Positions 1 through 64,000 of a stretch of DNA of 64,000 nt are shown here, one piece after another. The notes under the pieces were generated by a model that had not been told where the DNA came from, searched no databases, and saw only the letters and a program-made list of their open reading frames with translations. The number at the start of each line of letters is the position of its first letter. Position 1 is the first letter of the stretch. The translations under genes were made by a program, and so were the position numbers. Source of the stretch: a virus; IMG/VR virus record IMGVR_UViG_3300047476_001246. One strand, written 5' to 3'.

Positions 1-1412
1 GCACTCATAACATCTGACCCACCAGCTTCCCAATCAACTGTAATTTCTGTACCAGGTTCAGCATTCATTACAGCAGTATATTCAAGACTGCCAAACATGT
101 TTTCCCAGGCGTCAGCAAAACTTGATCCTGCAGCTATTTTGTCTTGAATATATCTATCAGTCATTATTGGCCGGAGTTGGCCAACGATGGACTCTTGTGC
201 CATATTAAGAGCGCGGATTGCTGACGGGTAGAGACTGTTGATGTCGATTGCGCCGATCCAGTCGTGCATGCCTTTTTTGGGGAAAGCAACATAGGCACCT
301 GCTGCTTGTGTGTCACCTTGATCATCTCTATTTTTCCTATTAGGGACTACTAGTCCACGTTGATGTGCTTCGTTGATAATCGCCTGCTCAGTGACTGCTA
401 CAGCACCCATGGTTGTTTGCAGTAATACTGTATTGTCATGTGCAAGTTCGTTCGCTAGATCCAAGAAACGCAGTTTCTTGTCTAGTTTGGCCACAAGCAT
501 GGTATCTTGCCTGTTGTAATCAATAAATTTTGGAAAATCTTTGTTGTATAACTGATCTAGGGTTCCTTCATATTGTGTCTTGCGTTCATCAAGCTCGTAC
601 TCGCCAATGGCATCCAAACTATAACTGTGACGTTCTTCGTATGTGTACTTTCTATACAATTGCATATAGTCCATATGCACACGACCAATCAAGTCAAACG
701 TGAGATTCTCTGCACCAAAACGTTCAAATGTACGTTGCTTGGGCAGTTGACCCCATAAGCAGAATCTACGGGTGTCATCTTTGTTTAATACCTTGGTGGT
801 ACGCATGACCATGTACGGAATATCGAAGCCTTCCGAGTTCCACCCGCTTAGTATATCTGCATCATCGATCAAATCTAAAAAAGTATTCAATAGATCTTCT
901 TCACGTTCGAACAAGAAACAGTTGTCGTACTTGTCGCAGATTTCTTGTGCAGTTTCCCAACTGTACGATTTTGGTGGCACAACAAGCGTGACCAATTTGT
1001 CCATCCAGTCTAGATAAACACTAATGGCAGTAATTGGATTAAACGGATCGTCGGGTCGACTAAAACCTCTTACTGGGTCGAAGTCAACCTCAATGTCGAA
1101 AAACGCAGTTTGCAGTTTTGGCGAGTTGGCTCCAAGATAGTGCTCTTCCAAACAGCGGAATACAGGATTGATATCCGATTCCCAAAGACGCTTGTTAGAA
1201 TTAATACGCAGCTCTTTTTGGAACTCCTTGTACGAACGACTTGAAAACCTGCTAACAGGAGTGTCGTAGACAGTACGGAACTTACCGCGAGGGTCGTCGT
1301 AGTAAAAGATGTAATTGGCCGGATATTCTTTATATACCCTTCCGCCATTGACTCGTTCCACAACATGGATGCGATCTTGATTACGATCATAAAGTGCGTC
1401 AACATAACTCAT
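1..1412 (-). CDS. Family B DNA polymerase (T4 gp43-like), 5' part, runs off the window
   Basis: Manual translation from ATG 1412 (MSYVDALYDR...) shows exonuclease motifs FDIE and GWNSEGFDIPY and PolB motif A DINSLYPS; open to position 1. Confidence 0.93.
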   Translation of the reverse strand, partial: MSYVDALYDRNQDRIHVVERVNGGRVYKEYPANYIFYYDDPRGKFRTVYDTPVSRFSSRSYKEFQKELRINSNKRLWESDINPVFRCLEEHYLGANSPKLQTAFFDIEVDFDPVRGFSRPDDPFNPITAISVYLDWMDKLVTLVVPPKSYSWETAQEICDKYDNCFLFEREEDLLNTFLDLIDDADILSGWNSEGFDIPYMVMRTTKVLNKDDTRRFCLWGQLPKQRTFERFGAENLTFDLIGRVHMDYMQLYRKYTYEERHSYSLDAIGEYELDERKTQYEGTLDQLYNKDFPKFIDYNRQDTMLVAKLDKKLRFLDLANELAHDNTVLLQTTMGAVAVTEQAIINEAHQRGLVVPNRKNRDDQGDTQAAGAYVAFPKKGMHDWIGAIDINSLYPSAIRALNMAQESIVGQLRPIMTDRYIQDKIAAGSSFADAWENMFGSLEYTAVMNAEPGTEITVDWEAGGSDVMS

Positions 1413-1552
1413 GTGTATATTTTATTATTTTTTAAAGAAAAAATCAACTATGTATTCGCAAACATGTGCAAAGCATAATGCGGCGATCATAATAACAGAC
1501 ATAACTGCTCCCGATACCAACCAATATGCAATGATCCTTAATGCTATTTCGA

Positions 1553-1840
1553 TCACGCAATCATCCTTACCAGCCCAATCGTATCAATGGTGGTGAGCAA
1601 TATGTAGTTAGCCAGCATACCAAAGGATTTACGACTCCAAGCAGCCCAAGCATACATAGCACAACCCCCAATCCAAATAGGATATAGAAGAAGGAGTGGA
1701 GGATTGGGTACCGTGAGCGCCATTGCGACGGCGCATCCAATTGAAAGTGCCCAAGCAAGAAGCTCAATAACAAAACGTACACGGTTTGATGACCAATCAT
1801 CTCGTATCCATTGGATTATGCTCGATACAACATTGATCAA
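1553..1840 (-). CDS. Small multi-TM membrane protein
   Basis: 95 aa, about 3 hydrophobic segments; overlaps upstream stop (ATGA). Confidence 0.6.
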   Translation of the reverse strand: MINVVSSIIQWIRDDWSSNRVRFVIELLAWALSIGCAVAMALTVPNPPLLLLYPIWIGGCAMYAWAAWSRKSFGMLANYILLTTIDTIGLVRMIA

Positions 1841-2097
1841 AGAGTTTTACCTACTGTTTGAAGAATAGTGTTTAGTTCTTCGTTGTCGGCGTTCTCGTCG
1901 CCTAGTTTGCTTTTATGAGCAATCTTGATTGCTTTTTTAAGAATGGCAGGTTTGATTTCCATTTCTTCAGCAATGGCTTTGATAGTGTCACTAAGTCCGG
2001 CATTGAGATCTTCAACTTCTTGCATGACTGCCATGCCTTCGTTAATGATTTGAGTAAGTTTAGCTTTTTGTTCGGAAGAGAACATACGTGAGCTCAT
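1837..2097 (-). CDS. dsDNA-binding protein, T4 DsbA/GapR-like
   Basis: 86-aa helical protein (IKAIAEEMEIKPAILKKAIK) with AGGAG RBS and upstream promoter. Confidence 0.65.
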   Translation of the reverse strand: MSSRMFSSEQKAKLTQIINEGMAVMQEVEDLNAGLSDTIKAIAEEMEIKPAILKKAIKIAHKSKLGDENADNEELNTILQTVGKTL

Positions 2098-2121
2098 AAA
2101 ATCTCCTAAGTTAAAAATAAT

Positions 2122-2150
2122 ATTATAGATGAATGTTTTTGCAATTGCAA
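2122..2150 (-). promoter_or_regulatory. Sigma70-type promoter
   Basis: TTGCAA-N17-TATAAT. Confidence 0.6.
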
Positions 2151-2159
2151 GAAAATTTT

Positions 2160-2234
2160 GCTCACTTTAACTCTCGGGGCACGACTCCTCTGAGTAGGGC
2201 AGCAGCCGCCCACACACGGTCCTAAGGTGTGTTC
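2160..2234 (-). ncRNA. Candidate structured intergenic RNA, family unrecognised
   Basis: GC-rich island with three adjacent hairpins: ACACAC/GTGTGT, GGGCG/TGCCC, ACTC/GAGT. Confidence 0.45.
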
Positions 2235-2414
2235 TTATTTTTTAGGTTCGCAGGTGCGTGTTCTCAGGACCGTACCGTCGGGTTGTTTCTGTTCCTTCCA
2301 TTCGGAACACGTTTGAGTTTCGGTTTTTTCTGACATCAGTTGATCTACAGTCCAATTGGCTCCCATCCAACCCATTGCACTAAAAAATCCCCATACTAAC
2401 ATTTCGCCTATCAT
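2235..2414 (-). CDS. Small membrane-anchored hypothetical protein (59 aa)
   Basis: MIGEMLVWGFFSAMGW...RTCEPKK; ATGA-coupled to the upstream hydrolase. Confidence 0.55.
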   Translation of the reverse strand: MIGEMLVWGFFSAMGWMGANWTVDQLMSEKTETQTCSEWKEQKQPDGTVLRTRTCEPKK

Positions 2415-2983
2415 TTTGGTAATCTTTCTTGAATAATTTGAATCACTTGATCGCTCAAAACCACTTCATAATGATTATACTCTACTTCTATTAGATCCAT
2501 GTCCTTGCCATGATGTTTCTGACTGGCAATAGTGACCACACCGTCATTTTTTCCCATTACCCAGGGAGTATCTCCTTGAGTAGTGACAATATTGCACCAA
2601 GGGTGTTGTACTTGAATTTTATTTGCTTCTCGCATGGCCCAACTGTTAGGTCCAATATCTTTGAGAAGTCTGCTGTATGGTAAAAAATATTTGGCCACAT
2701 CCGCTACCTCGGCACCACCATACGGGGTACTCAAGGTCACTGCCCCAATTACATTATCAGGAAATTTGTTTGCAAGATGCAGTGCATATATACCGCCCAA
2801 GCTATGACATATGAAAAAAACTTTTTGTAAATCTTTTATTTGATTGCCTAGGTCCTCAAGATTTTTTTGAAATCCGTTGCGACTATCGTAGTTAACAACC
2901 AAATCGTTGCCACCGAGATGTTTTCTGATGTAATTGAAACTTTCACTGGTAGCGTTTGCTCCGTGTATGTACACTAATAACAT
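2411..2983 (-). CDS. Alpha/beta hydrolase
   Basis: HG oxyanion motif, HSLGG nucleophile elbow, NDGVV Asp, C-terminal His. Confidence 0.85.
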   Translation of the reverse strand: MLLVYIHGANATSESFNYIRKHLGGNDLVVNYDSRNGFQKNLEDLGNQIKDLQKVFFICHSLGGIYALHLANKFPDNVIGAVTLSTPYGGAEVADVAKYFLPYSRLLKDIGPNSWAMREANKIQVQHPWCNIVTTQGDTPWVMGKNDGVVTIASQKHHGKDMDLIEVEYNHYEVVLSDQVIQIIQERLPK

Positions 2984-4137
2984 TATCTATACTCCAACCA
3001 AAGGTCTGCAAATTTTAATTTAAAATTTGGCCAATACGTGTCTTCTTGATTTTTATGCCATTTGTAAAGATTATCGCAATTGGTATGTGTTGGCGTGATA
3101 CTGTTTAAACTGTTGGCCATGTCCTCTAGGAATCTTTCCTGTACTGGGGAATAGTGATATTGCATGGACTTTTTAAGTTCGTCAATTGCTTTTGAAATGA
3201 ATTCTTTTGGTAGACTAGCAACACTTAAAATGTTAGGATGGTGCAATTCATTCCAACGCATCATTGGTATGTCGTTGTCGGCAAAGTATTCGTGCAGCGT
3301 CGACAACTGTAAGGCATTATAAACACAATATTGACTGGTGATTCCAATCCTGTGACCAGGACTCTGTTTGACGCTTTCTTTCAAATACTTTAGATTTTCT
3401 AGCATGGTATTCCAACTGCTACCATGTCTGACATATTCAAATTGTTGTTCTACTGTTTCAAAACTGATATCCCACATTACATTTTTCTTGGTTATTAATT
3501 TTTGAAAAATACGATTGTTTGCAAGTGGAACACTTAGATTGGTAATGACATTGATAGATACGTTTTCGTCAATTGCATCTAGTAGGTAATCATTTTCTTT
3601 TTGCAACAAAGGCTCGCCGCCCAGTAAGGCCAAATTCTTTAGCGTGCTCTTGTTTGATTCAATAAACTTTACAATATCTTCAATGGTGTTATCGTAATTC
3701 AATCGATCTAGAGGTTGCTTTTTTAACGAGGCCCATTGACTACTGGCCTCTTGATCGCAGTACACACAACTTAAATTACAGGTATTTGACCAACGTATAT
3801 CTAAATTTTGTAGTTTTGTGTCGTGTACATTGTCAATGTTGATTGTTTCGTTGTTGGCAATATCGTTGTACCACGACCGTTCACTTACTGAACTGTGTTG
3901 TTCTTGTCTATAGCAGATATCACAATTGCTGTCGTGCTTGTTGTCAACAATTGATTTTTTTATTTCGATCAGTTTGTGATCTGAGAGCAAATTGGTGATT
4001 GGGGTGGTTCGTAAATCACCAATTGATTTGGTTCCGGCACAACATGTTTTAAATGTACCACCGGTATTGATATGAATATTGGTCCAAGGGGCATAACAGA
4101 AATTAGGGCCAATTTCGTTGCTAAGTTTTATAGACAT
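2983..4137 (-). CDS. Radical SAM protein with N-terminal SPASM/twitch-like Cys cluster
   Basis: CNLSCVYC, GGEP, N-terminal C..CC..CxxC. Confidence 0.85.
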   Translation of the reverse strand: MSIKLSNEIGPNFCYAPWTNIHINTGGTFKTCCAGTKSIGDLRTTPITNLLSDHKLIEIKKSIVDNKHDSNCDICYRQEQHSSVSERSWYNDIANNETINIDNVHDTKLQNLDIRWSNTCNLSCVYCDQEASSQWASLKKQPLDRLNYDNTIEDIVKFIESNKSTLKNLALLGGEPLLQKENDYLLDAIDENVSINVITNLSVPLANNRIFQKLITKKNVMWDISFETVEQQFEYVRHGSSWNTMLENLKYLKESVKQSPGHRIGITSQYCVYNALQLSTLHEYFADNDIPMMRWNELHHPNILSVASLPKEFISKAIDELKKSMQYHYSPVQERFLEDMANSLNSITPTHTNCDNLYKWHKNQEDTYWPNFKLKFADLWLEYR

Positions 4138-4140
4138 ACA

Positions 4141-4575
4141 CTATTTAAGTGTACTACGTAGCATCCAAGAATGTTTTTTGTGTGCGTCCTGTCTACCAGC
4201 CAAGAAATCACTCAATCCATGCATGCCCAATTCTTCGCTAGCATTGAACACTATACGAAACATTTCGGCCATTTTGTCGCTGTCTTCGAGCAATTCCATG
4301 AGCATGGCTTCGGCTGGTAAAATTTCAACTTCGTCATCTACCAGACTAAGGATGCTGAAACGTGTAAACGAGCCCGGAGTGTATGTGCCAGTGGCTCGAA
4401 TTTCTTCAGCAAAGGTATCTATGCTACCATACACTTCTTCGTAGATTTTTGCAAACAAATCGTGCAGTTGAGGAAAATTGGGTCCTTCAACATTCCAGTG
4501 AAAATACTGTGCCTTTAAATAAAAAGCAAATTCGCTAGCAAAAGCAATTTTTAGTGCTCGTTGTAATTCGTCCAT
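4141..4575 (-). CDS. dps: Dps/ferritin-like protein
   Basis: HWNVEGPNFPQLHDLF...DTFAEEIR...KHSWML signature. Confidence 0.92.
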   Translation of the reverse strand: MDELQRALKIAFASEFAFYLKAQYFHWNVEGPNFPQLHDLFAKIYEEVYGSIDTFAEEIRATGTYTPGSFTRFSILSLVDDEVEILPAEAMLMELLEDSDKMAEMFRIVFNASEELGMHGLSDFLAGRQDAHKKHSWMLRSTLK

Positions 4576-4597
4576 ATCAAAACCTTAATACGAGTAT

Positions 4598-4735
4598 TTA
4601 TCTGCCTTGCCCTCGATAGGCCTTGTGACTAGCTTTGATTACTTTATTCATACTACTAGTTTTTGGGGATCTTCCGCCTTGGCTAGTTTTTTTAACTACT
4701 GCTTTTATTTTTGAATTTGATGAAGATTTAGACAT
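4598..4735 (-). CDS. Small basic protein of T4-like phages (45 aa)
   Basis: Manual translation MSKSSSNSKIKAVVKKTSQGG...SSMNK...YRGQGR; AGGAG RBS. Confidence 0.65.
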   Translation of the reverse strand: MSKSSSNSKIKAVVKKTSQGGRSPKTSSMNKVIKASHKAYRGQGR

Positions 4736-4751
4736 TGTTTTTCTCCTTGAG

Positions 4752-5423
4752 TTATTCCCATGCTACCATTTTAAAACGTTCTCTCGCAATACCAAAATAT
4801 TTACACTTGTAATCGCTCTGTGCAAAAAAGTCCAGGTGGTGCCATTCTGATTTTTTCTTTAGCAATTGTTGTGCAGCATCGTCCCAATCAATGTTGGCCA
4901 GTACCGGTTCAACTGCTTGTTTGACTTCTGCAAGTTCATTGTAATCAAACCCGTCGTATTCCCAATGCAGTATTTCAAAGCAATTGCCGTATGCATCAGC
5001 ATAGTCCATGCTAAAATCAAGTCCCCATTTTGGGCGTAATCTAATCAGTTGCCAAATACGTGGAAAGTATTTGGTCCACATCTTTAGTTGACTGAGTGCT
5101 TCACCTTCAAACCCTTTGCGTTCAAACAATAAACTGTGATTTAGTATAGCACCTTCTACTTTGTCAGCCTGATCAAACCAGGGCTGTTTGATTGCTGTTC
5201 TATGACTACGGTGCGATTTAGTTTCTACTAAATTTACCGCAGCAAACATTTTTTCTAGCTCGGTTAGATCGTAGCCGTTCTGATCAAATAAATCTAAGTG
5301 GGGTATTTTAGGGGCAAAATATCCTGGAAGAGGAATCAACCAATACCCATCAGGATTCCATGTGTTATCGGTAAGTACAAAATCTTTCATTAATCTTTGA
5401 CTATTGGGCCACCGGTGATCCAT
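4752..5423 (-). CDS. Hypothetical protein
   Basis: Long ORF in a co-oriented gene run; start may be 5389. Confidence 0.7.
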   Translation of the reverse strand: MDHRWPNSQRLMKDFVLTDNTWNPDGYWLIPLPGYFAPKIPHLDLFDQNGYDLTELEKMFAAVNLVETKSHRSHRTAIKQPWFDQADKVEGAILNHSLLFERKGFEGEALSQLKMWTKYFPRIWQLIRLRPKWGLDFSMDYADAYGNCFEILHWEYDGFDYNELAEVKQAVEPVLANIDWDDAAQQLLKKKSEWHHLDFFAQSDYKCKYFGIARERFKMVAWE

Positions 5424-5806
5424 AGTTCACAACTGCGACTACCGGCGCATTTAAAGTGTAGCAAGTTGCAATAACCTAGGTCTGCGGCTTCGCGAGTTTT
5501 TTCTGCTTTGTATGCTTCTGCACCCATGCCGTCATGAATGCATTTATACATACTGTCAGAGATATTAAAAGCAGCACAGTTGCCACATGTCATTGACTTT
5601 GCAGTCTTTTCATCTATCTTCCATTGCCGGGCTGCTTGTTTCCAGTAGTTGCCAGGCTGATCAGGATTGGCAGGGCCATAATGATGTTTATCTATCGCAG
5701 TCTGACGATTCTTTACATTTAGTTCTAAATCGTACGTGGCTCTAGGACAATTTTTGCCTGCTGCTTCTACCAGTTGTATCAAGTTTCTCATTTCAATCAC
5801 GCCCAA
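5390..5806 (-). CDS. Cys-rich hypothetical protein, possible Fe-S binding
   Basis: CGNC...C...C...CELW; likely start MRNLIQLVE. Confidence 0.65.
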   Translation of the reverse strand: MGVIEMRNLIQLVEAAGKNCPRATYDLELNVKNRQTAIDKHHYGPANPDQPGNYWKQAARQWKIDEKTAKSMTCGNCAAFNISDSMYKCIHDGMGAEAYKAEKTREAADLGYCNLLHFKCAGSRSCELWITGGPIVKD

Positions 5807-8105
5807 ACAAACGATTTATGATGCTGACATTTTTACTGCTCGAATCTTGGGGTGAACGAACTACATTGGTGATTTCTTGATTGACTGCATTTTGTACATC
5901 ATCGCGATCAATTCCGGCTAATTTTTTAATTGTACGTAAAGCACCAATTGCTTGATCTGCCGGATGAGGTTGTTCTCTTGGATTGGGGTCTGATATAGTA
6001 GGTATTTGTTCAGCCACAGGTTCTGGTGGCATCATGCGTTTAATATCAGACTTGTTTAGATTAGGTGGTCCATTTGCTGCGCCATACTCATCTACTTTTT
6101 TTTTAATTGGCACGCAATTATTAACTCGAACATCACCTTTCATTTTAGTACCAGCTTTACGATAACCTTTCCAGCACTTGGGATCCAATCTAGTTTTTTC
6201 TTCGAGAATGCTGTATCCGGCACGTTCTAATTCTTCAATATAACGTTCAACATCTTCGTTTGTGATACTGCTTTCTCCAAATCGATCTCTGTAAGTATTG
6301 GCTTTCATGCTATTTTTACTACCAATTACAGCATGTCCTTCGCCACTTAATAATAAATCGTACATCAGTTTAATAATTTTAAGCGGACTGTCCATACGAT
6401 CAAGTGCAGCATTAAACCAAGCAACTTTTTCAGGCTTCATTGGTCGTTCGCTAGGTTTAGAAATCAATGCCAAAGCTTGTGCTCGTAGAGTTGGCAAGTC
6501 TCTTATTCTTTCAAGATTCTTGATATCCTCGATGTCAAAATTAACTTCTTGTTTACGTGCTTCTTTGACTTGATATTTCTTCTTTAGTTCTGCTGCCTTA
6601 GCATATCTTTCTTTGTCAGGAAGATCGTATGTAGCCTTTAACTCTTTGTAATAGTCAGGATCGGGCAGGCCAGATTTTTTTCTTAATTCTTGGTGACGCT
6701 TGTGTAGTTTATCTTGCACAGAACCTTCCGCCACACCTTCTGGCAAAGCATTTTTAGCAAAGTTCTTTATAACACGCAATGCATCTCTTGCACCGTCACT
6801 GCCACTTTCTACCCAATTGGTTTTACCAGCTCTTCCTGCGATTCCCAATGCCCAATACACTGTGCCTGAATCTGCTGGATCCATTTCAACTTCAATCACT
6901 TTCTTACCATCAGTCCAGCTATAAGTATCGCCTGACTGTGAGCCTGTATAATCTACTAAAAAGTCATCAACTAGTTCTAAGAAACTTCTACCAGCGCCTT
7001 CCGCCACATCTTTTGGGAGAATTTTTGCAACGCCTACCATTTGATCCCGGGGTTCAATGGGCTGTCGGCCGCGTTCCTGTTCTTTACGCTTTTGTGCTGC
7101 TAGATCCGCTACACTACCTTTGCGTGGCTTCTTGGCACCGTATGAGAATGGTCCTGCTTCATCTATATCGGTAAATCGTTCCCAAGCTCGATTAGCTGTC
7201 TGTTGATTTTTTCGAGCATAAGCAGGATCTTTATCTGCTTGTTTAGATACCACTCTGTCAACTGCTCGCTTGTGAACTTTAGTTAGCTGCTTCTGACCTT
7301 TGGCCGTATCGCCATATTCTTTTAAATCTTTATTTTGATTTTTTTGCATCATTGTTTTAGGATCCAGATCGGCTCCTAATTGCATATCTCTGGTGTCAGA
7401 CACACCAACACCACCTGACCCACCACCTCCACGTCCAATGTTTTTTGCATGGCTAATCAATGAATCAGCTTTATCTCTAGCGTCCGCTACGCGACGAAGT
7501 GAAGCACCCAATGCATTTGCTTTTGGATCTGCGTTGGGATTTTGGCGGCCCATAGCAGCATTCCAGAAGTCATCACTATCGGTTATGCCTTCTGCCACAT
7601 CTTGTTCGTACATAGTGGCTGACTTAATAGGAACACCACGAGGATTGGTTGCAGGAGCAGTTCTTGCACCAGGGGTAAGCTTAGGATTGGCCATTACGGC
7701 TGCATCTTGTGCTGGCTCTTTGGCTCGCATGGCCTGATAATCACGTTCGATTTGTTGCGGAGACATAATACCTAACTTGTCAAAATCTGCTTGATTGCCT
7801 GAAGCAAATGCTTGATCAATTGCCTGACCTTGCGCCTTCATTTGCGGAGTATTATATTGTGCAGTTAAACGATCATCAATGGCATCTTCGTTAACATCTT
7901 TTTTGTGCTTTTTAACATCATTGTCGAGTTGTTTACTGGTAGCTTTAACAATACCTTTAAATCTCTTGTTGCCTTGTTCAACGTCTCCGCGTTTGTCTGC
8001 TGCACTGGCATCTGCCCCTGCGGCTTTTTTATAACGACCCAGTAATTCATTACTGACTTCGTTTAATTCTTTATTTTTGTCGTTAAAGATATCGTTAATA
8101 AACAT
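5793..8105 (-). CDS. Large modular hydrophilic protein, probable head-packaged polyprotein
   Basis: 770 aa of short modules separated by (L/V/I)xE sites and three VAEG linkers. Confidence 0.7.
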   Translation of the reverse strand: MFINDIFNDKNKELNEVSNELLGRYKKAAGADASAADKRGDVEQGNKRFKGIVKATSKQLDNDVKKHKKDVNEDAIDDRLTAQYNTPQMKAQGQAIDQAFASGNQADFDKLGIMSPQQIERDYQAMRAKEPAQDAAVMANPKLTPGARTAPATNPRGVPIKSATMYEQDVAEGITDSDDFWNAAMGRQNPNADPKANALGASLRRVADARDKADSLISHAKNIGRGGGGSGGVGVSDTRDMQLGADLDPKTMMQKNQNKDLKEYGDTAKGQKQLTKVHKRAVDRVVSKQADKDPAYARKNQQTANRAWERFTDIDEAGPFSYGAKKPRKGSVADLAAQKRKEQERGRQPIEPRDQMVGVAKILPKDVAEGAGRSFLELVDDFLVDYTGSQSGDTYSWTDGKKVIEVEMDPADSGTVYWALGIAGRAGKTNWVESGSDGARDALRVIKNFAKNALPEGVAEGSVQDKLHKRHQELRKKSGLPDPDYYKELKATYDLPDKERYAKAAELKKKYQVKEARKQEVNFDIEDIKNLERIRDLPTLRAQALALISKPSERPMKPEKVAWFNAALDRMDSPLKIIKLMYDLLLSGEGHAVIGSKNSMKANTYRDRFGESSITNEDVERYIEELERAGYSILEEKTRLDPKCWKGYRKAGTKMKGDVRVNNCVPIKKKVDEYGAANGPPNLNKSDIKRMMPPEPVAEQIPTISDPNPREQPHPADQAIGALRTIKKLAGIDRDDVQNAVNQEITNVVRSPQDSSSKNVSIINRLFGRD

Positions 8106-8109
8106 AATT

Positions 8110-9231
8110 TTACGCCTGTGATCTTAATGCTGCAACTTGACTCATGAGGTCTTCTATTTGTCTGCTTAGTTGTACTTTTTGTGCCTGCTGTTGTTGCAAG
8201 CTCATTGCTTTCTCAACTGGATTTGCACCTTGTGGAAACTGTTTGTTTAAATCGGCCAACTGCGATCTAGCACCGTTAACTTGACCAATTAATCCCATTA
8301 ACTGATTGCGTTGATCTGCTTTACCTGCGACCTGTTGCGCTCGTTGAGCTGCAATTTCTACAGGATCGGCATCATCGTTGCCTGGTCCTACTGCTGTACC
8401 GGCTGCACCCCATTCTGATATGGTTGGTTCTGTTTCCTTCCAATTCGGCAACGGAGCGCGATATCTGCCTTTGTCCTGTCCGGGTACTTTTACATCTTGC
8501 ACGTTGTCTGTGTCTGACACTTTGTATTCTGGTCCTGGCTCTCTTGGGTTCTTGATTCCACGAATCAACTCTTGTGTGATTGGATCTTCGCGACCAGTGA
8601 CATCTCTCCAGTATTCATTGTAGTGCGGCGATCCTTTGGGCACTACTTCTTTTGTTCCATCTTTAAACTTGTGAAAAAATTGAACATCAGGATCATTATA
8701 ATCCAATTTATTTTTTGGAATATTGGCCGGTCTCTGCATTTCCACATCTACTGTTGTAGGTTCCTGCTCCCACTCATTGCCTTCTTGAACTCTTTTATCA
8801 GTATTTCGCCAATCTGTTTTTGGCGAGAGCTGTGCTGCTTGCCCCTGCTTAATGCTTTTAGCCACTTCTTTTTCATCAAATGGTCGTGGAATAGCATCAG
8901 CTATACCGCCGAGTGCGTCTCTTGTGGCACTGCCAGCTGAAACAATTTTATCAGCAGCTGATTTGACTGTATCACCAAATCCTTCTTTAAACTCTGTCCA
9001 TTCTTGAAATAAATCTCTTTTTACTGGGTCACTGTTGATAACTGTGCTCAATTCCTTTAATAAATTGTCCGAGCTTTCGTTGGCTCCAACCAATCTACCT
9101 GCATAAGGATGCTTCTTGGTGCCTTTGCGAGGCATAGGTTCACTGCCGCGAACTTGGTCACCTGGCTTTTGGCCTACCTTTTCTCCAGCAAAGCGATTCA
9201 TTGCTTCAAGTAAGTGACGCATATCACTCAT
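8110..9231 (-). CDS. Hypothetical modular protein, probable internal head protein
   Basis: 373 aa; N-terminus MSDMRHLLEA; C-terminal coiled coil. Confidence 0.65.
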   Translation of the reverse strand: MSDMRHLLEAMNRFAGEKVGQKPGDQVRGSEPMPRKGTKKHPYAGRLVGANESSDNLLKELSTVINSDPVKRDLFQEWTEFKEGFGDTVKSAADKIVSAGSATRDALGGIADAIPRPFDEKEVAKSIKQGQAAQLSPKTDWRNTDKRVQEGNEWEQEPTTVDVEMQRPANIPKNKLDYNDPDVQFFHKFKDGTKEVVPKGSPHYNEYWRDVTGREDPITQELIRGIKNPREPGPEYKVSDTDNVQDVKVPGQDKGRYRAPLPNWKETEPTISEWGAAGTAVGPGNDDADPVEIAAQRAQQVAGKADQRNQLMGLIGQVNGARSQLADLNKQFPQGANPVEKAMSLQQQQAQKVQLSRQIEDLMSQVAALRSQA

Positions 9232-10034
9232 TAGTATACACCTTTTCCTACATTTACTTTTTTAGGCTTGTGTGCATTACCTAGTTTCTTAGGAACACCC
9301 GATGTTGATTTGTGTGCAGGCCCGCCAATTGATGTAGCTACTGCACCAGCACTACTTGCGCCACCTGTAGCACTTTCCTTTACAGATTTTTTATTTTCGA
9401 AGTGTATAAATCTGGATTTTGCACCTTCAGGATCTTGCATAACACCAGCAGATCCACCACCACCGCCTCCTGCTTTTGGTCTTGAGCTTTTGTACATTGG
9501 ATCTCCGAGTGCATCGGTAGCAGTATTAGGAAGACCAAGTGTACCTGCTGCTCGTTGAATCAATGAAGGAGGATTGGGATTCCCTTTTACAACTTCGCCA
9601 CCTGATCTAATTACATCACCACGGGCGTTTCTTCCTTGATAATTACGAGCATTGTCATACCGCTCATTTTCTCTTCGTGCAGCAGCATCTCTTTCCTCAC
9701 CGGTTTCCCCTTCTTCAGAGATCAATGATTCTAAAGCATAGTCAGCAGCATCCTCAGCAAACACAGTCATTTCTGATTGCTGACTTGCTGCTTCGTATTT
9801 TAAATAATCGCGAACGCTTTCCAAGTACTGGCTTGCTAGGGTTAGTTTACTTTGTACCCAACCTTCAAGACCTTCTAGCTCGCTAATATCTTTAAGCAAA
9901 CGATGAATCTCAATTGCTGCTTGTGCAGACGAATACATCTGACTGCGAGCCATTTGCACTTCGTGGTCGCGATGCATGTCATCGGCTTCTTGTGCGATTG
10001 TGCTGTTTTCTACTATAAATTCTGTTGTTTTCAT
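9231..10034 (-). CDS. Hypothetical modular protein, probable internal head protein
   Basis: 267 aa; N-terminus MKTTEFIVE; ESATGGASSAG module. Confidence 0.65.
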   Translation of the reverse strand: MKTTEFIVENSTIAQEADDMHRDHEVQMARSQMYSSAQAAIEIHRLLKDISELEGLEGWVQSKLTLASQYLESVRDYLKYEAASQQSEMTVFAEDAADYALESLISEEGETGEERDAAARRENERYDNARNYQGRNARGDVIRSGGEVVKGNPNPPSLIQRAAGTLGLPNTATDALGDPMYKSSRPKAGGGGGGSAGVMQDPEGAKSRFIHFENKKSVKESATGGASSAGAVATSIGGPAHKSTSGVPKKLGNAHKPKKVNVGKGVY

Positions 10035-10059
10035 TTCAATACCTTACTGTATCTAATAT

Positions 10060-10368
10060 TTAGTAATTACAAGCAAAGGTCCATTGCTTGTTGTCATAAC
10101 CATCTTTGCCTGGCTGTTTGGGCATTTCTGCATTGTCTACTCGTAATTTAAGTAGCTGAAAATTTCCGCTATTGGAACAATTTTCTAATTTTATACAATG
10201 AACTCCGGGCGCTAAATCGCAAACTACATTTTCTTGTATGTAGTAATCGTAGCCGGCATAACCAAAAGTGCGTTCAGTGATCAAGTCGTCGTCTACGTAT
10301 ATTCTATAAACAGGAGGCTCACCGCTCCAGTGACAATGCACATCGAAGCGTAGCATTCTGTTAAACAT
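10060..10368 (-). CDS. Hypothetical beta-rich protein
   Basis: 102 aa, coupled to upstream gene. Confidence 0.6.
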   Translation of the reverse strand: MFNRMLRFDVHCHWSGEPPVYRIYVDDDLITERTFGYAGYDYYIQENVVCDLAPGVHCIKLENCSNSGNFQLLKLRVDNAEMPKQPGKDGYDNKQWTFACNY

Positions 10369-11273
10369 TATTTTTTCCTACCTTGGCAATGTGCCCGCTG
10401 ACTAAAGCCCTGTGGACGATTGCAATTGATACTGCGCTTGTACTTTGCGCTCCACTTTTCTTTTAACGTGTCTATTTCTTCTTTTAGCTTTTTGTAGCGT
10501 TTGGTCAAATGATATCCAGCCATCATCTTAGGCAAAGTAGCAGCAGTGACATCATTATCATCGCCCATGGTGGCCATACTATAACGTGGGTCATTGCCGT
10601 TTTTAACTACGCCAACTCCAGCTGCTTCTTCATTGACTGTTTGTGGGATTTTATCAAGCACACGCCCTAGTTCAGGATCATCTCTACCATACATTTGCAG
10701 CAAGTATTCGGATCTTGATTTGGGATTATCTCTTACTGCATTCCATGCAGCTCTCGCGGGAGTTCCATGACTGACATCTACCTGCTGCCCATTGATAGTA
10801 ATGACCTTTTGGCGCTCGTCGGCAATTATCACATAACCATGCTTGTCAGCAGTTGCACATTTGTCAAGACTTTCAAATGTTTTAAAATAGCCTGGAGTGC
10901 CGTCCTTTTTAACACTGTCTGGACGTAAACGATCACGGTCTGGAGCACCTACTGCTACAATAAAAATTGTGTTAGCAGGATTAAATTGTGGTTCAGGAAG
11001 TTTATAAGGACTTACTACTTCTAGGATGCGATCGCTGGGAATACCAGCTGCATTCATGAATACAGTTTTGTCGGAAAAATTAAACGGACTCTTTGGAGGT
11101 TCTACTTTGTTGCTGGTTGCAATGTACACATTGTCACGACCAAACTTGCTTTGTAGACTTTGGAATACTTCGCGATGTCCAAGATGGAATGGTTGAAAAC
11201 GGCCCGGGTAGAGTACTACCAATTGCGGGCCGGCTTCTGCTACATAACTTTCAAATAAATCAGCAATAAACAT
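10368..11273 (-). CDS. Cytidylyltransferase-like (HIGH) nucleotidyltransferase with appended C-terminal modules
   Basis: PGRFQPFHLGH motif. Confidence 0.8.
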   Translation of the reverse strand: MFIADLFESYVAEAGPQLVVLYPGRFQPFHLGHREVFQSLQSKFGRDNVYIATSNKVEPPKSPFNFSDKTVFMNAAGIPSDRILEVVSPYKLPEPQFNPANTIFIVAVGAPDRDRLRPDSVKKDGTPGYFKTFESLDKCATADKHGYVIIADERQKVITINGQQVDVSHGTPARAAWNAVRDNPKSRSEYLLQMYGRDDPELGRVLDKIPQTVNEEAAGVGVVKNGNDPRYSMATMGDDNDVTAATLPKMMAGYHLTKRYKKLKEEIDTLKEKWSAKYKRSINCNRPQGFSQRAHCQGRKK

Positions 11274-11302
11274 GGGAAATCCATTATATTGCTGTATTTA
11301 GC

Positions 11303-11785
11303 TTAAATGTTCTCTAGCAACCAAATGTAGAAAGGACTAGTGAAAGGCAATTTCCATGTGCCGTTCCACCCTAAATTAACACAGTTTTTAACGGATGAAG
11401 ATAACTCTTCGCCTCTTTTTTGTGCTTCGATTCGATAACGTTCTGGGTAGTTTGGCTCGTATGTGCTCAAAGTCCATTTCAAAGATCCAAGATCAATCTC
11501 GTCAATTTCAATTGAATCAATGTTTAACAGCAGGTCGCCAATGATATTGCCCTCGGGGTCCAGGACTGTGTCCCCGAACCCCTTGTTGAGCAAACTTATT
11601 TCTAAGGTATTATCACCCTCGGTTATTTCGTGATTGAACTCAAAATATTCAGTTTCGTTTGCTGGACGCGACAGTTTGTCATGCACAACAACCGTACCGT
11701 TTACACTTATTTTAAATTCTGTTGGCTTTTTGTCAGAAGAACTGCTTAAACCGATCTTAAAGGCCAACGTTTCTTTTTCATCCAT
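11303..11785 (-). CDS. Hypothetical protein
   Basis: 160-aa ORF with RBS. Confidence 0.65.
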   Translation of the reverse strand: MDEKETLAFKIGLSSSSDKKPTEFKISVNGTVVVHDKLSRPANETEYFEFNHEITEGDNTLEISLLNKGFGDTVLDPEGNIIGDLLLNIDSIEIDEIDLGSLKWTLSTYEPNYPERYRIEAQKRGEELSSSVKNCVNLGWNGTWKLPFTSPFYIWLLENI

Positions 11786-11794
11786 AATTCATCC

Positions 11795-12739
11795 TTATGC
11801 CGGAACTTTTTGTGCCATTTGAATTGCGTCTTGTAGAGCACGTGGAGCACCAGGCGCAGCGTCCGGATTAACTGGCTGTCCAAATTGTGGCATCTTGGCA
11901 AGGTCACCAACGAACTCGTAGTGCCCAATGTGATTCAACAGTACTTTACCGTGTGCCCAAATTTCTCCACCCAATGCAGCCCAACGACGGCAGAATAACC
12001 AGTCTTCGCTCAAGTAATGTCCTTTGGCGTCAATTGCTACATCAAAAATGCTGTACATGGTAGGTTCGTATTGTTTACCTAGACCAACATCATCAACATA
12101 CTTGCACTCTGGGTGTGCAGCACACAGCTTTTCGTAAACTCCGCGTTTGAACATCAAGAAACCGGTACCCATAGTATCTACAGTAAAGATATCGCCTTGT
12201 ACCTTGGTTTCGGGTTTTAGATTAATTACATAGTTAACTGGCAGGGCTTTTTTAGGATATAGTCCGCCGATAACTTCTTTGTCGCAAGCCATCATTTGCA
12301 GAATACTTTCTGGTTGGAAGCGAATATCTGCATCAATAAACATAAAGTGTGTTGCAGCTTGATTGGTCATCATTTTTGCCATCAAGTTATTGCGAGCACG
12401 AGTCACTAGGCTTTCATTTACCATGGTATCTAGGGACCAGTTGAGTCCAACTTGTTGCGCCATTAGAATAAAACGCAGCAGCGAAGTCATTGTGGGTTCG
12501 CTGACATTGCCACCGTAGCATGGCATACCAATATGCAAATGGCACTTGGTAAAGTCAAACGGTGTACCTTGCGGCTGAGCCTGTTGTGCTGTTCGCTGTG
12601 CAGCAGCTTGTTTGATTAGCGACACTGCGTCTTGTTGAGGCATAGCCTGCTGCGATTGTCTCTGTTCTGCAGCCGCTTTGATAGCAGCTACCGCGTCGGC
12701 CTGCGAAGAGGCATTTTCTCCCATTACTTTTTTAGTCAT
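11795..12739 (-). CDS. GT-A fold glycosyltransferase-like protein
   Basis: ESLVTRARN, FIDADI (DxD), GTGF, SEDWLFC motifs. Confidence 0.75.
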   Translation of the reverse strand: MTKKVMGENASSQADAVAAIKAAAEQRQSQQAMPQQDAVSLIKQAAAQRTAQQAQPQGTPFDFTKCHLHIGMPCYGGNVSEPTMTSLLRFILMAQQVGLNWSLDTMVNESLVTRARNNLMAKMMTNQAATHFMFIDADIRFQPESILQMMACDKEVIGGLYPKKALPVNYVINLKPETKVQGDIFTVDTMGTGFLMFKRGVYEKLCAAHPECKYVDDVGLGKQYEPTMYSIFDVAIDAKGHYLSEDWLFCRRWAALGGEIWAHGKVLLNHIGHYEFVGDLAKMPQFGQPVNPDAAPGAPRALQDAIQMAQKVPA

Positions 12740-12762
12740 TGATTTCTCTCTTTGTAAATTGA

Positions 12763-12927
12763 TTAGGCTTTGTTAACTTCGACAACAACACCGTTGCCTA
12801 GTAGTTCTTCTGCAACTGAAGCTAGTGCAGCGATAATATCATCAGTGATAATTTCTGCACCAGTTTCGTCGTTTTTGATTAATTTGCTAACGGTAATTAC
12901 CGCTACTTCTTCATGTACTTTTGCCAT
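12763..12927 (-). CDS. Small hypothetical protein (54 aa)
   Basis: MAKVHEEVAVITVSKLIK...VEVNKA; AAGGA RBS. Confidence 0.6.
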   Translation of the reverse strand: MAKVHEEVAVITVSKLIKNDETGAEIITDDIIAALASVAEELLGNGVVVEVNKA

Positions 12928-12951
12928 GTTGGGCTTCCTTGAATAATAGTA

Positions 12952-13674
12952 TTATTTATTATCCATGCAAACGAACTCAGAAACTTCTCGTACAATGTCT
13001 GGGTTAATTAATCGTATGAAAGTTTCTATATCGCGATCGTTTGAATAAATGTACGAACCCCAAATCCAATCGTATGGCTTGCTCAAACTTTCTCGGGTAT
13101 GATTGCTCATTCTGACTAGATCACCCAAACTGGTCAAGTAAGTTAAAATTTGGCTTCTGGTTTCGGAACTGTATTGCTTTTCTTTAAACCAAATTCTATA
13201 TCTATACTTTGGCGGCTTTTTGACCAATATGACATTTTTATTGAGTAATGATTTAACCTCATCATTCTCTGGGCCAGTAATCGAAATAATTTTATCTCTT
13301 TGCTCAGGATCAATTGACTGAGCGATAGATCGTATCATTGGTTCGTCAGTGGCGTATATAGATATTTTAGGTTCTTCTGTGCGTATTTTAACATCAGGAT
13401 ACTCGTAATAGAGATCCTTGAGTGCGTATAAAAATCCAATATCCGCTTCCTGAAGAGCCTTGTATAATTGCTGGTTGTACCAAGAACCTTGACGCTTGTA
13501 GTCTCTAACCCATTCGCGTCTTTTATGTACGTCACTGGCTATATCGTCACAGCGAATACTTTTGCACCCTGGTGCACGAATATCCAATTTGTAATAATAT
13601 TCTCTGTAAAAGTTTTTTACAGATGATTCAATTTTAATATTTGGAGACAGGCTCTTCCAGAATGATGTATCCAT
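12952..13674 (-). CDS. Hypothetical protein
   Basis: 240-aa ORF overlapping the end of clpA. Confidence 0.65.
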   Translation of the reverse strand: MDTSFWKSLSPNIKIESSVKNFYREYYYKLDIRAPGCKSIRCDDIASDVHKRREWVRDYKRQGSWYNQQLYKALQEADIGFLYALKDLYYEYPDVKIRTEEPKISIYATDEPMIRSIAQSIDPEQRDKIISITGPENDEVKSLLNKNVILVKKPPKYRYRIWFKEKQYSSETRSQILTYLTSLGDLVRMSNHTRESLSKPYDWIWGSYIYSNDRDIETFIRLINPDIVREVSEFVCMDNK

Positions 13675-15925
13675 TGTCGTCTATTCTATGTTGAAAGTTT
13701 GATGTTTCTACTGGTTGAAAAACAAATTCTTTGTTTGCAAAATCTACAATAATAGTTGTTCCTGCAGAAATATTTTCAAACAAAATCTTTTTACTCAAAG
13801 GAACTTTGATAACGTCGTTGATTTTTCTTTGCAACGGTCTGGCTCCCATTTTAGGATCAAATCCGTTAACTACCAGTTCATCAACTGCACCTTCTGTTAG
13901 TCGTACTCGAAGTTGTTTGTCTTGCAATAAATCATTGAGTTCGTTGATAAACTTGTTGACAATTTTACGCATACTGAGTTGATCAAGTTTATTAAACTTA
14001 ACGATCCCATCAAGTCTGTTTCTAAATTCTGGTTTAAAGAACTCTTTGACTGCTTTGTCATCTTCGTTTGATTTTTGCAGTTTACCAAACCCGATGTTGT
14101 TCTTTTCATTATCTGCTGCACCAAGATTAGATGTCAAGATAATGATTGCGTTTCTGCAATCTGCCTTTTTACCATTGCTTGACGTGACAGTTCCTTCGTC
14201 CATCATTTGCAGAAGTATGTTGCTGACATCGGGGTGTGCTTTTTCAATTTCGTCCATTAGAATAATGGAATTAGGATTCTTTTCGATATCGCTAATCAAC
14301 AAGCCGCCACCAAGATTGCCATCGTCGTAGCCCACATAACCAGGAGGTGCACCAATCAGTTTTGCTACAGCATGACGTTCTTGATATTCGCTCATGTCAT
14401 ATCGTATCAATTTCATACCAAGATTCTCTGCCAACAGTTTAGCAAGTTCGGTCTTGCCTGTGCCTGTTGGACCAAGGAACAAGAAGTTGCCCACTGGTTT
14501 GTTGATTGCTTTGAGTCCTGCTCTGCTGACATAAATTTTTTCAAGTACTGTTTCAACTGCATTGTCCTGACCAAACAGTCTGTCCTTGATTTTGGGTTCT
14601 AGATTTTCTATACCTTTTGAATTCTCTGTGCTGCCAATTTGTTCAACAGGTATCTTGGTCATTTTGCTGATTGCATCAACAATGTCGGATCTAACAATAG
14701 TCCAGTCCGAATCGGCCAGTTTACGTCTTGCACAGCAAATGTCAATCAAGTCAATGGCTTTGTCAGGCAGTTTTTTATCTGTTTGATAGCGAACGCTCAA
14801 GTCCACTGCTGCTTCAATAGCAGCGTCAGTGATTGTGCCGTTGTGGAACTTTTCAAAATTGCTTCGCAGACCTTTGAGAATATCTTTGGCCACTTGTGGG
14901 CTAGGCTCGTCCACTGTGACTCGCTGGAATCGACGCATCAAGGCTCGATCTTTTTCGAATGTCTGTGTGTATTCTTCCCATGTAGTACTAGCAATAACTT
15001 TGATACGACCTTTGGTCAATGCCGGTTTGATCATGTTGCTGAAATCTGGGCCGCTTTGATTACCTGACCCTGCTCCACGCATTTGATGCGCTTCATCAAT
15101 GAACAGAATAGCTTTGCCTTTTACTGTAAGGGCAGCAATAATTTCTTGAATTTTTTCTTCAAAGTCTCCACGATATTTGCTGCCTGCAAGTATAGTTCCG
15201 ATATCAAGATTGTAAACAGTGTAATCGTGCAGATAATCAGGAACAGTCTTAAGAGTAATTGACAGCGCCAATCCTTCGGCAATGGCAGTTTTACCCACAC
15301 CTGGATCACCAATCAACAGCACATTGTTTTTGTTCCTACGTGCCAGTACTTCGACAATTTCGTTGGTTTCAAAATTTCGACCAATCACAGGATCAATTTT
15401 ACCATCCACTGCCAATTTATTTAGGTTGGTACAGAAGTGCTCAAGCACCTTGTCCGCTCTTGCAGTATCAGTAATTGTTTTACTTGAATCTGTTTTGTAT
15501 GACTTATTGTAAAGTTCAATCAGCTTGGCACGTTCTAGACCATACTTGACCATGAAGTAATGAGCATAGCTGTTGTTTTCTGCGTGTATGCTCACAAATA
15601 GATCAATTATGGTAATGTGTGTTCTTGAACTAAACAGCACCTGGGTAAATGCACGATTAAAAGTGCGTTCCAGAGCATGTGTCTTTTTGGGATCGCCATC
15701 AGTGCTGATCAAGTCAACCTGTGACAGTAGATAGTCTTCCAACTCGTTTTCGAGTGATTGGACATCTGCTCCAAAGTTTACTAATAGATCTTTAAAAGGT
15801 TCGTATCTCAGCATGGCCAAAAATACGTGTTCCAGCGTGACGTATTCGTGACTTAGTTTGATAGCTATTTTTGTTGCTTCTTCGATGACATGATCAATTT
15901 CGGGATTAGTCTGTAGCATATCCAT
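13634..15925 (-). CDS. clpA: ATP-dependent Clp protease ATPase subunit ClpA
   Basis: Clp N-domain; two AAA+ modules (GDPGVGKT/LFIDEAH, GPTGTGKT/LMDEIEKAH); IGF loop; no ClpB middle domain. Confidence 0.92.
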   Translation of the reverse strand: MDMLQTNPEIDHVIEEATKIAIKLSHEYVTLEHVFLAMLRYEPFKDLLVNFGADVQSLENELEDYLLSQVDLISTDGDPKKTHALERTFNRAFTQVLFSSRTHITIIDLFVSIHAENNSYAHYFMVKYGLERAKLIELYNKSYKTDSSKTITDTARADKVLEHFCTNLNKLAVDGKIDPVIGRNFETNEIVEVLARRNKNNVLLIGDPGVGKTAIAEGLALSITLKTVPDYLHDYTVYNLDIGTILAGSKYRGDFEEKIQEIIAALTVKGKAILFIDEAHQMRGAGSGNQSGPDFSNMIKPALTKGRIKVIASTTWEEYTQTFEKDRALMRRFQRVTVDEPSPQVAKDILKGLRSNFEKFHNGTITDAAIEAAVDLSVRYQTDKKLPDKAIDLIDICCARRKLADSDWTIVRSDIVDAISKMTKIPVEQIGSTENSKGIENLEPKIKDRLFGQDNAVETVLEKIYVSRAGLKAINKPVGNFLFLGPTGTGKTELAKLLAENLGMKLIRYDMSEYQERHAVAKLIGAPPGYVGYDDGNLGGGLLISDIEKNPNSIILMDEIEKAHPDVSNILLQMMDEGTVTSSNGKKADCRNAIIILTSNLGAADNEKNNIGFGKLQKSNEDDKAVKEFFKPEFRNRLDGIVKFNKLDQLSMRKIVNKFINELNDLLQDKQLRVRLTEGAVDELVVNGFDPKMGARPLQRKINDVIKVPLSKKILFENISAGTTIIVDFANKEFVFQPVETSNFQHRIDDNGYIILEEPVSKY

Positions 15926-15927
15926 AT

Positions 15928-16791
15928 TTAGTGAATGAAAAAGAGTTCTTTAAGAGTTTGTTTTTGATCATCTGTCAGATGAACAGGAACAGTAATTTTA
16001 ACAGAGACCAACAACGAACCCCTAATATTTTGGTTCATTGCATATAGGCCCTGATTGGCAATTCTAAATTTAGTTCCTGGTTGTGTGCCCGGAGGAATAG
16101 TTAATTCAAATTGTTTATTATCTATACCGGACACGGTGATTTGATCCCCGACCATTGCACGTACACAATCAATTTCAATTGAGTAAATCAAGTCTTGGTT
16201 ATTTACTTCAAATTTGGTATCATTTTCAACATGAACCCTGACAAACAAATCTCCTCTTGGTAAACTTTCAAAAAAGTTATCTCCCAATCCTGGATATTTG
16301 ATTGTGGTGTTAGGGCGCACACCGCGTGGGATACCTACATCAACTGCTTGCCTGCCTCCGTTGGTAGTTTGGACGCTTATGGTTTTTTGTTGATCCGCTA
16401 ATGTGCTTGACAACGGAACCACAAGATCTACTTGTATATCCTTGTTGCGTCTAGGTTGTCTAAAACCGCCAAAAGGGTCTCCGTTTTGTCCACCAAACCC
16501 TGGGCCAAACGCAAACCCAAAATTACGCAGCATGTCTTCCATACCATGTGGCATTCCTCCGCCAACATCTTGGCCGTTGAAATTGAATCGCATGCCGCTA
16601 CGACGTTCGGCATCGTATTGGGCACGTTTCTGTGCGTCACCGATAACATCGTAGGCACTTTGAATTTCTTGGAATTTGTTTGTATCACCACCTTTGTCAG
16701 GATGATGCTGCATAGCCAATTTACGGTATGCCTTTTTTATTTCGTCCTGACTGGCAGATTCTGATACGCCTAGTGTTGCGTAATGGGTCAT
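15928..16791 (-). CDS. dnaJ: DnaJ/CbpA-type co-chaperone lacking the zinc finger
   Basis: J-domain HPD, G/F-rich linker, C-terminal domain. Confidence 0.9.
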   Translation of the reverse strand: MTHYATLGVSESASQDEIKKAYRKLAMQHHPDKGGDTNKFQEIQSAYDVIGDAQKRAQYDAERRSGMRFNFNGQDVGGGMPHGMEDMLRNFGFAFGPGFGGQNGDPFGGFRQPRRNKDIQVDLVVPLSSTLADQQKTISVQTTNGGRQAVDVGIPRGVRPNTTIKYPGLGDNFFESLPRGDLFVRVHVENDTKFEVNNQDLIYSIEIDCVRAMVGDQITVSGIDNKQFELTIPPGTQPGTKFRIANQGLYAMNQNIRGSLLVSVKITVPVHLTDDQKQTLKELFFIH

Positions 16792-16799
16792 AGACTGTA

Positions 16800-16828
16800 A
16801 TTATATACTACAAAAAGAAAACGGTCAA
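16800..16828 (-). promoter_or_regulatory. Sigma70-type promoter for dnaJ-clpA
   Basis: TTGACC-N17-TATAAT. Confidence 0.65.
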
Positions 16829-16867
16829 CACTTTAGAGCATTGACCGTCAAGTGGGTTCAAAGACAA

Positions 16868-17062
16868 TTACTTCTTAGCGTCTTTTTTTGCATCTTCAAT
16901 CTTGGTACCTTCTAGTTTCTTGTGTACCTTGATTGTCTTGCAAACTTCTTTTTCTTTTTTGGTTTTGTTGTCGAACTCTTTAACACAAACTTTCTTTTCT
17001 TCAGCTGCATAAGCACCGGTTAGTGCAAATACGCTGATCATGGCTGCTAAAATATATTTCAT
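16868..17062 (-). CDS. Small secreted Lys-rich protein
   Basis: Signal peptide ending AYA; two Cys. Confidence 0.6.
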   Translation of the reverse strand: MKYILAAMISVFALTGAYAAEEKKVCVKEFDNKTKKEKEVCKTIKVHKKLEGTKIEDAKKDAKK

Positions 17063-17286
17063 TTTGGATTATCCTTTTTGGTAAATTTTTCTGATGCTGT
17101 GAATCCTAGTCCGCCAATCACAATGTACATCATGTATTCGTAAGTGGTAGGATTGACTCGTTTTTCAAAAAACATTTCTGCAATAAATCCTACAGCACAC
17201 AGCAAGAAAGCCAAAAATGTTATGACTCTCTTGCTGCTAGGATTTGATTCGCTTTCTCCCGAAAGCATTCGTACTAGAAAGCTCAT
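17059..17286 (-). CDS. Two-TM membrane protein, holin candidate
   Basis: Two TM helices, charged C-tail, inside lysis cassette. Confidence 0.5.
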   Translation of the reverse strand: MSFLVRMLSGESESNPSSKRVITFLAFLLCAVGFIAEMFFEKRVNPTTYEYMMYIVIGGLGFTASEKFTKKDNPK

Positions 17287-17762
17287 TATCGCTCTGGATG
17301 ATCTGGTTGAAATGGAGCTTCTTTGCCACCAAAGCCTGCGTTCACTGATGCTGCAAAAGGTGCAACAGGTTCAAATGCAGATGATGTTGTAGTCATGAAA
17401 CCGCCCGCTGTACCAACTGGTACCGATGATGCTTTTGCGACTGATGGTGGTTCTGGTGGAGGTGTATACGGTTTGTTGGCCGCATCAATTGCCTTGGCTC
17501 TGAGTTCCTTGTCGTCACCGGCCAACATAATGCCCGACAGTGTACCGGTCAAGAATGTTGCGATTGGAATAATAAGTTCAAAAAACTTGTTATCGACTGG
17601 ACTCATACCATTCATAGGTTGTGTCACAAAAATCAGGCTGTATAGTACAACAAACACAATCCCAAACAGTGTTAAACCTAATATAATACCGATGAAGAAT
17701 TTGAGTCTTGCATTTAGTTCTTCTGTGGTATATCTTTCTTTACTGAATAATTCCGTAATCAT
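17286..17762 (-). CDS. Two-TM membrane protein
   Basis: Two hydrophobic helices and a Pro-rich tail. Confidence 0.6.
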   Translation of the reverse strand: MITELFSKERYTTEELNARLKFFIGIILGLTLFGIVFVVLYSLIFVTQPMNGMSPVDNKFFELIIPIATFLTGTLSGIMLAGDDKELRAKAIDAANKPYTPPPEPPSVAKASSVPVGTAGGFMTTTSSAFEPVAPFAASVNAGFGGKEAPFQPDHPER

Positions 17763-18001
17763 TTACAATCTCCTTTTTTTGATGCTGGTGGTGCAGGCTG
17801 TAGTAAGTTTGGATTTCCAGGTGTACCGCCTACTTTATCTTTTTCATAAGGTGTTAAATCCTCTGGGCATGTTCCATTGGCACTGCACCAAGGCTTCTTA
17901 CACTCTTTGTTTTCCCAGTTATCGGGGTCCTGGCAAGGATAACGATAGTTTTCCGAGCAAGCTACAAGCAAAGGCAATAACAATAGTGCTAGGTATCGCA
18001 T
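17759..18001 (-). CDS. Cys-rich lipoprotein
   Basis: Lipobox LVAC. Confidence 0.7.
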   Translation of the reverse strand: MRYLALLLLPLLVACSENYRYPCQDPDNWENKECKKPWCSANGTCPEDLTPYEKDKVGGTPGNPNLLQPAPPASKKGDCK

Positions 18002-18618
18002 TAGTGAACTCCTAGAACATGCAGAGCATGGTTGTAGTGCTTGATGCGATCATCTAGACCAATAAACCCGCCGTTGATTTTGCGTGTCATTGTTTTGATA
18101 TCGCCTTTGTCAGCTTCGTTATTGAGCTTGTTAGTTTCCCAGAACCAGCAAGCACTTTGTGCTGCACCTTCGAATGTTTGAGTATACTCGGCTGCTTCCT
18201 CGGGTGTGATCTCTAAGCTGGCAGCAAACCAGGTGTAGTTTGTTTTGCCAGTCAACTGAATTAGACCACGACCGCGATATTTCCAACCATCACCTGACGC
18301 TTCGTCACCATTGCCCATTCTATTTGCATAGATTCTATTGGCAATTTTTTCAGGTTTCTTTTCGTAGGCTTTGGCCACGCTCATTTCTGTAAAGTACTTG
18401 GGAAATACTTTCATCAAGCTTTCAGCTTTGTAATTCAAGTTCTCTGTCAAGAAAACAAAACTGCCCGATTCGTGGGCACATTGAGCAATAAATGATGCAA
18501 TACGCTGCGGGGTATTGATTTCATAGTCTGGCAATAGTTGACTTAATGCTCGATGCCAATGATCAATATATTGATTTTTTGGTAGCAGTTGTCTTAGTTG
18601 ATCTTTAGTTAGTTCCAT
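18001..18618 (-). CDS. Endolysin, glycoside hydrolase family 19
   Basis: FIAQCAHES, ENLNY, YRGRGLIQLTG, INGG motifs. Confidence 0.92.
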   Translation of the reverse strand: MELTKDQLRQLLPKNQYIDHWHRALSQLLPDYEINTPQRIASFIAQCAHESGSFVFLTENLNYKAESLMKVFPKYFTEMSVAKAYEKKPEKIANRIYANRMGNGDEASGDGWKYRGRGLIQLTGKTNYTWFAASLEITPEEAAEYTQTFEGAAQSACWFWETNKLNNEADKGDIKTMTRKINGGFIGLDDRIKHYNHALHVLGVH

Positions 18619-18630
18619 TCTTTAGTTCCT

Positions 18631-18681
18631 TTATTTTTTATGTTTTCCACCGCATATAGGACAAGTTTCTTGATCGCTCAT
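18631..18681 (-). CDS. Putative 16-aa CxxC micro-peptide
   Basis: MSDQETCPICGGKHKK; TAATG overlap with o-spanin stop; GAGG RBS. Confidence 0.45.
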   Translation of the reverse strand: MSDQETCPICGGKHKK

Positions 18682-18947
18682 TACTTTACCTCGTCAAATA
18701 TCTTTTTCTGTGTTGCATACCACTCATTCCACGCTTCCACCTTTGTGGCGCATTCATAATATTGTGTATAATTCTCAACTACGGTTTTATGCAAATCCAC
18801 AATCGAAACCGAATCGCCTTCAATTTTTTTAAGTTCCGGGCAAGTGACCTTTAACGATGCCGGTGCCTCGGGAAATTTAGCTACAACTGGCACTGTGGTT
18901 GAACAACCGGTTAGTAATAATGTTAGTAGTAGACCGTAGCGTTTCAT
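18681..18947 (-). CDS. Outer-membrane spanin (Rz1-like lipoprotein)
   Basis: Lipobox LTGC, Pro/Cys periplasmic part, follows i-spanin. Confidence 0.75.
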   Translation of the reverse strand: MKRYGLLLTLLLTGCSTTVPVVAKFPEAPASLKVTCPELKKIEGDSVSIVDLHKTVVENYTQYYECATKVEAWNEWYATQKKIFDEVK

Positions 18948-19459
18948 TTTTGTGCTGCTGCCTTATTTTGTTCTTCGACGATAATTTTAGGAACAGGGCA
19001 ATTTTTAATCGCATCCAGTAATTCTTTTTGACGTGCCTCAAACACTGCACGTTCTTCTGCACTCATGTCCTTTACTATTTCAACAGTTTTTCCTTCAACC
19101 AAACGATTAATATATTCGATCTGAGTCTTGCCTTTTTCTCGTATTACCTTTGTTCGTTCTACAATCTTTGTTTCAAGTTCTTTGTTGGCTTCTTTGCTCT
19201 TGGCTTCGGCTGCTGCTACCTTGGCTTCCATTTCAGCCACACGCTCACGCCATAGCATTTCGTTGCTATAACCGCCGTACCAGTAAATGCCGCTGACCAG
19301 CAATAGAATACTGGCCAACTGTATCCATTTTCTATAGATGTTGATAAAGGGAACGAATGTGATTAACCAGCTAACAACTAGGCCTATAGCGCCGGCACCT
19401 ATCAAGCAATAGGTGAAGAAAAGTATTAAACTGTCAGGTAGTAGATGTAAAAGCCACAT
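18944..19459 (-). CDS. Inner-membrane spanin (Rz-like)
   Basis: N-terminal TM helices, coiled coil, C-terminal Cys. Confidence 0.7.
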   Translation of the reverse strand: MWLLHLLPDSLILFFTYCLIGAGAIGLVVSWLITFVPFINIYRKWIQLASILLLVSGIYWYGGYSNEMLWRERVAEMEAKVAAAEAKSKEANKELETKIVERTKVIREKGKTQIEYINRLVEGKTVEIVKDMSAEERAVFEARQKELLDAIKNCPVPKIIVEEQNKAAAQK

Positions 19460-19469
19460 AAAAATACTG

Positions 19470-20351
19470 TTAATTGATAACAGTATTTAGCCTTTTTTGG
19501 GTATTTTGGACGTCGGTAATTAGATTTCGTTTACTTAAAAACTCTAAGTAAGCTGTTTTTTGCTCAGTAGTCAATAAAACCCAAGATTTTGAAGCAATAC
19601 TGACTGTCAAAGTTAAAAACTTTTGCATATCCAAAAACAGTCGGTTAAAGTTATCAACTTCCCAATCTGCAATGTTTATACAACTCCATCGTTGAGTGTT
19701 GGAGTATAACTCTTTAAAATCTCCATACTTGTATTTGACATAGGCAGAATACAAGTAAAATTCTGTAATCAAATTTGGATAACAAACGCTGTCAAGGAAA
19801 AACTCAATAAAAGCCTTGCCTGTCAGTTGTTCTGTGTCGCTAATCAGCGACTTTACAGTATCTGTGTGAAACAAAAAGGGAACACCGCCGGGACCTATTA
19901 TATAATCAAGTTCGATGTTATAGAGCTTCTCAACAAAATTTTTTGCTGACTCAAAAACCGGCATGTGTAATAGTTTATTAGTGCAGGCTTTGTTTTCTGA
20001 ATTTAAAAATAGTTCGGTCTTAAAGGGTCTGACAAAAAATGTTTTGGCATCTAGTACCACACTCCAATCGCATGTGGATCGTGCTGCTGCTAATAATTTG
20101 CACAACTGTTGATTGTCCCAACCGCCAACGCGATTGGTATATCCAAACACTGAATAAGGATATACAATTACTCGATCAGCATATTTTCCGTACCAAGATC
20201 GATCTATCAAATTGACCACATCGTCGCTGTCGTTGACAACGATGTAGATGTTTTTTATTTGTTTGTCAGTGAAATAATTTTCTATAGACTTGGCTTGAAT
20301 TTCAAGGTAGCATATCTCAGGACGATATACTACCGTTATTAGATCTATCAT
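19470..20351 (-). CDS. Glycosyltransferase-like protein (DUF6492-like)
   Basis: GWDNQQLCKL and VLDAK motifs. Confidence 0.6.
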   Translation of the reverse strand: MIDLITVVYRPEICYLEIQAKSIENYFTDKQIKNIYIVVNDSDDVVNLIDRSWYGKYADRVIVYPYSVFGYTNRVGGWDNQQLCKLLAAARSTCDWSVVLDAKTFFVRPFKTELFLNSENKACTNKLLHMPVFESAKNFVEKLYNIELDYIIGPGGVPFLFHTDTVKSLISDTEQLTGKAFIEFFLDSVCYPNLITEFYLYSAYVKYKYGDFKELYSNTQRWSCINIADWEVDNFNRLFLDMQKFLTLTVSIASKSWVLLTTEQKTAYLEFLSKRNLITDVQNTQKRLNTVIN

Positions 20352-20360
20352 GTAGAGTAA

Positions 20361-20918
20361 TTACAGAATACCTGCTAGCGATCTCAGTGATTGTGTATGA
20401 TCATTTTTTGGAGCCTTGGTGTTTACATTTACACCTGCAGCCACACGCATTTCGTCTAGTGCTTTATTGCCGTATCTACGCAAATAGTCTTCGGTAGTCA
20501 ATGGTACCAGCATTTGAATATTGTCAGCAGTAAGCTCGTGTTCTTCGGGACTTGATCTAACCATCAATCGCCACTCGCTTAAATCTTGATCAGTCAAGCG
20601 CATGATGTCTTCTAACATCTGAACAGCGTTTTCTGCAAAGCTGGGCTCTCGATCGCACTCTACAAAAACAATAAAATCGCCATCATCTAGTTCGCCTGCA
20701 CTGATATCAGCATCAATGACCCAGCTGTAGCCTTTTTCAATGAAATTGACTAAATCGGCAGCAGGCTCACGACCATTTACTTTAAAACTAATAACTATTA
20801 CATCTTCGTCTTTGCCCATCTTGCTCTTGTATTCGTCAATATGGAGTTCATTGTGAACCAGACGTTTAAGATCGTTGGCTTCGAGCCCTTCGTTTAAGTT
20901 AATAAGGTGCCGGTCCAT
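20361..20918 (-). CDS. Hypothetical phage protein
   Basis: Likely start MDRHLINLNE behind AAGGA RBS. Confidence 0.65.
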   Translation of the reverse strand: MDRHLINLNEGLEANDLKRLVHNELHIDEYKSKMGKDEDVIVISFKVNGREPAADLVNFIEKGYSWVIDADISAGELDDGDFIVFVECDREPSFAENAVQMLEDIMRLTDQDLSEWRLMVRSSPEEHELTADNIQMLVPLTTEDYLRRYGNKALDEMRVAAGVNVNTKAPKNDHTQSLRSLAGIL

Positions 20919-21477
20919 TTTGCTGTCCTTGTGGTGTGTTTTCTTGACCTTGACTGGCTGATGTTGGTGCATCGCTTTCTGTTTTGTACATGTTGTCGTC
21001 TAGGCCTTCTTCATAACTCTGCTCAATATCTTCTGCGTCAACTTTCCCTGCTTCTAGTTCCACACTGCCTTGATTGATTTCCTGCATCAATTGCTTTGGC
21101 ATTACTATTTCTACTAGCCATACAGGAACTCTGGCCATTTTTGGTACTTTGGTTCCGGGCTTGAAATCCTCAGGGTCTTTGACTTTGACAGGGTATTGTA
21201 AATGATCTTTTTTGTATTTGACTTCGCATCCATAATCTAATAGACGCTCGCCACCCCTGGGATCGGGCATTAATTTATAGGGCCACATGAATGTGCAAGT
21301 GACAAAATATTTTTCATACTTTGGACCTACAACTAGTTCGCCCTTTTTCCAGTTTGCAAAGGTATAAACATCTAACTCGTCAATAACACGCTCAAAATCC
21401 AAAAGGGTGTTAACTGCACTGTCAGTTAGTGATATGGTTTTAGTGTTTTCTAATACGTCTTTAATATCTGTTGGCAT
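20899..21477 (-). CDS. Hypothetical phage protein
   Basis: 192-aa ORF preceded by TAAATA late-type motif. Confidence 0.7.
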   Translation of the reverse strand: MPTDIKDVLENTKTISLTDSAVNTLLDFERVIDELDVYTFANWKKGELVVGPKYEKYFVTCTFMWPYKLMPDPRGGERLLDYGCEVKYKKDHLQYPVKVKDPEDFKPGTKVPKMARVPVWLVEIVMPKQLMQEINQGSVELEAGKVDAEDIEQSYEEGLDDNMYKTESDAPTSASQGQENTPQGQQNGPAPY

Positions 21478-21708
21478 AGAATTTCTATCAATATTAGTTA
21501 TTTAGCTAATAATTGCTGTATTCTTATTAACGTGAGTGGGATTGTGTATCGTACGGTCTAATACTTAGCCTACAAAAATTTTAATAAACACACAGTTTTC
21601 GACACAAATTGAGCTACGTAAATATCTACGTGGACTTGATAAAGAAGATGCCAAGCCCACTGAGGAGCTCGGGCCATGGCAGATCCACCATTTATAAAGG
21701 AGGTAGTC

Positions 21709-22428
21709 TTGAGCAAACGTCGCAGAAGCGAAGTAGCACAATTATCGGTAGTTAGCAGCATTGAACCGTATCAAAAACAACGCCGCACCATTCAACTAAT
21801 CCCCAAGAGTTTAAATCAAGAAACATACATAGATCTATTAGAAAATCCCCAACGCTTAATAGTTTACGCCGCAGGCCCGGCAGGTACAGGCAAAACTATG
21901 CTGGCTGTGTTGGCCGCCCTAAAAGCATTTAGAGCAGGAGAATGCTCTAAAATTGTTATTACCAGGCCCGCAGTAGGTGTTGATGACGAGCAACATGGAT
22001 TTTTGCCGGGTACACTAAATCAAAAAATGGAGCCTTGGACCAGGCCTATTTTTGACATTGTAGAAGAATATTATAGACCACAGGAGGTCGTACGTCTGCT
22101 AGAAGAAAAATATATAGAGATTGCTCCACTAGCATACATGCGAGGACGGACATTTAAAAACTCGTGGATTATTGCAGATGAAATGCAAAACGCGACACCA
22201 AGTCAGATGAAGATGCTGTTGACTCGACTAGGCGACAACTCCAAGATGGTTATTACAGGTGACACGCAGCAGGCCGACCGTAGGGCCAAGGACAACGGAC
22301 TATTGGACTTCCAAAGTTTGATGAAAAACTTTGATAGCCAATACATAGCTGGCGTGGAGTTTGCAGTCAAGGATGTTCGTAGACATCCAGCTGTGGCTGA
22401 AGTTCTTAAACTTTACGGGGAGGATTAA
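21709..22428 (+). CDS. phoH: PhoH-family ATPase
   Basis: GPAGTGKT, YMRGRTF, DEMQN, GDTQQAD; TTG start after AAGGAGG. Confidence 0.93.
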   Translation: MSKRRRSEVAQLSVVSSIEPYQKQRRTIQLIPKSLNQETYIDLLENPQRLIVYAAGPAGTGKTMLAVLAALKAFRAGECSKIVITRPAVGVDDEQHGFLPGTLNQKMEPWTRPIFDIVEEYYRPQEVVRLLEEKYIEIAPLAYMRGRTFKNSWIIADEMQNATPSQMKMLLTRLGDNSKMVITGDTQQADRRAKDNGLLDFQSLMKNFDSQYIAGVEFAVKDVRRHPAVAEVLKLYGED

Positions 22429-22445
22429 TATAGTTTAAATACTGG

Positions 22446-23441
22446 ATGCTTAATTATAATGAAATAAGCAGCGTTCATTTAGAAATTTCAACTAGGTGCA
22501 ACGCTGCTTGTCCTGAGTGTCCAAGAAATTTTCGTGGTGTTGATGTAATCGATTCTTACCCTATTTGTGACATGAGCTTGGAACAAGCTCAAAAAATATT
22601 CACGATCCCGTTTCTCAGACAAATAAATCATATTTTAATAAACGGCAATTACGGTGATTTTATTACTGCCCGTGACGGACTAGAAATTGTTGAGTACTTT
22701 AGATCTGCTAATCCAAGACTAGAAATTGAAATCAGCACCAATGCTAGTGGTCGCCCAAACGTTTGGACTAGACTTGGGGAATTGAAAACCAAAGTCTATT
22801 TTAGAATTGATGGACTGCAAGACACACATCACTTGTATCGCCAATACACAGATTTTGATTTAATTATGGAAAACGCCAGCAAGTTCATTGCTGCTGGTGG
22901 ACATGCTATATGGGCGTTTATTCCTTTTGATCACAATCAACATCAAATTGAACAAGCCAAACAACTATCCAAAGAATTAGGTTTTGCACAATTTCAAATA
23001 GTTGATGCCGGAAGAAACGTTGGTCCGGTGTTTACCAGAGAAGGCAAGTACAGTCACAGTTTGGGAAATTACACAGGTGATAAAAATTTTGATAATCTTT
23101 ATTCAAAACATTTGTACTATGTTGATAAGCCTGAAATTACCATTTTGCATACAGAACATCCCAATAGGAAAATTGATTGTTATGCAAAACGACAACGAGA
23201 AATTTATATAACTGCCAACGGTGAAGTGTACCCTTGTTGTTGGCTTGGGTTTTATCCTGCAAAAGAAACAGGAAATCCTAGCAATATGCAACTAAGACCA
23301 ATAATGAAAGACAACAATGCAATTGAACACGGAATAGAACATGCAATCAATTGGTTCAACAGCATTGAAGCCAGTTGGAGTCTTGATTCAGTTGCTGCGG
23401 GAAAAATTTACACTTGCAACGAAACCTGTGGTGCCAGGTGA
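22446..23441 (+). CDS. Radical SAM/SPASM protein
   Basis: CNAACPEC; C-terminal GEVYPCC...CxxxC. Confidence 0.85.
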   Translation: MLNYNEISSVHLEISTRCNAACPECPRNFRGVDVIDSYPICDMSLEQAQKIFTIPFLRQINHILINGNYGDFITARDGLEIVEYFRSANPRLEIEISTNASGRPNVWTRLGELKTKVYFRIDGLQDTHHLYRQYTDFDLIMENASKFIAAGGHAIWAFIPFDHNQHQIEQAKQLSKELGFAQFQIVDAGRNVGPVFTREGKYSHSLGNYTGDKNFDNLYSKHLYYVDKPEITILHTEHPNRKIDCYAKRQREIYITANGEVYPCCWLGFYPAKETGNPSNMQLRPIMKDNNAIEHGIEHAINWFNSIEASWSLDSVAAGKIYTCNETCGAR

Positions 23442-23911
23442 CGTAATTGTGTTATTGTGCTGTCAAAATCCACATGTAGGATAGCTGTACCGCCGGCAGC
23501 ACGCCACTCATCAATATTACTCTTACGATCATCAATTAATATATCGCCGGGCCGACAATGCTGGTGTTTGTCTTTGCTGAAAGGACCAAACATCACAGGT
23601 ATAGTGGGAAAGTTGTGTCTAGCCCAATACACTTTGTCATAGAATGCCCAAGGAACATCATTGCCTTTGGGTACCGCAGTCAAGAACATTAGATCGTAGT
23701 TGTGCTGTTTGGCAAATTTGCTGCATTCGAATACCAACTGATCTGCATAAGATGTTTTTACTAGATCTCTATAAAGTCTAGCATTACTGGCTAGTTTGTA
23801 CCACACTTCATCAGGATAAATGCCCGCACTGGGCGGAACACCTAAAGTTCGTGCGGCATACTCATCGAAGTCGGCCACGACTCCGTCCATATCTAAATAT
23901 AATGTTGTCAT
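23408..23911 (-). CDS. HAD 5'(3')-deoxyribonucleotidase
   Basis: DMDGVVAD and ILIDD motifs. Confidence 0.85.
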   Translation of the reverse strand: MTTLYLDMDGVVADFDEYAARTLGVPPSAGIYPDEVWYKLASNARLYRDLVKTSYADQLVFECSKFAKQHNYDLMFLTAVPKGNDVPWAFYDKVYWARHNFPTIPVMFGPFSKDKHQHCRPGDILIDDRKSNIDEWRAAGGTAILHVDFDSTITQLRHLAPQVSLQV

Positions 23912-24147
23912 TTGTTGTTTGAAATTTTATGATGCAAGGTTTGCAAATAGTTTGTCTGGTAATTTAACTTAGATTCTAATCGTCTAATTTTTTCTTCTTG
24001 TTGCTGTACTATGTTTACCAAAGCTTGAAAATCTTGTTTTTGCTCTCGTAGTTTAACTTCGTGCGTCAATAAGTTTGGTCGAGGCGGAGCATCGGGGTTT
24101 ACTGCCCGTTTCTTTTTTGCTTTCATTGCTTTAAAGATATTGCTCAT
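23908..24147 (-). CDS. Coiled-coil hypothetical protein
   Basis: Coupled 79-aa ORF. Confidence 0.6.
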   Translation of the reverse strand: MSNIFKAMKAKKKRAVNPDAPPRPNLLTHEVKLREQKQDFQALVNIVQQQEEKIRRLESKLNYQTNYLQTLHHKISNNK

Positions 24148-24467
24148 ATGTAGTATTTATCGCTAGGGATGCTAGGAAACTTGATAGCAACTACTTCGGT
24201 ATCTTCTAAATAGTGTGCGCGATATTCCTCTCCGGGCTCACTCATATAGATATCACCAGGTCCAAATTCTTCGCCATTGATTACTATACGTCCTTTGGTA
24301 ATAAGTTGAACTTCGGTAATAACTCGGTGCATATGCGGAGTATCAACTGCACCAGCTGGGTTAGCTTGCCAGCATACCTCAAAATCTTTAGTACGTACTA
24401 CAGCTTCAGGAAAGTCACCAATGAACCATCCTCTAGCCCCTGCTTCACTCAGCCGGAACTTCTTCAT
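24144..24467 (-). CDS. Cupin-fold protein
   Basis: HxH...E cupin motif. Confidence 0.7.
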   Translation of the reverse strand: MKKFRLSEAGARGWFIGDFPEAVVRTKDFEVCWQANPAGAVDTPHMHRVITEVQLITKGRIVINGEEFGPGDIYMSEPGEEYRAHYLEDTEVVAIKFPSIPSDKYYI

Positions 24468-24825
24468 TGACTTTTTCCTTGTCTAGTTCAGCTTGCATTT
24501 CATCTAGCATTTGATTAAAGTATTCGGGGTCAAGCTTGGACATGACTTCAGTCACGTACTTGTGATACCCTTTAAAGAAATATTTAAACAGTTCATTGAA
24601 ATCTTTATTCCCGTTAAAACTGTTTTTCTCAACAGTTTTGGTACTGAGATTTACAATTACTTTGGCCATTAAGTTATCCTGCGAACGCAAACGAGTGCTG
24701 ATTTGCACTTGTTCATCATATTGATGATTGGCAGGATCTTTCATGTACCCAGGAATATGTGTTTTCTTTGGGTCACGTGGCCGTGTCACATAGTGTGCCA
24801 CTAGATAAATGTTTTGTTTTTTCAT
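24445..24825 (-). CDS. Hypothetical protein
   Basis: Coupled 126-aa ORF. Confidence 0.65.
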   Translation of the reverse strand: MKKQNIYLVAHYVTRPRDPKKTHIPGYMKDPANHQYDEQVQISTRLRSQDNLMAKVIVNLSTKTVEKNSFNGNKDFNELFKYFFKGYHKYVTEVMSKLDPEYFNQMLDEMQAELDKEKVNEEVPAE

Positions 24826-25745
24826 GATATTTGAGAAAGTTCTACTAGAGTTGCTGAAAGGTTGATTTCGTGGTCTGCCACTAACGAATGAGTTGCTGCA
24901 CCTTTGCGAATAATTTTAATTGCTTCGTCTTGTCCTTCTACAGTCTCAGACCATAGATCAAGATTTTGATGCATCCAAGTAAACAAGCCTTCGCATTCGT
25001 CGGCAGCAGTGTGTGAACAAAGCAGAGTTCTTGCTTCTCTAACTTTGCCTTTTTTAAACAGTTCAACTGCTTCTAGTTTGTAATCTGAAGTACCAGCAGC
25101 ACTTGAGTTTTTAGAAATGTTTAAGGTACCGCCGATGCTGTTGGCTTGTAGCAATTTCAAACAGTTGCGAAGATCAGGATACGTTGCTTTGACATAGCTG
25201 TCCAAAGTATCTAGATCAAATTCGACACCTTCGGTTATTAACACTGTTGCTGCACGACTGGTAAATTCAGTTTGGTCAGTTTTGTCAATGACAAATTGAG
25301 TGCATCGACTTTTCAGTGGGTTGATAATCTTGTGTGCAATGTTGGCAGTAAGAATAAATCTAGCCTGACTTTGATAAGTTTCCATCAAGCCACGCAAGAT
25401 AGCCTGTGCGTTATGACTCAAATAGTCTGCTTCGTCTAGCAGCACGATCTTTAAATCGCCAAACGGCATGGTGCTAACAAAGCCTTCAATTTTGGTTTTC
25501 AGAAAATCTACACCGTTGTCACGACTGGCGTTGACTTGTAAGAAATCATACGGATCAATGCCCAACTCATTCACAAGTATCTTGGCCAGTGTAGTTTTAC
25601 CTGTACCTGCTGGCCCTGTGAGCAGCAGATGTGGTACACTTTTTTCTTTTACAAAGTATTCAATTTGTTCTCGTTGGGCAGGGTCAGTAAACACATATCC
25701 ATCTAAGGATTGTGGTCGATATTTTTCAGTCCAAAGTTCTTTCAT
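24822..25745 (-). CDS. Sliding-clamp loader ATPase (T4 gp44/RFC small subunit-like)
   Basis: LWTEKYRP, GPAGTGKT, LLDEAD, SRC motifs. Confidence 0.92.
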   Translation of the reverse strand: MKELWTEKYRPQSLDGYVFTDPAQREQIEYFVKEKSVPHLLLTGPAGTGKTTLAKILVNELGIDPYDFLQVNASRDNGVDFLKTKIEGFVSTMPFGDLKIVLLDEADYLSHNAQAILRGLMETYQSQARFILTANIAHKIINPLKSRCTQFVIDKTDQTEFTSRAATVLITEGVEFDLDTLDSYVKATYPDLRNCLKLLQANSIGGTLNISKNSSAAGTSDYKLEAVELFKKGKVREARTLLCSHTAADECEGLFTWMHQNLDLWSETVEGQDEAIKIIRKGAATHSLVADHEINLSATLVELSQIS

Positions 25746-26533
25746 AGATTATCTCGATGTATACAGATTAAATCCTCGCTACGAATGCTAGGATCTGCTT
25801 CTTTCATTGTGTCAGGGTAAAATGCAACATATCCGGCTTGGTCAATTACTCGGAATAGTTCGTCTGTGTCGGCTTGTGAATATGCAACGAACCATTCAGT
25901 AAACAACACAGGTTTATATTTTACTAAAATATCGCGCGAACTCCTAATGATTTCTATATCATGTCCTTCCGTATCTGTTTTAATAAACCCAATCTTGCTC
26001 ATTTCTTCTGGGCTGAGATATTTTTTGCACATGTCTTCCAAAGTCATTCCGCTTACTGTAATGCTTTCGCCGCTCATTCCGGCCACTCTTGCTGCGGTTT
26101 CAGCGTCCCATGTCTCACCGACCAGACCACCGTTGCACATGCTGTTTTGATGATCTTTAAAAGTAAGGTTGTCCGCAGTTTTGTTTGTGACTGCTTCATG
26201 AGCAATAACAAAACGCCCTAGGTGACTATTGACACCGCAATTGAATTCTAGATAAGGACTGATAACAGGATTAGGCTCTACAGATAAAACTGTGGCTCTG
26301 CATCGACTCATCATTGGTATAGCAGTGTCTCCCGAATGCCCACCAATATCAATGCAGGTCATGCCAGGTTTGATCCACAGTTTCCAATAGTTCTTTTCAA
26401 TGTAGTAGTCGTAGATGGTTTTAAAGTCAGGTACCTTTTCTCTGGGGTGATCCATTTCGAACCAATAACAGCTTGCGCCGTCGTCTAAGTCAAGTTTATA
26501 CCCATTGCGTAATTTGATAGATGTCTGATTCAT
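25742..26533 (-). CDS. FkbM-family methyltransferase
   Basis: DIGGHSG, VEPNP, IKTDTEGHD. Confidence 0.85.
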   Translation of the reverse strand: MNQTSIKLRNGYKLDLDDGASCYWFEMDHPREKVPDFKTIYDYYIEKNYWKLWIKPGMTCIDIGGHSGDTAIPMMSRCRATVLSVEPNPVISPYLEFNCGVNSHLGRFVIAHEAVTNKTADNLTFKDHQNSMCNGGLVGETWDAETAARVAGMSGESITVSGMTLEDMCKKYLSPEEMSKIGFIKTDTEGHDIEIIRSSRDILVKYKPVLFTEWFVAYSQADTDELFRVIDQAGYVAFYPDTMKEADPSIRSEDLICIHRDNL

Positions 26534-26760
26534 TTTGAAATAATTTTCCAGGTCTTTTCTTTAGCACGTTCTTCTAGCCATTCTTGCTCTACAGAATAAG
26601 TGGGAGCATTGGCTAGTATATCGTCTAAAATAAATTTGATTGTGTATAGATCTTGTTTGCAACCCCAGGTCACAAAACCGTCCATGCGTGGATCATTCAT
26701 TGCATGGCCGCAGGAATGCAGTTGATTAACTATGTTCTCAACATTCCAATGTTTAATCAT
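26530..26760 (-). CDS. Hypothetical protein
   Basis: Coupled 76-aa ORF. Confidence 0.6.
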   Translation of the reverse strand: MIKHWNVENIVNQLHSCGHAMNDPRMDGFVTWGCKQDLYTIKFILDDILANAPTYSVEQEWLEERAKEKTWKIISK

Positions 26761-27179
26761 TCGTATTGTTCGCGACTTTTGCGTTCGGCGTGTACCGCGG
26801 TTGAAATGGTGTTTATGTCGTCCGGTTTTGTGTCTGTGGCAAAAATAATTGCGTTAGGATCCGCACGACGTATGACGATTTCTTCTCCGTCTTTAACAAT
26901 TCTAAGACCGCGGCTCCATCTTCCGTGTTCAACAAGCACCCATTGACCCACACCAACGTCGCGTTGTTCTGGCCCAATAGCATATACTCTTGCCCATCGC
27001 GGACGAATACCGTCTGTTTTACCGTCGTCACCAAGTAATATTACTCCACTAGCTAATTGTCTACCACTAAAGTCCATTTCCGTGACAATAACACTGTCAC
27101 GCAATGGTCTGATTTCGCCGTCAATTTCTATTTCAAATTGATAGCCACGTTTCTGATCAAACGGATTACTAACTGCCAT
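26757..27179 (-). CDS. groES: GroES-like co-chaperonin
   Basis: IRPLRDSVIV...SGVILL...VYAIGP...VGVGQWV. Confidence 0.8.
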   Translation of the reverse strand: MAVSNPFDQKRGYQFEIEIDGEIRPLRDSVIVTEMDFSGRQLASGVILLGDDGKTDGIRPRWARVYAIGPEQRDVGVGQWVLVEHGRWSRGLRIVKDGEEIVIRRADPNAIIFATDTKPDDINTISTAVHAERKSREQYE

Positions 27180-27188
27180 TTATACTCC

Positions 27189-27599
27189 TTAAATTCTTGA
27201 CGGGCCCGAACGTTTTACTGCGGGCTTCTCAGCTGGTTGATTTTTTGCTACTGAATCTGCTAAACTGCCACGCAACTTTGGTTGTACTGGTTGCGCTGGC
27301 TGTACAGCGACTTCTTGGGGTTCTTCCACTGCTGGTTCCACCCAATCGTCGACTAAATCTTTTTTGACTTCTCTGCGTCGTGGCTGTGGAGGCTCGTCAA
27401 CTGCCAATGGTGTATTTAATTTATAATGGTCTTGCATAATTTTGTCTCTAGTAAGTTCGACTTTTCCACCAGGTCCCAATTGATCGCCACGTGCATTTAC
27501 TTTCATATTACCAACAGCAATTGTGCTTTCATTTTGAGCGATGATTGCATCAATATTGATTCTCTTACCGTTTGCTGTGGTATAAACTCTTTTGTTCAT
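27189..27599 (-). CDS. Hypothetical late protein
   Basis: AVGNMKVNARGD; TAAATA and AGGAG upstream. Confidence 0.65.
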   Translation of the reverse strand: MNKRVYTTANGKRINIDAIIAQNESTIAVGNMKVNARGDQLGPGGKVELTRDKIMQDHYKLNTPLAVDEPPQPRRREVKKDLVDDWVEPAVEEPQEVAVQPAQPVQPKLRGSLADSVAKNQPAEKPAVKRSGPSRI

Positions 27600-27621
27600 T
27601 GATATCTCCTTGTGCGGGTAT

Positions 27622-28134
27622 TTATCGTAGGAATTCTTCTACATCTAAATCGTAATACATGCTGTTAATCCTATGCACTCCCAGCAAGTACAACACATAA
27701 CTGGCCACACTAGATCCTCGACCTACACCCCATAATATATTGTTTGCTCTCCAGGTATCAACAATGTATTTCAATTGTTTGAGCAGCAAAAATAAATCTC
27801 TTTCTTGATACAACAATAATTCCTTGCCTACTCGCTGTAATTCTTCTTGAGTTTGACATCGATCTAATAGCCATTGTGCTATATCCATGTTGCGATATTC
27901 TTCGGGCATTGACCATTGATCTTGATTTTTTCTATCAAACTGTTCGACAGAAATATCTTGATTAGTATATTGTGCCAAGACAGGTAAATCTACATAAAAA
28001 TCACGAACAGAGTTGTTGTATTTGTACGAATCAGTGACCGAAATCTTGGCTATATCTAAATTGGGATTTTGATACAATAGCTCACACAATTCATTTGTAG
28101 ATGTGTATGCAACACCCAGTTTATCGTAGTTCAT
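27622..28134 (-). CDS. Stand-alone DNA polymerase III alpha (DnaE) fragment-like protein
   Basis: GVGRGSSVASYVLYLLGVHRIN DnaE motif in a 170-aa protein. Confidence 0.7.
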   Translation of the reverse strand: MNYDKLGVAYTSTNELCELLYQNPNLDIAKISVTDSYKYNNSVRDFYVDLPVLAQYTNQDISVEQFDRKNQDQWSMPEEYRNMDIAQWLLDRCQTQEELQRVGKELLLYQERDLFLLLKQLKYIVDTWRANNILWGVGRGSSVASYVLYLLGVHRINSMYYDLDVEEFLR

Positions 28135-28370
28135 TTTTTAATATCTATTAGATCTTTGAACTTGTCGTTCTTTGATTCCATCTCTGCCATTAGTTTTCTA
28201 TTACGAGTGTCCATCTCGTGTTTGTAATTTTCAATGATCATTTGCATTTGAGGAATTACACTAGTTGGACCAAATCTGTATGCTTGATTCATTTTGGTCA
28301 TTAACTCGTTGTACTTTTTGTGCAACTCTTCATTTGAAAGATCAGTTAAATTAGGAACAAGTGGGTGCAT
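28131..28370 (-). CDS. Hypothetical protein
   Basis: Start MHPLVPNL behind AAGGAG. Confidence 0.6.
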   Translation of the reverse strand: MHPLVPNLTDLSNEELHKKYNELMTKMNQAYRFGPTSVIPQMQMIIENYKHEMDTRNRKLMAEMESKNDKFKDLIDIKK

Positions 28371-28443
28371 GATTTCTCCTTGATAAAAATTGGGCCAATT
28401 TAACAAATTTAAAGGTGGAAACCAATCAACCCATCCTTGCATT

Positions 28444-28878
28444 TTACAAATCTCCGGCCTGTCTGTGTTCTGAATAATGTACATCAAACTCGCCACTGGG
28501 GTAGCGGGCTTTTAATTTATTTACGTTTTCTTCTACTACATCATCTGGATTTAACCCTAGTGCCCGGCAGGCATTGATCCAGTACCACATAACATCACCC
28601 AGTTCACGCTTCATATGGAATACGTTTTCTTCGGTAAGTGGCTTACCTTGAAAGAAAATCTTTTTGGGGATTTCACAGAACTCGCCAGTTTCGGCAGCAA
28701 GTCCCAGTGCAGCAGTTAGCAACAATGGCACATTGATGTCTGGTCCATGGGTGTCTGTTTCGTGATTGAAATTGCCATCTAGTTCATCCAAACGATTCAT
28801 AAAGGTAGTCAAATCGTTTGATGGTTTACTGGTCACAGCCGCTACAAATTGCTCATATCGTTTTAAGTCTACGGTCAT
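28444..28878 (-). CDS. mazG: MazG-like NTP pyrophosphohydrolase
   Basis: ETGEFCE...ELGDVMWY...NVNKLKARYP. Confidence 0.88.
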   Translation of the reverse strand: MTVDLKRYEQFVAAVTSKPSNDLTTFMNRLDELDGNFNHETDTHGPDINVPLLLTAALGLAAETGEFCEIPKKIFFQGKPLTEENVFHMKRELGDVMWYWINACRALGLNPDDVVEENVNKLKARYPSGEFDVHYSEHRQAGDL

Positions 28879-28899
28879 AAAAAACTCCTAGTTTGCATA

Positions 28900-28928
28900 A
28901 TTATACGTTATGCAATGCTAGGAGTCAA
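28900..28928 (-). promoter_or_regulatory. Sigma70-type promoter
   Basis: TTGACT-N17-TATAAT. Confidence 0.6.
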
Positions 28929-28944
28929 CGATTTTATAAATTTT

Positions 28945-30027
28945 TTAAACTTTAAACCATCGTGCAACAGATGCGCTGTACATCAATTTGATTGCAGCCG
29001 AATTAGTTAAACTGGCTGATGCCGACCAATTGTTGGCCAATCCATAAACTGATGTGACTCCAGGAGTCATGTTCGAAACAAAACAGCTGGTAATTGGTGT
29101 CATTGACACAATGTCTAACATTCTTCCGTCTTCGACAGAATTTGGTAATGTGATAAACAAATTGGCAACTGTTCCAGTTGGTGAGCAGTTAGCAATAAAT
29201 CTGTTATAGTCAACATTCGCAAATAAATTTTGATCAGTGACCACATTGGCAATAAAATAGTCAGGGTTGATAATACCACTGTTAATAATTAAATTGCCGT
29301 TTACAAATACGTTTCCTGCTACACCAACTCCACCTTTGACCACTAATGCTCCTGTTGTGGCCGAGGTACTTGTTGTGGTTGAATTGGCAACTAGATTGCC
29401 GCCAGAAACAGTAAGCCCGCTAAAATGATACGCTCTATTTCTAGTTAGATCTTTGATTGCAATTGTGGTTCCGTAATCAACAGTGCTGAACTCAAAGAAG
29501 TAATCAGTAGCATTGCCTAATTCTACGGAATTGAATGTAATAGTGTTTGAACTGAGTCCAGCAATGGTGTCCTTGTCGCCTAATGCCACTGCACTTGGTA
29601 CAGTTAAAGTATACGACGGATTGTTAACACTTACCCAAAGTGTCACTTTGGCGTTTTGATTGGCTGCATTACTTGGAAAGTTAAACGATAGAGTGGTAGC
29701 ACCTGCTAGTGTAATTTTTTGGAAATTACCGTTGGCAAAATCAACAGTGATAGCTCCACTTACAGCACCAATGTTGTTGTAAGTTTCTCTATATCCAGTA
29801 AAACTAGCACCTACAATAGCATTACCTAACAAATCATTTTCTAGTGTGGTGTTGCTTAATGCAGACTTAAAGACTGCTTTGTTTTGCATGTCTTCAATTT
29901 CTGCTTTAACATATGTAAAATTATTACGAATGTTGGTAAAATTGTCACGGAAACCCTGACTGTCGTTGTCCTGTCCGGCAACGGGATATGTACCATCAAT
30001 ATTATTTGGATTAACTTGGCTTGTCAT
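28945..30027 (-). CDS. Virion structural protein (baseplate/tail-associated)
   Basis: N-terminus YPVAGQDNDSQGFRDNF; TGALVVKGGVGV fibre motif. Confidence 0.7.
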   Translation of the reverse strand: MTSQVNPNNIDGTYPVAGQDNDSQGFRDNFTNIRNNFTYVKAEIEDMQNKAVFKSALSNTTLENDLLGNAIVGASFTGYRETYNNIGAVSGAITVDFANGNFQKITLAGATTLSFNFPSNAANQNAKVTLWVSVNNPSYTLTVPSAVALGDKDTIAGLSSNTITFNSVELGNATDYFFEFSTVDYGTTIAIKDLTRNRAYHFSGLTVSGGNLVANSTTTSTSATTGALVVKGGVGVAGNVFVNGNLIINSGIINPDYFIANVVTDQNLFANVDYNRFIANCSPTGTVANLFITLPNSVEDGRMLDIVSMTPITSCFVSNMTPGVTSVYGLANNWSASASLTNSAAIKLMYSASVARWFKV

Positions 30028-33000
30028 TTATACGAATACTCCATTTTGTGGGAACTTGATATATTTATCCTCAGATTCTGGAATGATATATTTGTCTCTG
30101 TTATTACTGAAGGCTGTACCACCGCGTACACCACCTTTTCCTGGATCACCTTCGCGACACTGACAACTGCCCCCATCAAACGTTGTTTCTTCGCTGGCTA
30201 ACGAACCTGTAAATATTCGGTATCTTGGAACCACTTCCCCTGCAGATTGTCTATATTGCAAGGTACTTGAAGGGTAGCTTTTACCGGTTCTAACTTTGAC
30301 TGTCTGGGCTAGATTACACTCGTTTTGGAATTCTAGCTTGATTTCGAAGTCGTCGCCCTGATCAAATCTTGAATATGCAAATCCTGGACTGGCTTCATCA
30401 AACCCCACAGTTGGGTTGTCAAAGCCCAGCGGGACCAATGGTTCCCAGGTCAGTTGCCATACTCCGCCGCGTTGATTGATTTTGCTCAATCCGGATAATT
30501 TATCAAGATATCCAGGAACAGTAGTTATTCCGTCAGTTAGTATCCAACCATCATTGACGTACTCTGATCCAAAATTTGCCTGATTTGCAAATATTATCAG
30601 TTCGTTTTCAACAAAATTTGTAATGCCGTCGATCAATCCCAATCGTTTAACATTTCCTACAGTGTTTCCGTTGATCTGACTAAATGGTCCTTGTACAGCA
30701 TAATCCACTCGAGCCGATCCGTCAAACTTGACCACAGCGCCTTGTTGAGCTGTTATGTTGGCAGACAGTACCATTTCAATAGCACGAACGCCGTAATCTG
30801 TTTCGTTTAGAGTCACTGATCTTACCGCTGTGTTAGCACCAATTGACGATAGTGTATCTGTACTGGTACAAATCCATCCGTACCCAATTTTCAAGTTGTC
30901 GGTAATTACAATAGTATTGGAATCAGTGACGCCACCATCAATGACTGTGGCCACAATCACATCGCTACCAACTCCAAGATTGGGATATTTGTCAAATGTG
31001 GTATCTCTACTAGGCAAGAATCTGTTGGTATCTGTGTCGTAAAATTTTGAAAGATAATTATCCCATTGATATCTGTCTACTACAAAATCAATTGAGTTCA
31101 AACTGAATCCGCTGTTCTTTAATCTATACGCAACCAACTTTGACGCTCCGGGTTTGGTATATGCAAGAACCACAGCTCTGGTCAACCCAAGAACACGCCC
31201 GTCTTCTTGTACACTGGTCATCCATCGGGGCAATGCACCTCTGTTGGAATATCCTAATCCTTCTTCCAATCTATTTTGCATGTTGTTGAAACTGTTGGGA
31301 TAGATTGTGCTGTACTCGTTGCTGCCAAATTTAAATTTATTTTTGTTTATTAAATTCACACTCAACGGCGGACCTGCAGTATCAAATTGTTGATTGTCAA
31401 TTACATCAACATAAACAACTTCATAATCAATATTGCCGCTATTGTTGACTGCACGAGCTGTTCTAATATTACCAAAATTCAACGATTTTGTGTAATGATT
31501 CAGTGAGATTGAATTAATTACTGTGCTTGCTTTAGAAGCACTTAGGCCTGGTAAGAATAAAAACTTTAGATTTTTTTGTAATCCAAAGAAAGCATCATCG
31601 GGTCTATACAACAATTCCCTAGGAACAATATTGGTATCTTCTAGTACGTTCTTTAACGCCAATCTTTGTTCTTCTTTTGGTAATGCTTTTAGATATAAAT
31701 TTTCAAACGGAGCAAGGTTGCGCGGTCTGACATGGATTACAAAATTATTAACTGATGATATAGATTTGTCAATTGCCTCGGCTTTTACGCTAAATCTGCA
31801 ATCTTGATCAAAGGTGGTGTTGCCGCCATCAATAACAGTTGAGATAGCATTTGCAATTGTACTGATTACTATAGTGTTTTCGTCGTTGCTAAAGGTCAAC
31901 GGAGATCCTTGCACCACATAAATTGCTGGACGAACTTCGATAGTGTTGTTTTCAAGTATGTCAGTGACTTCACAACCTGCTGCAACACCAACTCCTTGCA
32001 CACTCATACCTATTTCAATGCCTTCAACAGTAGACATCGGTAAAAAGCCCCTTGCACTGTCCAAGCTAAAATATCTAAATGTGACTTTACCAACAAATTG
32101 TCCCGAGCGCAACATACGCAGACCTTGCGGCACTCTGCGATAGGGTTCGTAAACTAAACTGTATTCTAGTTCTTTTCCAACAGTATTTGTTGCACTAATG
32201 GTCACTTCGCTAATAGAGCCGTTGTCAATGAAACCAAGGTCTTGAGGTGTGTTCCAAATTATTTCTTCGTTTCTAGTACGTTTAACTGTCAAGGTAAACG
32301 TGACAGGGTCGCTTAGGTAGTCAACTGCAAGTGTTCTGAATGCTCGTACTACGATAGAATAAGTTTCAGTGTCGGCAGTCTGTGGTGGCAAGGTTCCGTA
32401 AAGCCACCCGGTATCTCTGTTGATCTGTAAACCAAGAGCCGAAATTCCTTCCTGACCTTGATCAAATAAAATAGTATCAAAACCGGTTGTTGGACTGATA
32501 TACAAGACTTCAACCACATCGGTGGGGCTCGGTGCTCGTGTAGCAACAGTACCCGATGAATCACTGGTGTCTGTGCCGCCTTGATCGTATTTAAATACCA
32601 CGTCTGACACTATTTCTGTAATAGTAAATCTTCCGTTAAGACTAGCAGTGGGCACACCGTAAACATCAACAATATCTCCGGCTGAGAAATTGTGTGGGGT
32701 TGAAGTAGTAAGTACCACTTCGTCATTGGTTCTCACAACACTCGAAATTGTATAGTTTGTGAATGTCAGTTGATTTAGTGTGGTTGTGTAATCATCAATA
32801 GCAGTGAGTAAAACATCATTTACTCGAACGCATATTTCACTTGCGCCTGCTGGTTGATCTAGAGTGTATGGTCCTGCAGTGTTATTACCAGTGATGATCT
32901 GATCAACAGCAGCATCAAGGTCGTCCATACCACTAAAAGCAAGTTCGTCAACCTTCCAGGAAATATCTTCATCTTCTGGGTCGTATGCTAAAAATTTGTA

Positions 33001-33786
33001 AGCAAAAGTATCGCCTACTACTCTAATAGGCAACGAGTCTGGCGAATTCAATATAATAGGACGATAACGATTGTCCTGATCAATAGTCAAGAAAGTGTTG
33101 TTGATCAGTGTGATGTCGTTGTCGCCAGTGAAATTAGATTTACTGACTACAAGAACTCTTACATTAAGAGTATCGTATTTTACACCATCACTGACTTGTA
33201 GAGTAAAGTTAAAATTTCTATCTGTACTTTCCGGCAAGACATCGTATACAACTGATTCTACGCCTGTTGCCTCAAAGCCCAATAGGTCAGTATTGGATGC
33301 AACAACATCAAGATAACCAGACAGTTTACCATCAGTCGACAACGTAGTACCTGGAGGTAAATTTCCTGCAAGCACACTCCAAGTTTGTGTAGCAGCCGGA
33401 TTGTCGTTGATCGATGAAAACTGATATTCTAAGTACTCGCCATCAAAAAACGCTCCAACAAGATTTGGTCTTGGAAAAATTTGAGGGCCGGCTATGTTGC
33501 TTACGCTAATGGAAAAAGATCGATCAGCCACCCGTCCCTGGGGATTTGTTGCACGTACGGTAAATGCATACACTGCGGTTTGCCCTACTGAACTCAGTAT
33601 AGTAGGAACCCCTCTAAGTTCTCCGATTCTGGTGATATACATACCACCAGGCAATTCTCCGCTTATGAAACTGTAAATCAAAGGTTGAGAATCACTGTCA
33701 ACAGCTTCAAATTGCTGTGAGAAGAACTGTGATTCCGGAACAGTGCCTAGATCACCTTTTTTAGTTATCCAAGTAATTGTACTCAT
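30028..33786 (-). CDS. Baseplate wedge-like structural protein with Ig-like domains
   Basis: 1252 aa; GxLPPG-type Ig repeats; within tail gene cluster. Confidence 0.7.
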   Translation of the reverse strand: MSTITWITKKGDLGTVPESQFFSQQFEAVDSDSQPLIYSFISGELPGGMYITRIGELRGVPTILSSVGQTAVYAFTVRATNPQGRVADRSFSISVSNIAGPQIFPRPNLVGAFFDGEYLEYQFSSINDNPAATQTWSVLAGNLPPGTTLSTDGKLSGYLDVVASNTDLLGFEATGVESVVYDVLPESTDRNFNFTLQVSDGVKYDTLNVRVLVVSKSNFTGDNDITLINNTFLTIDQDNRYRPIILNSPDSLPIRVVGDTFAYKFLAYDPEDEDISWKVDELAFSGMDDLDAAVDQIITGNNTAGPYTLDQPAGASEICVRVNDVLLTAIDDYTTTLNQLTFTNYTISSVVRTNDEVVLTTSTPHNFSAGDIVDVYGVPTASLNGRFTITEIVSDVVFKYDQGGTDTSDSSGTVATRAPSPTDVVEVLYISPTTGFDTILFDQGQEGISALGLQINRDTGWLYGTLPPQTADTETYSIVVRAFRTLAVDYLSDPVTFTLTVKRTRNEEIIWNTPQDLGFIDNGSISEVTISATNTVGKELEYSLVYEPYRRVPQGLRMLRSGQFVGKVTFRYFSLDSARGFLPMSTVEGIEIGMSVQGVGVAAGCEVTDILENNTIEVRPAIYVVQGSPLTFSNDENTIVISTIANAISTVIDGGNTTFDQDCRFSVKAEAIDKSISSVNNFVIHVRPRNLAPFENLYLKALPKEEQRLALKNVLEDTNIVPRELLYRPDDAFFGLQKNLKFLFLPGLSASKASTVINSISLNHYTKSLNFGNIRTARAVNNSGNIDYEVVYVDVIDNQQFDTAGPPLSVNLINKNKFKFGSNEYSTIYPNSFNNMQNRLEEGLGYSNRGALPRWMTSVQEDGRVLGLTRAVVLAYTKPGASKLVAYRLKNSGFSLNSIDFVVDRYQWDNYLSKFYDTDTNRFLPSRDTTFDKYPNLGVGSDVIVATVIDGGVTDSNTIVITDNLKIGYGWICTSTDTLSSIGANTAVRSVTLNETDYGVRAIEMVLSANITAQQGAVVKFDGSARVDYAVQGPFSQINGNTVGNVKRLGLIDGITNFVENELIIFANQANFGSEYVNDGWILTDGITTVPGYLDKLSGLSKINQRGGVWQLTWEPLVPLGFDNPTVGFDEASPGFAYSRFDQGDDFEIKLEFQNECNLAQTVKVRTGKSYPSSTLQYRQSAGEVVPRYRIFTGSLASEETTFDGGSCQCREGDPGKGGVRGGTAFSNNRDKYIIPESEDKYIKFPQNGVFV

Positions 33787-36176
33787 TATGTTTTTATAAT
33801 AAACTGTATACCCAAATACGGTGGCATATTGGCATTGGTTCCAGAAGATCCAGTGGATTGTACTGAAGGATTAGTATAGGTCGGAGATCCGGTTGTTGTT
33901 GAAACATTGGTCACAGCCTGTGATCCAAAAGTTTGGAAACTTGATGTTGATGTTGATACACCAGTCACAAAAGTTCCAGAAACACTACCGCCTGATAAAG
34001 TGTGACTGTGTGCTACAACAATTGCATCTTTGCTACCACCAGTGGCTCCAACACCATATAACGTTCCTGCACCAACTGGCATTCTGTCTCTATAGTCTGG
34101 TAGATTGAATGTGCTTGTCCCATTGCCAACACCAAAGGTTGTACCAATCACTCCAAATAAAGTGGCGTAAGTAGATCTTGAAACAGCCTGTCCATTACAC
34201 AATAACCAACCAGCTGGTGGTGTTGCAGTTGGCCACATTATTAATGAACCAGACGGCTGTGCATTATTGATAACAAATTCTGTAGTTGCCACCTGTTCTG
34301 TGCTTGTGCCGTTTGGAGCAGTTGGCGCTGTCACTGTGCTGGTAAATGTAGCATTTTCAGCAACAAAGGATGTTGCCTGTACATTTGCACCAATAACATT
34401 ATAGGAATTGACAACGTTGGCATATACAGTATTGTATCTTAAGAAAAATTCGCCTAGGTTGTATGTGACATTGGCTGTGGGTCTAAAATGTGCTCCTACA
34501 TGTGTATTGCCGGTTGTTGGCGATCCGTATATGTTGCCCAGGAATCCTCTAGTTCCTACACCGCCTATTATGTTTCCAGAGGCAAATACATTTGAAAGAG
34601 TGACAAGATTTCCTGTTGCACTTATGTTTCCTGTTGCAATAACAGCATTGCCTGCAGATCCTCCAATATACAAATTACCGGAGTTGATACTCATGCCGCC
34701 GGATGTGACCTGCACAGCACCAGTTGACAAACCTGTTGCTTTGGTAGTATTGCCAAATTTTGTGACGCCAGCCTGTCCGACATAAATCTCAGCGGCTGTT
34801 TCGTTAAATACATACGCGGTGCTGGTTGTTGCAATCAATCCTGCGGCATCGTTAATATTGTCAATGTAAACATTGCCACCGGTATGAATAGTACCACCTA
34901 CTCCAAGACCGCCAAGCCCAGTAATTACAATTGCTCCAGTACTGGGATCTGTACTATCTGTTCCAGCAGTGGCCAGTATGTTAGATCCAAAATTTGGTAC
35001 ACCAGTAAAGCTGACTGCACCGGTAATTTGAGCAGGAGTTAGATTAAAAATGTGTGCCTGCTGCCAACGACTGCCCGGAGTTCCTAACCAACGTTGATTG
35101 TCAATATTAGGAATAATATTTGCTGTGGTAGTCTGACCGGAAATATTCAATGTGGTCAGCGTACCAACTGAAGTTATAAATGGCTGATTGCTGGTAATAA
35201 CATTGCCAAGAATATTTGATCTAATATTACCACCGGCAATGGTATGTAAATTATTAAAGAACACATTACCGTTGGCACTGAAGCCACCGGCTATTCTTAC
35301 TGCACCGGTTCCTAATCCAGTTGAATTGGTTAAGTCGGCAAAGATTGTCTGTAGTCCAATAGTACCACCGTTGAATGCCTGTGCTGCGGTTTGTACCGGA
35401 CTACCATTGATTAAAATAGTATCAGCGCCGGAAAAACGTAAAGTACCAACATGGAATCCGCGCACAGTTATATTACCAACGTTGGCATTGTTGCCAACAA
35501 ACACATTACTTTGTACGTAAACGTTTCCTTGGATACCGGCACCACCAGCAACTTGTAAAGCACCAGTCACATTGCTTGTTGCGGCTATGTTGTTGCTTAA
35601 TAAAAGTTGACCAAATTGAACATTACCAAACGAACCCGATGTAATAATGTTGGCTGATTCTGTGACATCATCTAAGTAAACCAAAGTACCAGTGGTGTTT
35701 TGTCTACCAATAAAACCGTATTTGTCTGCACCATCGTAGTATTGCCACTTTAATCCAATATCCAGATCGTCGTCGAATGTGTACGGAGCAGCGTTGGCGT
35801 GAATAACAATAATAGGAGCGCCGGACTGTTGACTTTGACTAGCAGCCTGGCTTCCAGAAACTGTAAGATTACCAATAATGTTAACATTACCGTAGATAAA
35901 GGCACCGCCTTGACTCACAAACAAATTACCATTGCTGGTCACAGTGTTAGCAATAAGACTGTCTGCACTGATGTATGTGTTTGCAAGTATATAGGTATTT
36001 GATAAAAAGTATTCGCTCTGAACACTCAACGCACTGATGATGGTTTGTCTTGTGCCAGCATACAATCCATCATTGACTATTTGAAAATTGTCGTTTACAG
36101 TGTCAAACGCTGTTCTAAGCGGACTACCTGTGCCGTCATTTGGTTCAATTCCTATATTAATTGCTGTATATGCCAT
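33786..36176 (-). CDS. Tail fibre with tail-collar domain
   Basis: N-terminal NDGTGSPLRTAF; C-terminal PAGWLLCNGQAVSRSTYATLF...FNLPD collar. Confidence 0.85.
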   Translation of the reverse strand: MAYTAINIGIEPNDGTGSPLRTAFDTVNDNFQIVNDGLYAGTRQTIISALSVQSEYFLSNTYILANTYISADSLIANTVTSNGNLFVSQGGAFIYGNVNIIGNLTVSGSQAASQSQQSGAPIIVIHANAAPYTFDDDLDIGLKWQYYDGADKYGFIGRQNTTGTLVYLDDVTESANIITSGSFGNVQFGQLLLSNNIAATSNVTGALQVAGGAGIQGNVYVQSNVFVGNNANVGNITVRGFHVGTLRFSGADTILINGSPVQTAAQAFNGGTIGLQTIFADLTNSTGLGTGAVRIAGGFSANGNVFFNNLHTIAGGNIRSNILGNVITSNQPFITSVGTLTTLNISGQTTTANIIPNIDNQRWLGTPGSRWQQAHIFNLTPAQITGAVSFTGVPNFGSNILATAGTDSTDPSTGAIVITGLGGLGVGGTIHTGGNVYIDNINDAAGLIATTSTAYVFNETAAEIYVGQAGVTKFGNTTKATGLSTGAVQVTSGGMSINSGNLYIGGSAGNAVIATGNISATGNLVTLSNVFASGNIIGGVGTRGFLGNIYGSPTTGNTHVGAHFRPTANVTYNLGEFFLRYNTVYANVVNSYNVIGANVQATSFVAENATFTSTVTAPTAPNGTSTEQVATTEFVINNAQPSGSLIMWPTATPPAGWLLCNGQAVSRSTYATLFGVIGTTFGVGNGTSTFNLPDYRDRMPVGAGTLYGVGATGGSKDAIVVAHSHTLSGGSVSGTFVTGVSTSTSSFQTFGSQAVTNVSTTTGSPTYTNPSVQSTGSSGTNANMPPYLGIQFIIKT

Positions 36177-36207
36177 TTTTAATCCATTTTATGTATTTAC
36201 TTAAATC

Positions 36208-39200
36208 TTACGGGTTCTCTAATGCGTACAATCTTGCTGCGATCTGATCCAGCGCAGCAGCCACATTACTTACCGAAGTGAGCCAATGTGTACCGTTGCC
36301 CATTGTGTACGACACATTCGAAGTCACTACTCTAATGGCATTGATGTTAACACCACTGATATTGGCCAACGCGGTAATGTATGATGCAGCAATATTAGCA
36401 GATGCATTAACATTGGTAGCCGCTATGTTTGCATTATGGAATGGTAGGTATTGAGCTACCTGAGTATTACCATAGGTGCCTGCGCCCACTGGGTTTCCGT
36501 CAACATAAATGTTGCCACCACTGGTTGTAATTGTGCTTAAACCTAGATATAGTGCTGTGTTGGCGTATATGTTAGCCCAGCGTTTTGAATTCTCACCCAG
36601 ATCGTAGGTCACATTGACATTCGGGACTACGTTGCTGGTAATTGCTCTTAGGTTTGACAAGGCATTACCTGCTGTAATGTTTGCACGTAAAGCATTTATT
36701 TCAATCTGCTGACTAGCTGCATTGGCAAATACCCCAACGCTAGTTGATGCAATTAATAAGTTTATTGCAGTGACATTGGACTGTAAAGAAATTATTTCTA
36801 CATTGGCTGCTGCAACATTAGCATTGGTTGCAGTCAATGAACTGAAATCAATTGCAGCAATGGCAGCGTTTGCAGCCGCTACATTGGCATTGATAGCGTT
36901 AATAAGACTGGTTTGTGTAGCTGCATTGGCATTGGCAAATGTTTGGAAAGAACCCAAGTTTGCCTGTATTGCTATCACGTTGGCGTTTGCAAACAAGTGA
37001 TATGCACCAATGTTGGCGTTAATTGCATTGATTGCAGCAGCCTGAACACCAGCATTAGAACTTAACACATTTACGTCGGTGCGTAGTGTGCTAACGTTTG
37101 CGTTTGCATAAGTCTGATATGCACCAAGGTTGGCCTGTGTAGCCAATACTTCGGCGTTTGCATAAGTCTGATATGCACCAAGGTTGGCCTGTATAGCTGA
37201 CACATTGGCATTCGCATATGTTTGATATTCGTTAATACTGAGTTGTATAGCCGCTACGTTGGCATTAGCAAAGGTCTGATACGCACCTAAGTTAGAATCT
37301 ATACCACTGATACTCAAATTAGCAGCAGTAATATTAGCGTTGATCAAATTGATCGCTGTTGCTTGTGTGGCCGCATTGCTTGTTAAGCTGGTTATATTGG
37401 TTGTTGCTGTGCCTAGGTTTGCATCTAGTGTTTGTATTGACGCAGACTGTGTGGCTGCATTACCTGTTAATGTAGCTATGTTGCCTGTCAGTGTGCTGAC
37501 ATTTGTAATCAATGTGGCAACATTAATGTTCAACGTTCCAATGTTTGCATACAATGCTGGTACATCTGGAATTGCTGTTGTTTGAACGCTTTGGTCGCGG
37601 AATCTAAGATTTGCTCCACGTAAGTAAACATCGCCGTCGGCAAACATTACTAGACCGCTAGAATTAGAATTCAACCAAATGTTGCTGTTAGAACTAATTA
37701 CCAGGTTCGCACCAATTGCTGAAATAAACGCGGTGTTTGCTTTGTTAGCGTTTTCAAAGTTTTGGAATTGTCCCACGCTATAGGTACTACTGGTAATTCC
37801 AGCTACCAAGTGTACGGTATTATCAGTGGACACATCTGACGCTAGTTTCAGCGAAGTTATAGCAGCATTACCTGTTGCTTTATTTTGAACAACCACTTGA
37901 TAGGTGCTGTTTACATTACCAACAAAGGTCGCGCCGGCATTGGCAAATGTAGTTGAAGTGTTTGATCCAACTACCAAATTGCTCAAACTGTACAAGGTTG
38001 TATTAGCAGTGACAAAAGGTGCCTGAATGTTGCCAGTGAACGCTTGCCCGGAAATATTGGCTTTGGTAATAATAGCTGCATTGGCTGCTTCTACGTTAGC
38101 TAGAATAGTACCAACTGTGCTAGCACCAGTGCTTAAATTTGCTTCAACGGCATCGACTCTGAGATTAGCAGCAGTGATATTGGCACGCAGTTTGTTAATT
38201 TCTATGTTGGCAGCAGCCACGTTTGCATTGGTTGCAATAATATTGGCAGAGTATAATCCAATATTACTTTCTAATGTAGAAATACTGATGTTTGCTAGTG
38301 TTAGTCCGTTTTGTACACTAATAATATTGGCATTGGCAGCAGACACATTTGCATTGATCAAATTGATTTGAATACTTTGTGCGGCAGCATTGGCAGTCAA
38401 TGATGCTAAACTTGCATTTTGAGTAGATGCATTTGCATACAGATCCGACAGTGTTGATGCCTGGGTAGCTGCATTTGCTACCAAAGTGTTTAGTGTTGCA
38501 GCCTGCAGTCCGGCATTGGAATACAAGCTGTTGATATCAATATTGATACTGGTAATATTACCTTGAAGTATCAACACATTGGCATTTGATGCAATTACGT
38601 TTGCTCTTAATGCATTTATTTCTGTTGACTGTGCAGCAGCATTTGCATTTGCCAATGTCAGTGCAGCGTTAATTGCTGCTAACGATACGCTCTGGGTAGC
38701 AGCATTGGCTGTTAATGTATTGATACTTGCTGCCAGTGTGCCTGTGTTGGATTGCAAGGCCACAATATTAAGATTGCTTAATGTTGTTGCAGTTTGTATA
38801 CTTGCAATTCTTAGGTTCGCAGCAGCTACGTTCGCGTTAATTGACGCAACGTTGGCATTGCCACCAAACGCTGTTGATTGCACTGTACCGTCAGAAAAAC
38901 GAATAGTAAGTCCGTTGTTGAGTTGAAGAACATTGCTTGTTAATAATTGCAATTGCGGAACAGACAGATTGCCAGCCATGAATTCCACATTGTGTGTTTC
39001 GCTTTGTAGTTGTAAATTTCCACCTGTAATAAACACATAACCGTCGTGTGCTCGTCCCCACGGAAAAGCAGGATCACTATACGTACTGCCACTCATGCCA
39101 AGAGTGATGAAATTGCTTAGGTCGCTGCCGTCGTCGGCGGTGACTACCAAATCGCCGCTGCCTGCTGGATCAAAATTTTGTAGATTTATTTGAAGGTAGG

Positions 39201-39891
39201 TGTTTGCATCACCTGCGCTGTTTCCATAAAACAAAGCCGCTGCATTGTTGTAAATTTGACCAATGCCTTCGCTGATCGCAGGTCCCACAACAAGATAGGA
39301 ATCTGAGCGGATATAATTAACTGTGCTAATAGAATTGGCTGTGATATTGCCAGTAAAATTGGCACCAGACAAACTGGCCTTGGTTAGAATAGCAGCATTG
39401 GCAGCAGCTACGTTTGCATTGACCGAAGCTACATTAGCTAAAATAGCGTTTCCGCTCAAAGCATTATCAATGCTTGCATTTACATAAGCAATAGATGCTT
39501 TGGTACTGTTTAGATTAGATATAGATACTGCTTGTGTTGCTGCATTACTTTCTAGGGTATTGATGCGTGAGGAATGATTTGAAATTGCTAAATTGGCAGC
39601 AGCTACATTTGCATTAACCGAAGCAAATGATGTGTTTAGAACGGCAATATTGCCAGCAACCGCATTGTCGACATATCCTTTACTTGCGGTATTTGGAATA
39701 TCTGCCGCAGTCAACGACACATTGCCAACTTGACCATTAACCGAATAAACCAAAACATTGGCAGCAGTAATTTGTACATTACCACTGTAAAGTTCAGAGA
39801 AATTCTCGTTAATTTTTGTAAATGCTGTTCTTAACGGATCCCCACTACCGTCGCTGGCCGTGTTTCCGGTAATAATTAACTGTTGTGCCAT
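36208..39891 (-). CDS. Long Asn/Ala-rich coiled-coil tail fibre
   Basis: N-terminal DGSGDPLRTAF; many NANVAAAN / NAATQ repeats. Confidence 0.8.
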   Translation of the reverse strand: MAQQLIITGNTASDGSGDPLRTAFTKINENFSELYSGNVQITAANVLVYSVNGQVGNVSLTAADIPNTASKGYVDNAVAGNIAVLNTSFASVNANVAAANLAISNHSSRINTLESNAATQAVSISNLNSTKASIAYVNASIDNALSGNAILANVASVNANVAAANAAILTKASLSGANFTGNITANSISTVNYIRSDSYLVVGPAISEGIGQIYNNAAALFYGNSAGDANTYLQINLQNFDPAGSGDLVVTADDGSDLSNFITLGMSGSTYSDPAFPWGRAHDGYVFITGGNLQLQSETHNVEFMAGNLSVPQLQLLTSNVLQLNNGLTIRFSDGTVQSTAFGGNANVASINANVAAANLRIASIQTATTLSNLNIVALQSNTGTLAASINTLTANAATQSVSLAAINAALTLANANAAAQSTEINALRANVIASNANVLILQGNITSINIDINSLYSNAGLQAATLNTLVANAATQASTLSDLYANASTQNASLASLTANAAAQSIQINLINANVSAANANIISVQNGLTLANISISTLESNIGLYSANIIATNANVAAANIEINKLRANITAANLRVDAVEANLSTGASTVGTILANVEAANAAIITKANISGQAFTGNIQAPFVTANTTLYSLSNLVVGSNTSTTFANAGATFVGNVNSTYQVVVQNKATGNAAITSLKLASDVSTDNTVHLVAGITSSTYSVGQFQNFENANKANTAFISAIGANLVISSNSNIWLNSNSSGLVMFADGDVYLRGANLRFRDQSVQTTAIPDVPALYANIGTLNINVATLITNVSTLTGNIATLTGNAATQSASIQTLDANLGTATTNITSLTSNAATQATAINLINANITAANLSISGIDSNLGAYQTFANANVAAIQLSINEYQTYANANVSAIQANLGAYQTYANAEVLATQANLGAYQTYANANVSTLRTDVNVLSSNAGVQAAAINAINANIGAYHLFANANVIAIQANLGSFQTFANANAATQTSLINAINANVAAANAAIAAIDFSSLTATNANVAAANVEIISLQSNVTAINLLIASTSVGVFANAASQQIEINALRANITAGNALSNLRAITSNVVPNVNVTYDLGENSKRWANIYANTALYLGLSTITTSGGNIYVDGNPVGAGTYGNTQVAQYLPFHNANIAATNVNASANIAASYITALANISGVNINAIRVVTSNVSYTMGNGTHWLTSVSNVAAALDQIAARLYALENP
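37100..37192. repeat. Exact 39-bp direct repeat, 54-bp period, within fibre gene
   Basis: gcgtttgcataagtctgatatgcaccaaggttggcctgt at 37100 and 37154. Confidence 0.85.
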
Positions 39892-39949
39892 AAATCTTCC
39901 TATATACTAGGTATTTATGGCGTTTGGCGGGAATAGAGTTTTGGGAGAA

Positions 39950-40276
39950 CTAGTAAGGACTAAAGCTGCTACCACATCCACACGTGGTCTGTGCTTGTGG
40001 ATTTTCAATGGCAAAACTGGAGCCCATTGCGTCTTCGGTATATTTGATTTTGGCGCCTTGTAGATATTGGGCACTCATGGAGTCAACCAACAAGCCAACT
40101 CCATCGAATTCTAAATCAAAATCATCTTCGTTTTTGGCATCGTCGAAGGTAAATCCGTACTGAAATCCCGAACATCCGCCACCTTGTACAAATATACGTA
40201 GTTTAAGATCCGGGTTCCCTTCTTCAGCTATTAGTTCTTTGAGTTTTAGTACTGCACTTTCTTGCAAATCAATCAT
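39950..40276 (-). CDS. erpA: A-type Fe-S carrier ErpA/IscA
   Basis: GGGCSGFQY and CGCGSSF. Confidence 0.92.
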
Positions 40277-40824
40277 GCACGATCTCCTGCGTAAATTCTT
40301 CTGTTAACATATTCCCAGTTAATAATTCGCCAAATGTTTTTTAAGTATCGTTTCTTGTCGGCGCCGTAATCGGTGGCCCAAGCATGCTCCCACCAGTCCA
40401 CGAGTAATGCAATATCTGTGCGTTTGGCATGATTTTTGATAGTTTTAATTTGCCCTTGACGACTGAGATAGATCCAATTTGACCCTTGCAGTTTCATTGC
40501 TTGTTCTTCAAACTCTCGTTTGAAATCCGTAAAATTACCAAAGTGTCTGTTGATCAGGGCAAGACTTGCGCCAGTGGGACTGTTTGCATTTTTGGGTGGG
40601 CGAAGTTGTGGGAAGAAAATGTTGTGCAAGTATGCACCTGCTTCGTTGAAGCTGGCATCACCTTCGCCCTTGTTGTATCTGTCTACATAGCCCCGAGCCA
40701 GTTTACCATAATGATTATCTATGGTAGTTTTGCTCATTACTGGAGACAGCGAGCTGGCACCGTAAGGTAATTTTTTTAACTCCAGTTTCTTTTTTTCTTC
40801 AGTTAAGGCAATAAGTTCGCGCAT
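40273..40824 (-). CDS. Fe/Mn superoxide dismutase-like protein (divergent)
   Basis: LPY...HYGK, LHN, DWWEHAW. Confidence 0.8.
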
Positions 40825-40828
40825 ATTT

Positions 40829-41047
40829 CTATTTAGTGCGATATACTATGCGTCCTCGATTGAGATCGTACGGGCTCATTTCCACTTCTACACTGTCCCC
40901 GGCTAATATACGTATATTATTTTGTCTCAATTTTCCTGCTATAGTGGCAATGATTTGATGGTTATTTTCTAATGTGACCCGAAACATTGCACTAGGCAAC
41001 AGTTCGTCTACTACACCAGACAATTTAATTAGATCTTCTTTACTCAC
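40829..41047 (-). CDS. infA: Translation initiation factor IF-1
   Basis: [11 protein letters not shown]...[26 protein letters not shown]. Confidence 0.95.
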
Positions 41048-41068
41048 ACATTTCCCTAAAAATCATAT

Positions 41069-41464
41069 TTAGTATCGCCAACCTTTGACATCACCAGCTA
41101 CTCGTCCTTTGATTGTGTGACAAGTCTTACATAATTCTTCAACATTGTTTGGAACATTATTCCAGCCGTTGCCGTCTTTATGATCCAAATCAGTTGGTAG
41201 TTTAATATGTTTTGGCAATTTTCCTGTAGGACATTTCCAACCTAAATGCCCAGCTGTATTAGTACATTTAAATTGATGAAATGCAACTGGTTGCTTTCTT
41301 TTAGGATTTTCCAACAATTCTTTTTTTGTTAACAGTCTAGCACCACCGGTCTTCCATCGCGCCTTCTGGCATGCATTACAATGTGGACGCGGCTTACCTG
41401 ATAAATGATTGAACATAACTGGGCGACCGCAATGTTTATTGATGCAAGTAGGAATAGGCTTCAT
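41069..41464 (-). CDS. HNH-like Zn-binding protein
   Basis: DHKDGN..NN...LCKTCH. Confidence 0.65.
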   Translation of the reverse strand: MKPIPTCINKHCGRPVMFNHLSGKPRPHCNACQKARWKTGGARLLTKKELLENPKRKQPVAFHQFKCTNTAGHLGWKCPTGKLPKHIKLPTDLDHKDGNGWNNVPNNVEELCKTCHTIKGRVAGDVKGWRY

Positions 41465-41466
41465 TG

Positions 41467-41844
41467 TTATCTCCTCATTGATGAAATGTCTTTGGCTTCT
41501 TGGTCGCTAAAGATCGGGACTGCATTAGATTTATGCATGGTACCAATACCTACAATTTTATCGCCTGTGTATTGCATGGGTTGCTTGACAGTGACAGCAC
41601 CTTTGTGTCCGGTGTCGAGGCTGGGGATACGAGTCTGACCTTCGTCACGGCGCATGGGCTTGGGCGCAACAAAAGAACTGCGTCCTGCTTGCAGTTTGGT
41701 CTTGGGTGCGTATCGGTCCTTGAGTTGCTGCCATTCAGCATCCAATAATTCAGCTTGACGTTTTTGTTCAGCACTGGCCCATTTTTTCTTGCCTTTACGA
41801 CGGCCAGTCATTGACAGCCACGGACCTTCCATATGCATACTCAT
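41467..41844 (-). CDS. Hypothetical phage protein
   Basis: C-terminal GTMHKSNAVPIF; start MSMHMEGP behind AGGAG. Confidence 0.65.
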   Translation of the reverse strand: MSMHMEGPWLSMTGRRKGKKKWASAEQKRQAELLDAEWQQLKDRYAPKTKLQAGRSSFVAPKPMRRDEGQTRIPSLDTGHKGAVTVKQPMQYTGDKIVGIGTMHKSNAVPIFSDQEAKDISSMRR

Positions 41845-41901
41845 AGTTGCGCTCCTAAACAAGTCAATAGAATTATAGTATAACATTATGAGGATTTATC
41901 G

Positions 41902-43062
41902 TCAAGCTCTTTCTGGAAAGAAGTCCTTTTGGGTGCCTTCTCTGTGCAAATCGGACGTTAAACAGTGCCATCCACCGTCCCAAAAATAACGATGTCTGAA
42001 GTTGATAACATGAGCAGTAATTCCCCTTTTGGCAAAGGCGTCAAATACTTTTTGATTGTAATTGTTGCACAAAACATTCTTTTCGTCAATGACCAACATG
42101 TTTACATCAAACACAGTTTCTTCAACATAGCCAACCCATTTGGTCATCCATTTTTCAACAAAATCAGTAAAGTCGTCGTTGAGTTCTTCGCCGGGCACCC
42201 ACCATTTACCTCGAGTTTTTTCCCTCAGTTCCGTGAACTCTGTTAATGCATGATAACTTTGATCTGGCAAGTAGATCACTTCCCAGCCCGGGAAGGTTTC
42301 CTCATAATTTTTAACATCGTAAAGAGAAACAATTAGACCAGGAGCCACAGGACAAAAAACAGAATCATAATGTCCCCGAGTATCCACAATGTGACATCTG
42401 TAATCTGGGAAAAGTGACGCTGCTCGAGCATGGAATTCATCGTGGTCATGTTCCTTGTAATGAGTTTCTGTGCCAAAATACAAATCTTTACCTATACGAG
42501 ATATCATTGCTGTGTTAACAGGTGTGGCATTGTCATGATCAAACAGCCCGAACACATGTTCTATAGTATTGCCTTGTTTTTCAACAAGATTCAATATTGG
42601 TTCTAGTTCTTCGTAAAAAGTGGCGTGATTTACTTTATTGGTCAATATGTCCGTGATCCAACTGGGTAAATTTTTTGTATCTTTAAAATCCAGCGGAATA
42701 TTTTTATACTGTTTGCCTTCTTTTAAAATTTTTAAAAGAGCTTCTTTGTTGTGTGGAGTGGGCATGTAAAACTTATCGCCAATCATGGCAGTATAGTCTC
42801 TTGGACACATCAAAGGTGGTTTGTATTTTCCGTTATAAAGCAAACATTTGTCCCGCTCAAAGTTATGCACCCGCACAACTTCAACATCAAACGATTTTAA
42901 AAAAGTAATCAGCGCCTGATAATCTTCTTCGGTTTCTTCAGCGATACGATAGAATACGTTTCGAACTTTTTTATTTTTAATAAAATCGTAAAACTCAGGT
43001 GGGTAAGATCTTCCTACTGCACAAACTTTGAGTGGATCCCAATGTTGATGAACCGAATACAT
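41902..43062 (-). CDS. Amidinotransferase (pentein fold)
   Basis: WDPLK, CPRD, GHYD, GGWHCLT catalytic motifs. Confidence 0.85.
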   Translation of the reverse strand: MYSVHQHWDPLKVCAVGRSYPPEFYDFIKNKKVRNVFYRIAEETEEDYQALITFLKSFDVEVVRVHNFERDKCLLYNGKYKPPLMCPRDYTAMIGDKFYMPTPHNKEALLKILKEGKQYKNIPLDFKDTKNLPSWITDILTNKVNHATFYEELEPILNLVEKQGNTIEHVFGLFDHDNATPVNTAMISRIGKDLYFGTETHYKEHDHDEFHARAASLFPDYRCHIVDTRGHYDSVFCPVAPGLIVSLYDVKNYEETFPGWEVIYLPDQSYHALTEFTELREKTRGKWWVPGEELNDDFTDFVEKWMTKWVGYVEETVFDVNMLVIDEKNVLCNNYNQKVFDAFAKRGITAHVINFRHRYFWDGGWHCLTSDLHREGTQKDFFPERA

Positions 43063-43491
43063 TTATATTGCTCCTAAAATTTCAAATCCGTCTATTTTGC
43101 TTTTATACTCGTCTGCACCGCCCAGGTACAGATACGTGTACCCTAGTTTTTTATACAAGGCGCATTCGTGTTTTAAGCTTTCAATTCCTAGACTTGTCTT
43201 TGGATTGTGATAAGTCCATGCAAATTGAACAGCTTCTACATTATCATGGTCGTATTTTCTAATGATGCTAAAAGCTACTAACACACCCTGATCAAAGTAT
43301 CCAATAACGTCACTATGAGGATCTTGGTACTCGCTATCAAAAATTGGTTTTACACTGGGAAATTTTTTATATCTACAATATTGTATATAGATATCGTTTA
43401 GTGTGTCAATATCAGGATTGCGTATAAATTCCCAATCAGATGGAAATAAACTGTAATTAGTTTTTTCTAGATTAATTCTTGCATAAATCAT
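43063..43491 (-). CDS. Aminoacyl-tRNA-protein transferase C-terminal (ATE_C/Bpt-like) domain protein
   Basis: LVAFS...SLGIESL..E......GYTYLYLG pattern. Confidence 0.6.
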   Translation of the reverse strand: MIYARINLEKTNYSLFPSDWEFIRNPDIDTLNDIYIQYCRYKKFPSVKPIFDSEYQDPHSDVIGYFDQGVLVAFSIIRKYDHDNVEAVQFAWTYHNPKTSLGIESLKHECALYKKLGYTYLYLGGADEYKSKIDGFEILGAI

Positions 43492-43966
43492 AACGCCAAT
43501 TGACCACTTGATCCAAGTTTTCTTGGGACCAAGTTGTGTAGTATCCTTTTTCTTTTAGTTGATCTGCTGCGGTGTTTAATTTACTTAGCCGTTGCAATAT
43601 CATAAGACCACATTCTCCAAAGTTCATCTGCACACCGTTGATCAGCTCAACCGAATCTGGATGATCTTCCAGTACCACACAATCGCGCCAGATCAGAATA
43701 CTGTTAATGTGTTTTGTAAATAGTTCAATTTGACTGGCAGAAAATTTGGTATGATCAAAACACAGCACCACAGCATCATGTGTATCTAATTTAGATATGT
43801 ACTGAGCTATTGCCAATGGCGAATCAAATACAATGTGTATTTTGTTGTTAAGACGGGCTCTCCTTGCGTACGGACAAGGAGGCCAGTTGTTTAGGAGAGG
43901 ATTAGGTTTTTCAACAAAATCAACAAGCCATTGATTGAGTTTTAGTCTAACAGATTGTTCATCCAT
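43472..43966 (-). CDS. DUF1415-like hypothetical protein
   Basis: CPYA and DHP motifs. Confidence 0.5.
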   Translation of the reverse strand: MDEQSVRLKLNQWLVDFVEKPNPLLNNWPPCPYARRARLNNKIHIVFDSPLAIAQYISKLDTHDAVVLCFDHTKFSASQIELFTKHINSILIWRDCVVLEDHPDSVELINGVQMNFGECGLMILQRLSKLNTAADQLKEKGYYTTWSQENLDQVVNWRYDLCKN

Positions 43967-44318
43967 TTGTGGTTTGAACGGGATCTAAAATTTTGGTAAT
44001 AGTTGATTTGTCATCAACAACTACAATTTTGTGACGTGGGTAATAAATCTGAATATTTTTAGCGGCGTCGTCCTCGGTAAGACCTTGGCCCAGGAACCGG
44101 TTATTTTTTCCGTAAGCTAGAACAACTTTATGCCCATTTTCTTCTACATGTTCGAATCTCAGAGCAAGCACTGACTTTTCAGCTTCTCGTACAGCTACTT
44201 CTTCGTCAACAGCTTCGGCTATGCGGTGCTTGAGATCTTGAACAAAGATCCAAGACTTTAGCAGTTGCCAACCAAGATAGAAAAAACATGCCCAACCAAT
44301 GATTTCAACTATATCCAT
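43959..44318 (-). CDS. Membrane-anchored hypothetical protein
   Basis: N-terminal TM helix. Confidence 0.6.
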   Translation of the reverse strand: MDIVEIIGWACFFYLGWQLLKSWIFVQDLKHRIAEAVDEEVAVREAEKSVLALRFEHVEENGHKVVLAYGKNNRFLGQGLTEDDAAKNIQIYYPRHKIVVVDDKSTITKILDPVQTTNG

Positions 44319-44319
44319 T

Positions 44320-45150
44320 TTAGGTCCAAAGTGCTTGACGAATTTTAATTAGACGAATCATCATCTCTTCGTCCTCTTTTGTATACTTATCTTCGATTGC
44401 TTGAGTGGCGTCTAGTGCTTGGCGGCTCGCCTCAAGCTCTTCCTCCGTGCGATCTTCGAAGTCCAACAAGTCTGCCCCATTCTTTCTACGCTGTTCACAG
44501 TAGGCGCTCCAACCTCCGGCATCGTGTGGATCCGGGCGATTGGGGTAAACTTCTGTCCACCACTTATAAAGTTCAAGAATTTCCTGTGCAGCCCGGGCCT
44601 GATAAGTGGGCTCGGCTAGATGCTTTTTGTCTTCATCCAAGAATTCTTCGTTGGTAAGCTCCATTTGCCACGCCAAGCAATCAAGTCCGGCTTGAGGGCA
44701 GCGCCAGGTGCGCCAACGGAACCAACCGGTGGCCCAGAATGGTGCGTCATACTTTGCTTTGGCGTCTTTGTCGGCCCAGGCAATGTGCCACCAAGCCAAC
44801 TCTACTTCAACAAAATCTCTAAGTTCGTTAAAAAGACATGGGAGAAAACGATTGCCAACGTCACACCAAGTACCAGGGGCAATATCACGAGGGTGAGCAG
44901 TGAGTGCGTGGGTTCGAGTAACGAATCGATTGTTGATATAATATTTGAGATCATACAGTTTATCCGGAATATAGAATACAACGGTTTGTAGGTAGTCCAG
45001 CCCTGTGTCGGCCAACCAGTAGCGGATGGGATGTCGTGATTCGGCAGCTTCACGCCACTCGCGCCAGCCACGTGAAGTAAGAGCACCTGGGCTTGGTGTG
45101 CCGCGGAGCCAGTCTGCAAATTTGCTGCAAGTCCAATAATGATTAGGCAT
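44320..45150 (-). CDS. Trp-rich hypothetical phage protein
   Basis: 276-aa ORF in gene run. Confidence 0.7.
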   Translation of the reverse strand: MPNHYWTCSKFADWLRGTPSPGALTSRGWREWREAAESRHPIRYWLADTGLDYLQTVVFYIPDKLYDLKYYINNRFVTRTHALTAHPRDIAPGTWCDVGNRFLPCLFNELRDFVEVELAWWHIAWADKDAKAKYDAPFWATGWFRWRTWRCPQAGLDCLAWQMELTNEEFLDEDKKHLAEPTYQARAAQEILELYKWWTEVYPNRPDPHDAGGWSAYCEQRRKNGADLLDFEDRTEEELEASRQALDATQAIEDKYTKEDEEMMIRLIKIRQALWT

Positions 45151-45487
45151 TGGTTTTCTTTCGGTTGTTGCTAAAAGTTTCTACATCAATTATAGCACTT
45201 TCGAGAGTTTTTGCATAGTTCAAAGCTTGCTGTTTGGACATATGAATATCATTGTAAGTTTCGATATATCCACGAGTTAACAGAGTCCAAATGTTTTGCC
45301 AACGATTACGGCTCCACCAATTGGTTTTGGTTTTAACGTACACTCGTGCCCAGATTCCGGTTTCCTCAGCCTCAATGTTTAATTCGTGATCTGATCCACA
45401 CCCACAACTGCAAGGAACAACGTAAAACTTACTGTCGCCCCAATCGTGTGTTTTTAAGATACCTTCGGCTGGCTTTTCTACTTCCAT
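45143..45487 (-). CDS. Hypothetical protein (CxCxC)
   Basis: Likely start MEVEKP overlapping upstream gene. Confidence 0.55.
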   Translation of the reverse strand: MEVEKPAEGILKTHDWGDSKFYVVPCSCGCGSDHELNIEAEETGIWARVYVKTKTNWWSRNRWQNIWTLLTRGYIETYNDIHMSKQQALNYAKTLESAIIDVETFSNNRKKTNA

Positions 45488-45744
45488 TTTAGCGATTCCT
45501 CTAATTTGTCTTCGGCATCTAGAACGTCTTGACCGTATTCCATCATTTCCCACAGATTATCTGAATTGTCATCAAATGGGCGTCGTCCCACAAACTCTAC
45601 GTAATAGCCTTCTTGATCTTGTTTGTACCAAAGTAATGTATAGCAGTACTCAGTACCATCGCCGTTCTGCGCCCAACGAACAATTTCAGCAGGACGTCCT
45701 TCCTTATTCCGGCGAAATTCTAAATTGTCTTTTCTAAGATTCAT
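45478..45744 (-). CDS. Hypothetical protein
   Basis: 88 aa, GGAG RBS. Confidence 0.6.
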   Translation of the reverse strand: MNLRKDNLEFRRNKEGRPAEIVRWAQNGDGTEYCYTLLWYKQDQEGYYVEFVGRRPFDDNSDNLWEMMEYGQDVLDAEDKLEESLKWK

Positions 45745-45859
45745 TACTTACTCCCAAATCTTTTCAAACATGCCATGTATCCTGCTAGATAACTATCCCA
45801 ATCAAGAGTAGACTTTTCTGCAACATAGTCTTGCTTAACTCGTTCAATAAATTCTGGTG

Positions 45860-46063
45860 TCATTTTGGGAAATGTTTGTTTAATACTTCCAGTTTATCTT
45901 CATACTCGGCAATGATAGCCATTTCTTTTTCTACTGCTTCCATCCAATCTGTGTGGTCATGAATGGCCATGGGATTTTTCAGCATGATTTCGATGTTCAT
46001 TTTGTGTTTTACTACATGTGCCGAAAAATGCACTCGTAGTGTGTCTAACAGTTGCTCTCTCAT
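45860..46063 (-). CDS. Hypothetical protein
   Basis: 67 aa, AAGGA RBS. Confidence 0.6.
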   Translation of the reverse strand: MREQLLDTLRVHFSAHVVKHKMNIEIMLKNPMAIHDHTDWMEAVEKEMAIIAEYEDKLEVLNKHFPK

Positions 46064-46081
46064 TGTCGTTCCTTTAAAAAG

Positions 46082-46492
46082 TTAGTTAATTTTAGTTTGC
46101 CGCTCTGCTTCGTGTGTATCACACAATGTGCGTATCCATCCGCCATTTCTTTGACTGCCGGGGACACCACATTCTTCACAGCTACAATCTGCCCACACTT
46201 CTGCCATACGTACCATTCCGCGAACAGTATCGTCACCGCCGTCGTAATAGAATCGAAGGCCACCAAATTTTTCTTTGATCTGTGCAGCTACCACCTGCGG
46301 CACTGCTGCGCCGCGACCGTACTTTTCAAATTGTTCATTTTTCCAATCTATGTGGCTTTGGATATTAGCACATAGTTTTTCCAAGATTGGGTACCACCCC
46401 GGCCCACAGGCAAATCCGCCATATCGCCCCTCAAAGATTTTTGGATACTGCTCTTCCATGCGCTTAACAAATACATCATATTCGTCAATCAT
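46082..46492 (-). CDS. Hypothetical phage protein (QIKEKFGGLRFY motif, C-terminal CxxC)
   Basis: Motif recurrent in phage ORFs. Confidence 0.7.
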   Translation of the reverse strand: MIDEYDVFVKRMEEQYPKIFEGRYGGFACGPGWYPILEKLCANIQSHIDWKNEQFEKYGRGAAVPQVVAAQIKEKFGGLRFYYDGGDDTVRGMVRMAEVWADCSCEECGVPGSQRNGGWIRTLCDTHEAERQTKIN

Positions 46493-46728
46493 TCTTCAAC
46501 TCCAAAATGTTTTTGTGTATTAACCACCGCTGCGGATAGACCATCGTTGAATCCAAGATTGTTTCTTTCTGCAACCTCGTCTGTAAGTACTGCTCCACGA
46601 ATACAAGCGATACATTCCTGGATAATCAACTCAGCAAAGAATTCTATTTCTTTGTCTGTGGCTTCCTGATTGTCTAGGGCAATATATAAGCCAGATCGTT
46701 CAACCAGTTCTCGAATTCGTTCGTTCAT
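46489..46728 (-). CDS. MNERI...HFGVE paralogue 1
   Basis: Shares termini with 47259 and 49664 genes. Confidence 0.7.
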   Translation of the reverse strand: MNERIRELVERSGLYIALDNQEATDKEIEFFAELIIQECIACIRGAVLTDEVAERNNLGFNDGLSAAVVNTQKHFGVEE

Positions 46729-46873
46729 GTTTTGCTGACCTCACAGAAATATACCTTATTGCCCACATAGAATGAATTTAATTTTTCGCATTCAGTTGCC
46801 ACAGTGCTATGGGCAAATATCCATCCAAATAACATACCAACTAAAAAAATTAAGATAGCTCCGAGTATATTGT

Positions 46874-47077
46874 TCATTCTTCAACTCCATATTCTGTATA
46901 AAGTCGACCCAACTCTGCTCGTACTCGTTCTGCCATGGGACGATACTTTGCAGGATGAATAGGATGATACACCCATCCCTGACCGCCCCATATCTTGCTA
47001 CTATCTAACAGTCTATCCAAATCTGCTAGCAGTTGGAATCTAGGATCTGCCCACATAGCTTCCGCTTGTTTGTTCAT
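46874..47077 (-). CDS. Hypothetical protein ending YGVEE
   Basis: Coupled ORF with the same 3' DNA end as 46489 gene. Confidence 0.6.
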   Translation of the reverse strand: MNKQAEAMWADPRFQLLADLDRLLDSSKIWGGQGWVYHPIHPAKYRPMAERVRAELGRLYTEYGVEE

Positions 47078-47262
47078 TGCGTTTCCTTGAACAGTGGTAT
47101 TCCGTCGGTCAAGTGTCTAATATATTCTAAATTAGTTGGGAAAGTATCGAGTGTGCCTCGATGGCGCTGAATACTTAGTTCAAATGGTTCCGGTCGTTCC
47201 AGACCATAGAAAAACATTTCTGTGGCACCTTCTTCTAACTGTTTTTTAAAATATTCGTTCAC
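47074..47262 (-). CDS. Hypothetical protein
   Basis: GTGA-coupled 62-aa ORF. Confidence 0.5.
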   Translation of the reverse strand: MNEYFKKQLEEGATEMFFYGLERPEPFELSIQRHRGTLDTFPTNLEYIRHLTDGIPLFKETQ

Positions 47263-47477
47263 GATTCAACTCCGAAATGTTCGGCGACACGACAGATGCG
47301 GTCAATCACTTCAGTAATTCTACCATCACCTGGTTCGGGAAGTTCTCGTCCAAACACATCCATACACTCCAAGACTACCAGTCCTGCTAATTTATTAGCA
47401 AAGTCAGCATCAATGTGTTTGTTGCCTGGAATAGTTTTTCCAGCCTCTATCATTAGTTCGGTAATTCGTTCGTTCAT
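47259..47477 (-). CDS. MNERI...HFGVE paralogue 2
   Basis: Shared termini. Confidence 0.7.
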   Translation of the reverse strand: MNERITELMIEAGKTIPGNKHIDADFANKLAGLVVLECMDVFGRELPEPGDGRITEVIDRICRVAEHFGVES

Positions 47478-48348
47478 TTAAATCTCCACATATTTAAGTT
47501 TAAAGTTGTCGGCTCTGGCTTCGTAGTCAATATAACCACGCGGATTACACACGATACGAGTAGTACCAATCATGTAGTCAAAGTCCTCGTGAGTATGACC
47601 GTGCGTCCACAGTTTAATTTGTCGTCGATCTAAAATCCAGTTGTCCATGTCTGAGCTGTATGCGCCATTCATAATATACTCAGTCTTGTAGCGCGGGTGA
47701 GTGCTAGCTTTGCTCGGCGCGTGATGCCCGCAAACCACAGTAGGTAGTCCCGGATGCATGGCCAGTGCTTCGTCCAAGTTACGACGGAAACGATAATGAT
47801 CCTGTACTGAATCCTGCGGCAGAAATCGGCCACCGGCAGTAGGGCCAGTATTTTTAATTTGTCTATAATCGTTCATTACTCCAAGGATATGACTCATTGT
47901 GACAGGGTCTTCTCCATTCATGTCAGTCCATAATGTACCACCAAAGAACAGCACACCATTGATAATGCGCCACTCGTTGTCTAGAATGTGGAGGTTGTGA
48001 ATATCACCGAATGTGCCTTTGATAATTCGGTATGTTTCGGCAAAGTCGCCGTGGTAGGATTCATGATTGCCGGTGATATAAATTACTTGCGGGAATCGGT
48101 CGCAGCAACGGTTAATGAAATCTACATATCGTTTTGCACGAGTACGAACGGAACTTGTAGCCATAACAATCTCTGCATTTTCATCGTATGCAAAGTCTTT
48201 AAGTTCGCTGGCAATAAGAATATCCCCACCGAGGATCAAAACATCCGCGTTTTCGTCATTGGCAAAATCTAGATCGCCAAACTCAAGGTGAAGTCATCTA
48301 AAGATCCGAGCAAATAGCTGCTCGGACCTTGTTTCCTTTCTGGCTCAT
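47478..48348 (-). CDS. Calcineurin-like metallophosphoesterase interrupted by a 10-nt insert (bypass candidate or pseudogene)
   Basis: Removing 48291-48300 joins ...ICSDL to HLEFGD...GGDI...GNHE...HH...HGHTH. Confidence 0.8.
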
Positions 48349-48381
48349 ATTATGATCCTTTAAATGTTAGTTGATAGTGCT

Positions 48382-48410
48382 ATTGTACAACAAATTGAAA
48401 TTAATGTCAA
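48382..48410 (-). promoter_or_regulatory. Sigma70-type promoter
   Basis: TTGACA-N17-TACAAT. Confidence 0.7.
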
Positions 48411-48482
48411 GAAAACTAAATAAGAGTGTAGTTCGCGGAATTGGCGTTCCCAACTACTCTAACATTATAGGGCAATGTCAGC

Positions 48483-49169
48483 ATGAATATTTATTGTAAA
48501 TCCAATAACCCTTCTGGGTATTATGTCTACGCATACTTACGAAGTAAAACATCTAAAACTGCAAAAGCAGGAACTCCGTACTATATCGGAAAAGGTAAAG
48601 GCAAGAGAGCTTGGGCACCTCACACAAATGTTCGGGTGCCAAAAGAAAGTGCTAACATAGTAATTTTGGAACAAAATTTAACAGAACTTGGTGCATGGGC
48701 AATTGAGCGTAGAATGATCCGTTGGTATGGTCGCAAGTATTTGGGCGAAGGTATATTACAGAATCGACTCGAAGGTGGCGATGGTGGTGGTATGCCTGGC
48801 AAGCATAATGGTATGTTTGGTAAAACTCACACAGATGCCGTTAGAAAAATTTTATCAATAAATGCTAAAAAGCGGTTAACTGGCAAATCTTACGAAGAAA
48901 TTCACGGCGTCGCCAAAGCAGAAACACTTAAACAGGATCGCTCATTGAAACTTAAAGAATACTTAAAACTGAATCCTGAACTACGAAAAGGATCAAACAA
49001 CAGTAATGCAAAATCATACGAATTCGTTTCGCCGGACAATACGGTGTATCAAGTACACGGAGAATTACGAAAATTTTGTAAAGAACATCAACTCGAACTT
49101 ACTGCAACTATTAATTTGTTAAAAGAAAGAAGAACTGAATACAAAGGCTGGCGTGCAAGATATTTGTAG
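48483..49169 (+). mobile_element. Free-standing GIY-YIG homing endonuclease with NUMOD3-like motif
   Basis: YVYAY...YYIGKG...R...E...N; MFGKTHTDAVR; opposite strand to neighbours. Confidence 0.8.
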
Positions 49170-49182
49170 TCCTTCTTTGAGA

Positions 49183-49626
49183 TTATTTCCGTGCAAGTTG
49201 CTCTACTTTTTTGATTGCTTCTGGAGTAGTTTCTTCCAATTGTTCTTCCGCCACATCTTGCTCACCATGACGAATACTTCCGTCCTTCATCAACTTCAAA
49301 TTGAGATTGTATTGTTTATTGTCGTGCTTGATTTTATTCATGCGACCTGCTTTGAAACCTTTGGCAAAGTATTGTTTATAGATACCACCATGCTGACTAT
49401 GCCAGTGGTTAATAGTCATTGCTCGTTCTAATGTAGCACCATCGGCAAGACTTACCCCTTTTGTGAAACCATCTTCTTGTGCCATCTTGGCAATTTCTGG
49501 ACTGAATCCTTCATCGTCATCGCCGCCGTTGAAACCATCTGGTGCAAATTCATTCAAGCCTTCTGCTACGCTTTTTTGGGCGTTTTCAATCAAATTGATA
49601 TAATCACGAATAGATTTGTTGTTCAT
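49183..49626 (-). CDS. Small late protein carrying a VAE-bounded insert
   Basis: TAAATA and AGGAG upstream; SVAEG...QDVAEE. Confidence 0.7.
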   Translation of the reverse strand: MNNKSIRDYINLIENAQKSVAEGLNEFAPDGFNGGDDDEGFSPEIAKMAQEDGFTKGVSLADGATLERAMTINHWHSQHGGIYKQYFAKGFKAGRMNKIKHDNKQYNLNLKLMKDGSIRHGEQDVAEEQLEETTPEAIKKVEQLARK

Positions 49627-49663
49627 TTTGGACTCCTATAGCAGTATTTATCTCAAAAATACA

Positions 49664-49945
49664 CTATTCAACTCCGAAATGTTCTTTAATCTGATTAGAT
49701 TTAGTTTCTACTGCCACTTGCCAACCTGTGTCAAAATATTCATCCTTGTCTAAACTGTACATTATTGTAGTGCCCGGTGGACGAGGATTATTATTTTCTA
49801 CAATACTTAAACATTCACGAACAATCAACTCGGCGAATTTGTCTAAAAAGTTGACCTGAGTTTCCCAAGAGTTATTTTGTCCACTGGGATATGCGGCTGT
49901 AGATTCCGCTGCCTTGGACCAAAGTTCTCGAATTCGTTCGTTCAT
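49664..49945 (-). CDS. MNERI...HFGVE paralogue 3
   Basis: Shared termini. Confidence 0.7.
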   Translation of the reverse strand: MNERIRELWSKAAESTAAYPSGQNNSWETQVNFLDKFAELIVRECLSIVENNNPRPPGTTIMYSLDKDEYFDTGWQVAVETKSNQIKEHFGVE

Positions 49946-49946
49946 A

Positions 49947-50153
49947 TCACATCCATTTCAAAATAAAAAGTTCCGCCGATACAGGATCGCGAAAGTAAAA
50001 GTCCATCCAGTTTTCTGTAGCATTGTAACACCATTCTTCTTGATTGCTGCCTGGTAATCCAAAGTGCTTAAAACACCAAGAGGTTATGTCTTCCCAGATG
50101 GAAAAACTTTCGTCAAAACGAATGTATCTGCGAACTCTAGTCATTGCATCCAT
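49947..50153 (-). CDS. Small hypothetical protein (C-terminal FxLxW)
   Basis: 68-aa ORF. Confidence 0.55.
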   Translation of the reverse strand: MDAMTRVRRYIRFDESFSIWEDITSWCFKHFGLPGSNQEEWCYNATENWMDFYFRDPVSAELFILKWM

Positions 50154-50308
50154 CGTAGTGCAAAGAATGTAGCATCTTCAGGATTGTCAAATTCAAATTC
50201 ATAACGATCAGCCGGAAACTGATGCTGGACACCAAAGTATGTAATATGCCCTTTGGCCCAACAAATAGCATCGTATGCTCGGTTAGTAGGTATAGAGATT
50301 TTGTACAT
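50141..50308 (-). CDS. Small hypothetical protein (C-terminal FxLxW)
   Basis: Manual translation MYKISIPT...DATFFALRWMQ behind a TAGACC-N17-TACAAT promoter. Confidence 0.55.
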   Translation of the reverse strand: MYKISIPTNRAYDAICWAKGHITYFGVQHQFPADRYEFEFDNPEDATFFALRWMQ

Positions 50309-50340
50309 AGTGCTATTGTAGCAGAAACAGGATTTATGGT

Positions 50341-50709
50341 CTACTGCTTTCGAAGGATATCAAAAGTCTGTTGTTTTTCTAGCAACTTTCTTTCCAGCTC
50401 AACATACTGCATACGCAATTGGTGCAGTTCTTCCCAATCCTGCTCGAGCTTTTCGTTTGGTACCAAGATGGCCAAGCGTTCTTCAATCCGTGTAAGCGTT
50501 TCATCAATGCTGCGCCCTCGAACTCGCACATCACCCGCGAATTCAGCATCACCATTGACTTTGAGCTTGCTTTGTATGTCGGTCCACGCCGTATTAATAG
50601 ATCGATTGTTGGCAATAGCGTATCCAGTGCCGGCGGTACCCGGCCCAGTACTTTGTACATAAAGATTTCCCGACGCTGCTGTTGGTTTAAGTGGAATCGT
50701 TGTGGTCAT
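50341..50709 (-). CDS. Hypothetical protein
   Basis: 122 aa, C-terminal coiled coil. Confidence 0.65.
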   Translation of the reverse strand: MTTTIPLKPTAASGNLYVQSTGPGTAGTGYAIANNRSINTAWTDIQSKLKVNGDAEFAGDVRVRGRSIDETLTRIEERLAILVPNEKLEQDWEELHQLRMQYVELERKLLEKQQTFDILRKQ

Positions 50710-50933
50710 TTAATTTTCACCGTACTGTCTCTTCTAATCCAATTTATTCTACGATGCGGATCAGATTCACGCCATACTCCAATAAATGGTTCACCGTCAA
50801 TGTCCTTTTCGTACACTGTACTAGTGGTAAAAATTTCGTTGGTGCGAAGATTTTTTACTCGATAAATTTTTTCAGGTTTTCGCATGATATCACCTCGTGT
50901 TGTATTTTAGCAAATAAAGATTGTGCGGTCAAT

Positions 50934-50961
50934 AAAAAACGGACCTGAGTCCGTTTTATTT
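50934..50961. terminator. Intrinsic terminator, probably bidirectional
   Basis: AAAACGGAC-CTGA-GTCCGTTTT with A/T tails. Confidence 0.7.
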
Positions 50962-51120
50962 GTTCTTTTGTTGGTACCGGTATTCTCTACGCAACCACCA
51001 CCGGTATCTTACCCAATATTCTTTTAATGTGTAAGGCAGTTCTTGATGGTCCTCGTGTTCTCTACAATTTTCTAACCAGATAAGTCTCAACCAATTTTTA
51101 AAATTTGAATTAGGCATCGC

Positions 51121-51294
51121 TGGCTCCCAGAATTGGTGTCGGGCTACTGATCCTCATCAGCCCCCAACTGAGTTGTTGCCCTGTCCCCTGACGGTCCTTA
51201 TGGATTGTGCCAGCTAAACCTACGATTTTTCTTGCACTCCTATATGGAGCTCTGAGGCTATCATCGTATGAGCCCTGGCATTCTGGTGAAGCCA
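51121..51294 (-). ncRNA. Structured ncRNA A (possibly manA-like)
   Basis: Closed by TGGCTTCACCAGAAT/ATTCTGGGAGCCA; contains GGACAGGGCAACAACTC shared with 62225-62241. Confidence 0.55.
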
Positions 51295-51333
51295 ACATAC
51301 CCCCTATTATTAACGAGTAGGGATCCCGAGGTT

Positions 51334-51558
51334 CTATGCTAGGCGACCTAGGCCTTGGTATATTAGTTTGTCTAGTTCTGTTTGATAGTCTTGACCTGTT
51401 CTACGTTTTTCATATAGAGCAGTTAGTAAATCTTTGATGTCAAACTCATCTTCGATGGTGTGTCCACGTGATTCAAGTTCAACGATCAAATCATCTGTGT
51501 CAAAGTCTTCAAGATCGACTTCAACTTCAACTTCTTGATATACAGTTCTAGATACCAT
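51334..51558 (-). CDS. Small acidic hypothetical protein
   Basis: 74-aa ORF. Confidence 0.6.
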   Translation of the reverse strand: MVSRTVYQEVEVEVDLEDFDTDDLIVELESRGHTIEDEFDIKDLLTALYEKRRTGQDYQTELDKLIYQGLGRLA

Positions 51559-51573
51559 TATACTCTCTTTAAT

Positions 51574-51649
51574 TGGTTGCGGGAGGAGGAATCGAACCTA
51601 CCATCTGAGAGCTTATGAGACTCCCGTGCGACCACTACACTTTCCCGCG
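51574..51649 (-). tRNA. tRNA-Met(CAT), initiator-like
   Basis: Cloverleaf, C1:A72 mismatch, CCA end. Confidence 0.85.
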
Positions 51650-51832
51650 ATTGATCTGTTGGGGCTTATCGTCCCCGGATGTCCGTACCTTAGAGCGTCC
51701 TCTAAGTTCACTAGTAAATTCTAGCCATATCAACAACTACAGACCGGACTATTCTTTATTTAAATCGTTTTAGGATTTGTTTAATCTTCCATTTGATGTA
51801 ATAAGGTATTTCACGCAATGGAATAGCAAACA

Positions 51833-52018
51833 TTACACACTCCTATTTTCTCTACGGAAAGTCAAGTATTCATCAAACGCCACTGCCACCCAGCCGCAGA
51901 AAGCCATGAAATAACCACTAATGGCCATACTGTTATTGGCACCATACGCTGCTACTATATTTAGAATACACATCAGTACAATCACAAATGGCAGACCTAC
52001 TCGAACATATTTCAACAT
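51833..52018 (-). CDS. Two-TM membrane protein
   Basis: Start MLKYVRVG behind AAGGAG. Confidence 0.55.
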   Translation of the reverse strand: MLKYVRVGLPFVIVLMCILNIVAAYGANNSMAISGYFMAFCGWVAVAFDEYLTFRRENRSV

Positions 52019-52045
52019 TTCAAACTCCTTGAAAATAAAAAGTTT

Positions 52046-52119
52046 TGGCTCCGGTGGAGGGAATCGAACCCCCACTAACGGTTTTGGAGACCGTCGCACT
52101 GCCATTATACTACACCGGA
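52046..52119 (-). tRNA. tRNA-Trp(CCA)
   Basis: Cloverleaf, CCA end. Confidence 0.92.
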
Positions 52120-52124
52120 ACGGA

Positions 52125-52391
52125 TCATTTGTTATCGTTATTAACGATATTGCTCAACATTGTTTCGCGTCGTTCTTGCATTTCGCGAACTGTTTCTTCG
52201 TTTTCTAACTGACTCAAATTGATAGAATATATAACCCAGACGCCACCAGCAAAAAACGATAACACAAACAGATTAAAAAGTGTATCTGCATCCAACTGAA
52301 ATAATGCTACTAACACAATCGGGATCATGGTAGCAATAGCTAGCATCCCGGCGGTACGACCTGCTGCACGAACTTTGATATTCATCGACAA
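52125..52391 (-). CDS. Two-TM membrane protein
   Basis: Hydrophobic ORF behind TTGACA-N17-TATAAT (52417-52445). Confidence 0.6.
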   Translation of the reverse strand: MSMNIKVRAAGRTAGMLAIATMIPIVLVALFQLDADTLFNLFVLSFFAGGVWVIYSINLSQLENEETVREMQERRETMLSNIVNNDNK

Positions 52392-52477
52392 CTCCTACTT
52401 AGTTAATATACTTCATATTATACTTGAAGTGCTATTTTCTGTCAACCACTGATTTTTTGTTGCTATTTTGTTAACTT

Positions 52478-52567
52478 TGGCGGAAGCGGTGAGATTCGAA
52501 CTCACGGTACCTTTCGGTACGTCTGTTTTCAAGACAGGTGCAATCAGCCAGGCTCTGCCACACTTCC
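52478..52567 (-). tRNA. tRNA-Ser(TGA)
   Basis: Long variable arm, G73, CCA end. Confidence 0.92.
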
Positions 52568-52924
52568 GTATAACTTACCGTGTTCTTCTCTATGACAATT
52601 TGAGCATAAAAGAACACATTTATCTAGTTCAGCAAAAAGTTTTTCTCGCTTGAACTTTCTTAAACCTTTAGGATCTTTTTGCTTAGGATCCTTATGATGA
52701 AACTCTAATGCGCCGCGATACTTGTTATATCCGCAATGCTCGCATTTTCCGCCTTTATAGGCTAATGCCTCATCTCTTACTTGTAATCTATATTGTTCTT
52801 GCTGTATTCCAAAACAAGAATAACATTGACTTTTCATTTTGCCATAAAACTTTTTGGGATCTTGTTCTCCACAAGTTTCGCAATGATGTAATTTTTTAAC
52901 AATACCTTTTAATGGCGAGCCCAT
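52544..52924 (-). mobile_element. HNH homing endonuclease associated with tRNA-Ser
   Basis: CxxC, CEHCG, LEFHH, LCSNCH; stop lies inside the tRNA 5' end. Confidence 0.8.
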
Positions 52925-52970
52925 AAGTTTAATCTCCTTAAACTTATTTATCATTTTATTGTAAATTATA

Positions 52971-52995
52971 ATAAACCGGACTCTGCCACACTTCC
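52971..52995 (-). repeat. Orphan tRNA-Ser 5' fragment
   Basis: GGAAGTGTGGCAGAG identical to first 15 nt of tRNA-Ser(TGA). Confidence 0.8.
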
Positions 52996-52998
52996 AAA

Positions 52999-53235
52999 TT
53001 ACTTGGACCAGGTCATAACAAACAATGTTCGATCCTGATCCCACTTAAATGCTACGCCGATATTATAGAGAATGCTACAGTCATCGTAGGCCCAAGTTGC
53101 ATATCTTGCTCCTACGCACTGTTTTAACCAATCCTCTACAGTAATTAAACTTTTGACCCAATCAATTTGACAAGAATCAAAATTGGGCCACGGGATAGTT
53201 GCATGATATTGGAATTTGTGCCAATCCACTAACAT
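52999..53235 (-). CDS. Hypothetical protein
   Basis: Likely start MLVDWHKF after TAAATA. Confidence 0.55.
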   Translation of the reverse strand: MLVDWHKFQYHATIPWPNFDSCQIDWVKSLITVEDWLKQCVGARYATWAYDDCSILYNIGVAFKWDQDRTLFVMTWSK

Positions 53236-53246
53236 GCAAATATTTA

Positions 53247-53324
53247 TGGAGCATCGAGCTGGATTCGAACCAGCGGCTTTAGAGTTTTGCAGACTCTTGC
53301 ATTGGGCCACTCTGCCATCGATGC
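53247..53324 (-). tRNA. tRNA-Cys(GCA)
   Basis: Cloverleaf, U73, CCA end. Confidence 0.92.
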
Positions 53325-53331
53325 ATAATAC

Positions 53332-53406
53332 TGGTCCGGCGTGAGGGAATCGAACCCCCATTAAGAGTTTAGAAGACTCCTGTCCTATCCGTTGAACGAA
53401 CGCCAG
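53332..53406 (-). tRNA. tRNA-Arg(TCT)
   Basis: Cloverleaf, CCA end. Confidence 0.92.
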
Positions 53407-53413
53407 TATTACT

Positions 53414-53491
53414 TGGTGGGCCTTGTTGGAGTCGAACCAACTACCACCCGATTATGAGTCGGATGCTCTAACCACCGTGAGCTAAAGGCCC
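53414..53491 (-). tRNA. tRNA-Ile2/Met(CAT)
   Basis: CAT anticodon; GGGCCT acceptor resembles Ile2. Confidence 0.85.
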
Positions 53492-53499
53492 TACAAACT

Positions 53500-53582
53500 T
53501 GGTACCCGAGGCCGGACTCGAACCGGCACGCCATAAGCGGGAGATTTTAAGTCTCCTGTGTCTACCATTCCACCACTCGGGC
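53500..53582 (-). tRNA. tRNA-Leu(TAA)
   Basis: Variable arm, CCA end. Confidence 0.92.
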
Positions 53583-53591
53583 ATTCTAAAC

Positions 53592-53668
53592 TGGTCGGAG
53601 ATGCAGGGATCGAACCTGCGACCTCTCGCTCCCAAAGCGAGCGCACTACCAGGCTGTGCTAATCTCCG
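53592..53668 (-). tRNA. tRNA-Pro(TGG)
   Basis: Cloverleaf, CCA end. Confidence 0.92.
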
Positions 53669-53670
53669 TT

Positions 53671-53898
53671 TTAATCTTCTTCATCACTTGCATTAAAATA
53701 TGCAATTATTTTACTACGAGCTTCATCTTCTGTCAAGGCCGGAATAGTCACAGTAGCCAGTCCGTTCTTGATTTTTATATCAAATGGAACTACTCCACGC
53801 GGCAACCACCCATCTTCAACGGGTACAGTAATGGTAAACTCCTTCAAGTTCATCATTCTTTCTATGGCTCGTTGTGCTAAATCACTTGGATGTGGCAT
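53671..53898 (-). CDS. Hypothetical protein
   Basis: Start MPHPSD behind AAGGA. Confidence 0.55.
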
Positions 53899-53910
53899 AA
53901 TAAAATCCTT

Positions 53911-53984
53911 TGGTGCCCTTTGACAGAATCGAACTGCCAATAGATGATTACAAATCAACTGTTATACCATTTAACTAAAAGGGC
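53911..53984 (-). tRNA. tRNA-Thr(TGT)
   Basis: Cloverleaf, CCA end. Confidence 0.9.
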
Positions 53985-53991
53985 AAAAACT

Positions 53992-54083
53992 TGGCGGAGC
54001 GTATTGGATTCGAACCAATGATACCCTTATGAGGTATGCTTTCTTAGCAGGAAAGTGCCTTCGACCAACTCGGCCAACGCTCC
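53992..54083 (-). tRNA. tRNA-Ser(GCT)
   Basis: Long variable arm, CCA end. Confidence 0.92.
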
Positions 54084-54126
54084 AGTAATCTTACTTATTA
54101 AGTATATTATACAGCATTGCTTCTTT

Positions 54127-54798
54127 TCAAGCAACTATTTTTTTACGTATTGTAGTCCAAAGTTGATCAATTTGATTGGCATAATCAGCTTCTTCAGGAA
54201 CTACATCTACAAATTCTCCATATCTAGCCCCCGTAAAGTTTTTTTCAACTCGAGTAAAGGGCAACTCTTCTTCTAACATTTTTCCTCGAAAACGGTCATA
54301 GGCTTGATTAAAAACCGACGTCCATAATTCTAATCCTCGACCTGCTGCAATGTTTATACCAAGTTCGGGTATGGCAAAATGATGATCCCACAATGCAGTC
54401 CAATCATCATTGATGTTGTTGATATAATCAACTACTCTTTTGGTCAAAACAAATGCATCAGATTCGATGTTTACAATTTTATCAAAATTGTATTTTGCAG
54501 CATAATCTGTTGCTGTTTGCATACTTCTAAACAAACCTGGATACTCAAACGGTGCCGGGGATCCGAGGTTATCATTGTGATGAAACAGTACAACATTGTG
54601 ATTGGGCTGCACATCAGGTAAATCGTAAATCACTTCGCAATCAATATCCAGCGGTAGCGTTGGTGAACCATCGTCGACTATAAGTATTTGATCAAACTCT
54701 AATCCTACGGTACTGTGATAGTCCAACCAACGCTTCCATCTGTGGTTCCATAGTCCTTGCGAATCAGCAAAGCTAGCACAAAATAGCAAGGTCTTCAT
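54127..54798 (-). CDS. Glycosyltransferase-like protein
   Basis: IVDDGS and IESDAF motifs. Confidence 0.6.
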   Translation of the reverse strand: MKTLLFCASFADSQGLWNHRWKRWLDYHSTVGLEFDQILIVDDGSPTLPLDIDCEVIYDLPDVQPNHNVVLFHHNDNLGSPAPFEYPGLFRSMQTATDYAAKYNFDKIVNIESDAFVLTKRVVDYINNINDDWTALWDHHFAIPELGINIAAGRGLELWTSVFNQAYDRFRGKMLEEELPFTRVEKNFTGARYGEFVDVVPEEADYANQIDQLWTTIRKKIVA

Positions 54799-55400
54799 TA
54801 CATTGCAGGACCATTGCCATTGCGAAAACCTACTGTACCACCTTCGGCTTCGATACGCTTGATAACATCTTCAAACAAGATAGGTGCAAAGTCTGTCTGT
54901 TCAACGCAGACGCAATGATAGCGAGGGTCAATCTTTTCTTTTACTCCCCACTCCACGAACTCTGCGGTAGAACTGGCTCGACGCATTACACGGTTAGCAT
55001 GCAAGTGTCCGTGAATGTTAACACCAAACCTACCAAGGCTGTCCTCATGAATAGGAATATGACTTAAAATCATTCCGTTCATGACATGATATGCCCGAAG
55101 CTCACGAAAATACTTGCGGTACTCGTCGTCGCGGAAGATGTCGTGGTTGCCTCTAATTAACACTTTGTCGCCGTTTAAACGACTCAATGTTTCAAGGCTT
55201 CGACGATTGATAACAACATCGCCCAGGTGGTAAACTTTATCATTGGGTCTAACACGCTCGTTCCATGCTGCTACCATAAACTCATCCATTTCCTCCGGGC
55301 TCTCCCAAGGGCGCAGTTTCGTCACTCCATCGTTCCGCATAAAGCGGCAAACACCAGCGTGACCAAAATGCGTGTCACTGACTAAAAACACTGCTGGCAT
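54798..55400 (-). CDS. Calcineurin-like metallophosphoesterase
   Basis: SDTHFGH, HLGD, GNHD, HGHLH. Confidence 0.88.
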   Translation of the reverse strand: MPAVFLVSDTHFGHAGVCRFMRNDGVTKLRPWESPEEMDEFMVAAWNERVRPNDKVYHLGDVVINRRSLETLSRLNGDKVLIRGNHDIFRDDEYRKYFRELRAYHVMNGMILSHIPIHEDSLGRFGVNIHGHLHANRVMRRASSTAEFVEWGVKEKIDPRYHCVCVEQTDFAPILFEDVIKRIEAEGGTVGFRNGNGPAM

Positions 55401-55413
55401 TTGGTTCTCCTTA

Positions 55414-55842
55414 TTAAAAATCTTCGCGAACTTCGCGAAACGAAGTAGGGTCTGCATCCGGGTTAGTATCGACTTCAAAAGATCCACCGTAATAGCCGTT
55501 GTGGCTATTACGCACTTCAAAGTCAATATATCCGCGATCAGTTTTCAAAGTAAAGAAACCATCTTGGATAACGTCCCATTCGTCCTCATCAGTTCGATTT
55601 TCGCCCCAACCTTTATCTTCTGCTCCGGTCACTAGTGCTCCACGCAGGATGTCAAAAGTATTACCTTCTCCTAGCACATTCACACCAGTCATGTGATTGA
55701 TCCACACAGTATTGCAACAGTCTCCAGAAGTGTAGTAATGAAATTCCTGACCGTTGATTGTACGCACAATCAACCGGTTATTGTCGTCATTCAGGAGAAT
55801 GCTGTTAATACGCTCCCCTACTAAATTTTTAAACACGCTCAC
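55414..55842 (-). CDS. Hypothetical phage protein
   Basis: DCC and SHNGYYGG motifs; GGAGG RBS. Confidence 0.65.
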   Translation of the reverse strand: MSVFKNLVGERINSILLNDDNNRLIVRTINGQEFHYYTSGDCCNTVWINHMTGVNVLGEGNTFDILRGALVTGAEDKGWGENRTDEDEWDVIQDGFFTLKTDRGYIDFEVRNSHNGYYGGSFEVDTNPDADPTSFREVREDF

Positions 55843-55856
55843 AGCACCCTCCTTTC

Positions 55857-56144
55857 TTATATATCAGCTATTTGCACTTTTAATATTGCAGCGGTTAAGT
55901 CTGCTTCATTTTTTACACCGATCCAATAGGTCGGACGATCACGCCGTGGTTGTTTGTAATAGCCCCATGGGGCGTCTTGATAGACTCTTTTCCACCATAT
56001 GTTCCATGGTTGAACTCCGCTGTACATCTCCGACAATGCTCGCTTTACGGCATCGGACTCTCGGCCTTCTTTGTTGAATCTAAGGGCATGAGTAAAGCCG
56101 TATTGTGCTAATACATACCTACGATTCAATTTAATTACTTTCAT
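55857..56144 (-). CDS. Hypothetical protein, paralogue of 58264-58551
   Basis: Near-identical protein sequence. Confidence 0.7.
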   Translation of the reverse strand: MKVIKLNRRYVLAQYGFTHALRFNKEGRESDAVKRALSEMYSGVQPWNIWWKRVYQDAPWGYYKQPRRDRPTYWIGVKNEADLTAAILKVQIADI

Positions 56145-56146
56145 TA

Positions 56147-56461
56147 TTATGATACTACCAACTCTTTAGCCGGGTATTCAATCTTGCCTTCATACTCGAG
56201 CTGGCTGCGCTCAAACTCGGTCAGGTAATCGTCTTCAACAACTTCCCAAGCCAGAATATGTTCGCGATAGTAGCCACCATTTCTTTCGATCTGCGGAGCC
56301 ACTTGATCAACTAATTCTGCTGCAACACCGACATTGATGTTTTTAACCACATATTCGCAACCGCCCTTGGCTTTCCAATACTCAGGAACTTGGCCTTCAC
56401 CGTCCCAATCATGGGCACCGTAGTTTTCGTAGACTTGGGTAATAATAAGCAGTTTAGACAT
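56147..56461 (-). CDS. Hypothetical phage protein
   Basis: TQVYENYGAHDWDG...YWKAKGG. Confidence 0.7.
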   Translation of the reverse strand: MSKLLIITQVYENYGAHDWDGEGQVPEYWKAKGGCEYVVKNINVGVAAELVDQVAPQIERNGGYYREHILAWEVVEDDYLTEFERSQLEYEGKIEYPAKELVVS

Positions 56462-56697
56462 TTCGGCGCTCCTGATTAGATATTAAACCAATTCAACAAG
56501 TCATCTTCAACTTGCAAAAAACCAGCAGTATAACCAGCACCTACCCAATATTTGATTGAACGATATCGACGACCGTCTTGTCCAATCCAGGAATCGCTAA
56601 TAATTGGTGCTCGTTTCATTCGCTGCTCCTTGTCGTTCACTATACATACATTATAGCAAAATGGGTCTTTTTGGTCTACCAAAATACGTGTTGCTAT

Positions 56698-56901
56698 TCA
56701 AGCAACAAAATCGTACACATAATTGGCGCCAACTTTACTAGGCTTTACCTTAAAGTCAAACTCGCGGCACAGAGTAGAAAACACACGACGGGCGGTGTTT
56801 TCGGTCACATCTTCAAGAAACAAGGAGCCGTTGTAAAATTCAGCACGGCCTTCGTTAAGCACTGGGGAGATTAGGTCAAGTACTCGGGATTCGAATGCCA
56901 T
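56698..56901 (-). CDS. Hypothetical early protein
   Basis: Behind TTGCTC-N17-TATAAT (56933-56961). Confidence 0.6.
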   Translation of the reverse strand: MAFESRVLDLISPVLNEGRAEFYNGSLFLEDVTENTARRVFSTLCREFDFKVKPSKVGANYVYDFVA

Positions 56902-57001
56902 TTTGCTACTCCTTGTTAATTACTATACTTGTATTATAGCAAAATGGCAATTTATGAGCAACCAAAATGTTTTGTTGCTAAAAAGCAACAAATGTTGCAT
57001 T

Positions 57002-57601
57002 TTATGTAATACTTGCTCTATTAGCAACAACTTGGTCTGCTAGGCCGTATGCAACCGCTTGTTCGGCGCTCATAAAGTAATCACGCTCCATGTCTTCGCG
57101 CAGTTCATCATAGGTCTTGCCTACGCTGTTGTGCTTGACATAGATACCAGTAAGGTTGCGCTTCATCTCCAGGATCTCACGCACTTGGATTTCCATGTCT
57201 GTGGCTTGACCTCGAGCACCACCACTTGGTTGGTGAATCATGTGTCTAGCATTGGGCAGAATAAAACGCTTGCCTGCTGCACCTGCTTGTGCCAACAGCG
57301 AACCCATTGAGCAGGCTTGTCCCATCACAATAGTATTCACATCTGGTCGAATGAACTGCATAGCATCATAAATTGCCATGCCAGCTGTCACTGATCCACC
57401 TGGGCTATTGATCCATAGGTTAATATCCCGATCCGGATCTTCACTTTCAAGATACAGCAATTGTGCAACAATCAAATTGGCCATTTGATCATGTACTTCT
57501 CCCTCTAGTAGGACCACACGCTCTTTTAGCAATCTGCTATAGATATCATAGCTACGTTCGCCTTTACTAGTTTGTTCTACAACCATGGGCACTAATGGCA
57601 A
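57002..57601 (-). CDS. clpP: ATP-dependent Clp protease proteolytic subunit
   Basis: [29 protein letters not shown]. Confidence 0.95.
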
Positions 57602-57618
57602 TTTATTCTCCTTGATAA

Positions 57619-58071
57619 TTATGGATTTACTACAAATTCAGTTAACTCTAATACACCTAGATCTTCAAAATAACCCGATGCTGGGCTTGATACTTTTACT
57701 AACTTGCCTGTGTCTGAGTAAAACTCTACAGTGTATGCGTCGCAGGCATTCTCTTCCCAAATTTTTCTAGCAGCTTCGGCAGCACCACGATCTCGAAATA
57801 CCCACAGTATTTCACCTCGTCCGGTTTCGTGTCCAAATGTGTCGCCGGTACGATAAGTCATCCAAAGAACATACACACGGTCGCCTGGGCCCACGTCAAA
57901 GTCTGTGGTAAATTCTTCAATATCGTATCCGAGACCCTGCCAACCAGCTAAAGTTGATAGCCCGACTGAGCGAACATCGTATTCCCATTCACGGTGCCAA
58001 TCACCGTATTCTTCGCCATCCCAGTAATCTTCCAAACATCGCTCATGATAGTTTACATACAGCTTCATCAC
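57619..58071 (-). CDS. Hypothetical protein
   Basis: 150-aa coupled ORF. Confidence 0.6.
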
Positions 58072-58271
58072 AATCTCCGTTTTTTCCAGTTATAATCTGG
58101 ACCTACATCAGCTACACCCATTTTAGTTGCATTGTCTGGCAATTCGCTACACATAGTCACAAACTGTCTACCGCTATTACGCAAGTCTTGGCAGTAATCG
58201 AGTGCTTCTGTCATGATAGGAAATTCTTTGCCATACGATTGTTCACCGTAGGTCCAGTACACTTTAAACAT
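58068..58271 (-). CDS. Hypothetical protein
   Basis: 67-aa coupled ORF. Confidence 0.6.
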   Translation of the reverse strand: MFKVYWTYGEQSYGKEFPIMTEALDYCQDLRNSGRQFVTMCSELPDNATKMGVADVGPDYNWKKRRL

Positions 58272-58551
58272 CGTTCATCTGCGCCATTAATATTGCAGCA
58301 GTTAAGTCTGCTTCGTTTTTTACACCGATCCAATAAGTAGGACGATCCCGGCGCGGCTGTTTGTAATAGCCCCATGGTGCCGTTTGATTGGCCCATTTCC
58401 ACCAGATGTTCCATGGCGAAACACCACTGTACATTTGAGTTAATGCTTTTTTTACGGAATCAGACTCTCGACATTCGTTGTTAAATCGAAGGGCATGTGT
58501 AAAGCCGTATTGCGCTAACACGTATCTGCGAGTTAATTTTACAACTTTCAT
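58264..58551 (-). CDS. Hypothetical protein, paralogue of 55857-56144
   Basis: Start MKVVKL behind AAGGAGG. Confidence 0.7.
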   Translation of the reverse strand: MKVVKLTRRYVLAQYGFTHALRFNNECRESDSVKKALTQMYSGVSPWNIWWKWANQTAPWGYYKQPRRDRPTYWIGVKNEADLTAAILMAQMNDV

Positions 58552-58630
58552 CACACCCTCCTTTCTAGTATAATAACAAAATGGTTCTTTACGGGCAAGA
58601 AAAATGCCCATAATGGGCATTTTAAAAACA

Positions 58631-58705
58631 TGGAGCGGGTGACAGGGATCGAACCTGCGACGAACAGCTTGGAAGGCTGACACTCTACCACTGAGTTACA
58701 CCCGC
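58631..58705 (-). tRNA. tRNA-Gly(TCC)
   Basis: Cloverleaf, U73, CCA end. Confidence 0.93.
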
Positions 58706-58715
58706 ATTTGAAACT

Positions 58716-58790
58716 TGGCGGTCCCAAGGGGGATCGAACCCCTGTGTCCGGATAGACAGTCCAGCATAATGACCATTATATGATGGGACC
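58716..58790 (-). tRNA. tRNA-Asp(GTC)
   Basis: Cloverleaf; loop CTGTCTA with pyrimidine at 37. Confidence 0.85.
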
Positions 58791-58795
58791 TTGTT

Positions 58796-58872
58796 TGGCT
58801 GACCAGGTAGGGCTCGAACCTACGACATTCTGATTAACAGTCAGACGCAACTACCAACTGTGCTACTGGTCA
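58796..58872 (-). tRNA. tRNA-Asn(GTT)
   Basis: Cloverleaf, CCA end. Confidence 0.92.
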
Positions 58873-58888
58873 ATAAAACTTATAAATC

Positions 58889-58962
58889 TGGTAGCCCGTG
58901 ACAGAATCGAACTGCCGTAACCGCCGTGTAAAGACGGAGTTCTACCATTAAACTAACGGGCC
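58889..58962 (-). tRNA. tRNA-Val(TAC)
   Basis: Cloverleaf, CCA end. Confidence 0.9.
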
Positions 58963-59393
58963 TTATATTCTTGCAAATATCTATTGCGTTTTGTATCTTT
59001 TTTATATCTATTGCCTTGTCCTTTACTACCAAAGTTTTCTGTTTGCGTATGGCAGTTAGGACAAAGTAGCCTTAAATTACTAGGGAAATTATTATCACTA
59101 TCACCATCAATATGGTCTAATTGTAACATAAGAGGCTTTTTATTCCAAATAGAACTTTGCCCACATTCCTCGCATATTTCCCCGCGTGTCTCAATTAAGT
59201 ACTTTTTAAGAGCACGAGATCCATCACTTACTTTACCTTCTAAAATTCTAGGAATTGTTTCATTGTACCACTTAAACAAGCCTTGACAATTATTATCACA
59301 AAACTTGTTTATTTTACTATGCCCCCACAGATTTTCTTTTCTGCAGTGCAAACAGTTATATTTCCTATTGCTACCTTTAATTCCGCTCGGCAT
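58953..59393 (-). mobile_element. HNH homing endonuclease associated with tRNA-Val
   Basis: CEECG, LDHIDGDSDNN, LLCPNCH; stop lies inside the tRNA 5' end. Confidence 0.85.
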
Positions 59394-59432
59394 AACATAG
59401 ACCTCCTATTATATTTAGCAAAGGTCTATGTT
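59394..59432 (-). promoter_or_regulatory. RBS-sequestering hairpin with late promoter motif in its loop
   Basis: AACATAGACCT/AGGTCTATGTT 11-bp stem enclosing TAAATA and overlapping AGGAGG. Confidence 0.75.
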
Positions 59433-59443
59433 TTTGATTTATT

Positions 59444-59530
59444 TGGTGGGTGCTGATGGTAATGCTCCACGTGCCTTGACTTCCCTACCTTTAGGAATGG
59501 TTTTACAGACCACCGTAGGGGGCAACACCC
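59444..59530 (-). ncRNA. Aberrant tRNA-Tyr(GTA)-like RNA
   Basis: Acceptor stem plus ACCA and GTA anticodon arm, but no D-arm and a non-canonical T-loop. Confidence 0.7.
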
Positions 59531-59539
59531 ATTTAACTT

Positions 59540-59615
59540 TGGTGGAGGTTATCGGACTCGAACCGATCACCCTTAGCTTGCAAAGCTAATGCTCTCCCAG
59601 ATGAGCTAAACCCCC
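59540..59615 (-). tRNA. tRNA-Ala(TGC)
   Basis: G3:U70, CCA end. Confidence 0.93.
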
Positions 59616-59618
59616 AAA

Positions 59619-59870
59619 TTAATTTTCTCTAACATGTTTGGCGTCAACACAAGTTTCGCCTTTGAACACATACACATCTGAATCTACTCGTAGCTGTTCA
59701 AACACTTGATTGTTCACGCAAATATATGGATCTCGATGATTTTGCATGTAGTAAAAGACTGCATAACCAATACCAGCTAATATCATTAGTATAGGAATAT
59801 ACTTAAGATATTTCACAATTTCGGGCATTGCACCCAAAATTTGCGGTAAGTTTTTTAACAGGTCTTTCAT
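59619..59870 (-). CDS. Membrane-anchored hypothetical protein
   Basis: Single TM; TAAATA upstream. Confidence 0.6.
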   Translation of the reverse strand: MKDLLKNLPQILGAMPEIVKYLKYIPILMILAGIGYAVFYYMQNHRDPYICVNNQVFEQLRVDSDVYVFKGETCVDAKHVREN

Positions 59871-59883
59871 ACTCGTATTTAAC

Positions 59884-59944
59884 CATTCTGAAGCACACTA
59901 TGCCACGCTTTGAACCTGGACTCTTAGTAATGTGCTTTAGAATG
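59884..59944 (-). repeat. Conserved-stem hairpin unit 1
   Basis: CATTCTAAAGCACATT...AGTGTGCTTCAGAATG. Confidence 0.75.
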
Positions 59945-59945
59945 T

Positions 59946-60836
59946 GCTAACGCTGAGATTACACGTTAGCCACAAGCACCTCTAGCATTATAGTACGCCT
60001 TGCGAGCATACCTTCTCTAGACATCCACTAAATCCTGTTATCACACAGTAATCTAGTCTGCTTGCAGCATCGCCGTTTTTATGGTCAGGCAGTAGACCAG
60101 TCGTTACGTGCTACTCTGTACCTTATTTTCCGTTGAACTTGCGGTCCATTAAGCCTTGCGAGCTACGAAACTTCTAGTACAAATTAGTGTCACCTTGCGA
60201 GCTTCACTAAACTCAATTGGCTCACGCCTTGAGTGTTAGATGCTTTTCGCACATAACCGGAGCAGTCTTTGCATTTTTGTAATGATAGTTGGATTCGAAC
60301 CAACTGCCGTCAGATTAAAAAGTCTGTCGCTCTACCGATGAGCTATATCAACCTACTACGATGTGCTGCTCCAGTTGCTGAATAAAGTTTTGCTCTACCC
60401 AATACAACACACCATGTACCTTTTGCCTGCCGGCTACTCAGTAGTCCTTCGCGATTAGTGTGACCCCGCCGTTGCCGACAGCCCCACCGACCACTTGTAC
60501 TGCACACAAGCCCTTGGCTGCGAAACCTCGGACAAATGCACTACCCTTTCTCATACCAGTTAACTGATTGGTTTTGCAGTGAAGTCAGCACCACCTGTTA
60601 CTTTCCTTGCACCCTGGTTCCCTTGCGGGCCAGTCGATACAAGTTCTTTCCACTACATCAGCTTCGCTGTTAAATCCACCCGTCTTATAAGTGAACGCTA
60701 CCTCACGGTAGTGAGCAGGCTTGTTTAAGCGGACCATTGCTGGCGCAGGCGTGTAGGACGCTGCTGCTTTGGGTCACTCACGTGACTTATCCTTAGTTAG
60801 ACGGCGAACCGTCTAGCAAGAGATTAAACTCCCTAA
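59946..60836 (-). ncRNA. Large structured ncRNA, GOLLD-like (~890 nt)
   Basis: No ORF in the ORF track, GC-richer, many GCAA-loop hairpins, embedded tRNA-like element, 3' ...GTAATCTCAG hairpin, own promoter, within a tRNA cluster. Confidence 0.68.
60281..60352 (-). ncRNA. tRNA-Lys-like element with 8-nt anticodon loop inside the large ncRNA
   Basis: Intact D and T arms; loop CTTTTTAA; no CCA. Confidence 0.7.
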
Positions 60837-60842
60837 GTATCT

Positions 60843-60871
60843 ATAATAAAACAAATTCAAATTCTTGTCAA
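60843..60871 (-). promoter_or_regulatory. Sigma70-type promoter for the GOLLD-like RNA
   Basis: TTGACA-N17-TATTAT. Confidence 0.75.
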
Positions 60872-60883
60872 CTACTTTTTTAT

Positions 60884-60976
60884 CATATTGAAACACACTG
60901 ACTACATTGGCAAACCCGTTTGGGATTTACAACCGTTGTCTGGGCGGTGATCCGCTTACAATGCATTTCAATATGG
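60884..60976 (-). repeat. Conserved-stem hairpin unit 2
   Basis: CATATTGAAATGCATTG...CAGTGTGTTTCAATATG. Confidence 0.8.
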
Positions 60977-61073
60977 CCGGTCTGTCCTGTTGTTACAGTC
61001 CATCTAGGCTGAACAGCATTTGCAACTGACTGAACGGATACTCTTAATACCCATCTTTAGAACTGACCGTCTA

Positions 61074-61148
61074 CCATATTGAAGCACACTATCACAAACT
61101 ACAGGCACGACTAAGAGCCCGGGAAAAAGACAATGTGCTTCAATATGG
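61074..61148 (-). repeat. Conserved-stem hairpin unit 3
   Basis: CCATATTGAAGCACATT...AGTGTGCTTCAATATGG. Confidence 0.85.
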
Positions 61149-61248
61149 CAACAATGTTGACTACCCTTCTAGCCCACGGTCAAGTTCTGCTAGTCGCTCT
61201 AGGGTCATTGGCGGTACTGTTTGCACAGGCAGACCCAATCATTGTTTA

Positions 61249-61411
61249 CCATATTGAAGCATACTCCGGCAAGGACTCGCACCTCGCTCCACCCTGTCCC
61301 AAACTACTTACGGATACGAGATTCAGTCTTCCGGACGACTTCATCTTATCTTACCGCTTTCACCCAAGGTGCATGCGAACGTCATACACTACAGAATGTG
61401 CTTCAATATAG
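61249..61411 (-). repeat. Conserved-stem hairpin unit 4
   Basis: ATATTGAAGCACATTC...GAGTATGCTTCAATAT, ~130-nt insert. Confidence 0.8.
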
Positions 61412-61752
61412 ATCCCACCGTTAACGACAGCATTTGTCCTAGCTTTATTTTGAGTCGGTTAATGCACGGTGGGAACACATGCCGACCTGTCGTATTTTCG
61501 TGTACTGTTGCTTGCCCCAAGGGTTAGGTACCTACCTCAGCGACTCATACTGGTCGACGACAACGACCGCTGCTCTTAAATTACATCTAGTACAAACAAA
61601 TGCTTGGGGAATCGAACCCCGCCTGCTCCCCTTTCGGCAACTCATTCACCCCTGCAAGGGTTTCAACTCTGCGTACTCGGTTCACCGTGCTAGCCAATAC
61701 ACTTAGCAGCCTGTCATAGTTCATTGCAGTGCCCTATGAGCAGTTTTGTACT

Positions 61753-61826
61753 ATATAGAAACACACTGCCGATTAGTTATCAAGAAACGACCTGATGATC
61801 AAGTCAGGCTCAGTATGTTTTTATAT
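61753..61826 (-). repeat. Conserved-stem hairpin unit 5
   Basis: ATATAAAAACATACTG...CAGTGTGTTTCTATAT. Confidence 0.7.
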
Positions 61827-61917
61827 GCAGTCTCGTTTAGCGTCCGAGACTGCCAAGACGGGGTCTGTAGACTGCTGACAATTTATCACATTATACGCCG
61901 TCAGCAAAGGCGAGCTT

Positions 61918-62013
61918 TGGGTGCAGGATCAAGGGGTCGAACCTCGACGCGACATATCTAGAATAACCACGTTGAGCCTGCTCAACATGGCGTCGCCCAG
62001 TCCACTTCCTGCA
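61918..62013 (-). ncRNA. tRNA-like RNA without an anticodon loop
   Basis: TGCAGGA/TCCTGCA-CCCA acceptor, GGTTCGACCCC T-arm, long hairpin replacing the anticodon arm. Confidence 0.7.
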
Positions 62014-62017
62014 TAAC

Positions 62018-62092
62018 TGGTACACCGTAGGAGAATCGAACTCCTCTTACCTGCGTGAAAGGCGGGTGTCCTAACCGATAGACGAACGGTGC
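62018..62092 (-). tRNA. tRNA-Glu(TTC)
   Basis: Cloverleaf, CCA end. Confidence 0.9.
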
Positions 62093-62100
62093 ATAACTTT

Positions 62101-62175
62101 TGGCGTCTCTGGATGGAATCGAACCACCATCACAAGTTTCGTAGACTCGTATCCTATCCGTTGAACGACAGAGAC
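62101..62175 (-). tRNA. tRNA-Arg(ACG)
   Basis: Cloverleaf, CCA end. Confidence 0.9.
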
Positions 62176-62179
62176 TGTG

Positions 62180-62370
62180 TATTCTTGCTTAGGCCACGTG
62201 GTTCCACCCATCGCCCCTATGCTGGAGTTGTTGCCCTGTCCGAACACTAATGCGGTTTGCTACGTAGTGTCCACGCTGCTATGTTGTCTGCTTACGTCTG
62301 CGCTGTCGGTGCCATAGCCACCGGACTGTCTCATAGTCAACGCCAACTTTATGGATAGTTGGAATCCGGA
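62180..62370 (-). ncRNA. Structured ncRNA B (possibly manA-like)
   Basis: 17-nt motif identical to ncRNA A followed by GGGGC-hairpin-GTGGCC; promoter-like sequence just upstream; ends approximate. Confidence 0.5.
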
Positions 62371-62523
62371 ATCTGTATAATAGCAAAAATTATCTTTTTA
62401 GTCTACCATAATTTAGTACACTGTGATTAACAAGTTTATCGGCAGCATCCTCTTGTTGTGGATGTCAGATCTCCTGGACAATCTAATGTCTCGGGCACTG
62501 CCTTATATCAACGTACTAAATTA

Positions 62524-62607
62524 TGGTGCCCCAGGCGAGACTCGAACTCGCACGCCTTGCAGCACTGGCTTCTAAGACCAGCGTGTCTACCATTCCACCA
62601 CCAGGGC
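62524..62607 (-). tRNA. tRNA-Leu(TAG)
   Basis: Variable arm, CCA end; promoter TTGACA-N17-TATAAT at 62675-62703. Confidence 0.92.
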
Positions 62608-62751
62608 AATGTTTACAAATTGTTAATGAACCTGTTTCTTACTGCTTGTCTGTGTTGTCTTACACAGTTTCATTATTATATGGAATATTGCTATTCCTGT
62701 CAACTACTTTTTTGTGTTGTATTTTTGCAACACAGTTGCTACTTTGTTAAC

Positions 62752-62827
62752 TGGTAGTAGAGGTCGGACTCGAACCGACGATAAACACCGTATGAAGGTG
62801 GTGCATTGGCCGCTATGCTACTCTACC
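62752..62827 (-). tRNA. tRNA-Met(CAT), elongator-like
   Basis: Loop TTCATAC, CCA end. Confidence 0.82.
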
Positions 62828-62828
62828 G

Positions 62829-62905
62829 TGGTACCCACTCTTGGAATTGAACCAAGGACCCTCGCCTTATCAAGACGATGCTCTGACCAACTGAGCTAAG
62901 TGGGC
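62829..62905 (-). tRNA. tRNA-Ile(GAT)
   Basis: Cloverleaf, CCA end; promoter TTGACA-N17-TACAAT at 62914-62942. Confidence 0.92.
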
Positions 62906-62943
62906 ATTTTTAAATTGTACTAAAAACTACCTTTATTGTCAAC

Positions 62944-63018
62944 TGGCCGGTCCGGACAGATTCGAACTGCCGACAGCTGGTTTCGAAGACCAGAACTCTT
63001 CCGCTGAGCTACGGACCG
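62944..63018 (-). tRNA. tRNA-Arg(TCG)
   Basis: Cloverleaf, CCA end. Confidence 0.88.
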
Positions 63019-63025
63019 TAATACG

Positions 63026-63101
63026 TGGTGCTGCCTCTAGGAATCGAACCTAGTTCAACGGCTCTTCAGACCGCCGCTATGACCACATCAGCTAAAGCAG
63101 C
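63026..63101 (-). tRNA. tRNA-Phe(GAA)
   Basis: Cloverleaf, CCA end. Confidence 0.9.
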
Positions 63102-63102
63102 A

Positions 63103-63176
63103 TGGTGCTCCCAACTGGTAATGATCCAGTGTTTCTACATTACCAATGTAGTGTAATACCTTTATACTATAGGAGC
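63103..63176 (-). tRNA. tRNA-Thr(GGT), atypical T-loop
   Basis: Cloverleaf, T-loop ATCATTA, CCA end. Confidence 0.8.
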
Positions 63177-64000
63177 TTTATCTACTAGAATTGAAAATAA
63201 TTTTTGCTTGTATTGATCAATAAAATTTTTACGTACATTTGCTTCAATATCGTGAAAGTTAAAATCCTTGAACAATGTGTTTCTAACAGTGTTAAACGAG
63301 TAATCGGGATGATTCATCGAGCTCACTGCTATAGCAAATTGCCCACTAATATGTAGTTTGTCGGATTGAAAACTTTCTTTCATAATGAAGTTAGATAGTT
63401 TACTGACACGTTCATAACTGGTATTTTTATTTTTCCAGTTCATAATTTTATCAAATTTTTTAATAGCATACTGTACGTGGGGTACAACAGTATCTACATC
63501 GTCGTCCTCATAATATCCGTAAGATTTATAATTTTTTACAATATCACTTGAATATGTTGTTAAATCTTGTCGGTATATCCTTAATGCATTAAAAATCCAA
63601 CTGTGAAGAGGAACGTCCTGTTTCATTATTGCTTCAAATGTCTTTAAATTTGATTCCTCGGTATCTTCGGGCAAACCTGCTATAAAACTGCCATGCAATG
63701 ATAAATCTTTATCATACTTTTTTCTAAGATATTCCAAAGTTTGAATTTGTTTACTGATATTAAAACCTTTACCGATTAATTTTGCACTCACCGGATTAAG
63801 TGTTTCTATTCCAAAGAACATAGATCTTACACCAATATCATACAGCAAGTCTATTGTGTGTGGTCGTGTGGCCAAAAGGTCCAGACGATGATATCCCCAA
63901 AACTCTGGTTGGAAAGGCAATTTTTTAATTATGCTGTGCAATCGGTGCAATTTTGCTTCGTGATCATTGAATGTATCATCTACCAGCAAATATGTTTTAA
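63162..64000 (-). CDS. B12-binding-type radical SAM protein, 3' part
   Basis: DDTFN, FFGIET, SFIAGLPEDT motifs; starts beyond the window. Confidence 0.75.
   Translation of the reverse strand, partial: KTYLLVDDTFNDHEAKLHRLHSIIKKLPFQPEFWGYHRLDLLATRPHTIDLLYDIGVRSMFFGIETLNPVSAKLIGKGFNISKQIQTLEYLRKKYDKDLSLHGSFIAGLPEDTEESNLKTFEAIMKQDVPLHSWIFNALRIYRQDLTTYSSDIVKNYKSYGYYEDDDVDTVVPHVQYAIKKFDKIMNWKNKNTSYERVSKLSNFIMKESFQSDKLHISGQFAIAVSSMNHPDYSFNTVRNTLFKDFNFHDIEANVRKNFIDQYKQKLFSILVDKAPIV

Follow-up and report, generated by a model that had tools for sequence, protein, structure and literature searches.

A codon-locked VAEG linker joins exchangeable modules in a putative cargo polyprotein gene of a T4-related giant phage

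The window, by which we mean the whole 64,000-nucleotide stretch of viral DNA analysed here, carries on its minus strand a gene for a 770-aa protein that is a mosaic of modules joined by a short VAEG linker. The DNA of this linker is conserved down to its silent positions, and breakpoints between related phages are concentrated in it. We consider it fairly probable that the T4-related giant phage makes a cargo polyprotein from this gene, one that would be cut by a protease and whose cassettes are exchanged at the joints. For the fixed DNA of the linker, a recombination joint is the best-supported reading. We were unable to find any publication describing the VAEG linker: no paper containing EQGVAEG was found in the literature, and the few with GVAEG or QGVAEG are unrelated to phages.

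Modules and linkers of the 770-aa gene

The 770-aa protein matches no Pfam family at E <= 0.01. It has 464 homologues in metagenomes, each covering 7-41% of it at identities of up to 93%, and nearly all of these carry one to five motifs of the form (K/D/Q)(E/K)QGVAE(G/A). At least seven modules can be distinguished in the protein, one of which folds independently in the predicted structure. The parts of the gene are as follows, arrows marking the putative cuts.

5793..8105, minus strand: mosaic polyprotein gene, 770 aa (ORF call)
7899..8105, minus strand: N-terminal leader, aa 1-69, 80-92% identical and N-terminal in 29 of 120 listed homologues
7887-7895, minus strand: V71-N72-E73, putative leader-end site after the leader
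7587..7604, minus strand: linker 1, QDVAE↓G (GTG GCA GAA GGC), sense sequence CAAGATGTGGCAGAAGGC
7158..7169, minus strand: degenerate junction DIDE↓AGPF, 5' of the AGPF module, where homology to L004, L006 and L019 begins
6999..7157, minus strand: AGPF module, aa 317-369, basic, terminating in linker 2 (from DNA comparison with relatives)
6996..7013, minus strand: linker 2, KDVAE↓G (GTG GCG GAA GGC), sense sequence AAAGATGTGGCGGAAGGC
6726..6998, minus strand: 91-aa cassette G370-E460, predicted as a folded alpha-beta5-alpha domain (AF2 pLDDT 88.6)
6723..6740, minus strand: linker 3, EGVAE↓G (GGT GTG GCG GAA GGT), sense sequence GAAGGTGTGGCGGAAGGT
6561..6569, minus strand: V513-K514-E515↓A, a decayed site for which L004 has KVAE↓A, colinear in relatives, codons not locked

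In homologues, [V/M]-x-E comes some 5-8 residues after the leader, often in the form of the canonical QGVAE↓G, and a match to phrog_26930 covers aa 13-70 of the 770-aa protein. Upstream of the AGPF module, L004, L006 and L019 have unrelated sequences ending in LDE, VDE and VDE, respectively, while in other homologues this junction reads QGVAE↓AGPF.

An earlier note on this DNA had described four copies of the motif, three in the 770-aa gene and one 42 kb away. All four are present as reverse complements, the gene being on the minus strand, and the distant copy lies in frame inside a 147-aa ORF (49243-49260). The motif is also more frequent than expected: allowing up to 1 mismatch, the 11-mer GTGGCGGAAGG has 5 matches in the 64-kb window against 0.44 expected, and the 18-mer consensus has 4 at 3 mismatches or fewer, against 0.01 expected, all of them on the coding strand. 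No antisense or out-of-frame copies of the 18-mer consensus were found in the window. The fifth match of the 11-mer (1338-1348) is, by position arithmetic, out of the VAEG frame and is probably a chance occurrence. The note had further taken the 273 bp between linkers 2 and 3 to encode a self-contained unit of 91 aa, and AlphaFold2 indeed predicts for it a single compact domain (pLDDT 88.6, pTM 0.79), the linker tail being disordered. Its observation is therefore confirmed; its interpretation, in which modules are shuffled at a recombination site that also encodes a prohead-protease site, is partly supported by the evidence that follows.

The 91-aa cassette is rare, with 17 matches among 1.84 billion representatives. 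A Foldseek search gave no match at E <= 0.001, and we found no clear fold relative in the PDB, the best VIA-align Z of 7.4 being at noise level; Med17C (Mediator), the TriTu immunity protein and frataxin were rejected as fold relatives for the same reason (Z <= 7.4). The cassette does recur in the metagenome proteins P0047, P0109/L010 and P0122 at 84-89% protein identity, and its neighbours on one or both sides differ among them.

The distant copy of the motif belongs to a small gene that holds a single cassette.

49183..49626, minus strand: 147-aa "carrier" gene, consisting of leader, GLNEF cassette, locked site and tail
49561-49569, minus strand: SVAE site ending the 22-aa leader of the carrier gene, SVAE↓G (from the sequence)
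49243-49260, minus strand: locked QDVAE↓E site of the carrier gene, followed by a 20-aa tail, sense sequence CAAGATGTGGCGGAAGAA

The GLNEF cassette corresponds, at 91.7% identity, to residues 399-506 in the polyprotein P0067, and in L179 it has canonical linkers on both flanks. The standalone protein P0123 (135 aa) shares its leader and tail with the 147-aa carrier gene, and the cassette between them is 53% identical to the 91-aa unit of the 770-aa gene. Given the common leader and tail, one carrier gene can therefore hold either of two cassettes, both of which are also present inside polyproteins.

Silent-site conservation of the linker DNA

Our collection of linkers comprises 283 distinct sites on about 200 phage contigs. 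Their valine is encoded by GTG in 87% of cases (background 20%) and their alanine by GCG in 88% (background 10%), and the other codons are similarly uniform, with GGT at 97%, CAA at 97% and GGC at P1' at 74%. In the window itself GTG makes up 19.8% of valine and GCG 6.8% of alanine codons, so the choice of GTG GCG in the linkers is unusual, and the constraint at the DNA level that the earlier note had suspected is borne out. The locked stretch comprises about 19 nt, G CAA GGT GTG GCG GAA GGC, from the wobble base of P6 through P1'. The linker tolerates D or G at P4 and E, K or Q at P6, and the P6 wobble base is G whichever residue is encoded (GAG 73%, AAG 66%, CAG 84%). The 34 distinct [GD]VAEG sites in 79 related loci gave a comparable picture (GTG 76%, GCG 79%). 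We also scanned IMG/VR for any coding of EQGVAEG and obtained at least 118 in-frame matches. Of the 118 listed, 104 use GTG, 103 GCG, 110 GGT and 89 GAG; their flanking peptides are unrelated, their contigs range from 34 to 52% GC, and a few high-GC matches among them use other codons. The canonical linker matches listed in the IMG/VR sample are all in frame.

Several simple causes of this lock can be set aside. Codon-pair bias was rejected: the Val-Ala and Ala-Glu controls are at background, with GTG accounting for only 13% of valine before alanine and GCG for 4-6% of alanine before glutamate. PVAEQ, a conserved sequence that is not a linker, shows normal codon drift. Shared recent ancestry was rejected as well, as the silent sites of core genes are saturated: among the protease genes of six motif-bearing contigs, protein identity is 61-89% and identity at third positions only 28-54%. 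The lock therefore reflects constraint and not recent ancestry. Nor was there any sign that linkers are homogenised within genomes: minor codon variants show no clustering by locus, at 7 cases where 3.6 are expected (p = 0.08).

Nearly all of this evidence comes from metagenome contigs, and we asked how probable it is that the repeat is an artefact, either a chimaeric assembly join at a short shared sequence or an adaptor or primer contaminant. We regard this as very improbable. The repeat keeps the reading frame of long ORFs and varies in residue at P4 and P6, and an artefact would not yield a peptide that obeys a protease rule. In addition, three samples yielded the same 616-aa architecture (L001-L003). 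The k-mers usual in final assembly are longer than the linker repeat, which also counts against an artefact.

The lock could alternatively serve the mRNA, as a translational pause giving the upstream module time to fold or as a site for an RNA-binding factor or RNA processing, with the linker otherwise a protease site or a mere spacer and module swaps at linkers reflecting only selection for intact domains. This reading draws on the distribution of locked codons, which are found at 173 of 252 internal joints but only at 3 of 14 N-terminal leader sites, on the rarity of the codons GTG and GCG, and on the purine- and G-rich character of the sequence, which includes the Shine-Dalgarno-like AAGG and GGAAGG. 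The locked codons are not consistently the rarest, however, but mix the commonest (CAA, GGT, GAA) with rare ones, and GTC and GGG are avoided in linkers. A conserved RNA structure is ruled out by the unrelated flanks of the linker. No antisense partner was found in the window, and a pause would not need 19 fixed nucleotides that include the wobble base of a variable residue. We consider a role in the mRNA unlikely. Whichever mechanism is right, the linker is a clear case of strong silent-site selection in phage genes, and one that calls for an explanation.

Breakpoints and exchange of modules

To locate the breakpoints, we compared 163 linker-bearing ORFs pairwise at the DNA level, taking the linker as 18 nt. 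Among matches of at least 92% identity, 49% of 104 ends fall inside a linker (random 2.9%) and 63.5% within 6 nt of one (random 5.4%); at an identity of at least 85%, the figures for 283 ends are 34% (random 2.6%) and 44% (random 4.5%). Ends at the joint become more frequent as exchanges become more recent; of the recent breakpoints (at least 92% identity), about a third fall away from the linker. A conserved motif of about 19 nt flanks variable segments at 283 distinct sites while its own flanks are unrelated.

Individual modules illustrate how the junctions are built. For the module GSVQDKLH..., located 3' of linker 3, homology starts at GAAGG in seven loci, and the five unrelated modules found upstream of it end in GVAE, AVGE, GIDE, GVVE or GVSE. 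Across relatives, the sequence just before the AGPF module reads IDE, LDE, VDE or QGVAE. All these variants retain the Glu at P1 together with Val, Ile or Leu at P3, and their comparison gives [V/I/L]-x-E↓[G/A] as the junction rule throughout. Some exchanges and module junctions lie at sites that are degenerate and unlocked, among them IDE, VGE and VSE.

The earlier note had predicted that insertions and deletions in aligned relatives would start and end at the motif. Many junctions do lie there, but a 64-aa insert in L005, L008 and L009 lies elsewhere. Its idea of cassette shuffling stands as far as the modules are concerned, which are delimited, gained, lost and swapped at the motif between genes and between phages, but no linked recombinase or nuclease was found. 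We searched 20 window proteins against PHROGs and 5 against Pfam without detecting either activity, and no such gene adjoins the polyprotein genes in the window. This bears on a further possibility, namely that the 19-nt sequence is the target of a sequence-specific nuclease or recombinase (e.g., a homing-type endonuclease) and that repair from a co-infecting phage drives the exchange. The length and conservation of the sequence are typical of homing-endonuclease or site-specific recombination sites, and the breakpoints are concentrated within it. Against this, besides the missing neighbour gene, no co-occurring gene was identified in an unsystematic look, and the sequence never occurs outside the coding frame, either in the window or among the IMG/VR matches listed. 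We judge a dedicated enzyme of this kind quite improbable.

The breakpoints themselves are observed; that recombination between joints produced them is what we infer. The identical joint of about 19 nt would act as a short homology patch, and recombination between joints of the same gene, of different genes or of co-infecting phages would delete, duplicate or swap whole cassettes in frame, every new junction recreating the putative protease cut site. Nineteen nucleotides is short for efficient homologous recombination. Breakpoints in linkers could also be explained by selection for intact domains alone. We looked for an excess of perfect-core linkers at breakpoints and found none (63% against 59%, the comparison class being n = 22), a result that would suit a function in the mRNA; neither this test nor that for homogenisation within genomes therefore separates recombination from selection at the RNA level. 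As for the silent positions, we propose that they stay fixed because the cassettes that keep consensus joints are those that spread. In its fullest form, which we put forward tentatively as a possibility somewhat short of even, the recombination-joint reading sees in the linker a dual-coded "standard connector" under active maintenance: the place where the head protease cuts would also be the homology patch for an exchange network that works within genes, without an integrase, and lets a large population of uncultured giant phages trade head-delivered mini-proteins. Such a connector would be an intragenic analogue of the integron, uniform because only consensus-ended cassettes spread.

Head processing and relation to known systems

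T4 gp21 cleaves after L/I-X-E (PMC9026906), and the [V/I/L]-x-E↓[G/A] junctions of the linkers fit this rule, in keeping with the prohead-protease site proposed in the earlier note. Although no protease gene lies in the 64-kb window, Peptidase_S77 is encoded by 6 of 7 large motif-bearing contigs, among them G004, a complete contig of 354,680 bp with which the window is syntenic and in which the protease gene spans 141515-142141. The gene sits in a T4-like gp67-68-21-22-23 block, and the capsid proteins of motif-bearing contigs have L-x-E↓(A/S/N/T) at the cut position of T4 gp23 (LTE↓A in T4). At the position corresponding to the 770-aa gene, G004 encodes a 979-aa protein that has only one 41-aa module in common with the 770-aa protein. 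The nearest phages by capsid protein are the ~350-kb GAP32, CBB and 121Q-type phages, Vibrio phage 2.275.O and Sinorhizobium phage Phosso. The GVAEG-coding sequence GGNGTNGCNGARGGN has no match in five cultured relatives, namely Vibrio phage 2.275.O, Phosso, GAP32, CBB and Atu_ph07; a tblastn search of 50,697 phage records with the 770-aa protein gave only a 44-aa match in cyanophage S-RIM32, and blastn gave no match in cultured phage records.

Short leaders that end in a similar site are found in genes next to the 770-aa gene.

10368..11273, minus strand: cytidylyltransferase-like gene, 301 aa, leader MFIADLFESYVAE↓A (phrog_395)
9231..10034, minus strand: 267-aa gene whose N-terminus MKTTEFIVE↓N resembles MKTYQEFIAE, the capsid-targeting sequence of T4
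8110..9231, minus strand: 373-aa gene starting MSDMRHLLE↓A (ORF list)
5390..5791, minus strand: 133-aa gene starting MRNLIQLVE↓A (ORF list)

An N-terminal leader ending in hydrophobic-x-Glu is thus present, at the level of sequence, in the 770-aa protein and its neighbours. Between 5390 and 11273, [LIV]-x-E occurs at residue 9-13 in four of six genes; of the remaining 63 ORFs of the window, 9 have a site of this type within their first 26 residues. The VAE of the cytidylyltransferase-like gene (11235-11243) is not codon-locked, and its SYVAE leader is missing from distant homologues of the 301-aa protein; the enzyme is also fused into the polyproteins P0047 and P0111. The T4 late promoter TATAAATA does not occur in the 64 kb, so late expression cannot be argued on that ground.

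We propose that the conserved leader of about 70 aa carries the polyprotein into the prohead, where a gp21-type (Peptidase_S77) head protease would cut after Glu at each [V/I/L]-x-E↓[G/A] joint. Cutting would free modules of 50-150 aa that are retained in the head and enter the next host alongside the DNA, as T4 IPI-III and Alt do. With T4 IPI, IPII, IPIII and Alt (PMC9026906, PMC7411985), the system shares a T4-type head module, represented by Peptidase_S77 in the relatives, a hydrophobic-x-Glu cut rule, short N-terminal leaders (MKTTEFIVE here, MKTYQEFIAE in T4) and diverse, fast-evolving cargo. T4 even offers a precedent for fixed linker DNA, as the targeting sequences of ipII and ipIII are identical at 30 of 30 nt. 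T4 Alt is trimmed at both ends (PMC9026906, PMC7411985), and by analogy we propose that the 147-aa carrier product may be trimmed in the same manner. Unlike the T4 internal proteins, many cargo units are here chained in one ORF with the putative cut site recurring as a universal connector, and the linker DNA is fixed across hundreds of divergent contigs and not only between paralogues of one phage.

Polyvalent proteins are long chains of unrelated small domains thought to be delivered together with DNA and processed (Iyer et al. 2017, PMC5512222). Relatives of the 770-aa protein similarly carry ParB-N, cytidylyltransferase, LysM, RMF-like, DnaJ-CXXCXGXG zinc-finger and DUF6321 modules, and several unrelated effector-type domains occur per polypeptide in the homologue set, which is a defining trait of polyvalent proteins. 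Classical polyvalent proteins free their domains through an embedded MPTase-type peptidase (PMC5512222), but we found no embedded peptidase in the 770-aa protein (Pfam) or in the 10 homologues scanned. The word "linker" is absent from the paper on polyvalent proteins (PMC5512222), which thus describes no conserved linker.

Short conserved sequences that flank swapped segments, with exchange points mapping to them, are also known. In the gp38 proteins of T4-type phages, glycine-rich motifs are crossover points flanking variable segments (PMC3157838), and in PeSL cassettes recombination between flanking motifs forms mini-circles (PMC2839356). The gp38 motifs, however, are structural core elements of a single protein, and PeSLs, at about 50 bp or more, are promoter-terminator units that lie between genes, whereas the linker lies inside a gene, reads in frame over about 19 nt and doubles as a putative protease site. 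Finally, ejection and inner-body proteins of phiKZ, 201phi2-1 and SPN3US are cut at (S/A)-X-E (PMC5694885). Like the putative cargo described here, these are giant-phage head proteins with long propeptides, and a gp21 homologue cuts them behind Glu, frequently at more than one site; they differ in phage lineage and in P3 preference, and neither a cassette architecture nor a codon-locked site has been reported for them. Judged by its sequence features, the VAEG linker would combine traits of T4 internal proteins, polyvalent proteins and motif-mediated shuffling.

If this is true, phages could diversify their arsenal of injected proteins fast, with reading frames and processing sites intact, and one short sequence would have two meanings, as a cut site in the peptide and as a crossover site in the DNA. 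The 19-mer would serve as a sequence handle for head-delivered cargo modules in metagenomes, many of which would likely be anti-defence or takeover proteins of uncharacterised fold, and the linker would supply a ready-made rule for designing T4-type capsids with exchangeable cargo.

Modules and their linkers

The most widespread portion of the 770-aa mosaic protein is its D-P-K-C-W-K-G-Y...N-C-V-P module, which matched more than 50 IMG/VR loci as well as phrog_4359 and phrog_727, a further match being a hypothetical protein of cyanophage S-RIM32. Many polyproteins (for example, those of L120, L143, L177, and L192) terminate, immediately past a linker, in the same 32-aa Cys/His mini-module as the cytidylyltransferase-like 301-aa protein, with the pattern W-S-x-K-Y-K-x-S-I-N-C...G-F-S-Q-R-A-H-C-x-G-R-K-K. 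Three relatives carry a 64-aa insert flanked by R-D-R-F-G-E-S and V-T-N-E-D-V-E, and in all three the canonical linker is absent from both sides of it.

Window about 6100-6200, minus strand: D-P-K-C-W-K-G-Y...N-C-V-P module, aa 636-668 of the 770-aa protein
Window 10368-10466, minus strand: basic Cys/His mini-module (32 aa), C-terminus of the 301-aa protein
L005 790-982, L008 1547-1741, L009 1765-1966: 64-aa insert, D-G-S-V-K-Y-E-F...

Both QGVAEG sites in L023 (contig G005, 206,751 bp) are coded GTA GCA, not GTG GCG, which may represent a lineage-specific variant of the joint.

Linker sequence in assemblies assigned to bacteria

The 21-mer GAGCAAGGTGTGGCGGAAGGC also occurs, without any mismatch, at 7041-7061 of L230 (MAG Alphaproteobacteria, OZ219786.1), in a bacterial chromosome of 66% GC, where it opens a small frame that looks helix-turn-helix and transposase-like. 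This copy may be due to chance, as about 0.3 matches are expected, or to transfer. L231, an 8,950-bp contig of 39% GC binned with an uncultured Bacteroidetes MAG, encodes a polyprotein in which four linkers occur together with a ParB-like module; its binning is either a hint of the host or an error.

Leader-bearing genes and proposed variable cargo

Window 5390-11273, minus strand: gene run with T4 capsid-targeting-like leaders, [LIV]-x-E at residue 9-13
G004 (complete syntenic contig) 68946-71882 and 67957-68943: locus of the positional counterpart of the 770-aa gene

The products of the gene run belong to no Pfam families, and their N-terminal leaders (starting MRNLIQLVE, MSDMRHLLE, MKTTEFIVE, and MFIADLFESYVAE) are similar to the T4 capsid-targeting sequence. 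The run looks like an internal-protein locus. The head genes of the relatives are T4-like, yet the T4 late-promoter octamer TATAAATA is missing from the window (none in all 64 kb, against 3.9 expected).

In G004, the counterpart of the 770-aa gene starts with a candidate nucleotidyltransferase-like G-S...G-D-I-D motif, recognized by eye. The cargo at this locus seems to differ from phage to phage.

Follow-up and report, generated by a model that had tools for sequence, protein, structure and literature searches.

How could a phage enzyme be made from a gene in which a short, stop-containing insert splits the first catalytic motif? The question is raised by a locus in the 64,000-nucleotide stretch of viral DNA analysed here (IMG/VR record IMGVR_UViG_3300047476_001246, hereafter the window), a segment of a large phage genome that carries tail genes, a Clp ATPase and 24 called tRNAs. 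The interrupted gene, on the minus strand from 48348 to 47478, encodes a calcineurin-like metallophosphoesterase. Its body, ORF2, matches Pfam PF00149 (E 2e-7) and PHROG 1649 (E 6e-47) and carries the motifs GD, GNHE, GHHAP and HGHTH, so that the PF00149 set of DxH, GD, GNH, H and GHxH is present, with the DxH whole only once the insert has been skipped. Uninterrupted homologues begin M-K-I-A-x-x-S-D-x-H, and all 78 of those examined in IMG/VR contain S-D-L-H-L-E-F. No gap alleles were found among the top 80 IMG/VR matches; INPHARED gave no DNA match, its best proteins being only about 35% identical, and a sequence search found no solved structure for a relative. In mycobacteriophages, one metallophosphoesterase is known to act in counter-defence (PMC12287305).

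Anatomy of the interrupted gene

Read on the minus strand, the gene starts with an ATG at 48348 and runs for 16 codons ending GAT CTT; there follow TAG A TGA CTT and then CAC CTT GAG TTT. The gap between Leu16 and His17 of the DxH motif has the sequence TAGATGACTT. Its UAG is a stop in frame 0 and its UGA a stop in the resume frame; the entry and resume frames are therefore both closed within the gap, and neither readthrough nor a single +1 shift would yield the long product. Skipping 48300-48291, with the CUU at 48293-48291 as landing codon, joins 16 and 270 codons into a frame of 286 amino acids and restores S-D-L-H-L-E-F. An earlier reading made from the sequence alone had described a 10-nt insert splitting the DxH motif, with a take-off CTT followed by TAG and a matching CTT at its end, in a gene of about 290 codons that is otherwise intact, that regains CSDLHLEF on skipping and that keeps its promoter and ribosome-binding site. 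The sequence is as described, ORF2 is open, and both expression signals are present (Table 1). That reading missed two features: uninterrupted homologues lack the first seven codons of ORF1, which form an extension, and 6 nt beyond the landing codon there is another CTT (this position is CUC in the alleles L081 and L170).

Table 1. Features of the interrupted phosphoesterase locus in the window
Feature	Position	Strand	Basis
Promoter-like site, sigma-70-type, TTGACA-N17-TACAAT	48382..48410	-	11/12 consensus
Ribosome-binding site AAAGGA	48356..48361	-	invariant in 10-nt alleles
ORF1: A-rich N-terminal extension and first beta-strand ending S-D-L, 16 codons	48301..48348	-	sequence
13-bp RNA hairpin, 4-nt loop, 3' arm ending on take-off codon	48301..48330	-	folding
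Take-off codon CUU (Leu16)	48301..48303	-	CUN in 19/19 alleles
10-nt coding gap: UAG, A, UGA, CUU	48291..48300	-	sequence
Second in-frame CUU, possible overshoot landing site deleting His-Leu	48285..48287	-	sequence
ORF2: metallophosphoesterase body, 270 codons, His17 to TAA	47478..48290	-	Pfam, PHROG, motifs
Divergent free-standing GIY-YIG-like/NUMOD3 endonuclease gene, 228 aa	48483..49169	+	Atlas feature matches

Matched codons around a stop are common when considered alone, with 227 such configurations in the window, where no second gap of the same kind was found. The stem at the gap is the longest among all 227, and it ends exactly on the take-off codon. From its -10 region onward the promoter is common to the window and to L085, an allele without the nuclease gene. 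T4-type bypass has a mini Shine-Dalgarno about 6 nt 5' of landing; the alleles with a 10-nt gap have a GGA at 11-9 nt from the landing codon on its 5' side, within the stem, and the TCC-GAC alleles have no GGA.

The insert in independent assemblies

Searches with the exact insert gave a single match in JGI metagenomes and none in IMG/VR or GTDB. Truncated database proteins led to further, independent assemblies, and the identical 10 nt were found in L081, L083, L084, L085-087, L169 and L170, the alleles with the identical insert being that of the window and five others. The same 10 nt thus recur in JGI, ENA and Logan assemblies, from different samples and with diverged flanks, which refutes an assembly or sequencing error; this alternative, listed in the sequence-only reading, can be virtually dismissed. 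The same reading had proposed looking for the insert in homologues, and besides the five identical cases there are related gaps in distant ones. Two further candidates, P0187 and P0200, were rejected as gap alleles on the ground that they are contig-edge fragments.

Within this 10-nt group the downstream frames are all open, over 270 or 290 codons. Synonymous divergence between the ORF2s reaches saturation, with dN/dS of 0.04-0.11, and there is no excess of private or conserved-column changes relative to 232 uninterrupted proteins (the highest count, 5, is that of L081).

A family of gap alleles

To look beyond the identical insert, IMG/VR was scanned with patterns whose only fixed elements were S-D, a TAR stop and H-L-E-F-G; the take-off codon, the gap length, the landing codon and any structure were left free. 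Sixteen of the 68 matches were phosphoesterases, 38-52% identical to close homologues, and all 16 showed CUN, stop and CUN together with a hairpin of -19 to -33 kcal/mol. Two further alleles came from a scan specific to the family, and the 11-nt gap likewise emerged from this follow-up scanning. A scan for UGA as the first gap codon gave no phosphoesterase, and one for the leader pattern gave three matches, all unrelated. In total there are 19 distinct alleles at 32 loci, the window included (L084 and L088 are one contig), and no description of this phosphoesterase gap family was found in the literature.

The gaps measure 6 nt (seven alleles), 9 nt (five), 10 nt (six) or 11 nt (one), and therefore represent all three frame classes; only a skip from CUN to CUN restores D-L-H in every one. 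The codons for take-off and landing are CUN in all 19, in the combinations CUU/CUU (as in the window), CUU/CUC, CUU/CUA, CUC/CUC, CUC/CUA, CUG/CUG and CUA/CUA; only 23 of 75 uninterrupted alleles have CUN at the corresponding codon. The stop next to the take-off codon is UAG in 18 alleles and UAA in one. Every allele has an open downstream frame and a hairpin ending on the take-off codon, and all except one have an in-frame N-terminal extension. Take-off is preceded by 16-22 codons (9 in L189), and in 16 of 19 alleles the AUG lies 21 nt ahead of the GUC of the stem. We take this spacing to hold the hairpin clear of the initiation footprint, not to position a peptide signal, with a contribution from shared ancestry.

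The exception is a 9-nt gap allele on the minus strand of L189 at about 2989-3066 (also in L217 and L226), whose extension, shorter by one base, is out of frame. An AUG lies inside the hairpin and is overlapped by an upstream reading frame, suggesting coupled re-initiation.

Three of the 6-nt alleles (L176, L223 and L237) share one gap sequence, with proteins 63-75% identical and dN/dS of 0.16-0.21, a combination that argues for long maintenance. The gap of the window is the 9-nt form TAG TGA CTT with one A added, and the 9-nt form in turn resembles a duplication of the S-D-L codons, which would be a plausible origin for the gap. Among the 35 minus-strand reading frames of at least 150 amino acids in the window, 27 end in TAA, eight in TGA and none in TAG; UAG seems to be avoided here as an ordinary terminator.

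Other ways past the stop were weighed. The prfB shift site consists of CUU-U ahead of a stop, so that +1 frameshifting at CUU-UAG might be envisaged; 6- and 9-nt gaps are in frame; and an internal TTG start at 48239 could in principle provide the second piece of a split, two-piece enzyme. The +1 shift, however, runs into UGA two codons on. Readthrough would leave two or three extra residues between D and H and is of no use for 10- or 11-nt alleles. The TTG product would lack the first motif, ORF2 alone aligning to the Pfam profile only from position 26 on, and an AUG inside the gap opens four codons only. We consider all three of these routes very unlikely. Reassignment of the stop was also considered and rejected: code 11 leaves the long reading frames open, and the tRNAs called in the window include no suppressor.

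A hairpin ending on the take-off codon

The sequence-only reading had placed a hairpin at 48301-48330, ending on the take-off codon. Position and endpoint hold, while its 12 bp and 6-nt loop fold instead as 13 bp and 4 nt. The structure has a stability z-score of -2.9, and none of 200 shuffled sequences was as stable. The 40 nt before the take-off codon fold with -18.8 to -21.4 kcal/mol in the 10-nt alleles, as against -2.6 ± 1.7 kcal/mol (minimum -8.7) in 75 uninterrupted alleles. The span of the stem ranges from 24 to 42 nt across alleles, and the gap itself (6-11 nt) is unpaired or weakly paired, with no take-off stem-loop inside.

Pairing is preserved through sequence change. For the nine core pairs of the stem in 15 alleles, 134 of 135 cells retain pairing, double changes included, and one pair occurs as C-G, G-C and A-U; the four variable stem positions of the 10-nt group all remain paired. 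In a covariation test that ignored kinship, 141 of 150 cells were paired against a shuffle mean of 118, a value reached by none of 5000 shuffles. On the plus strand the hairpin and a T-rich run score as an intrinsic terminator (48305-48336) just before the nuclease gene, and the T-rich run is T6 in L081, L084, L085 and L169. Over a 45-nt span the sense fold is more stable than that of the opposite strand in all 10-nt alleles, but not in L170 when a longer span is taken, nor in L208. Termination on the opposite strand is a possible second role for the hairpin, and one that leaves the gap unexplained.

A further possibility is that the gap is removed from the RNA: a phage endonuclease and a ligase might excise it, or RNA polymerase might jump from one short repeat to the other at the hairpin. 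The end product would be identical, the phage has many tRNAs and structured RNAs, and a hairpin followed by UUU could pause the polymerase. The repeat, however, is only 2-3 nt long, too short for hybrid realignment by RNA polymerase; neither a group I nor a group II intron could be as short as the gap; and the gap's length and sequence vary, with no common structure inside it. What is constant is instead phased by codons: an in-frame stop adjacent to a leucine codon, and leucine codons whose first two bases are fixed and whose third is free. This points to the ribosome rather than to RNA processing, and removal at the RNA level appears improbable.

Nuclease neighbours and mobility of the cassette

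The 228-aa gene that diverges from the phosphoesterase has Atlas feature matches of 0.94-0.97 to GIY-YIG/NUMOD3 clusters and no match in Pfam, where nuclease identity stays below the thresholds, so the family assignment is a weak one. It is intact in L081 and L084, at 98% identity to the gene in the window, and nuclease-like neighbours also adjoin 9 of 13 distant alleles; that of the 6-nt allele L227 is 67% identical to the nuclease of the window. L085-087, L176, L204 and L224 keep the gap without an adjoining nuclease gene. In a protein tree the gap alleles are mosaic and interleaved with uninterrupted ones (polyphyletic), and a near-identical 5' cassette is found on very different gene bodies. 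The GIY-YIG-like gene is the probable mobiliser of this cassette. As to the suggestion in the sequence-only reading that the insert is a repair scar from this nuclease, the 19 alleles, four gap lengths and covarying hairpin speak against a one-off scar, while the nuclease itself does form part of the explanation.

Several other observations concern mobile genes at or near the locus. In L089 (662-1660 and 1650-2509) an HNH-like gene, whose C-terminal half is common with the nuclease of the window, lies beside an uninterrupted DxH allele with a different 5' end, a phosphoesterase that in this assembly is frameshifted by a deletion after about codon 50. At 1030-1075 of L085, past the stop of the upstream gene, there is a faint likeness to a native phosphoesterase start, possibly a remnant left by insertion of the cassette. 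Elsewhere in the window, an HNH endonuclease gene (52544-53044; PHROG 2255, E 3e-27) lies inside the tRNA cluster, and at 60279-60352 ARAGORN reports, as tRNA-???, a tRNA-like element whose anticodon loop is abnormal.

Mobility of this kind lends itself to another interpretation, in which the phosphoesterase is dispensable and is inactivated by the cassette, which homing carries again and again onto new, intact backgrounds. The polyphyletic, mosaic ORF2 backgrounds fit such a cycle, as do the intact nuclease in the window, L081 and L084 and the frameshifted allele at the same locus in L089. Since homing can refresh dead alleles, the dN/dS argument is weakened, and, given the interleaving and mosaicism, low dN/dS may in part date from before the cassette captured the gene. 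Against a dead gene, the completely sequenced ORF2s contain no stops or frameshifts, including those of the nuclease-less L085, L176, L204 and L224, and the lack of excess private and conserved-column changes tells the same way. The covarying hairpin, the invariant CUN landing codon, the retained ribosome-binding site and the in-frame ORF1 would all be left unexplained. In favour of bypass, the cassette also supplies its own expression signals, which mere killing of the gene would not need. A dead gene is unlikely, though a little less so than removal of the gap from RNA; and the pseudogene named as an alternative in the sequence-only reading is disfavoured by 19 alleles that restore D-L-H only by a CUN-to-CUN skip.

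Proposed mechanism and comparison with known bypass systems

The reading that we regard as probable, from comparison of sequences, is programmed, hairpin-assisted ribosomal bypass in a homing-endonuclease cassette similar to T4 gene 60/MobA, with neither a hairpin in the gap nor a long peptide signal. The translational hop suggested earlier is what we infer from 19 alleles, four gap lengths, the CUN-to-CUN skip and the covarying hairpin. A homing-endonuclease cassette would have replaced the 5' end of the phosphoesterase gene, bringing its own promoter and ribosome-binding site, a short leader peptide, the hairpin and the gap with its stops. After starting at 48348 and unwinding the hairpin, the ribosome would stall when UAG occupies the A site and peptidyl-tRNA-Leu sits on CUU, whereupon the anticodon would release. 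The exiting mRNA would refold into the hairpin and either pull the ribosome forward or block its back-sliding; the tRNA would re-pair at the CUU 10 nt on, and decoding would restart at CAC to give the 286-aa enzyme with DxH intact. With CUU in the P site the loop is about 10 nt upstream and may still be inside the ribosome, in which case the hairpin may work as a ratchet and not as a trigger. Through the gap the nuclease probably loses its target site, which would make the allele immune. The mosaicism of the gap alleles, the out-of-frame extension of L189 and the weak assignment of the nuclease count against this reading. Shared ancestry means, too, that the 19 alleles are not independent trials, and the matched codons could have begun as an S-D-L duplication.

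The closest precedent is T4 gene 60, in which the gap blocks cleavage by MobA and persists after loss or replacement of the nuclease (bioRxiv 10.1101/2022.08.31.505936; PMC7026636; PMC5009743), and for which pairing of the exiting mRNA has been proposed as the motor of bypassing (PMC5009743; bioRxiv 2024.12.09.627546). Like the T4 gap with MobA, the phosphoesterase gap travels beside nuclease-like genes, GIY-YIG-like here, with PF00149 as the target, rather than HNH in a topoisomerase large-subunit gene. In keeping with the wobble latitude reported for T4-type cassettes (bioRxiv 2022.08.31.505936), the codons at both ends of the gap vary in their third base. There are also differences: gaps are of 6-11 nt rather than about 50; the matched codons are leucine CUN rather than glycine or aspartate; no hairpin lies within the gap; and a single strong, conserved 5' hairpin includes the take-off codon, whereas that of T4 lies 9 nt upstream and differs between clades. 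The phosphoesterase extension is basic, K-G-x-K, and could have a role; the 16-22 residues made at take-off are too few for a KKYK signal at its T4 distance, or for any signal in the nascent peptide some 30 residues away from the P site.

Short gaps have other precedents. In Streptomyces phage phiHau3 the gene for terminase has, as here, a 10-nt gap, a slow A-site codon and a proposed 5' stem-loop stimulator, and bypass of its 10 nt is supported by mass spectrometry for a cassette with a UAA substitution in E. coli (PMC10732093). The 6-nt alleles (for example L196, CUG UAG CUG) resemble the synthetic 'stop-hops' of E. coli, in which nine bases specify one residue (PMC5009743), but are natural and come with a conserved hairpin. 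The byps of Magnusiomyces mitochondria are likewise short inserts skipped between matched or near-matched codons, although they use mitochondrial ribosomes, relaxed decoding and unused sense codons and are described as context-independent (PMC5009743). A more general proposition, towards which we lean only slightly on the present sequence comparisons, is that one 5' hairpin ending on a leucine codon, together with a stop, would suffice for efficient bypass of 6-11 nt in any frame, with no long peptide signal or structure in the gap.

Significance

In the literature, natural bypassing with experimental support is confined to T4 gene 60, the phiHau3 terminase and Magnusiomyces mitochondria. The phosphoesterase cassette, of about 60 nt, offers 19 natural alleles with four gap lengths as a test bed for the model in which refolding of exiting mRNA drives sliding, and it lacks the long peptide signal by which gene 60 is complicated. 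Annotation of such genes is systematically in error: they are called from internal TTG or GTG codons as truncated proteins (P0002, P0006, P0013, P0130, P0131 and P0133) or could be read as pseudogenes. If so small a hop module is indeed sufficient, the 6-nt alleles would be natural in-frame stop-hops, listed as unknown in a 2016 review (PMC5009743), and homing nucleases would use such modules to protect active-site codons without killing the target gene. Bypassing would then join introns, inteins and split genes as a means by which a homing nuclease leaves its target functional.

What the first reader, a model, noticed from the sequence alone, without database searches (positions are those of the whole stretch)
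59884..61826. Array of five hairpin cassettes with a conserved ~15-bp stem and unique inserts
Seen: units at 59884-59944, 60884-60976, 61074-61148, 61249-61411 and 61753-61826 share consensus 5'-ATATTGAAGCACATT...AGTGTGYTTCAATAT-3' (minus strand) around unrelated ~30-130-nt inserts. Substitutions are often compensatory (ATTCT/AGAAT, ATATA/TATAT) or G-U on the minus strand, so pairing appears selected in RNA co-oriented with the tRNAs. The region has no convincing ORFs and no cas genes. Inference: a possibly undescribed small-RNA system in which a constant handle (RNase III site or protein-binding stem) releases or presents variable guide/decoy RNAs; an attC-like ssDNA cassette site is an alternative.
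Basis: partly seen in the sequence, partly recalled or inferred. Interest (0 to 1): 0.85.

Follow-up and report, generated by a model that had tools for sequence, protein, structure and literature searches.

The report
Phage RNase III-clamped small RNA cassettes
Large lake phages place, between their tRNA genes, cassettes in which a fixed RNA stem shaped like an ideal cut site for the host enzyme RNase III encloses one of more than 200 different conserved small folded RNAs, which probably lets the phage release a swappable set of stable RNAs whose targets are unknown.

Summary
The five hairpins are real. A sixth follows tRNA-Leu (62406-62526), and a GOLLD RNA lies between units 1 and 2. The element is widespread: 679 units in 289 viral and metagenome loci, 660 within 3 kb of a tRNA. 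It was not found in GTDB genomes or Rfam. The inserts are not unique: 481 distinct inserts form about 224 families, and the unit-1 insert is 98% identical across 42 unrelated flanks while the stem covaries around it. The stem matches the published E. coli RNase III determinants in one register only (8.1 determinants against 4.6 or fewer elsewhere; permutation p about 0.001; repeated on 54 stems found through their cargo alone). The predicted cuts lie 4 nt past the upstream CCA, the same distance as the annotated ends of phage T5 stable RNAIII. Most likely host RNase III splits the tRNA operon and frees stem-clamped small RNAs. No antisense signal was found; about 10% of families carry tRNA T-arm sequence, so binding or decoy roles are my best guess (about 45%). 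No RNA reads were available. This scan noted the family before on other genomes, with the cutter unknown.

The parts
59883..59945 (-). Unit 1: clamp stem with a 29-nt cargo, directly after the GOLLD 3' end; predicted RNase III product 59888-59938 (51 nt)
   Evidence: cargo 98% identical in 42 contexts
59950..60836 (-). GOLLD RNA (Rfam match 59950-60415; 5' part inferred from the promoter and from BLAST hits in 13 loci), with a tRNA-Lys-like gene at 60279-60352 inside it
60843..60871 (-). sigma70-like promoter (11 of 12) for GOLLD and unit 1
   Evidence: consensus match only
60883..60976 (-). Unit 2: clamp with 60-nt cargo; predicted product 60888-60969 (82 nt)
   Evidence: 90% homologue in L140
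60974..61075 (-). Conserved non-tRNA RNA running from GG to CCA; its CCA supplies the outer pairs of unit 2
   Evidence: BLAST hits in 14 loci
61074..61148 (-). Unit 3: consensus clamp with 41-nt cargo; predicted product 61079-61141 (63 nt)
   Evidence: homologues in L075 and L092
61146..61250 (-). Conserved non-tRNA RNA running from GG to CCA between units 4 and 3
   Evidence: 85% full-length homologue in L108, where it precedes the unit-1 cargo instead
61249..61411 (-). Unit 4: clamp with 129-nt cargo ending in a T-loop-like hairpin; predicted product 61254-61404 (151 nt)
   Evidence: no homologue found
61410..61752 (-). Two further conserved structured RNAs (about 61410-61570 and 61571-61752, the second with a T-arm)
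   Evidence: BLAST hits in 2 and 4 loci
61751..61828 (-). Unit 5: divergent clamp with 44-nt cargo; predicted product 61756-61821 (66 nt)
   Evidence: no homologue found
61827..62012 (-). Conserved structured segment (61827-61918) and a tRNA-shaped RNA with T-arm and CCA (61919-62012) that ARAGORN and Rfam do not call
   Evidence: sequence inspection
62176..62370 (-). Conserved structured RNA at the start of the transcript from the 62377-62405 promoter
   Evidence: BLAST hits in 10 loci
62377..62405 (-). sigma70-like promoter (9 of 12, extended -10), upstream of units 5 to 2
   Evidence: consensus match only
62406..62526 (-).
62675..62703 (-). Perfect sigma70 promoter (12 of 12) upstream of tRNA-Leu and unit 6

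Best explanation
Each unit is a cassette in a polycistronic phage tRNA/ncRNA transcript. Its two arms pair into a 17-18 bp RNA helix built like a minimal host RNase III substrate: 7 bp outside the cut and 11 bp inside. Counting the A of the upstream CCA as position 1, RNase III is predicted to cut the 5' arm after position 5 and the 3' arm three bases before its end, leaving 2-nt 3' overhangs. This frees a small RNA of about 50-230 nt whose ends are clamped by a 10-11 bp stem. It leaves the upstream tRNA or CCA-ending RNA with a 4-nt trailer and the downstream tRNA with a leader of 3 nt or more, for the usual exonucleases and RNase P. The cargo is the selected product: one of more than 200 structured families that are swapped between slots and phages, probably by recombination at the shared arms and neighbouring tRNAs. 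I think it most likely that cargos act in trans by shape, binding or decoying host proteins or ligands, some as tRNA-elbow mimics. Shown: the helix, its polarity, its fixed position against tRNA ends, the match to RNase III determinants, cargo conservation and changing context. Inferred: transcription, cleavage (about 0.8), product stability, the way cassettes move, and the binding or decoy role (about 0.45).
For: Register test on 312 distinct units: 8.09 of 12 determinants at one register, 4.55 or fewer at the 17 others; distal box U.G 84% and U-A 91%; proximal-box position 2 A-U 99%; outer proximal box 99/98/97/75%; order-shuffled consensus reaches the same score in 159 of 200,000 trials (rules from PMC1540722). 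Same peak in 54 stems found only through cargo patterns: 7.56 against 4.46 or fewer. The distal-box end of the stem equals that of T7 R1.1. T5 RNAIII has a stem that starts on an upstream CCA and ends before tRNA-His; its annotated ends lie 4 nt past the CCA with a 2-nt 3' overhang. 221 of 679 units start on the last A of a tRNA and 88 end flush with a tRNA 5' end; tRNA-tRNA gaps of 0 were seen twice and of -1 never. Stem covariation around a fixed cargo: 11 of 18 pairs change on both sides. Cargo 98% identical against flanks 29-32%. 20 of 52 larger families follow two or more tRNA types; a family repeats within a locus in only 8 of 181. The slot after GOLLD holds four different cargo families in nine loci. 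No phage RNase III, dsRBD or Ro60 in the near-complete carrier genomes searched. tRNA-sense 11-mers in 24 families against 3.9 expected.
Against: The pair next to the inner cut is G-C in 281 of 517 units, which lowers E. coli RNase III cleavage 14-fold on the minimal substrate without lowering binding; cutting may be slow or on the 3' arm only. The rules come from E. coli, while the host is only inferred to be a betaproteobacterium from tmRNA tags in related loci. The stem is more uniform than RNase III needs, so a second reader or recent common descent may contribute. How the T5 ends were determined could not be checked. No cargo partner was identified; cargo folding is only weakly better than shuffles on average (mean z -0.44).
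Confidence: 0.65

Rival explanations
1. The stem is only a processing signal that lets RNase III separate tRNAs; the loop is discarded or acts in cis on processing.
For: Exact coupling to tRNA ends; RNase III is known to help mature T4 tRNAs (PMC4810235); 138 of 224 families are singletons.
Against: Unpaired cargo bases are more conserved than the stem (98% against 79-83%); a cargo helix covaries; most tRNA pairs in the same loci are separated by 1-10 nt with no stem; one signal would not need over 200 loops.
Confidence: 0.12
2. The stem is bound but not cut: an RNase III sink, or a handle for another protein, in the manner of the Y RNA stem and Ro60, with release done by RNase P and tRNA 3' processing.
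For: G-C at the catalytic antideterminant position in 54% of units; very uniform sequence; units abut tRNA ends, so tRNA processing alone could free them.
Against: In stems found through cargo that position is A-U or U-A in 53%; the outer proximal box is near optimal; no TROVE or dsRBD gene in the carriers searched; T5 RNAIII and RNAIV are annotated as starting inside their stems.
Confidence: 0.12
3. Cargos are antisense or guide RNAs that pair with host or phage transcripts.
For: Near-invariant cargo sequence fits pairing to a conserved target; host mRNAs were not tested.
Against: No excess of complementary words against rRNA operons (25 vs 26.4), window mRNA (67 vs 58 at 11 nt, 22 vs 17 at 12 nt) or tRNAs (5 vs 3.9); the ends are clamped; no guide-using nuclease among the commonest neighbouring genes; the unit 1/unit 3 complementarity is matched by 14% of random pairs and is weaker in relatives.
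Confidence: 0.07
4. The units are DNA-level mobile sites: attC-like cassette sites or MITE-like elements with terminal inverted repeats.
For: Cassettes change neighbours; the arms are inverted repeats; single-stranded DNA also tolerates G-T.
Against: No tyrosine recombinase in five near-complete carriers; no conserved extrahelical bases; G-U polarity equals transcription direction 194:0; interiors are unrelated families; 660 of 679 lie near tRNAs; T-loop words are sense-biased 22:2.
Confidence: 0.04

Closest known systems
Phage T5 stable RNAs RNAIII, RNAIV and RNA2H (GenBank AY543070, 'stable RNA with unknown functions')
   Same: In a tRNA cluster; closed by a long stem; RNAIII's stem starts on the CCA of an upstream non-tRNA RNA (RNAI), ends just before a tRNA, and its annotated ends have the predicted geometry; RNAIV starts after the same four bases, at an A.C mismatch.
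   Different: Each T5 stem has its own sequence; no cargo homology was seen (T5 gave only tRNA hits). Here one standard clamp is reused up to 11 times per locus with a shared pool of over 200 cargo families.
Phage T7 early RNase III sites (R1.1 and its minimal substrate, PMC1540722)
   Same: Same distal box, same A-U pairs in the proximal box, same 11-bp inner helix.
   Different: R1.1 has a tetraloop and splits mRNAs; here the loop is a conserved 15-212 nt RNA in a tRNA operon, and an optimal outer proximal box is made from a CCA end.
Phage T4 rnaC and rnaD, and RNase III-assisted T4 tRNA maturation
   Same: Stable RNAs of unknown function cut from a phage tRNA operon by host enzymes.
   Different: They end like tRNAs and are not closed by this clamp; they resemble the GG-to-CCA RNAs between the units.
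Bacterial and phage Y RNAs (YrlA, RF02553) with Ro60
   Same: Constant terminal stem plus a variable, sometimes tRNA-like module; lie near tRNAs (own knowledge).
   Different: No YrlA match on units, no Ro60 gene, no bulged-C motif.
GOLLD RNA (RF02032)
   Same: Neighbour in this operon; phage tRNA-island RNA of unknown function; its 3' end is followed by a clamp in nine loci.
   Different: The units are not part of GOLLD; only 9 of 679 directly follow it.

Membership tests
RNase III substrate (E. coli rules) | 11-bp helix inside the cut and at least 6 nt outside | tested here: met
   Positions 6-16 and -1 to 5 paired in 87-100% of 312 units
RNase III substrate (E. coli rules) | Distal box U-A and U.G | tested here: met
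   91% and 84%; 92% and 59% in cargo-found stems
RNase III substrate (E. coli rules) | Proximal box positions 1-3 (G-C; A-U or U-A; A-U) | tested here: met
   Inner: G 73% (strict G-C 27%), 99%, 92%; outer: 75%, 97%, 98%
RNase III substrate (E. coli rules) | No G-C pair next to the scissile bond | tested here: inconclusive
   Outer met in 99%; inner met in 15% of pattern-found and 53% of cargo-found stems
RNase III substrate (E. coli rules) | Cleavage with 2-nt 3' overhangs that depends on RNase III | not testable with these tools
   No reads; only the T5 annotation as a parallel
T5-type stem-closed stable RNAs | Long closing stem in a tRNA operon, joined to CCA and tRNA ends | tested here: met
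T5-type stem-closed stable RNAs | Sequence homology to T5 RNAIII, IV or 2H | tested here: not met
   BLAST of the region against cultured phages gave tRNA hits; two unit-rich loci gave only E 2-8 matches
T5-type stem-closed stable RNAs | Accumulates as a stable RNA in infected cells | not testable with these tools
   no RNA data
Described Rfam family | Covariance-model match on units | tested here: not met
   None on window units up to E 10 except a chance mir-653 hit; none on units in 15 other loci; one search showed only its top 150 rows, all tRNA
Y RNA / Ro60 | Ro60 gene in the genome and YrlA match | tested here: not met
   0 of 5 records, 4 of them near complete
Integron attC cassette array | Tyrosine recombinase in the genome; extrahelical bases in the stem | tested here: not met
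   0 of 5 near-complete genomes; continuous helix
CRISPR or TIGR-like guide array | Regular direct repeats with unique spacers and a linked effector gene | tested here: not met
   Inverted arms, irregular spacing; cargos conserved across phages; commonest neighbours are a metallophosphoesterase, an RNase H-like protein and RNA polymerase omega

The most novel reading that the evidence does not exclude
Large freshwater phages keep an open, exchangeable library of hundreds of RNA aptamers or decoys, loaded into a standard RNase III expression cassette, each neutralising a different host defence protein, RNA-binding protein or signal molecule: an RNA counterpart of anti-defence gene islands.
Probability: 0.4. 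Interest if true: 0.92.

Novelty: new variant of a known kind. Interest (0 to 1): 0.74.

Why it matters
The stable small RNAs of T4 and T5 tRNA clusters are still annotated as of unknown function. This family shows the same design at large scale, with a standard clamp, exact predicted ends and more than 200 conserved cargo folds that match no Rfam family tested. The register analysis names the likely cutter and the bonds, so cleavage and cargo pull-downs can be run directly, and T5 and KVP40 offer cultured models of the same architecture. Phage tRNA regions are already known to counter tRNA-cleaving defences (PMC11555353, PMC11464382); if cargos do too, this would be a large new source of natural RNA aptamers and a natural scaffold for expressing stable RNAs.

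Tried and rejected
Whole genome of the window: not held. Exact stem pattern in GTDB genomes: 0. Two cargo motifs in 401 Burkholderiales genomes: 0, so no evidence that they copy a host motif by sequence. A cut at the arm/insert boundary, suggested by a six-pair likeness to the 16S processing stem, was rejected: 3.6 determinants. Alternative pairing of one unit's 3' arm with the next unit's 5' arm is worse than own pairing in 109 cases and better in 13. Unit 1/unit 3 complementarity is chance. A glutamine-riboswitch-like look of one cargo family got no Rfam support. Phage-encoded partners: Ro60, RNase III, dsRBD, CCA-adding enzyme and integrase not found; the RNA ligase 1 search rang in no control and shows nothing; RNA ligase family hits were in 6 of 21 records, most of them weak hits on 460-aa proteins that I take for DNA ligases; the RNase H-like gene is in 4 of 7 near-complete genomes, so not universal. 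The KVP40 BLAST hit was a tRNA T-arm, though the same region holds a separate 9-determinant stem. The in vivo RNase III score table of PMC6212723 was not available. Paper searches found no description; individual cargos may sit unnamed among the candidates of PMC10690425, whose models I could not search. Limits: family counts rest on a heuristic clustering and on capped, pattern-biased scans; loci are not independent genomes; cargo conservation is partly forced by the search patterns (17 of 29 bases for unit 1), though the other bases are also nearly fixed.

Full report
Setting. The window is part of a large tailed phage (tail-collar, ClpA and ClpP genes) with 24 tRNA genes, all on the minus strand. 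No whole genome is held. The finding lies in the second tRNA block.

Observation. All five units are there, and the minus strand pairs at least as completely as the plus strand in the stem. A sixth unit begins on the CCA of tRNA-Leu at 62526. Between units 1 and 2 lies a GOLLD RNA (216.6 bits) with its own promoter at 60843-60871. The gaps between the other units hold conserved structured RNAs, two of which run from GG to CCA. Rfam has no match on the units.

Distribution. With further scans a pair profile found 679 units, 518 distinct, in 289 loci, with no control hit at the same threshold; 660 lie within 3 kb of a tRNA. Carriers include complete genomes of about 150-165 kb and of 340-400 kb. 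tmRNA tags in several loci look betaproteobacterial (own knowledge), so the host is inferred, not shown. Earlier notes of this scan describe the same family in other genomes.

The stem acts as RNA. The strand that carries the G-U pairs is the tRNA strand in 194 units and the other strand in none. The consensus is CCAUAUUGAAGCACAUU paired with AGUGUGYUUCAAUAUGG. In 31 units that share one cargo, 11 of 18 pairs change on both sides and slid controls collapse. 221 units start on the last A of a tRNA and 88 end flush with the next tRNA, spacings that ordinary tRNA pairs in these loci almost never show.

The stem is built like an RNase III site. PMC1540722 defines the minimal E. coli substrate: 6 nt before the cut, an 11-bp helix after it, a distal box of U.G and U-A, and a proximal box of G-C, A-U or U-A, A-U, A-U or U-A. 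I scored every 2-nt-overhang register on 312 distinct units. One register gives 8.09 determinants; the other 17 give 1.5 to 4.55. It accounts for the near-invariant A-U at position 8, the U.G and U-A at 14 and 15, the kept pair at 16 and the whole outer CCA/UGG end, which forms a second, near-optimal proximal box. Shuffling the order of the consensus pairs reaches this score in 159 of 200,000 trials. Because my first loci were picked by stem sequence, I repeated the test on 54 stems found only through cargo patterns: the same peak, 7.56 against at most 4.46, with 27 of 54 stems scoring 8 or more against 0.7% of shuffles. The one misfit is the pair beside the inner cut, G-C in 54% of all units, and it is also the position most often mismatched (A.C in 74 of 517). 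In E. coli a G-C there slows cleavage 14-fold without affecting binding, so the 5' arm may be cut slowly or not at all, as I recall for natural T7 R1.1.

A cultured parallel. T5 carries annotated stable RNAs of unknown function in its tRNA cluster. RNAIII, RNAIV and RNA2H are closed by long stems. RNAIII follows the CCA-ending RNAI and precedes tRNA-His, the same order as in this window. Its annotated ends lie 4 nt past the CCA and leave a 2-nt 3' overhang, the distance I predict here; RNAIV's 5' end falls at the equivalent step, with its 3' end one base short of the prediction. I could not check how those ends were determined. KVP40 has a 9-determinant stem ahead of its tRNA cluster. RNase III is reported to take part in T4 tRNA maturation. 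None of the carrier genomes searched encodes RNase III, a dsRBD protein, Ro60 or an integrase.

The cargo is selected and changes context. The 481 distinct inserts (15-212 nt, median 54) fall into about 224 families, 138 of them single, so the pool is far from sampled. The unit-1 cargo is 98% identical across 42 contexts whose arms are 79-83% and whose flanks are about 30% identical. Searched without the stem, every full match of that cargo sat in a clamp (33 contexts), and a second family did so in 52 of 56; its inner helix covaries. Of 52 families with three or more members, 20 follow two or more tRNA types, and a family repeats within a locus in only 8 of 181 cases. The slot after GOLLD holds four different cargo families.

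What the cargo does is not shown. There is no excess complementarity to rRNA operons, tRNAs or this phage's mRNAs, and no excess likeness to rRNA. Two cargo motifs were not found in 401 Burkholderiales genomes. The one positive signal is tRNA-sense sequence, mostly the T-arm, in 24 families against 3.9 expected. Fixed unpaired bases, one copy per family, a large open pool and residence in tRNA regions that are known to counter defences fit binding or decoy roles best, but this is inference.

Verdict. A real, widespread and, as far as I could search, unpublished cassette family. It works like the T5 stem-closed stable RNAs and like a T7 RNase III site, but shows no sequence homology to the T5 RNAs and belongs to no Rfam family tested. 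Confidence: helix and family, very high; RNase III release, about 0.8; cargo as trans-acting binder or decoy, about 0.45. Novelty: new variant of a known kind. Interest 0.74.

Noticed in passing
window 60279-60352 (-): The tRNA inside GOLLD has an 8-nt anticodon loop with five U in a row (Lys-like); ARAGORN cannot assign it. It may be a pseudogene or a frameshifting tRNA.
   Followed up: no
window 61919-62012 (-): tRNA-shaped RNA with acceptor stem, T-arm and CCA but a long hairpin in place of a normal anticodon arm; no homologue among the loci held.
   Followed up: partly
L008 8339-8685, L011 617-692, L032 1412-1591 and others: A second class of conserved non-tRNA RNAs between units; 67 of 91 distinct segments start with GG and end with CCA, many with a T-arm. 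They resemble T5 RNAI and T4 rnaC/rnaD in position.
   Followed up: partly
L002 690 region, L003, L021, L037, L085, L111: A conserved cargo of about 200 nt with a likely pseudoknot, large enough to be a ribozyme or complex aptamer (family F6).
   Followed up: no
L058 93-174, L019 3452-3534, L115 4832-4915: A cargo family forming a three-way junction whose layout recalls the glutamine riboswitch; no Rfam hit.
   Followed up: partly
L471 604-751, 756-900, 1142-1291 (Vibrio phage KVP40): Three unannotated stem-closed RNAs ahead of the KVP40 tRNA cluster, one with 9 RNase III determinants, two with tRNA-like D and T arms inside.
   Followed up: partly
L375, L378, L388, L395: The A1 cargo family occurs here inside a different, shorter closing stem, so cargo and clamp can be uncoupled.
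   Followed up: no
window 54798-55526 and 59619-59870 (-): A metallophosphoesterase is the commonest gene beside these clusters (46 loci); the 83-aa ORF after unit 1 is conserved at the DNA level in 9 loci and has no Pfam match.
   Followed up: partly
window 13634-15925 and 57002-57601 (-): The phage encodes both a ClpA-like ATPase and a ClpP protease.
   Followed up: no
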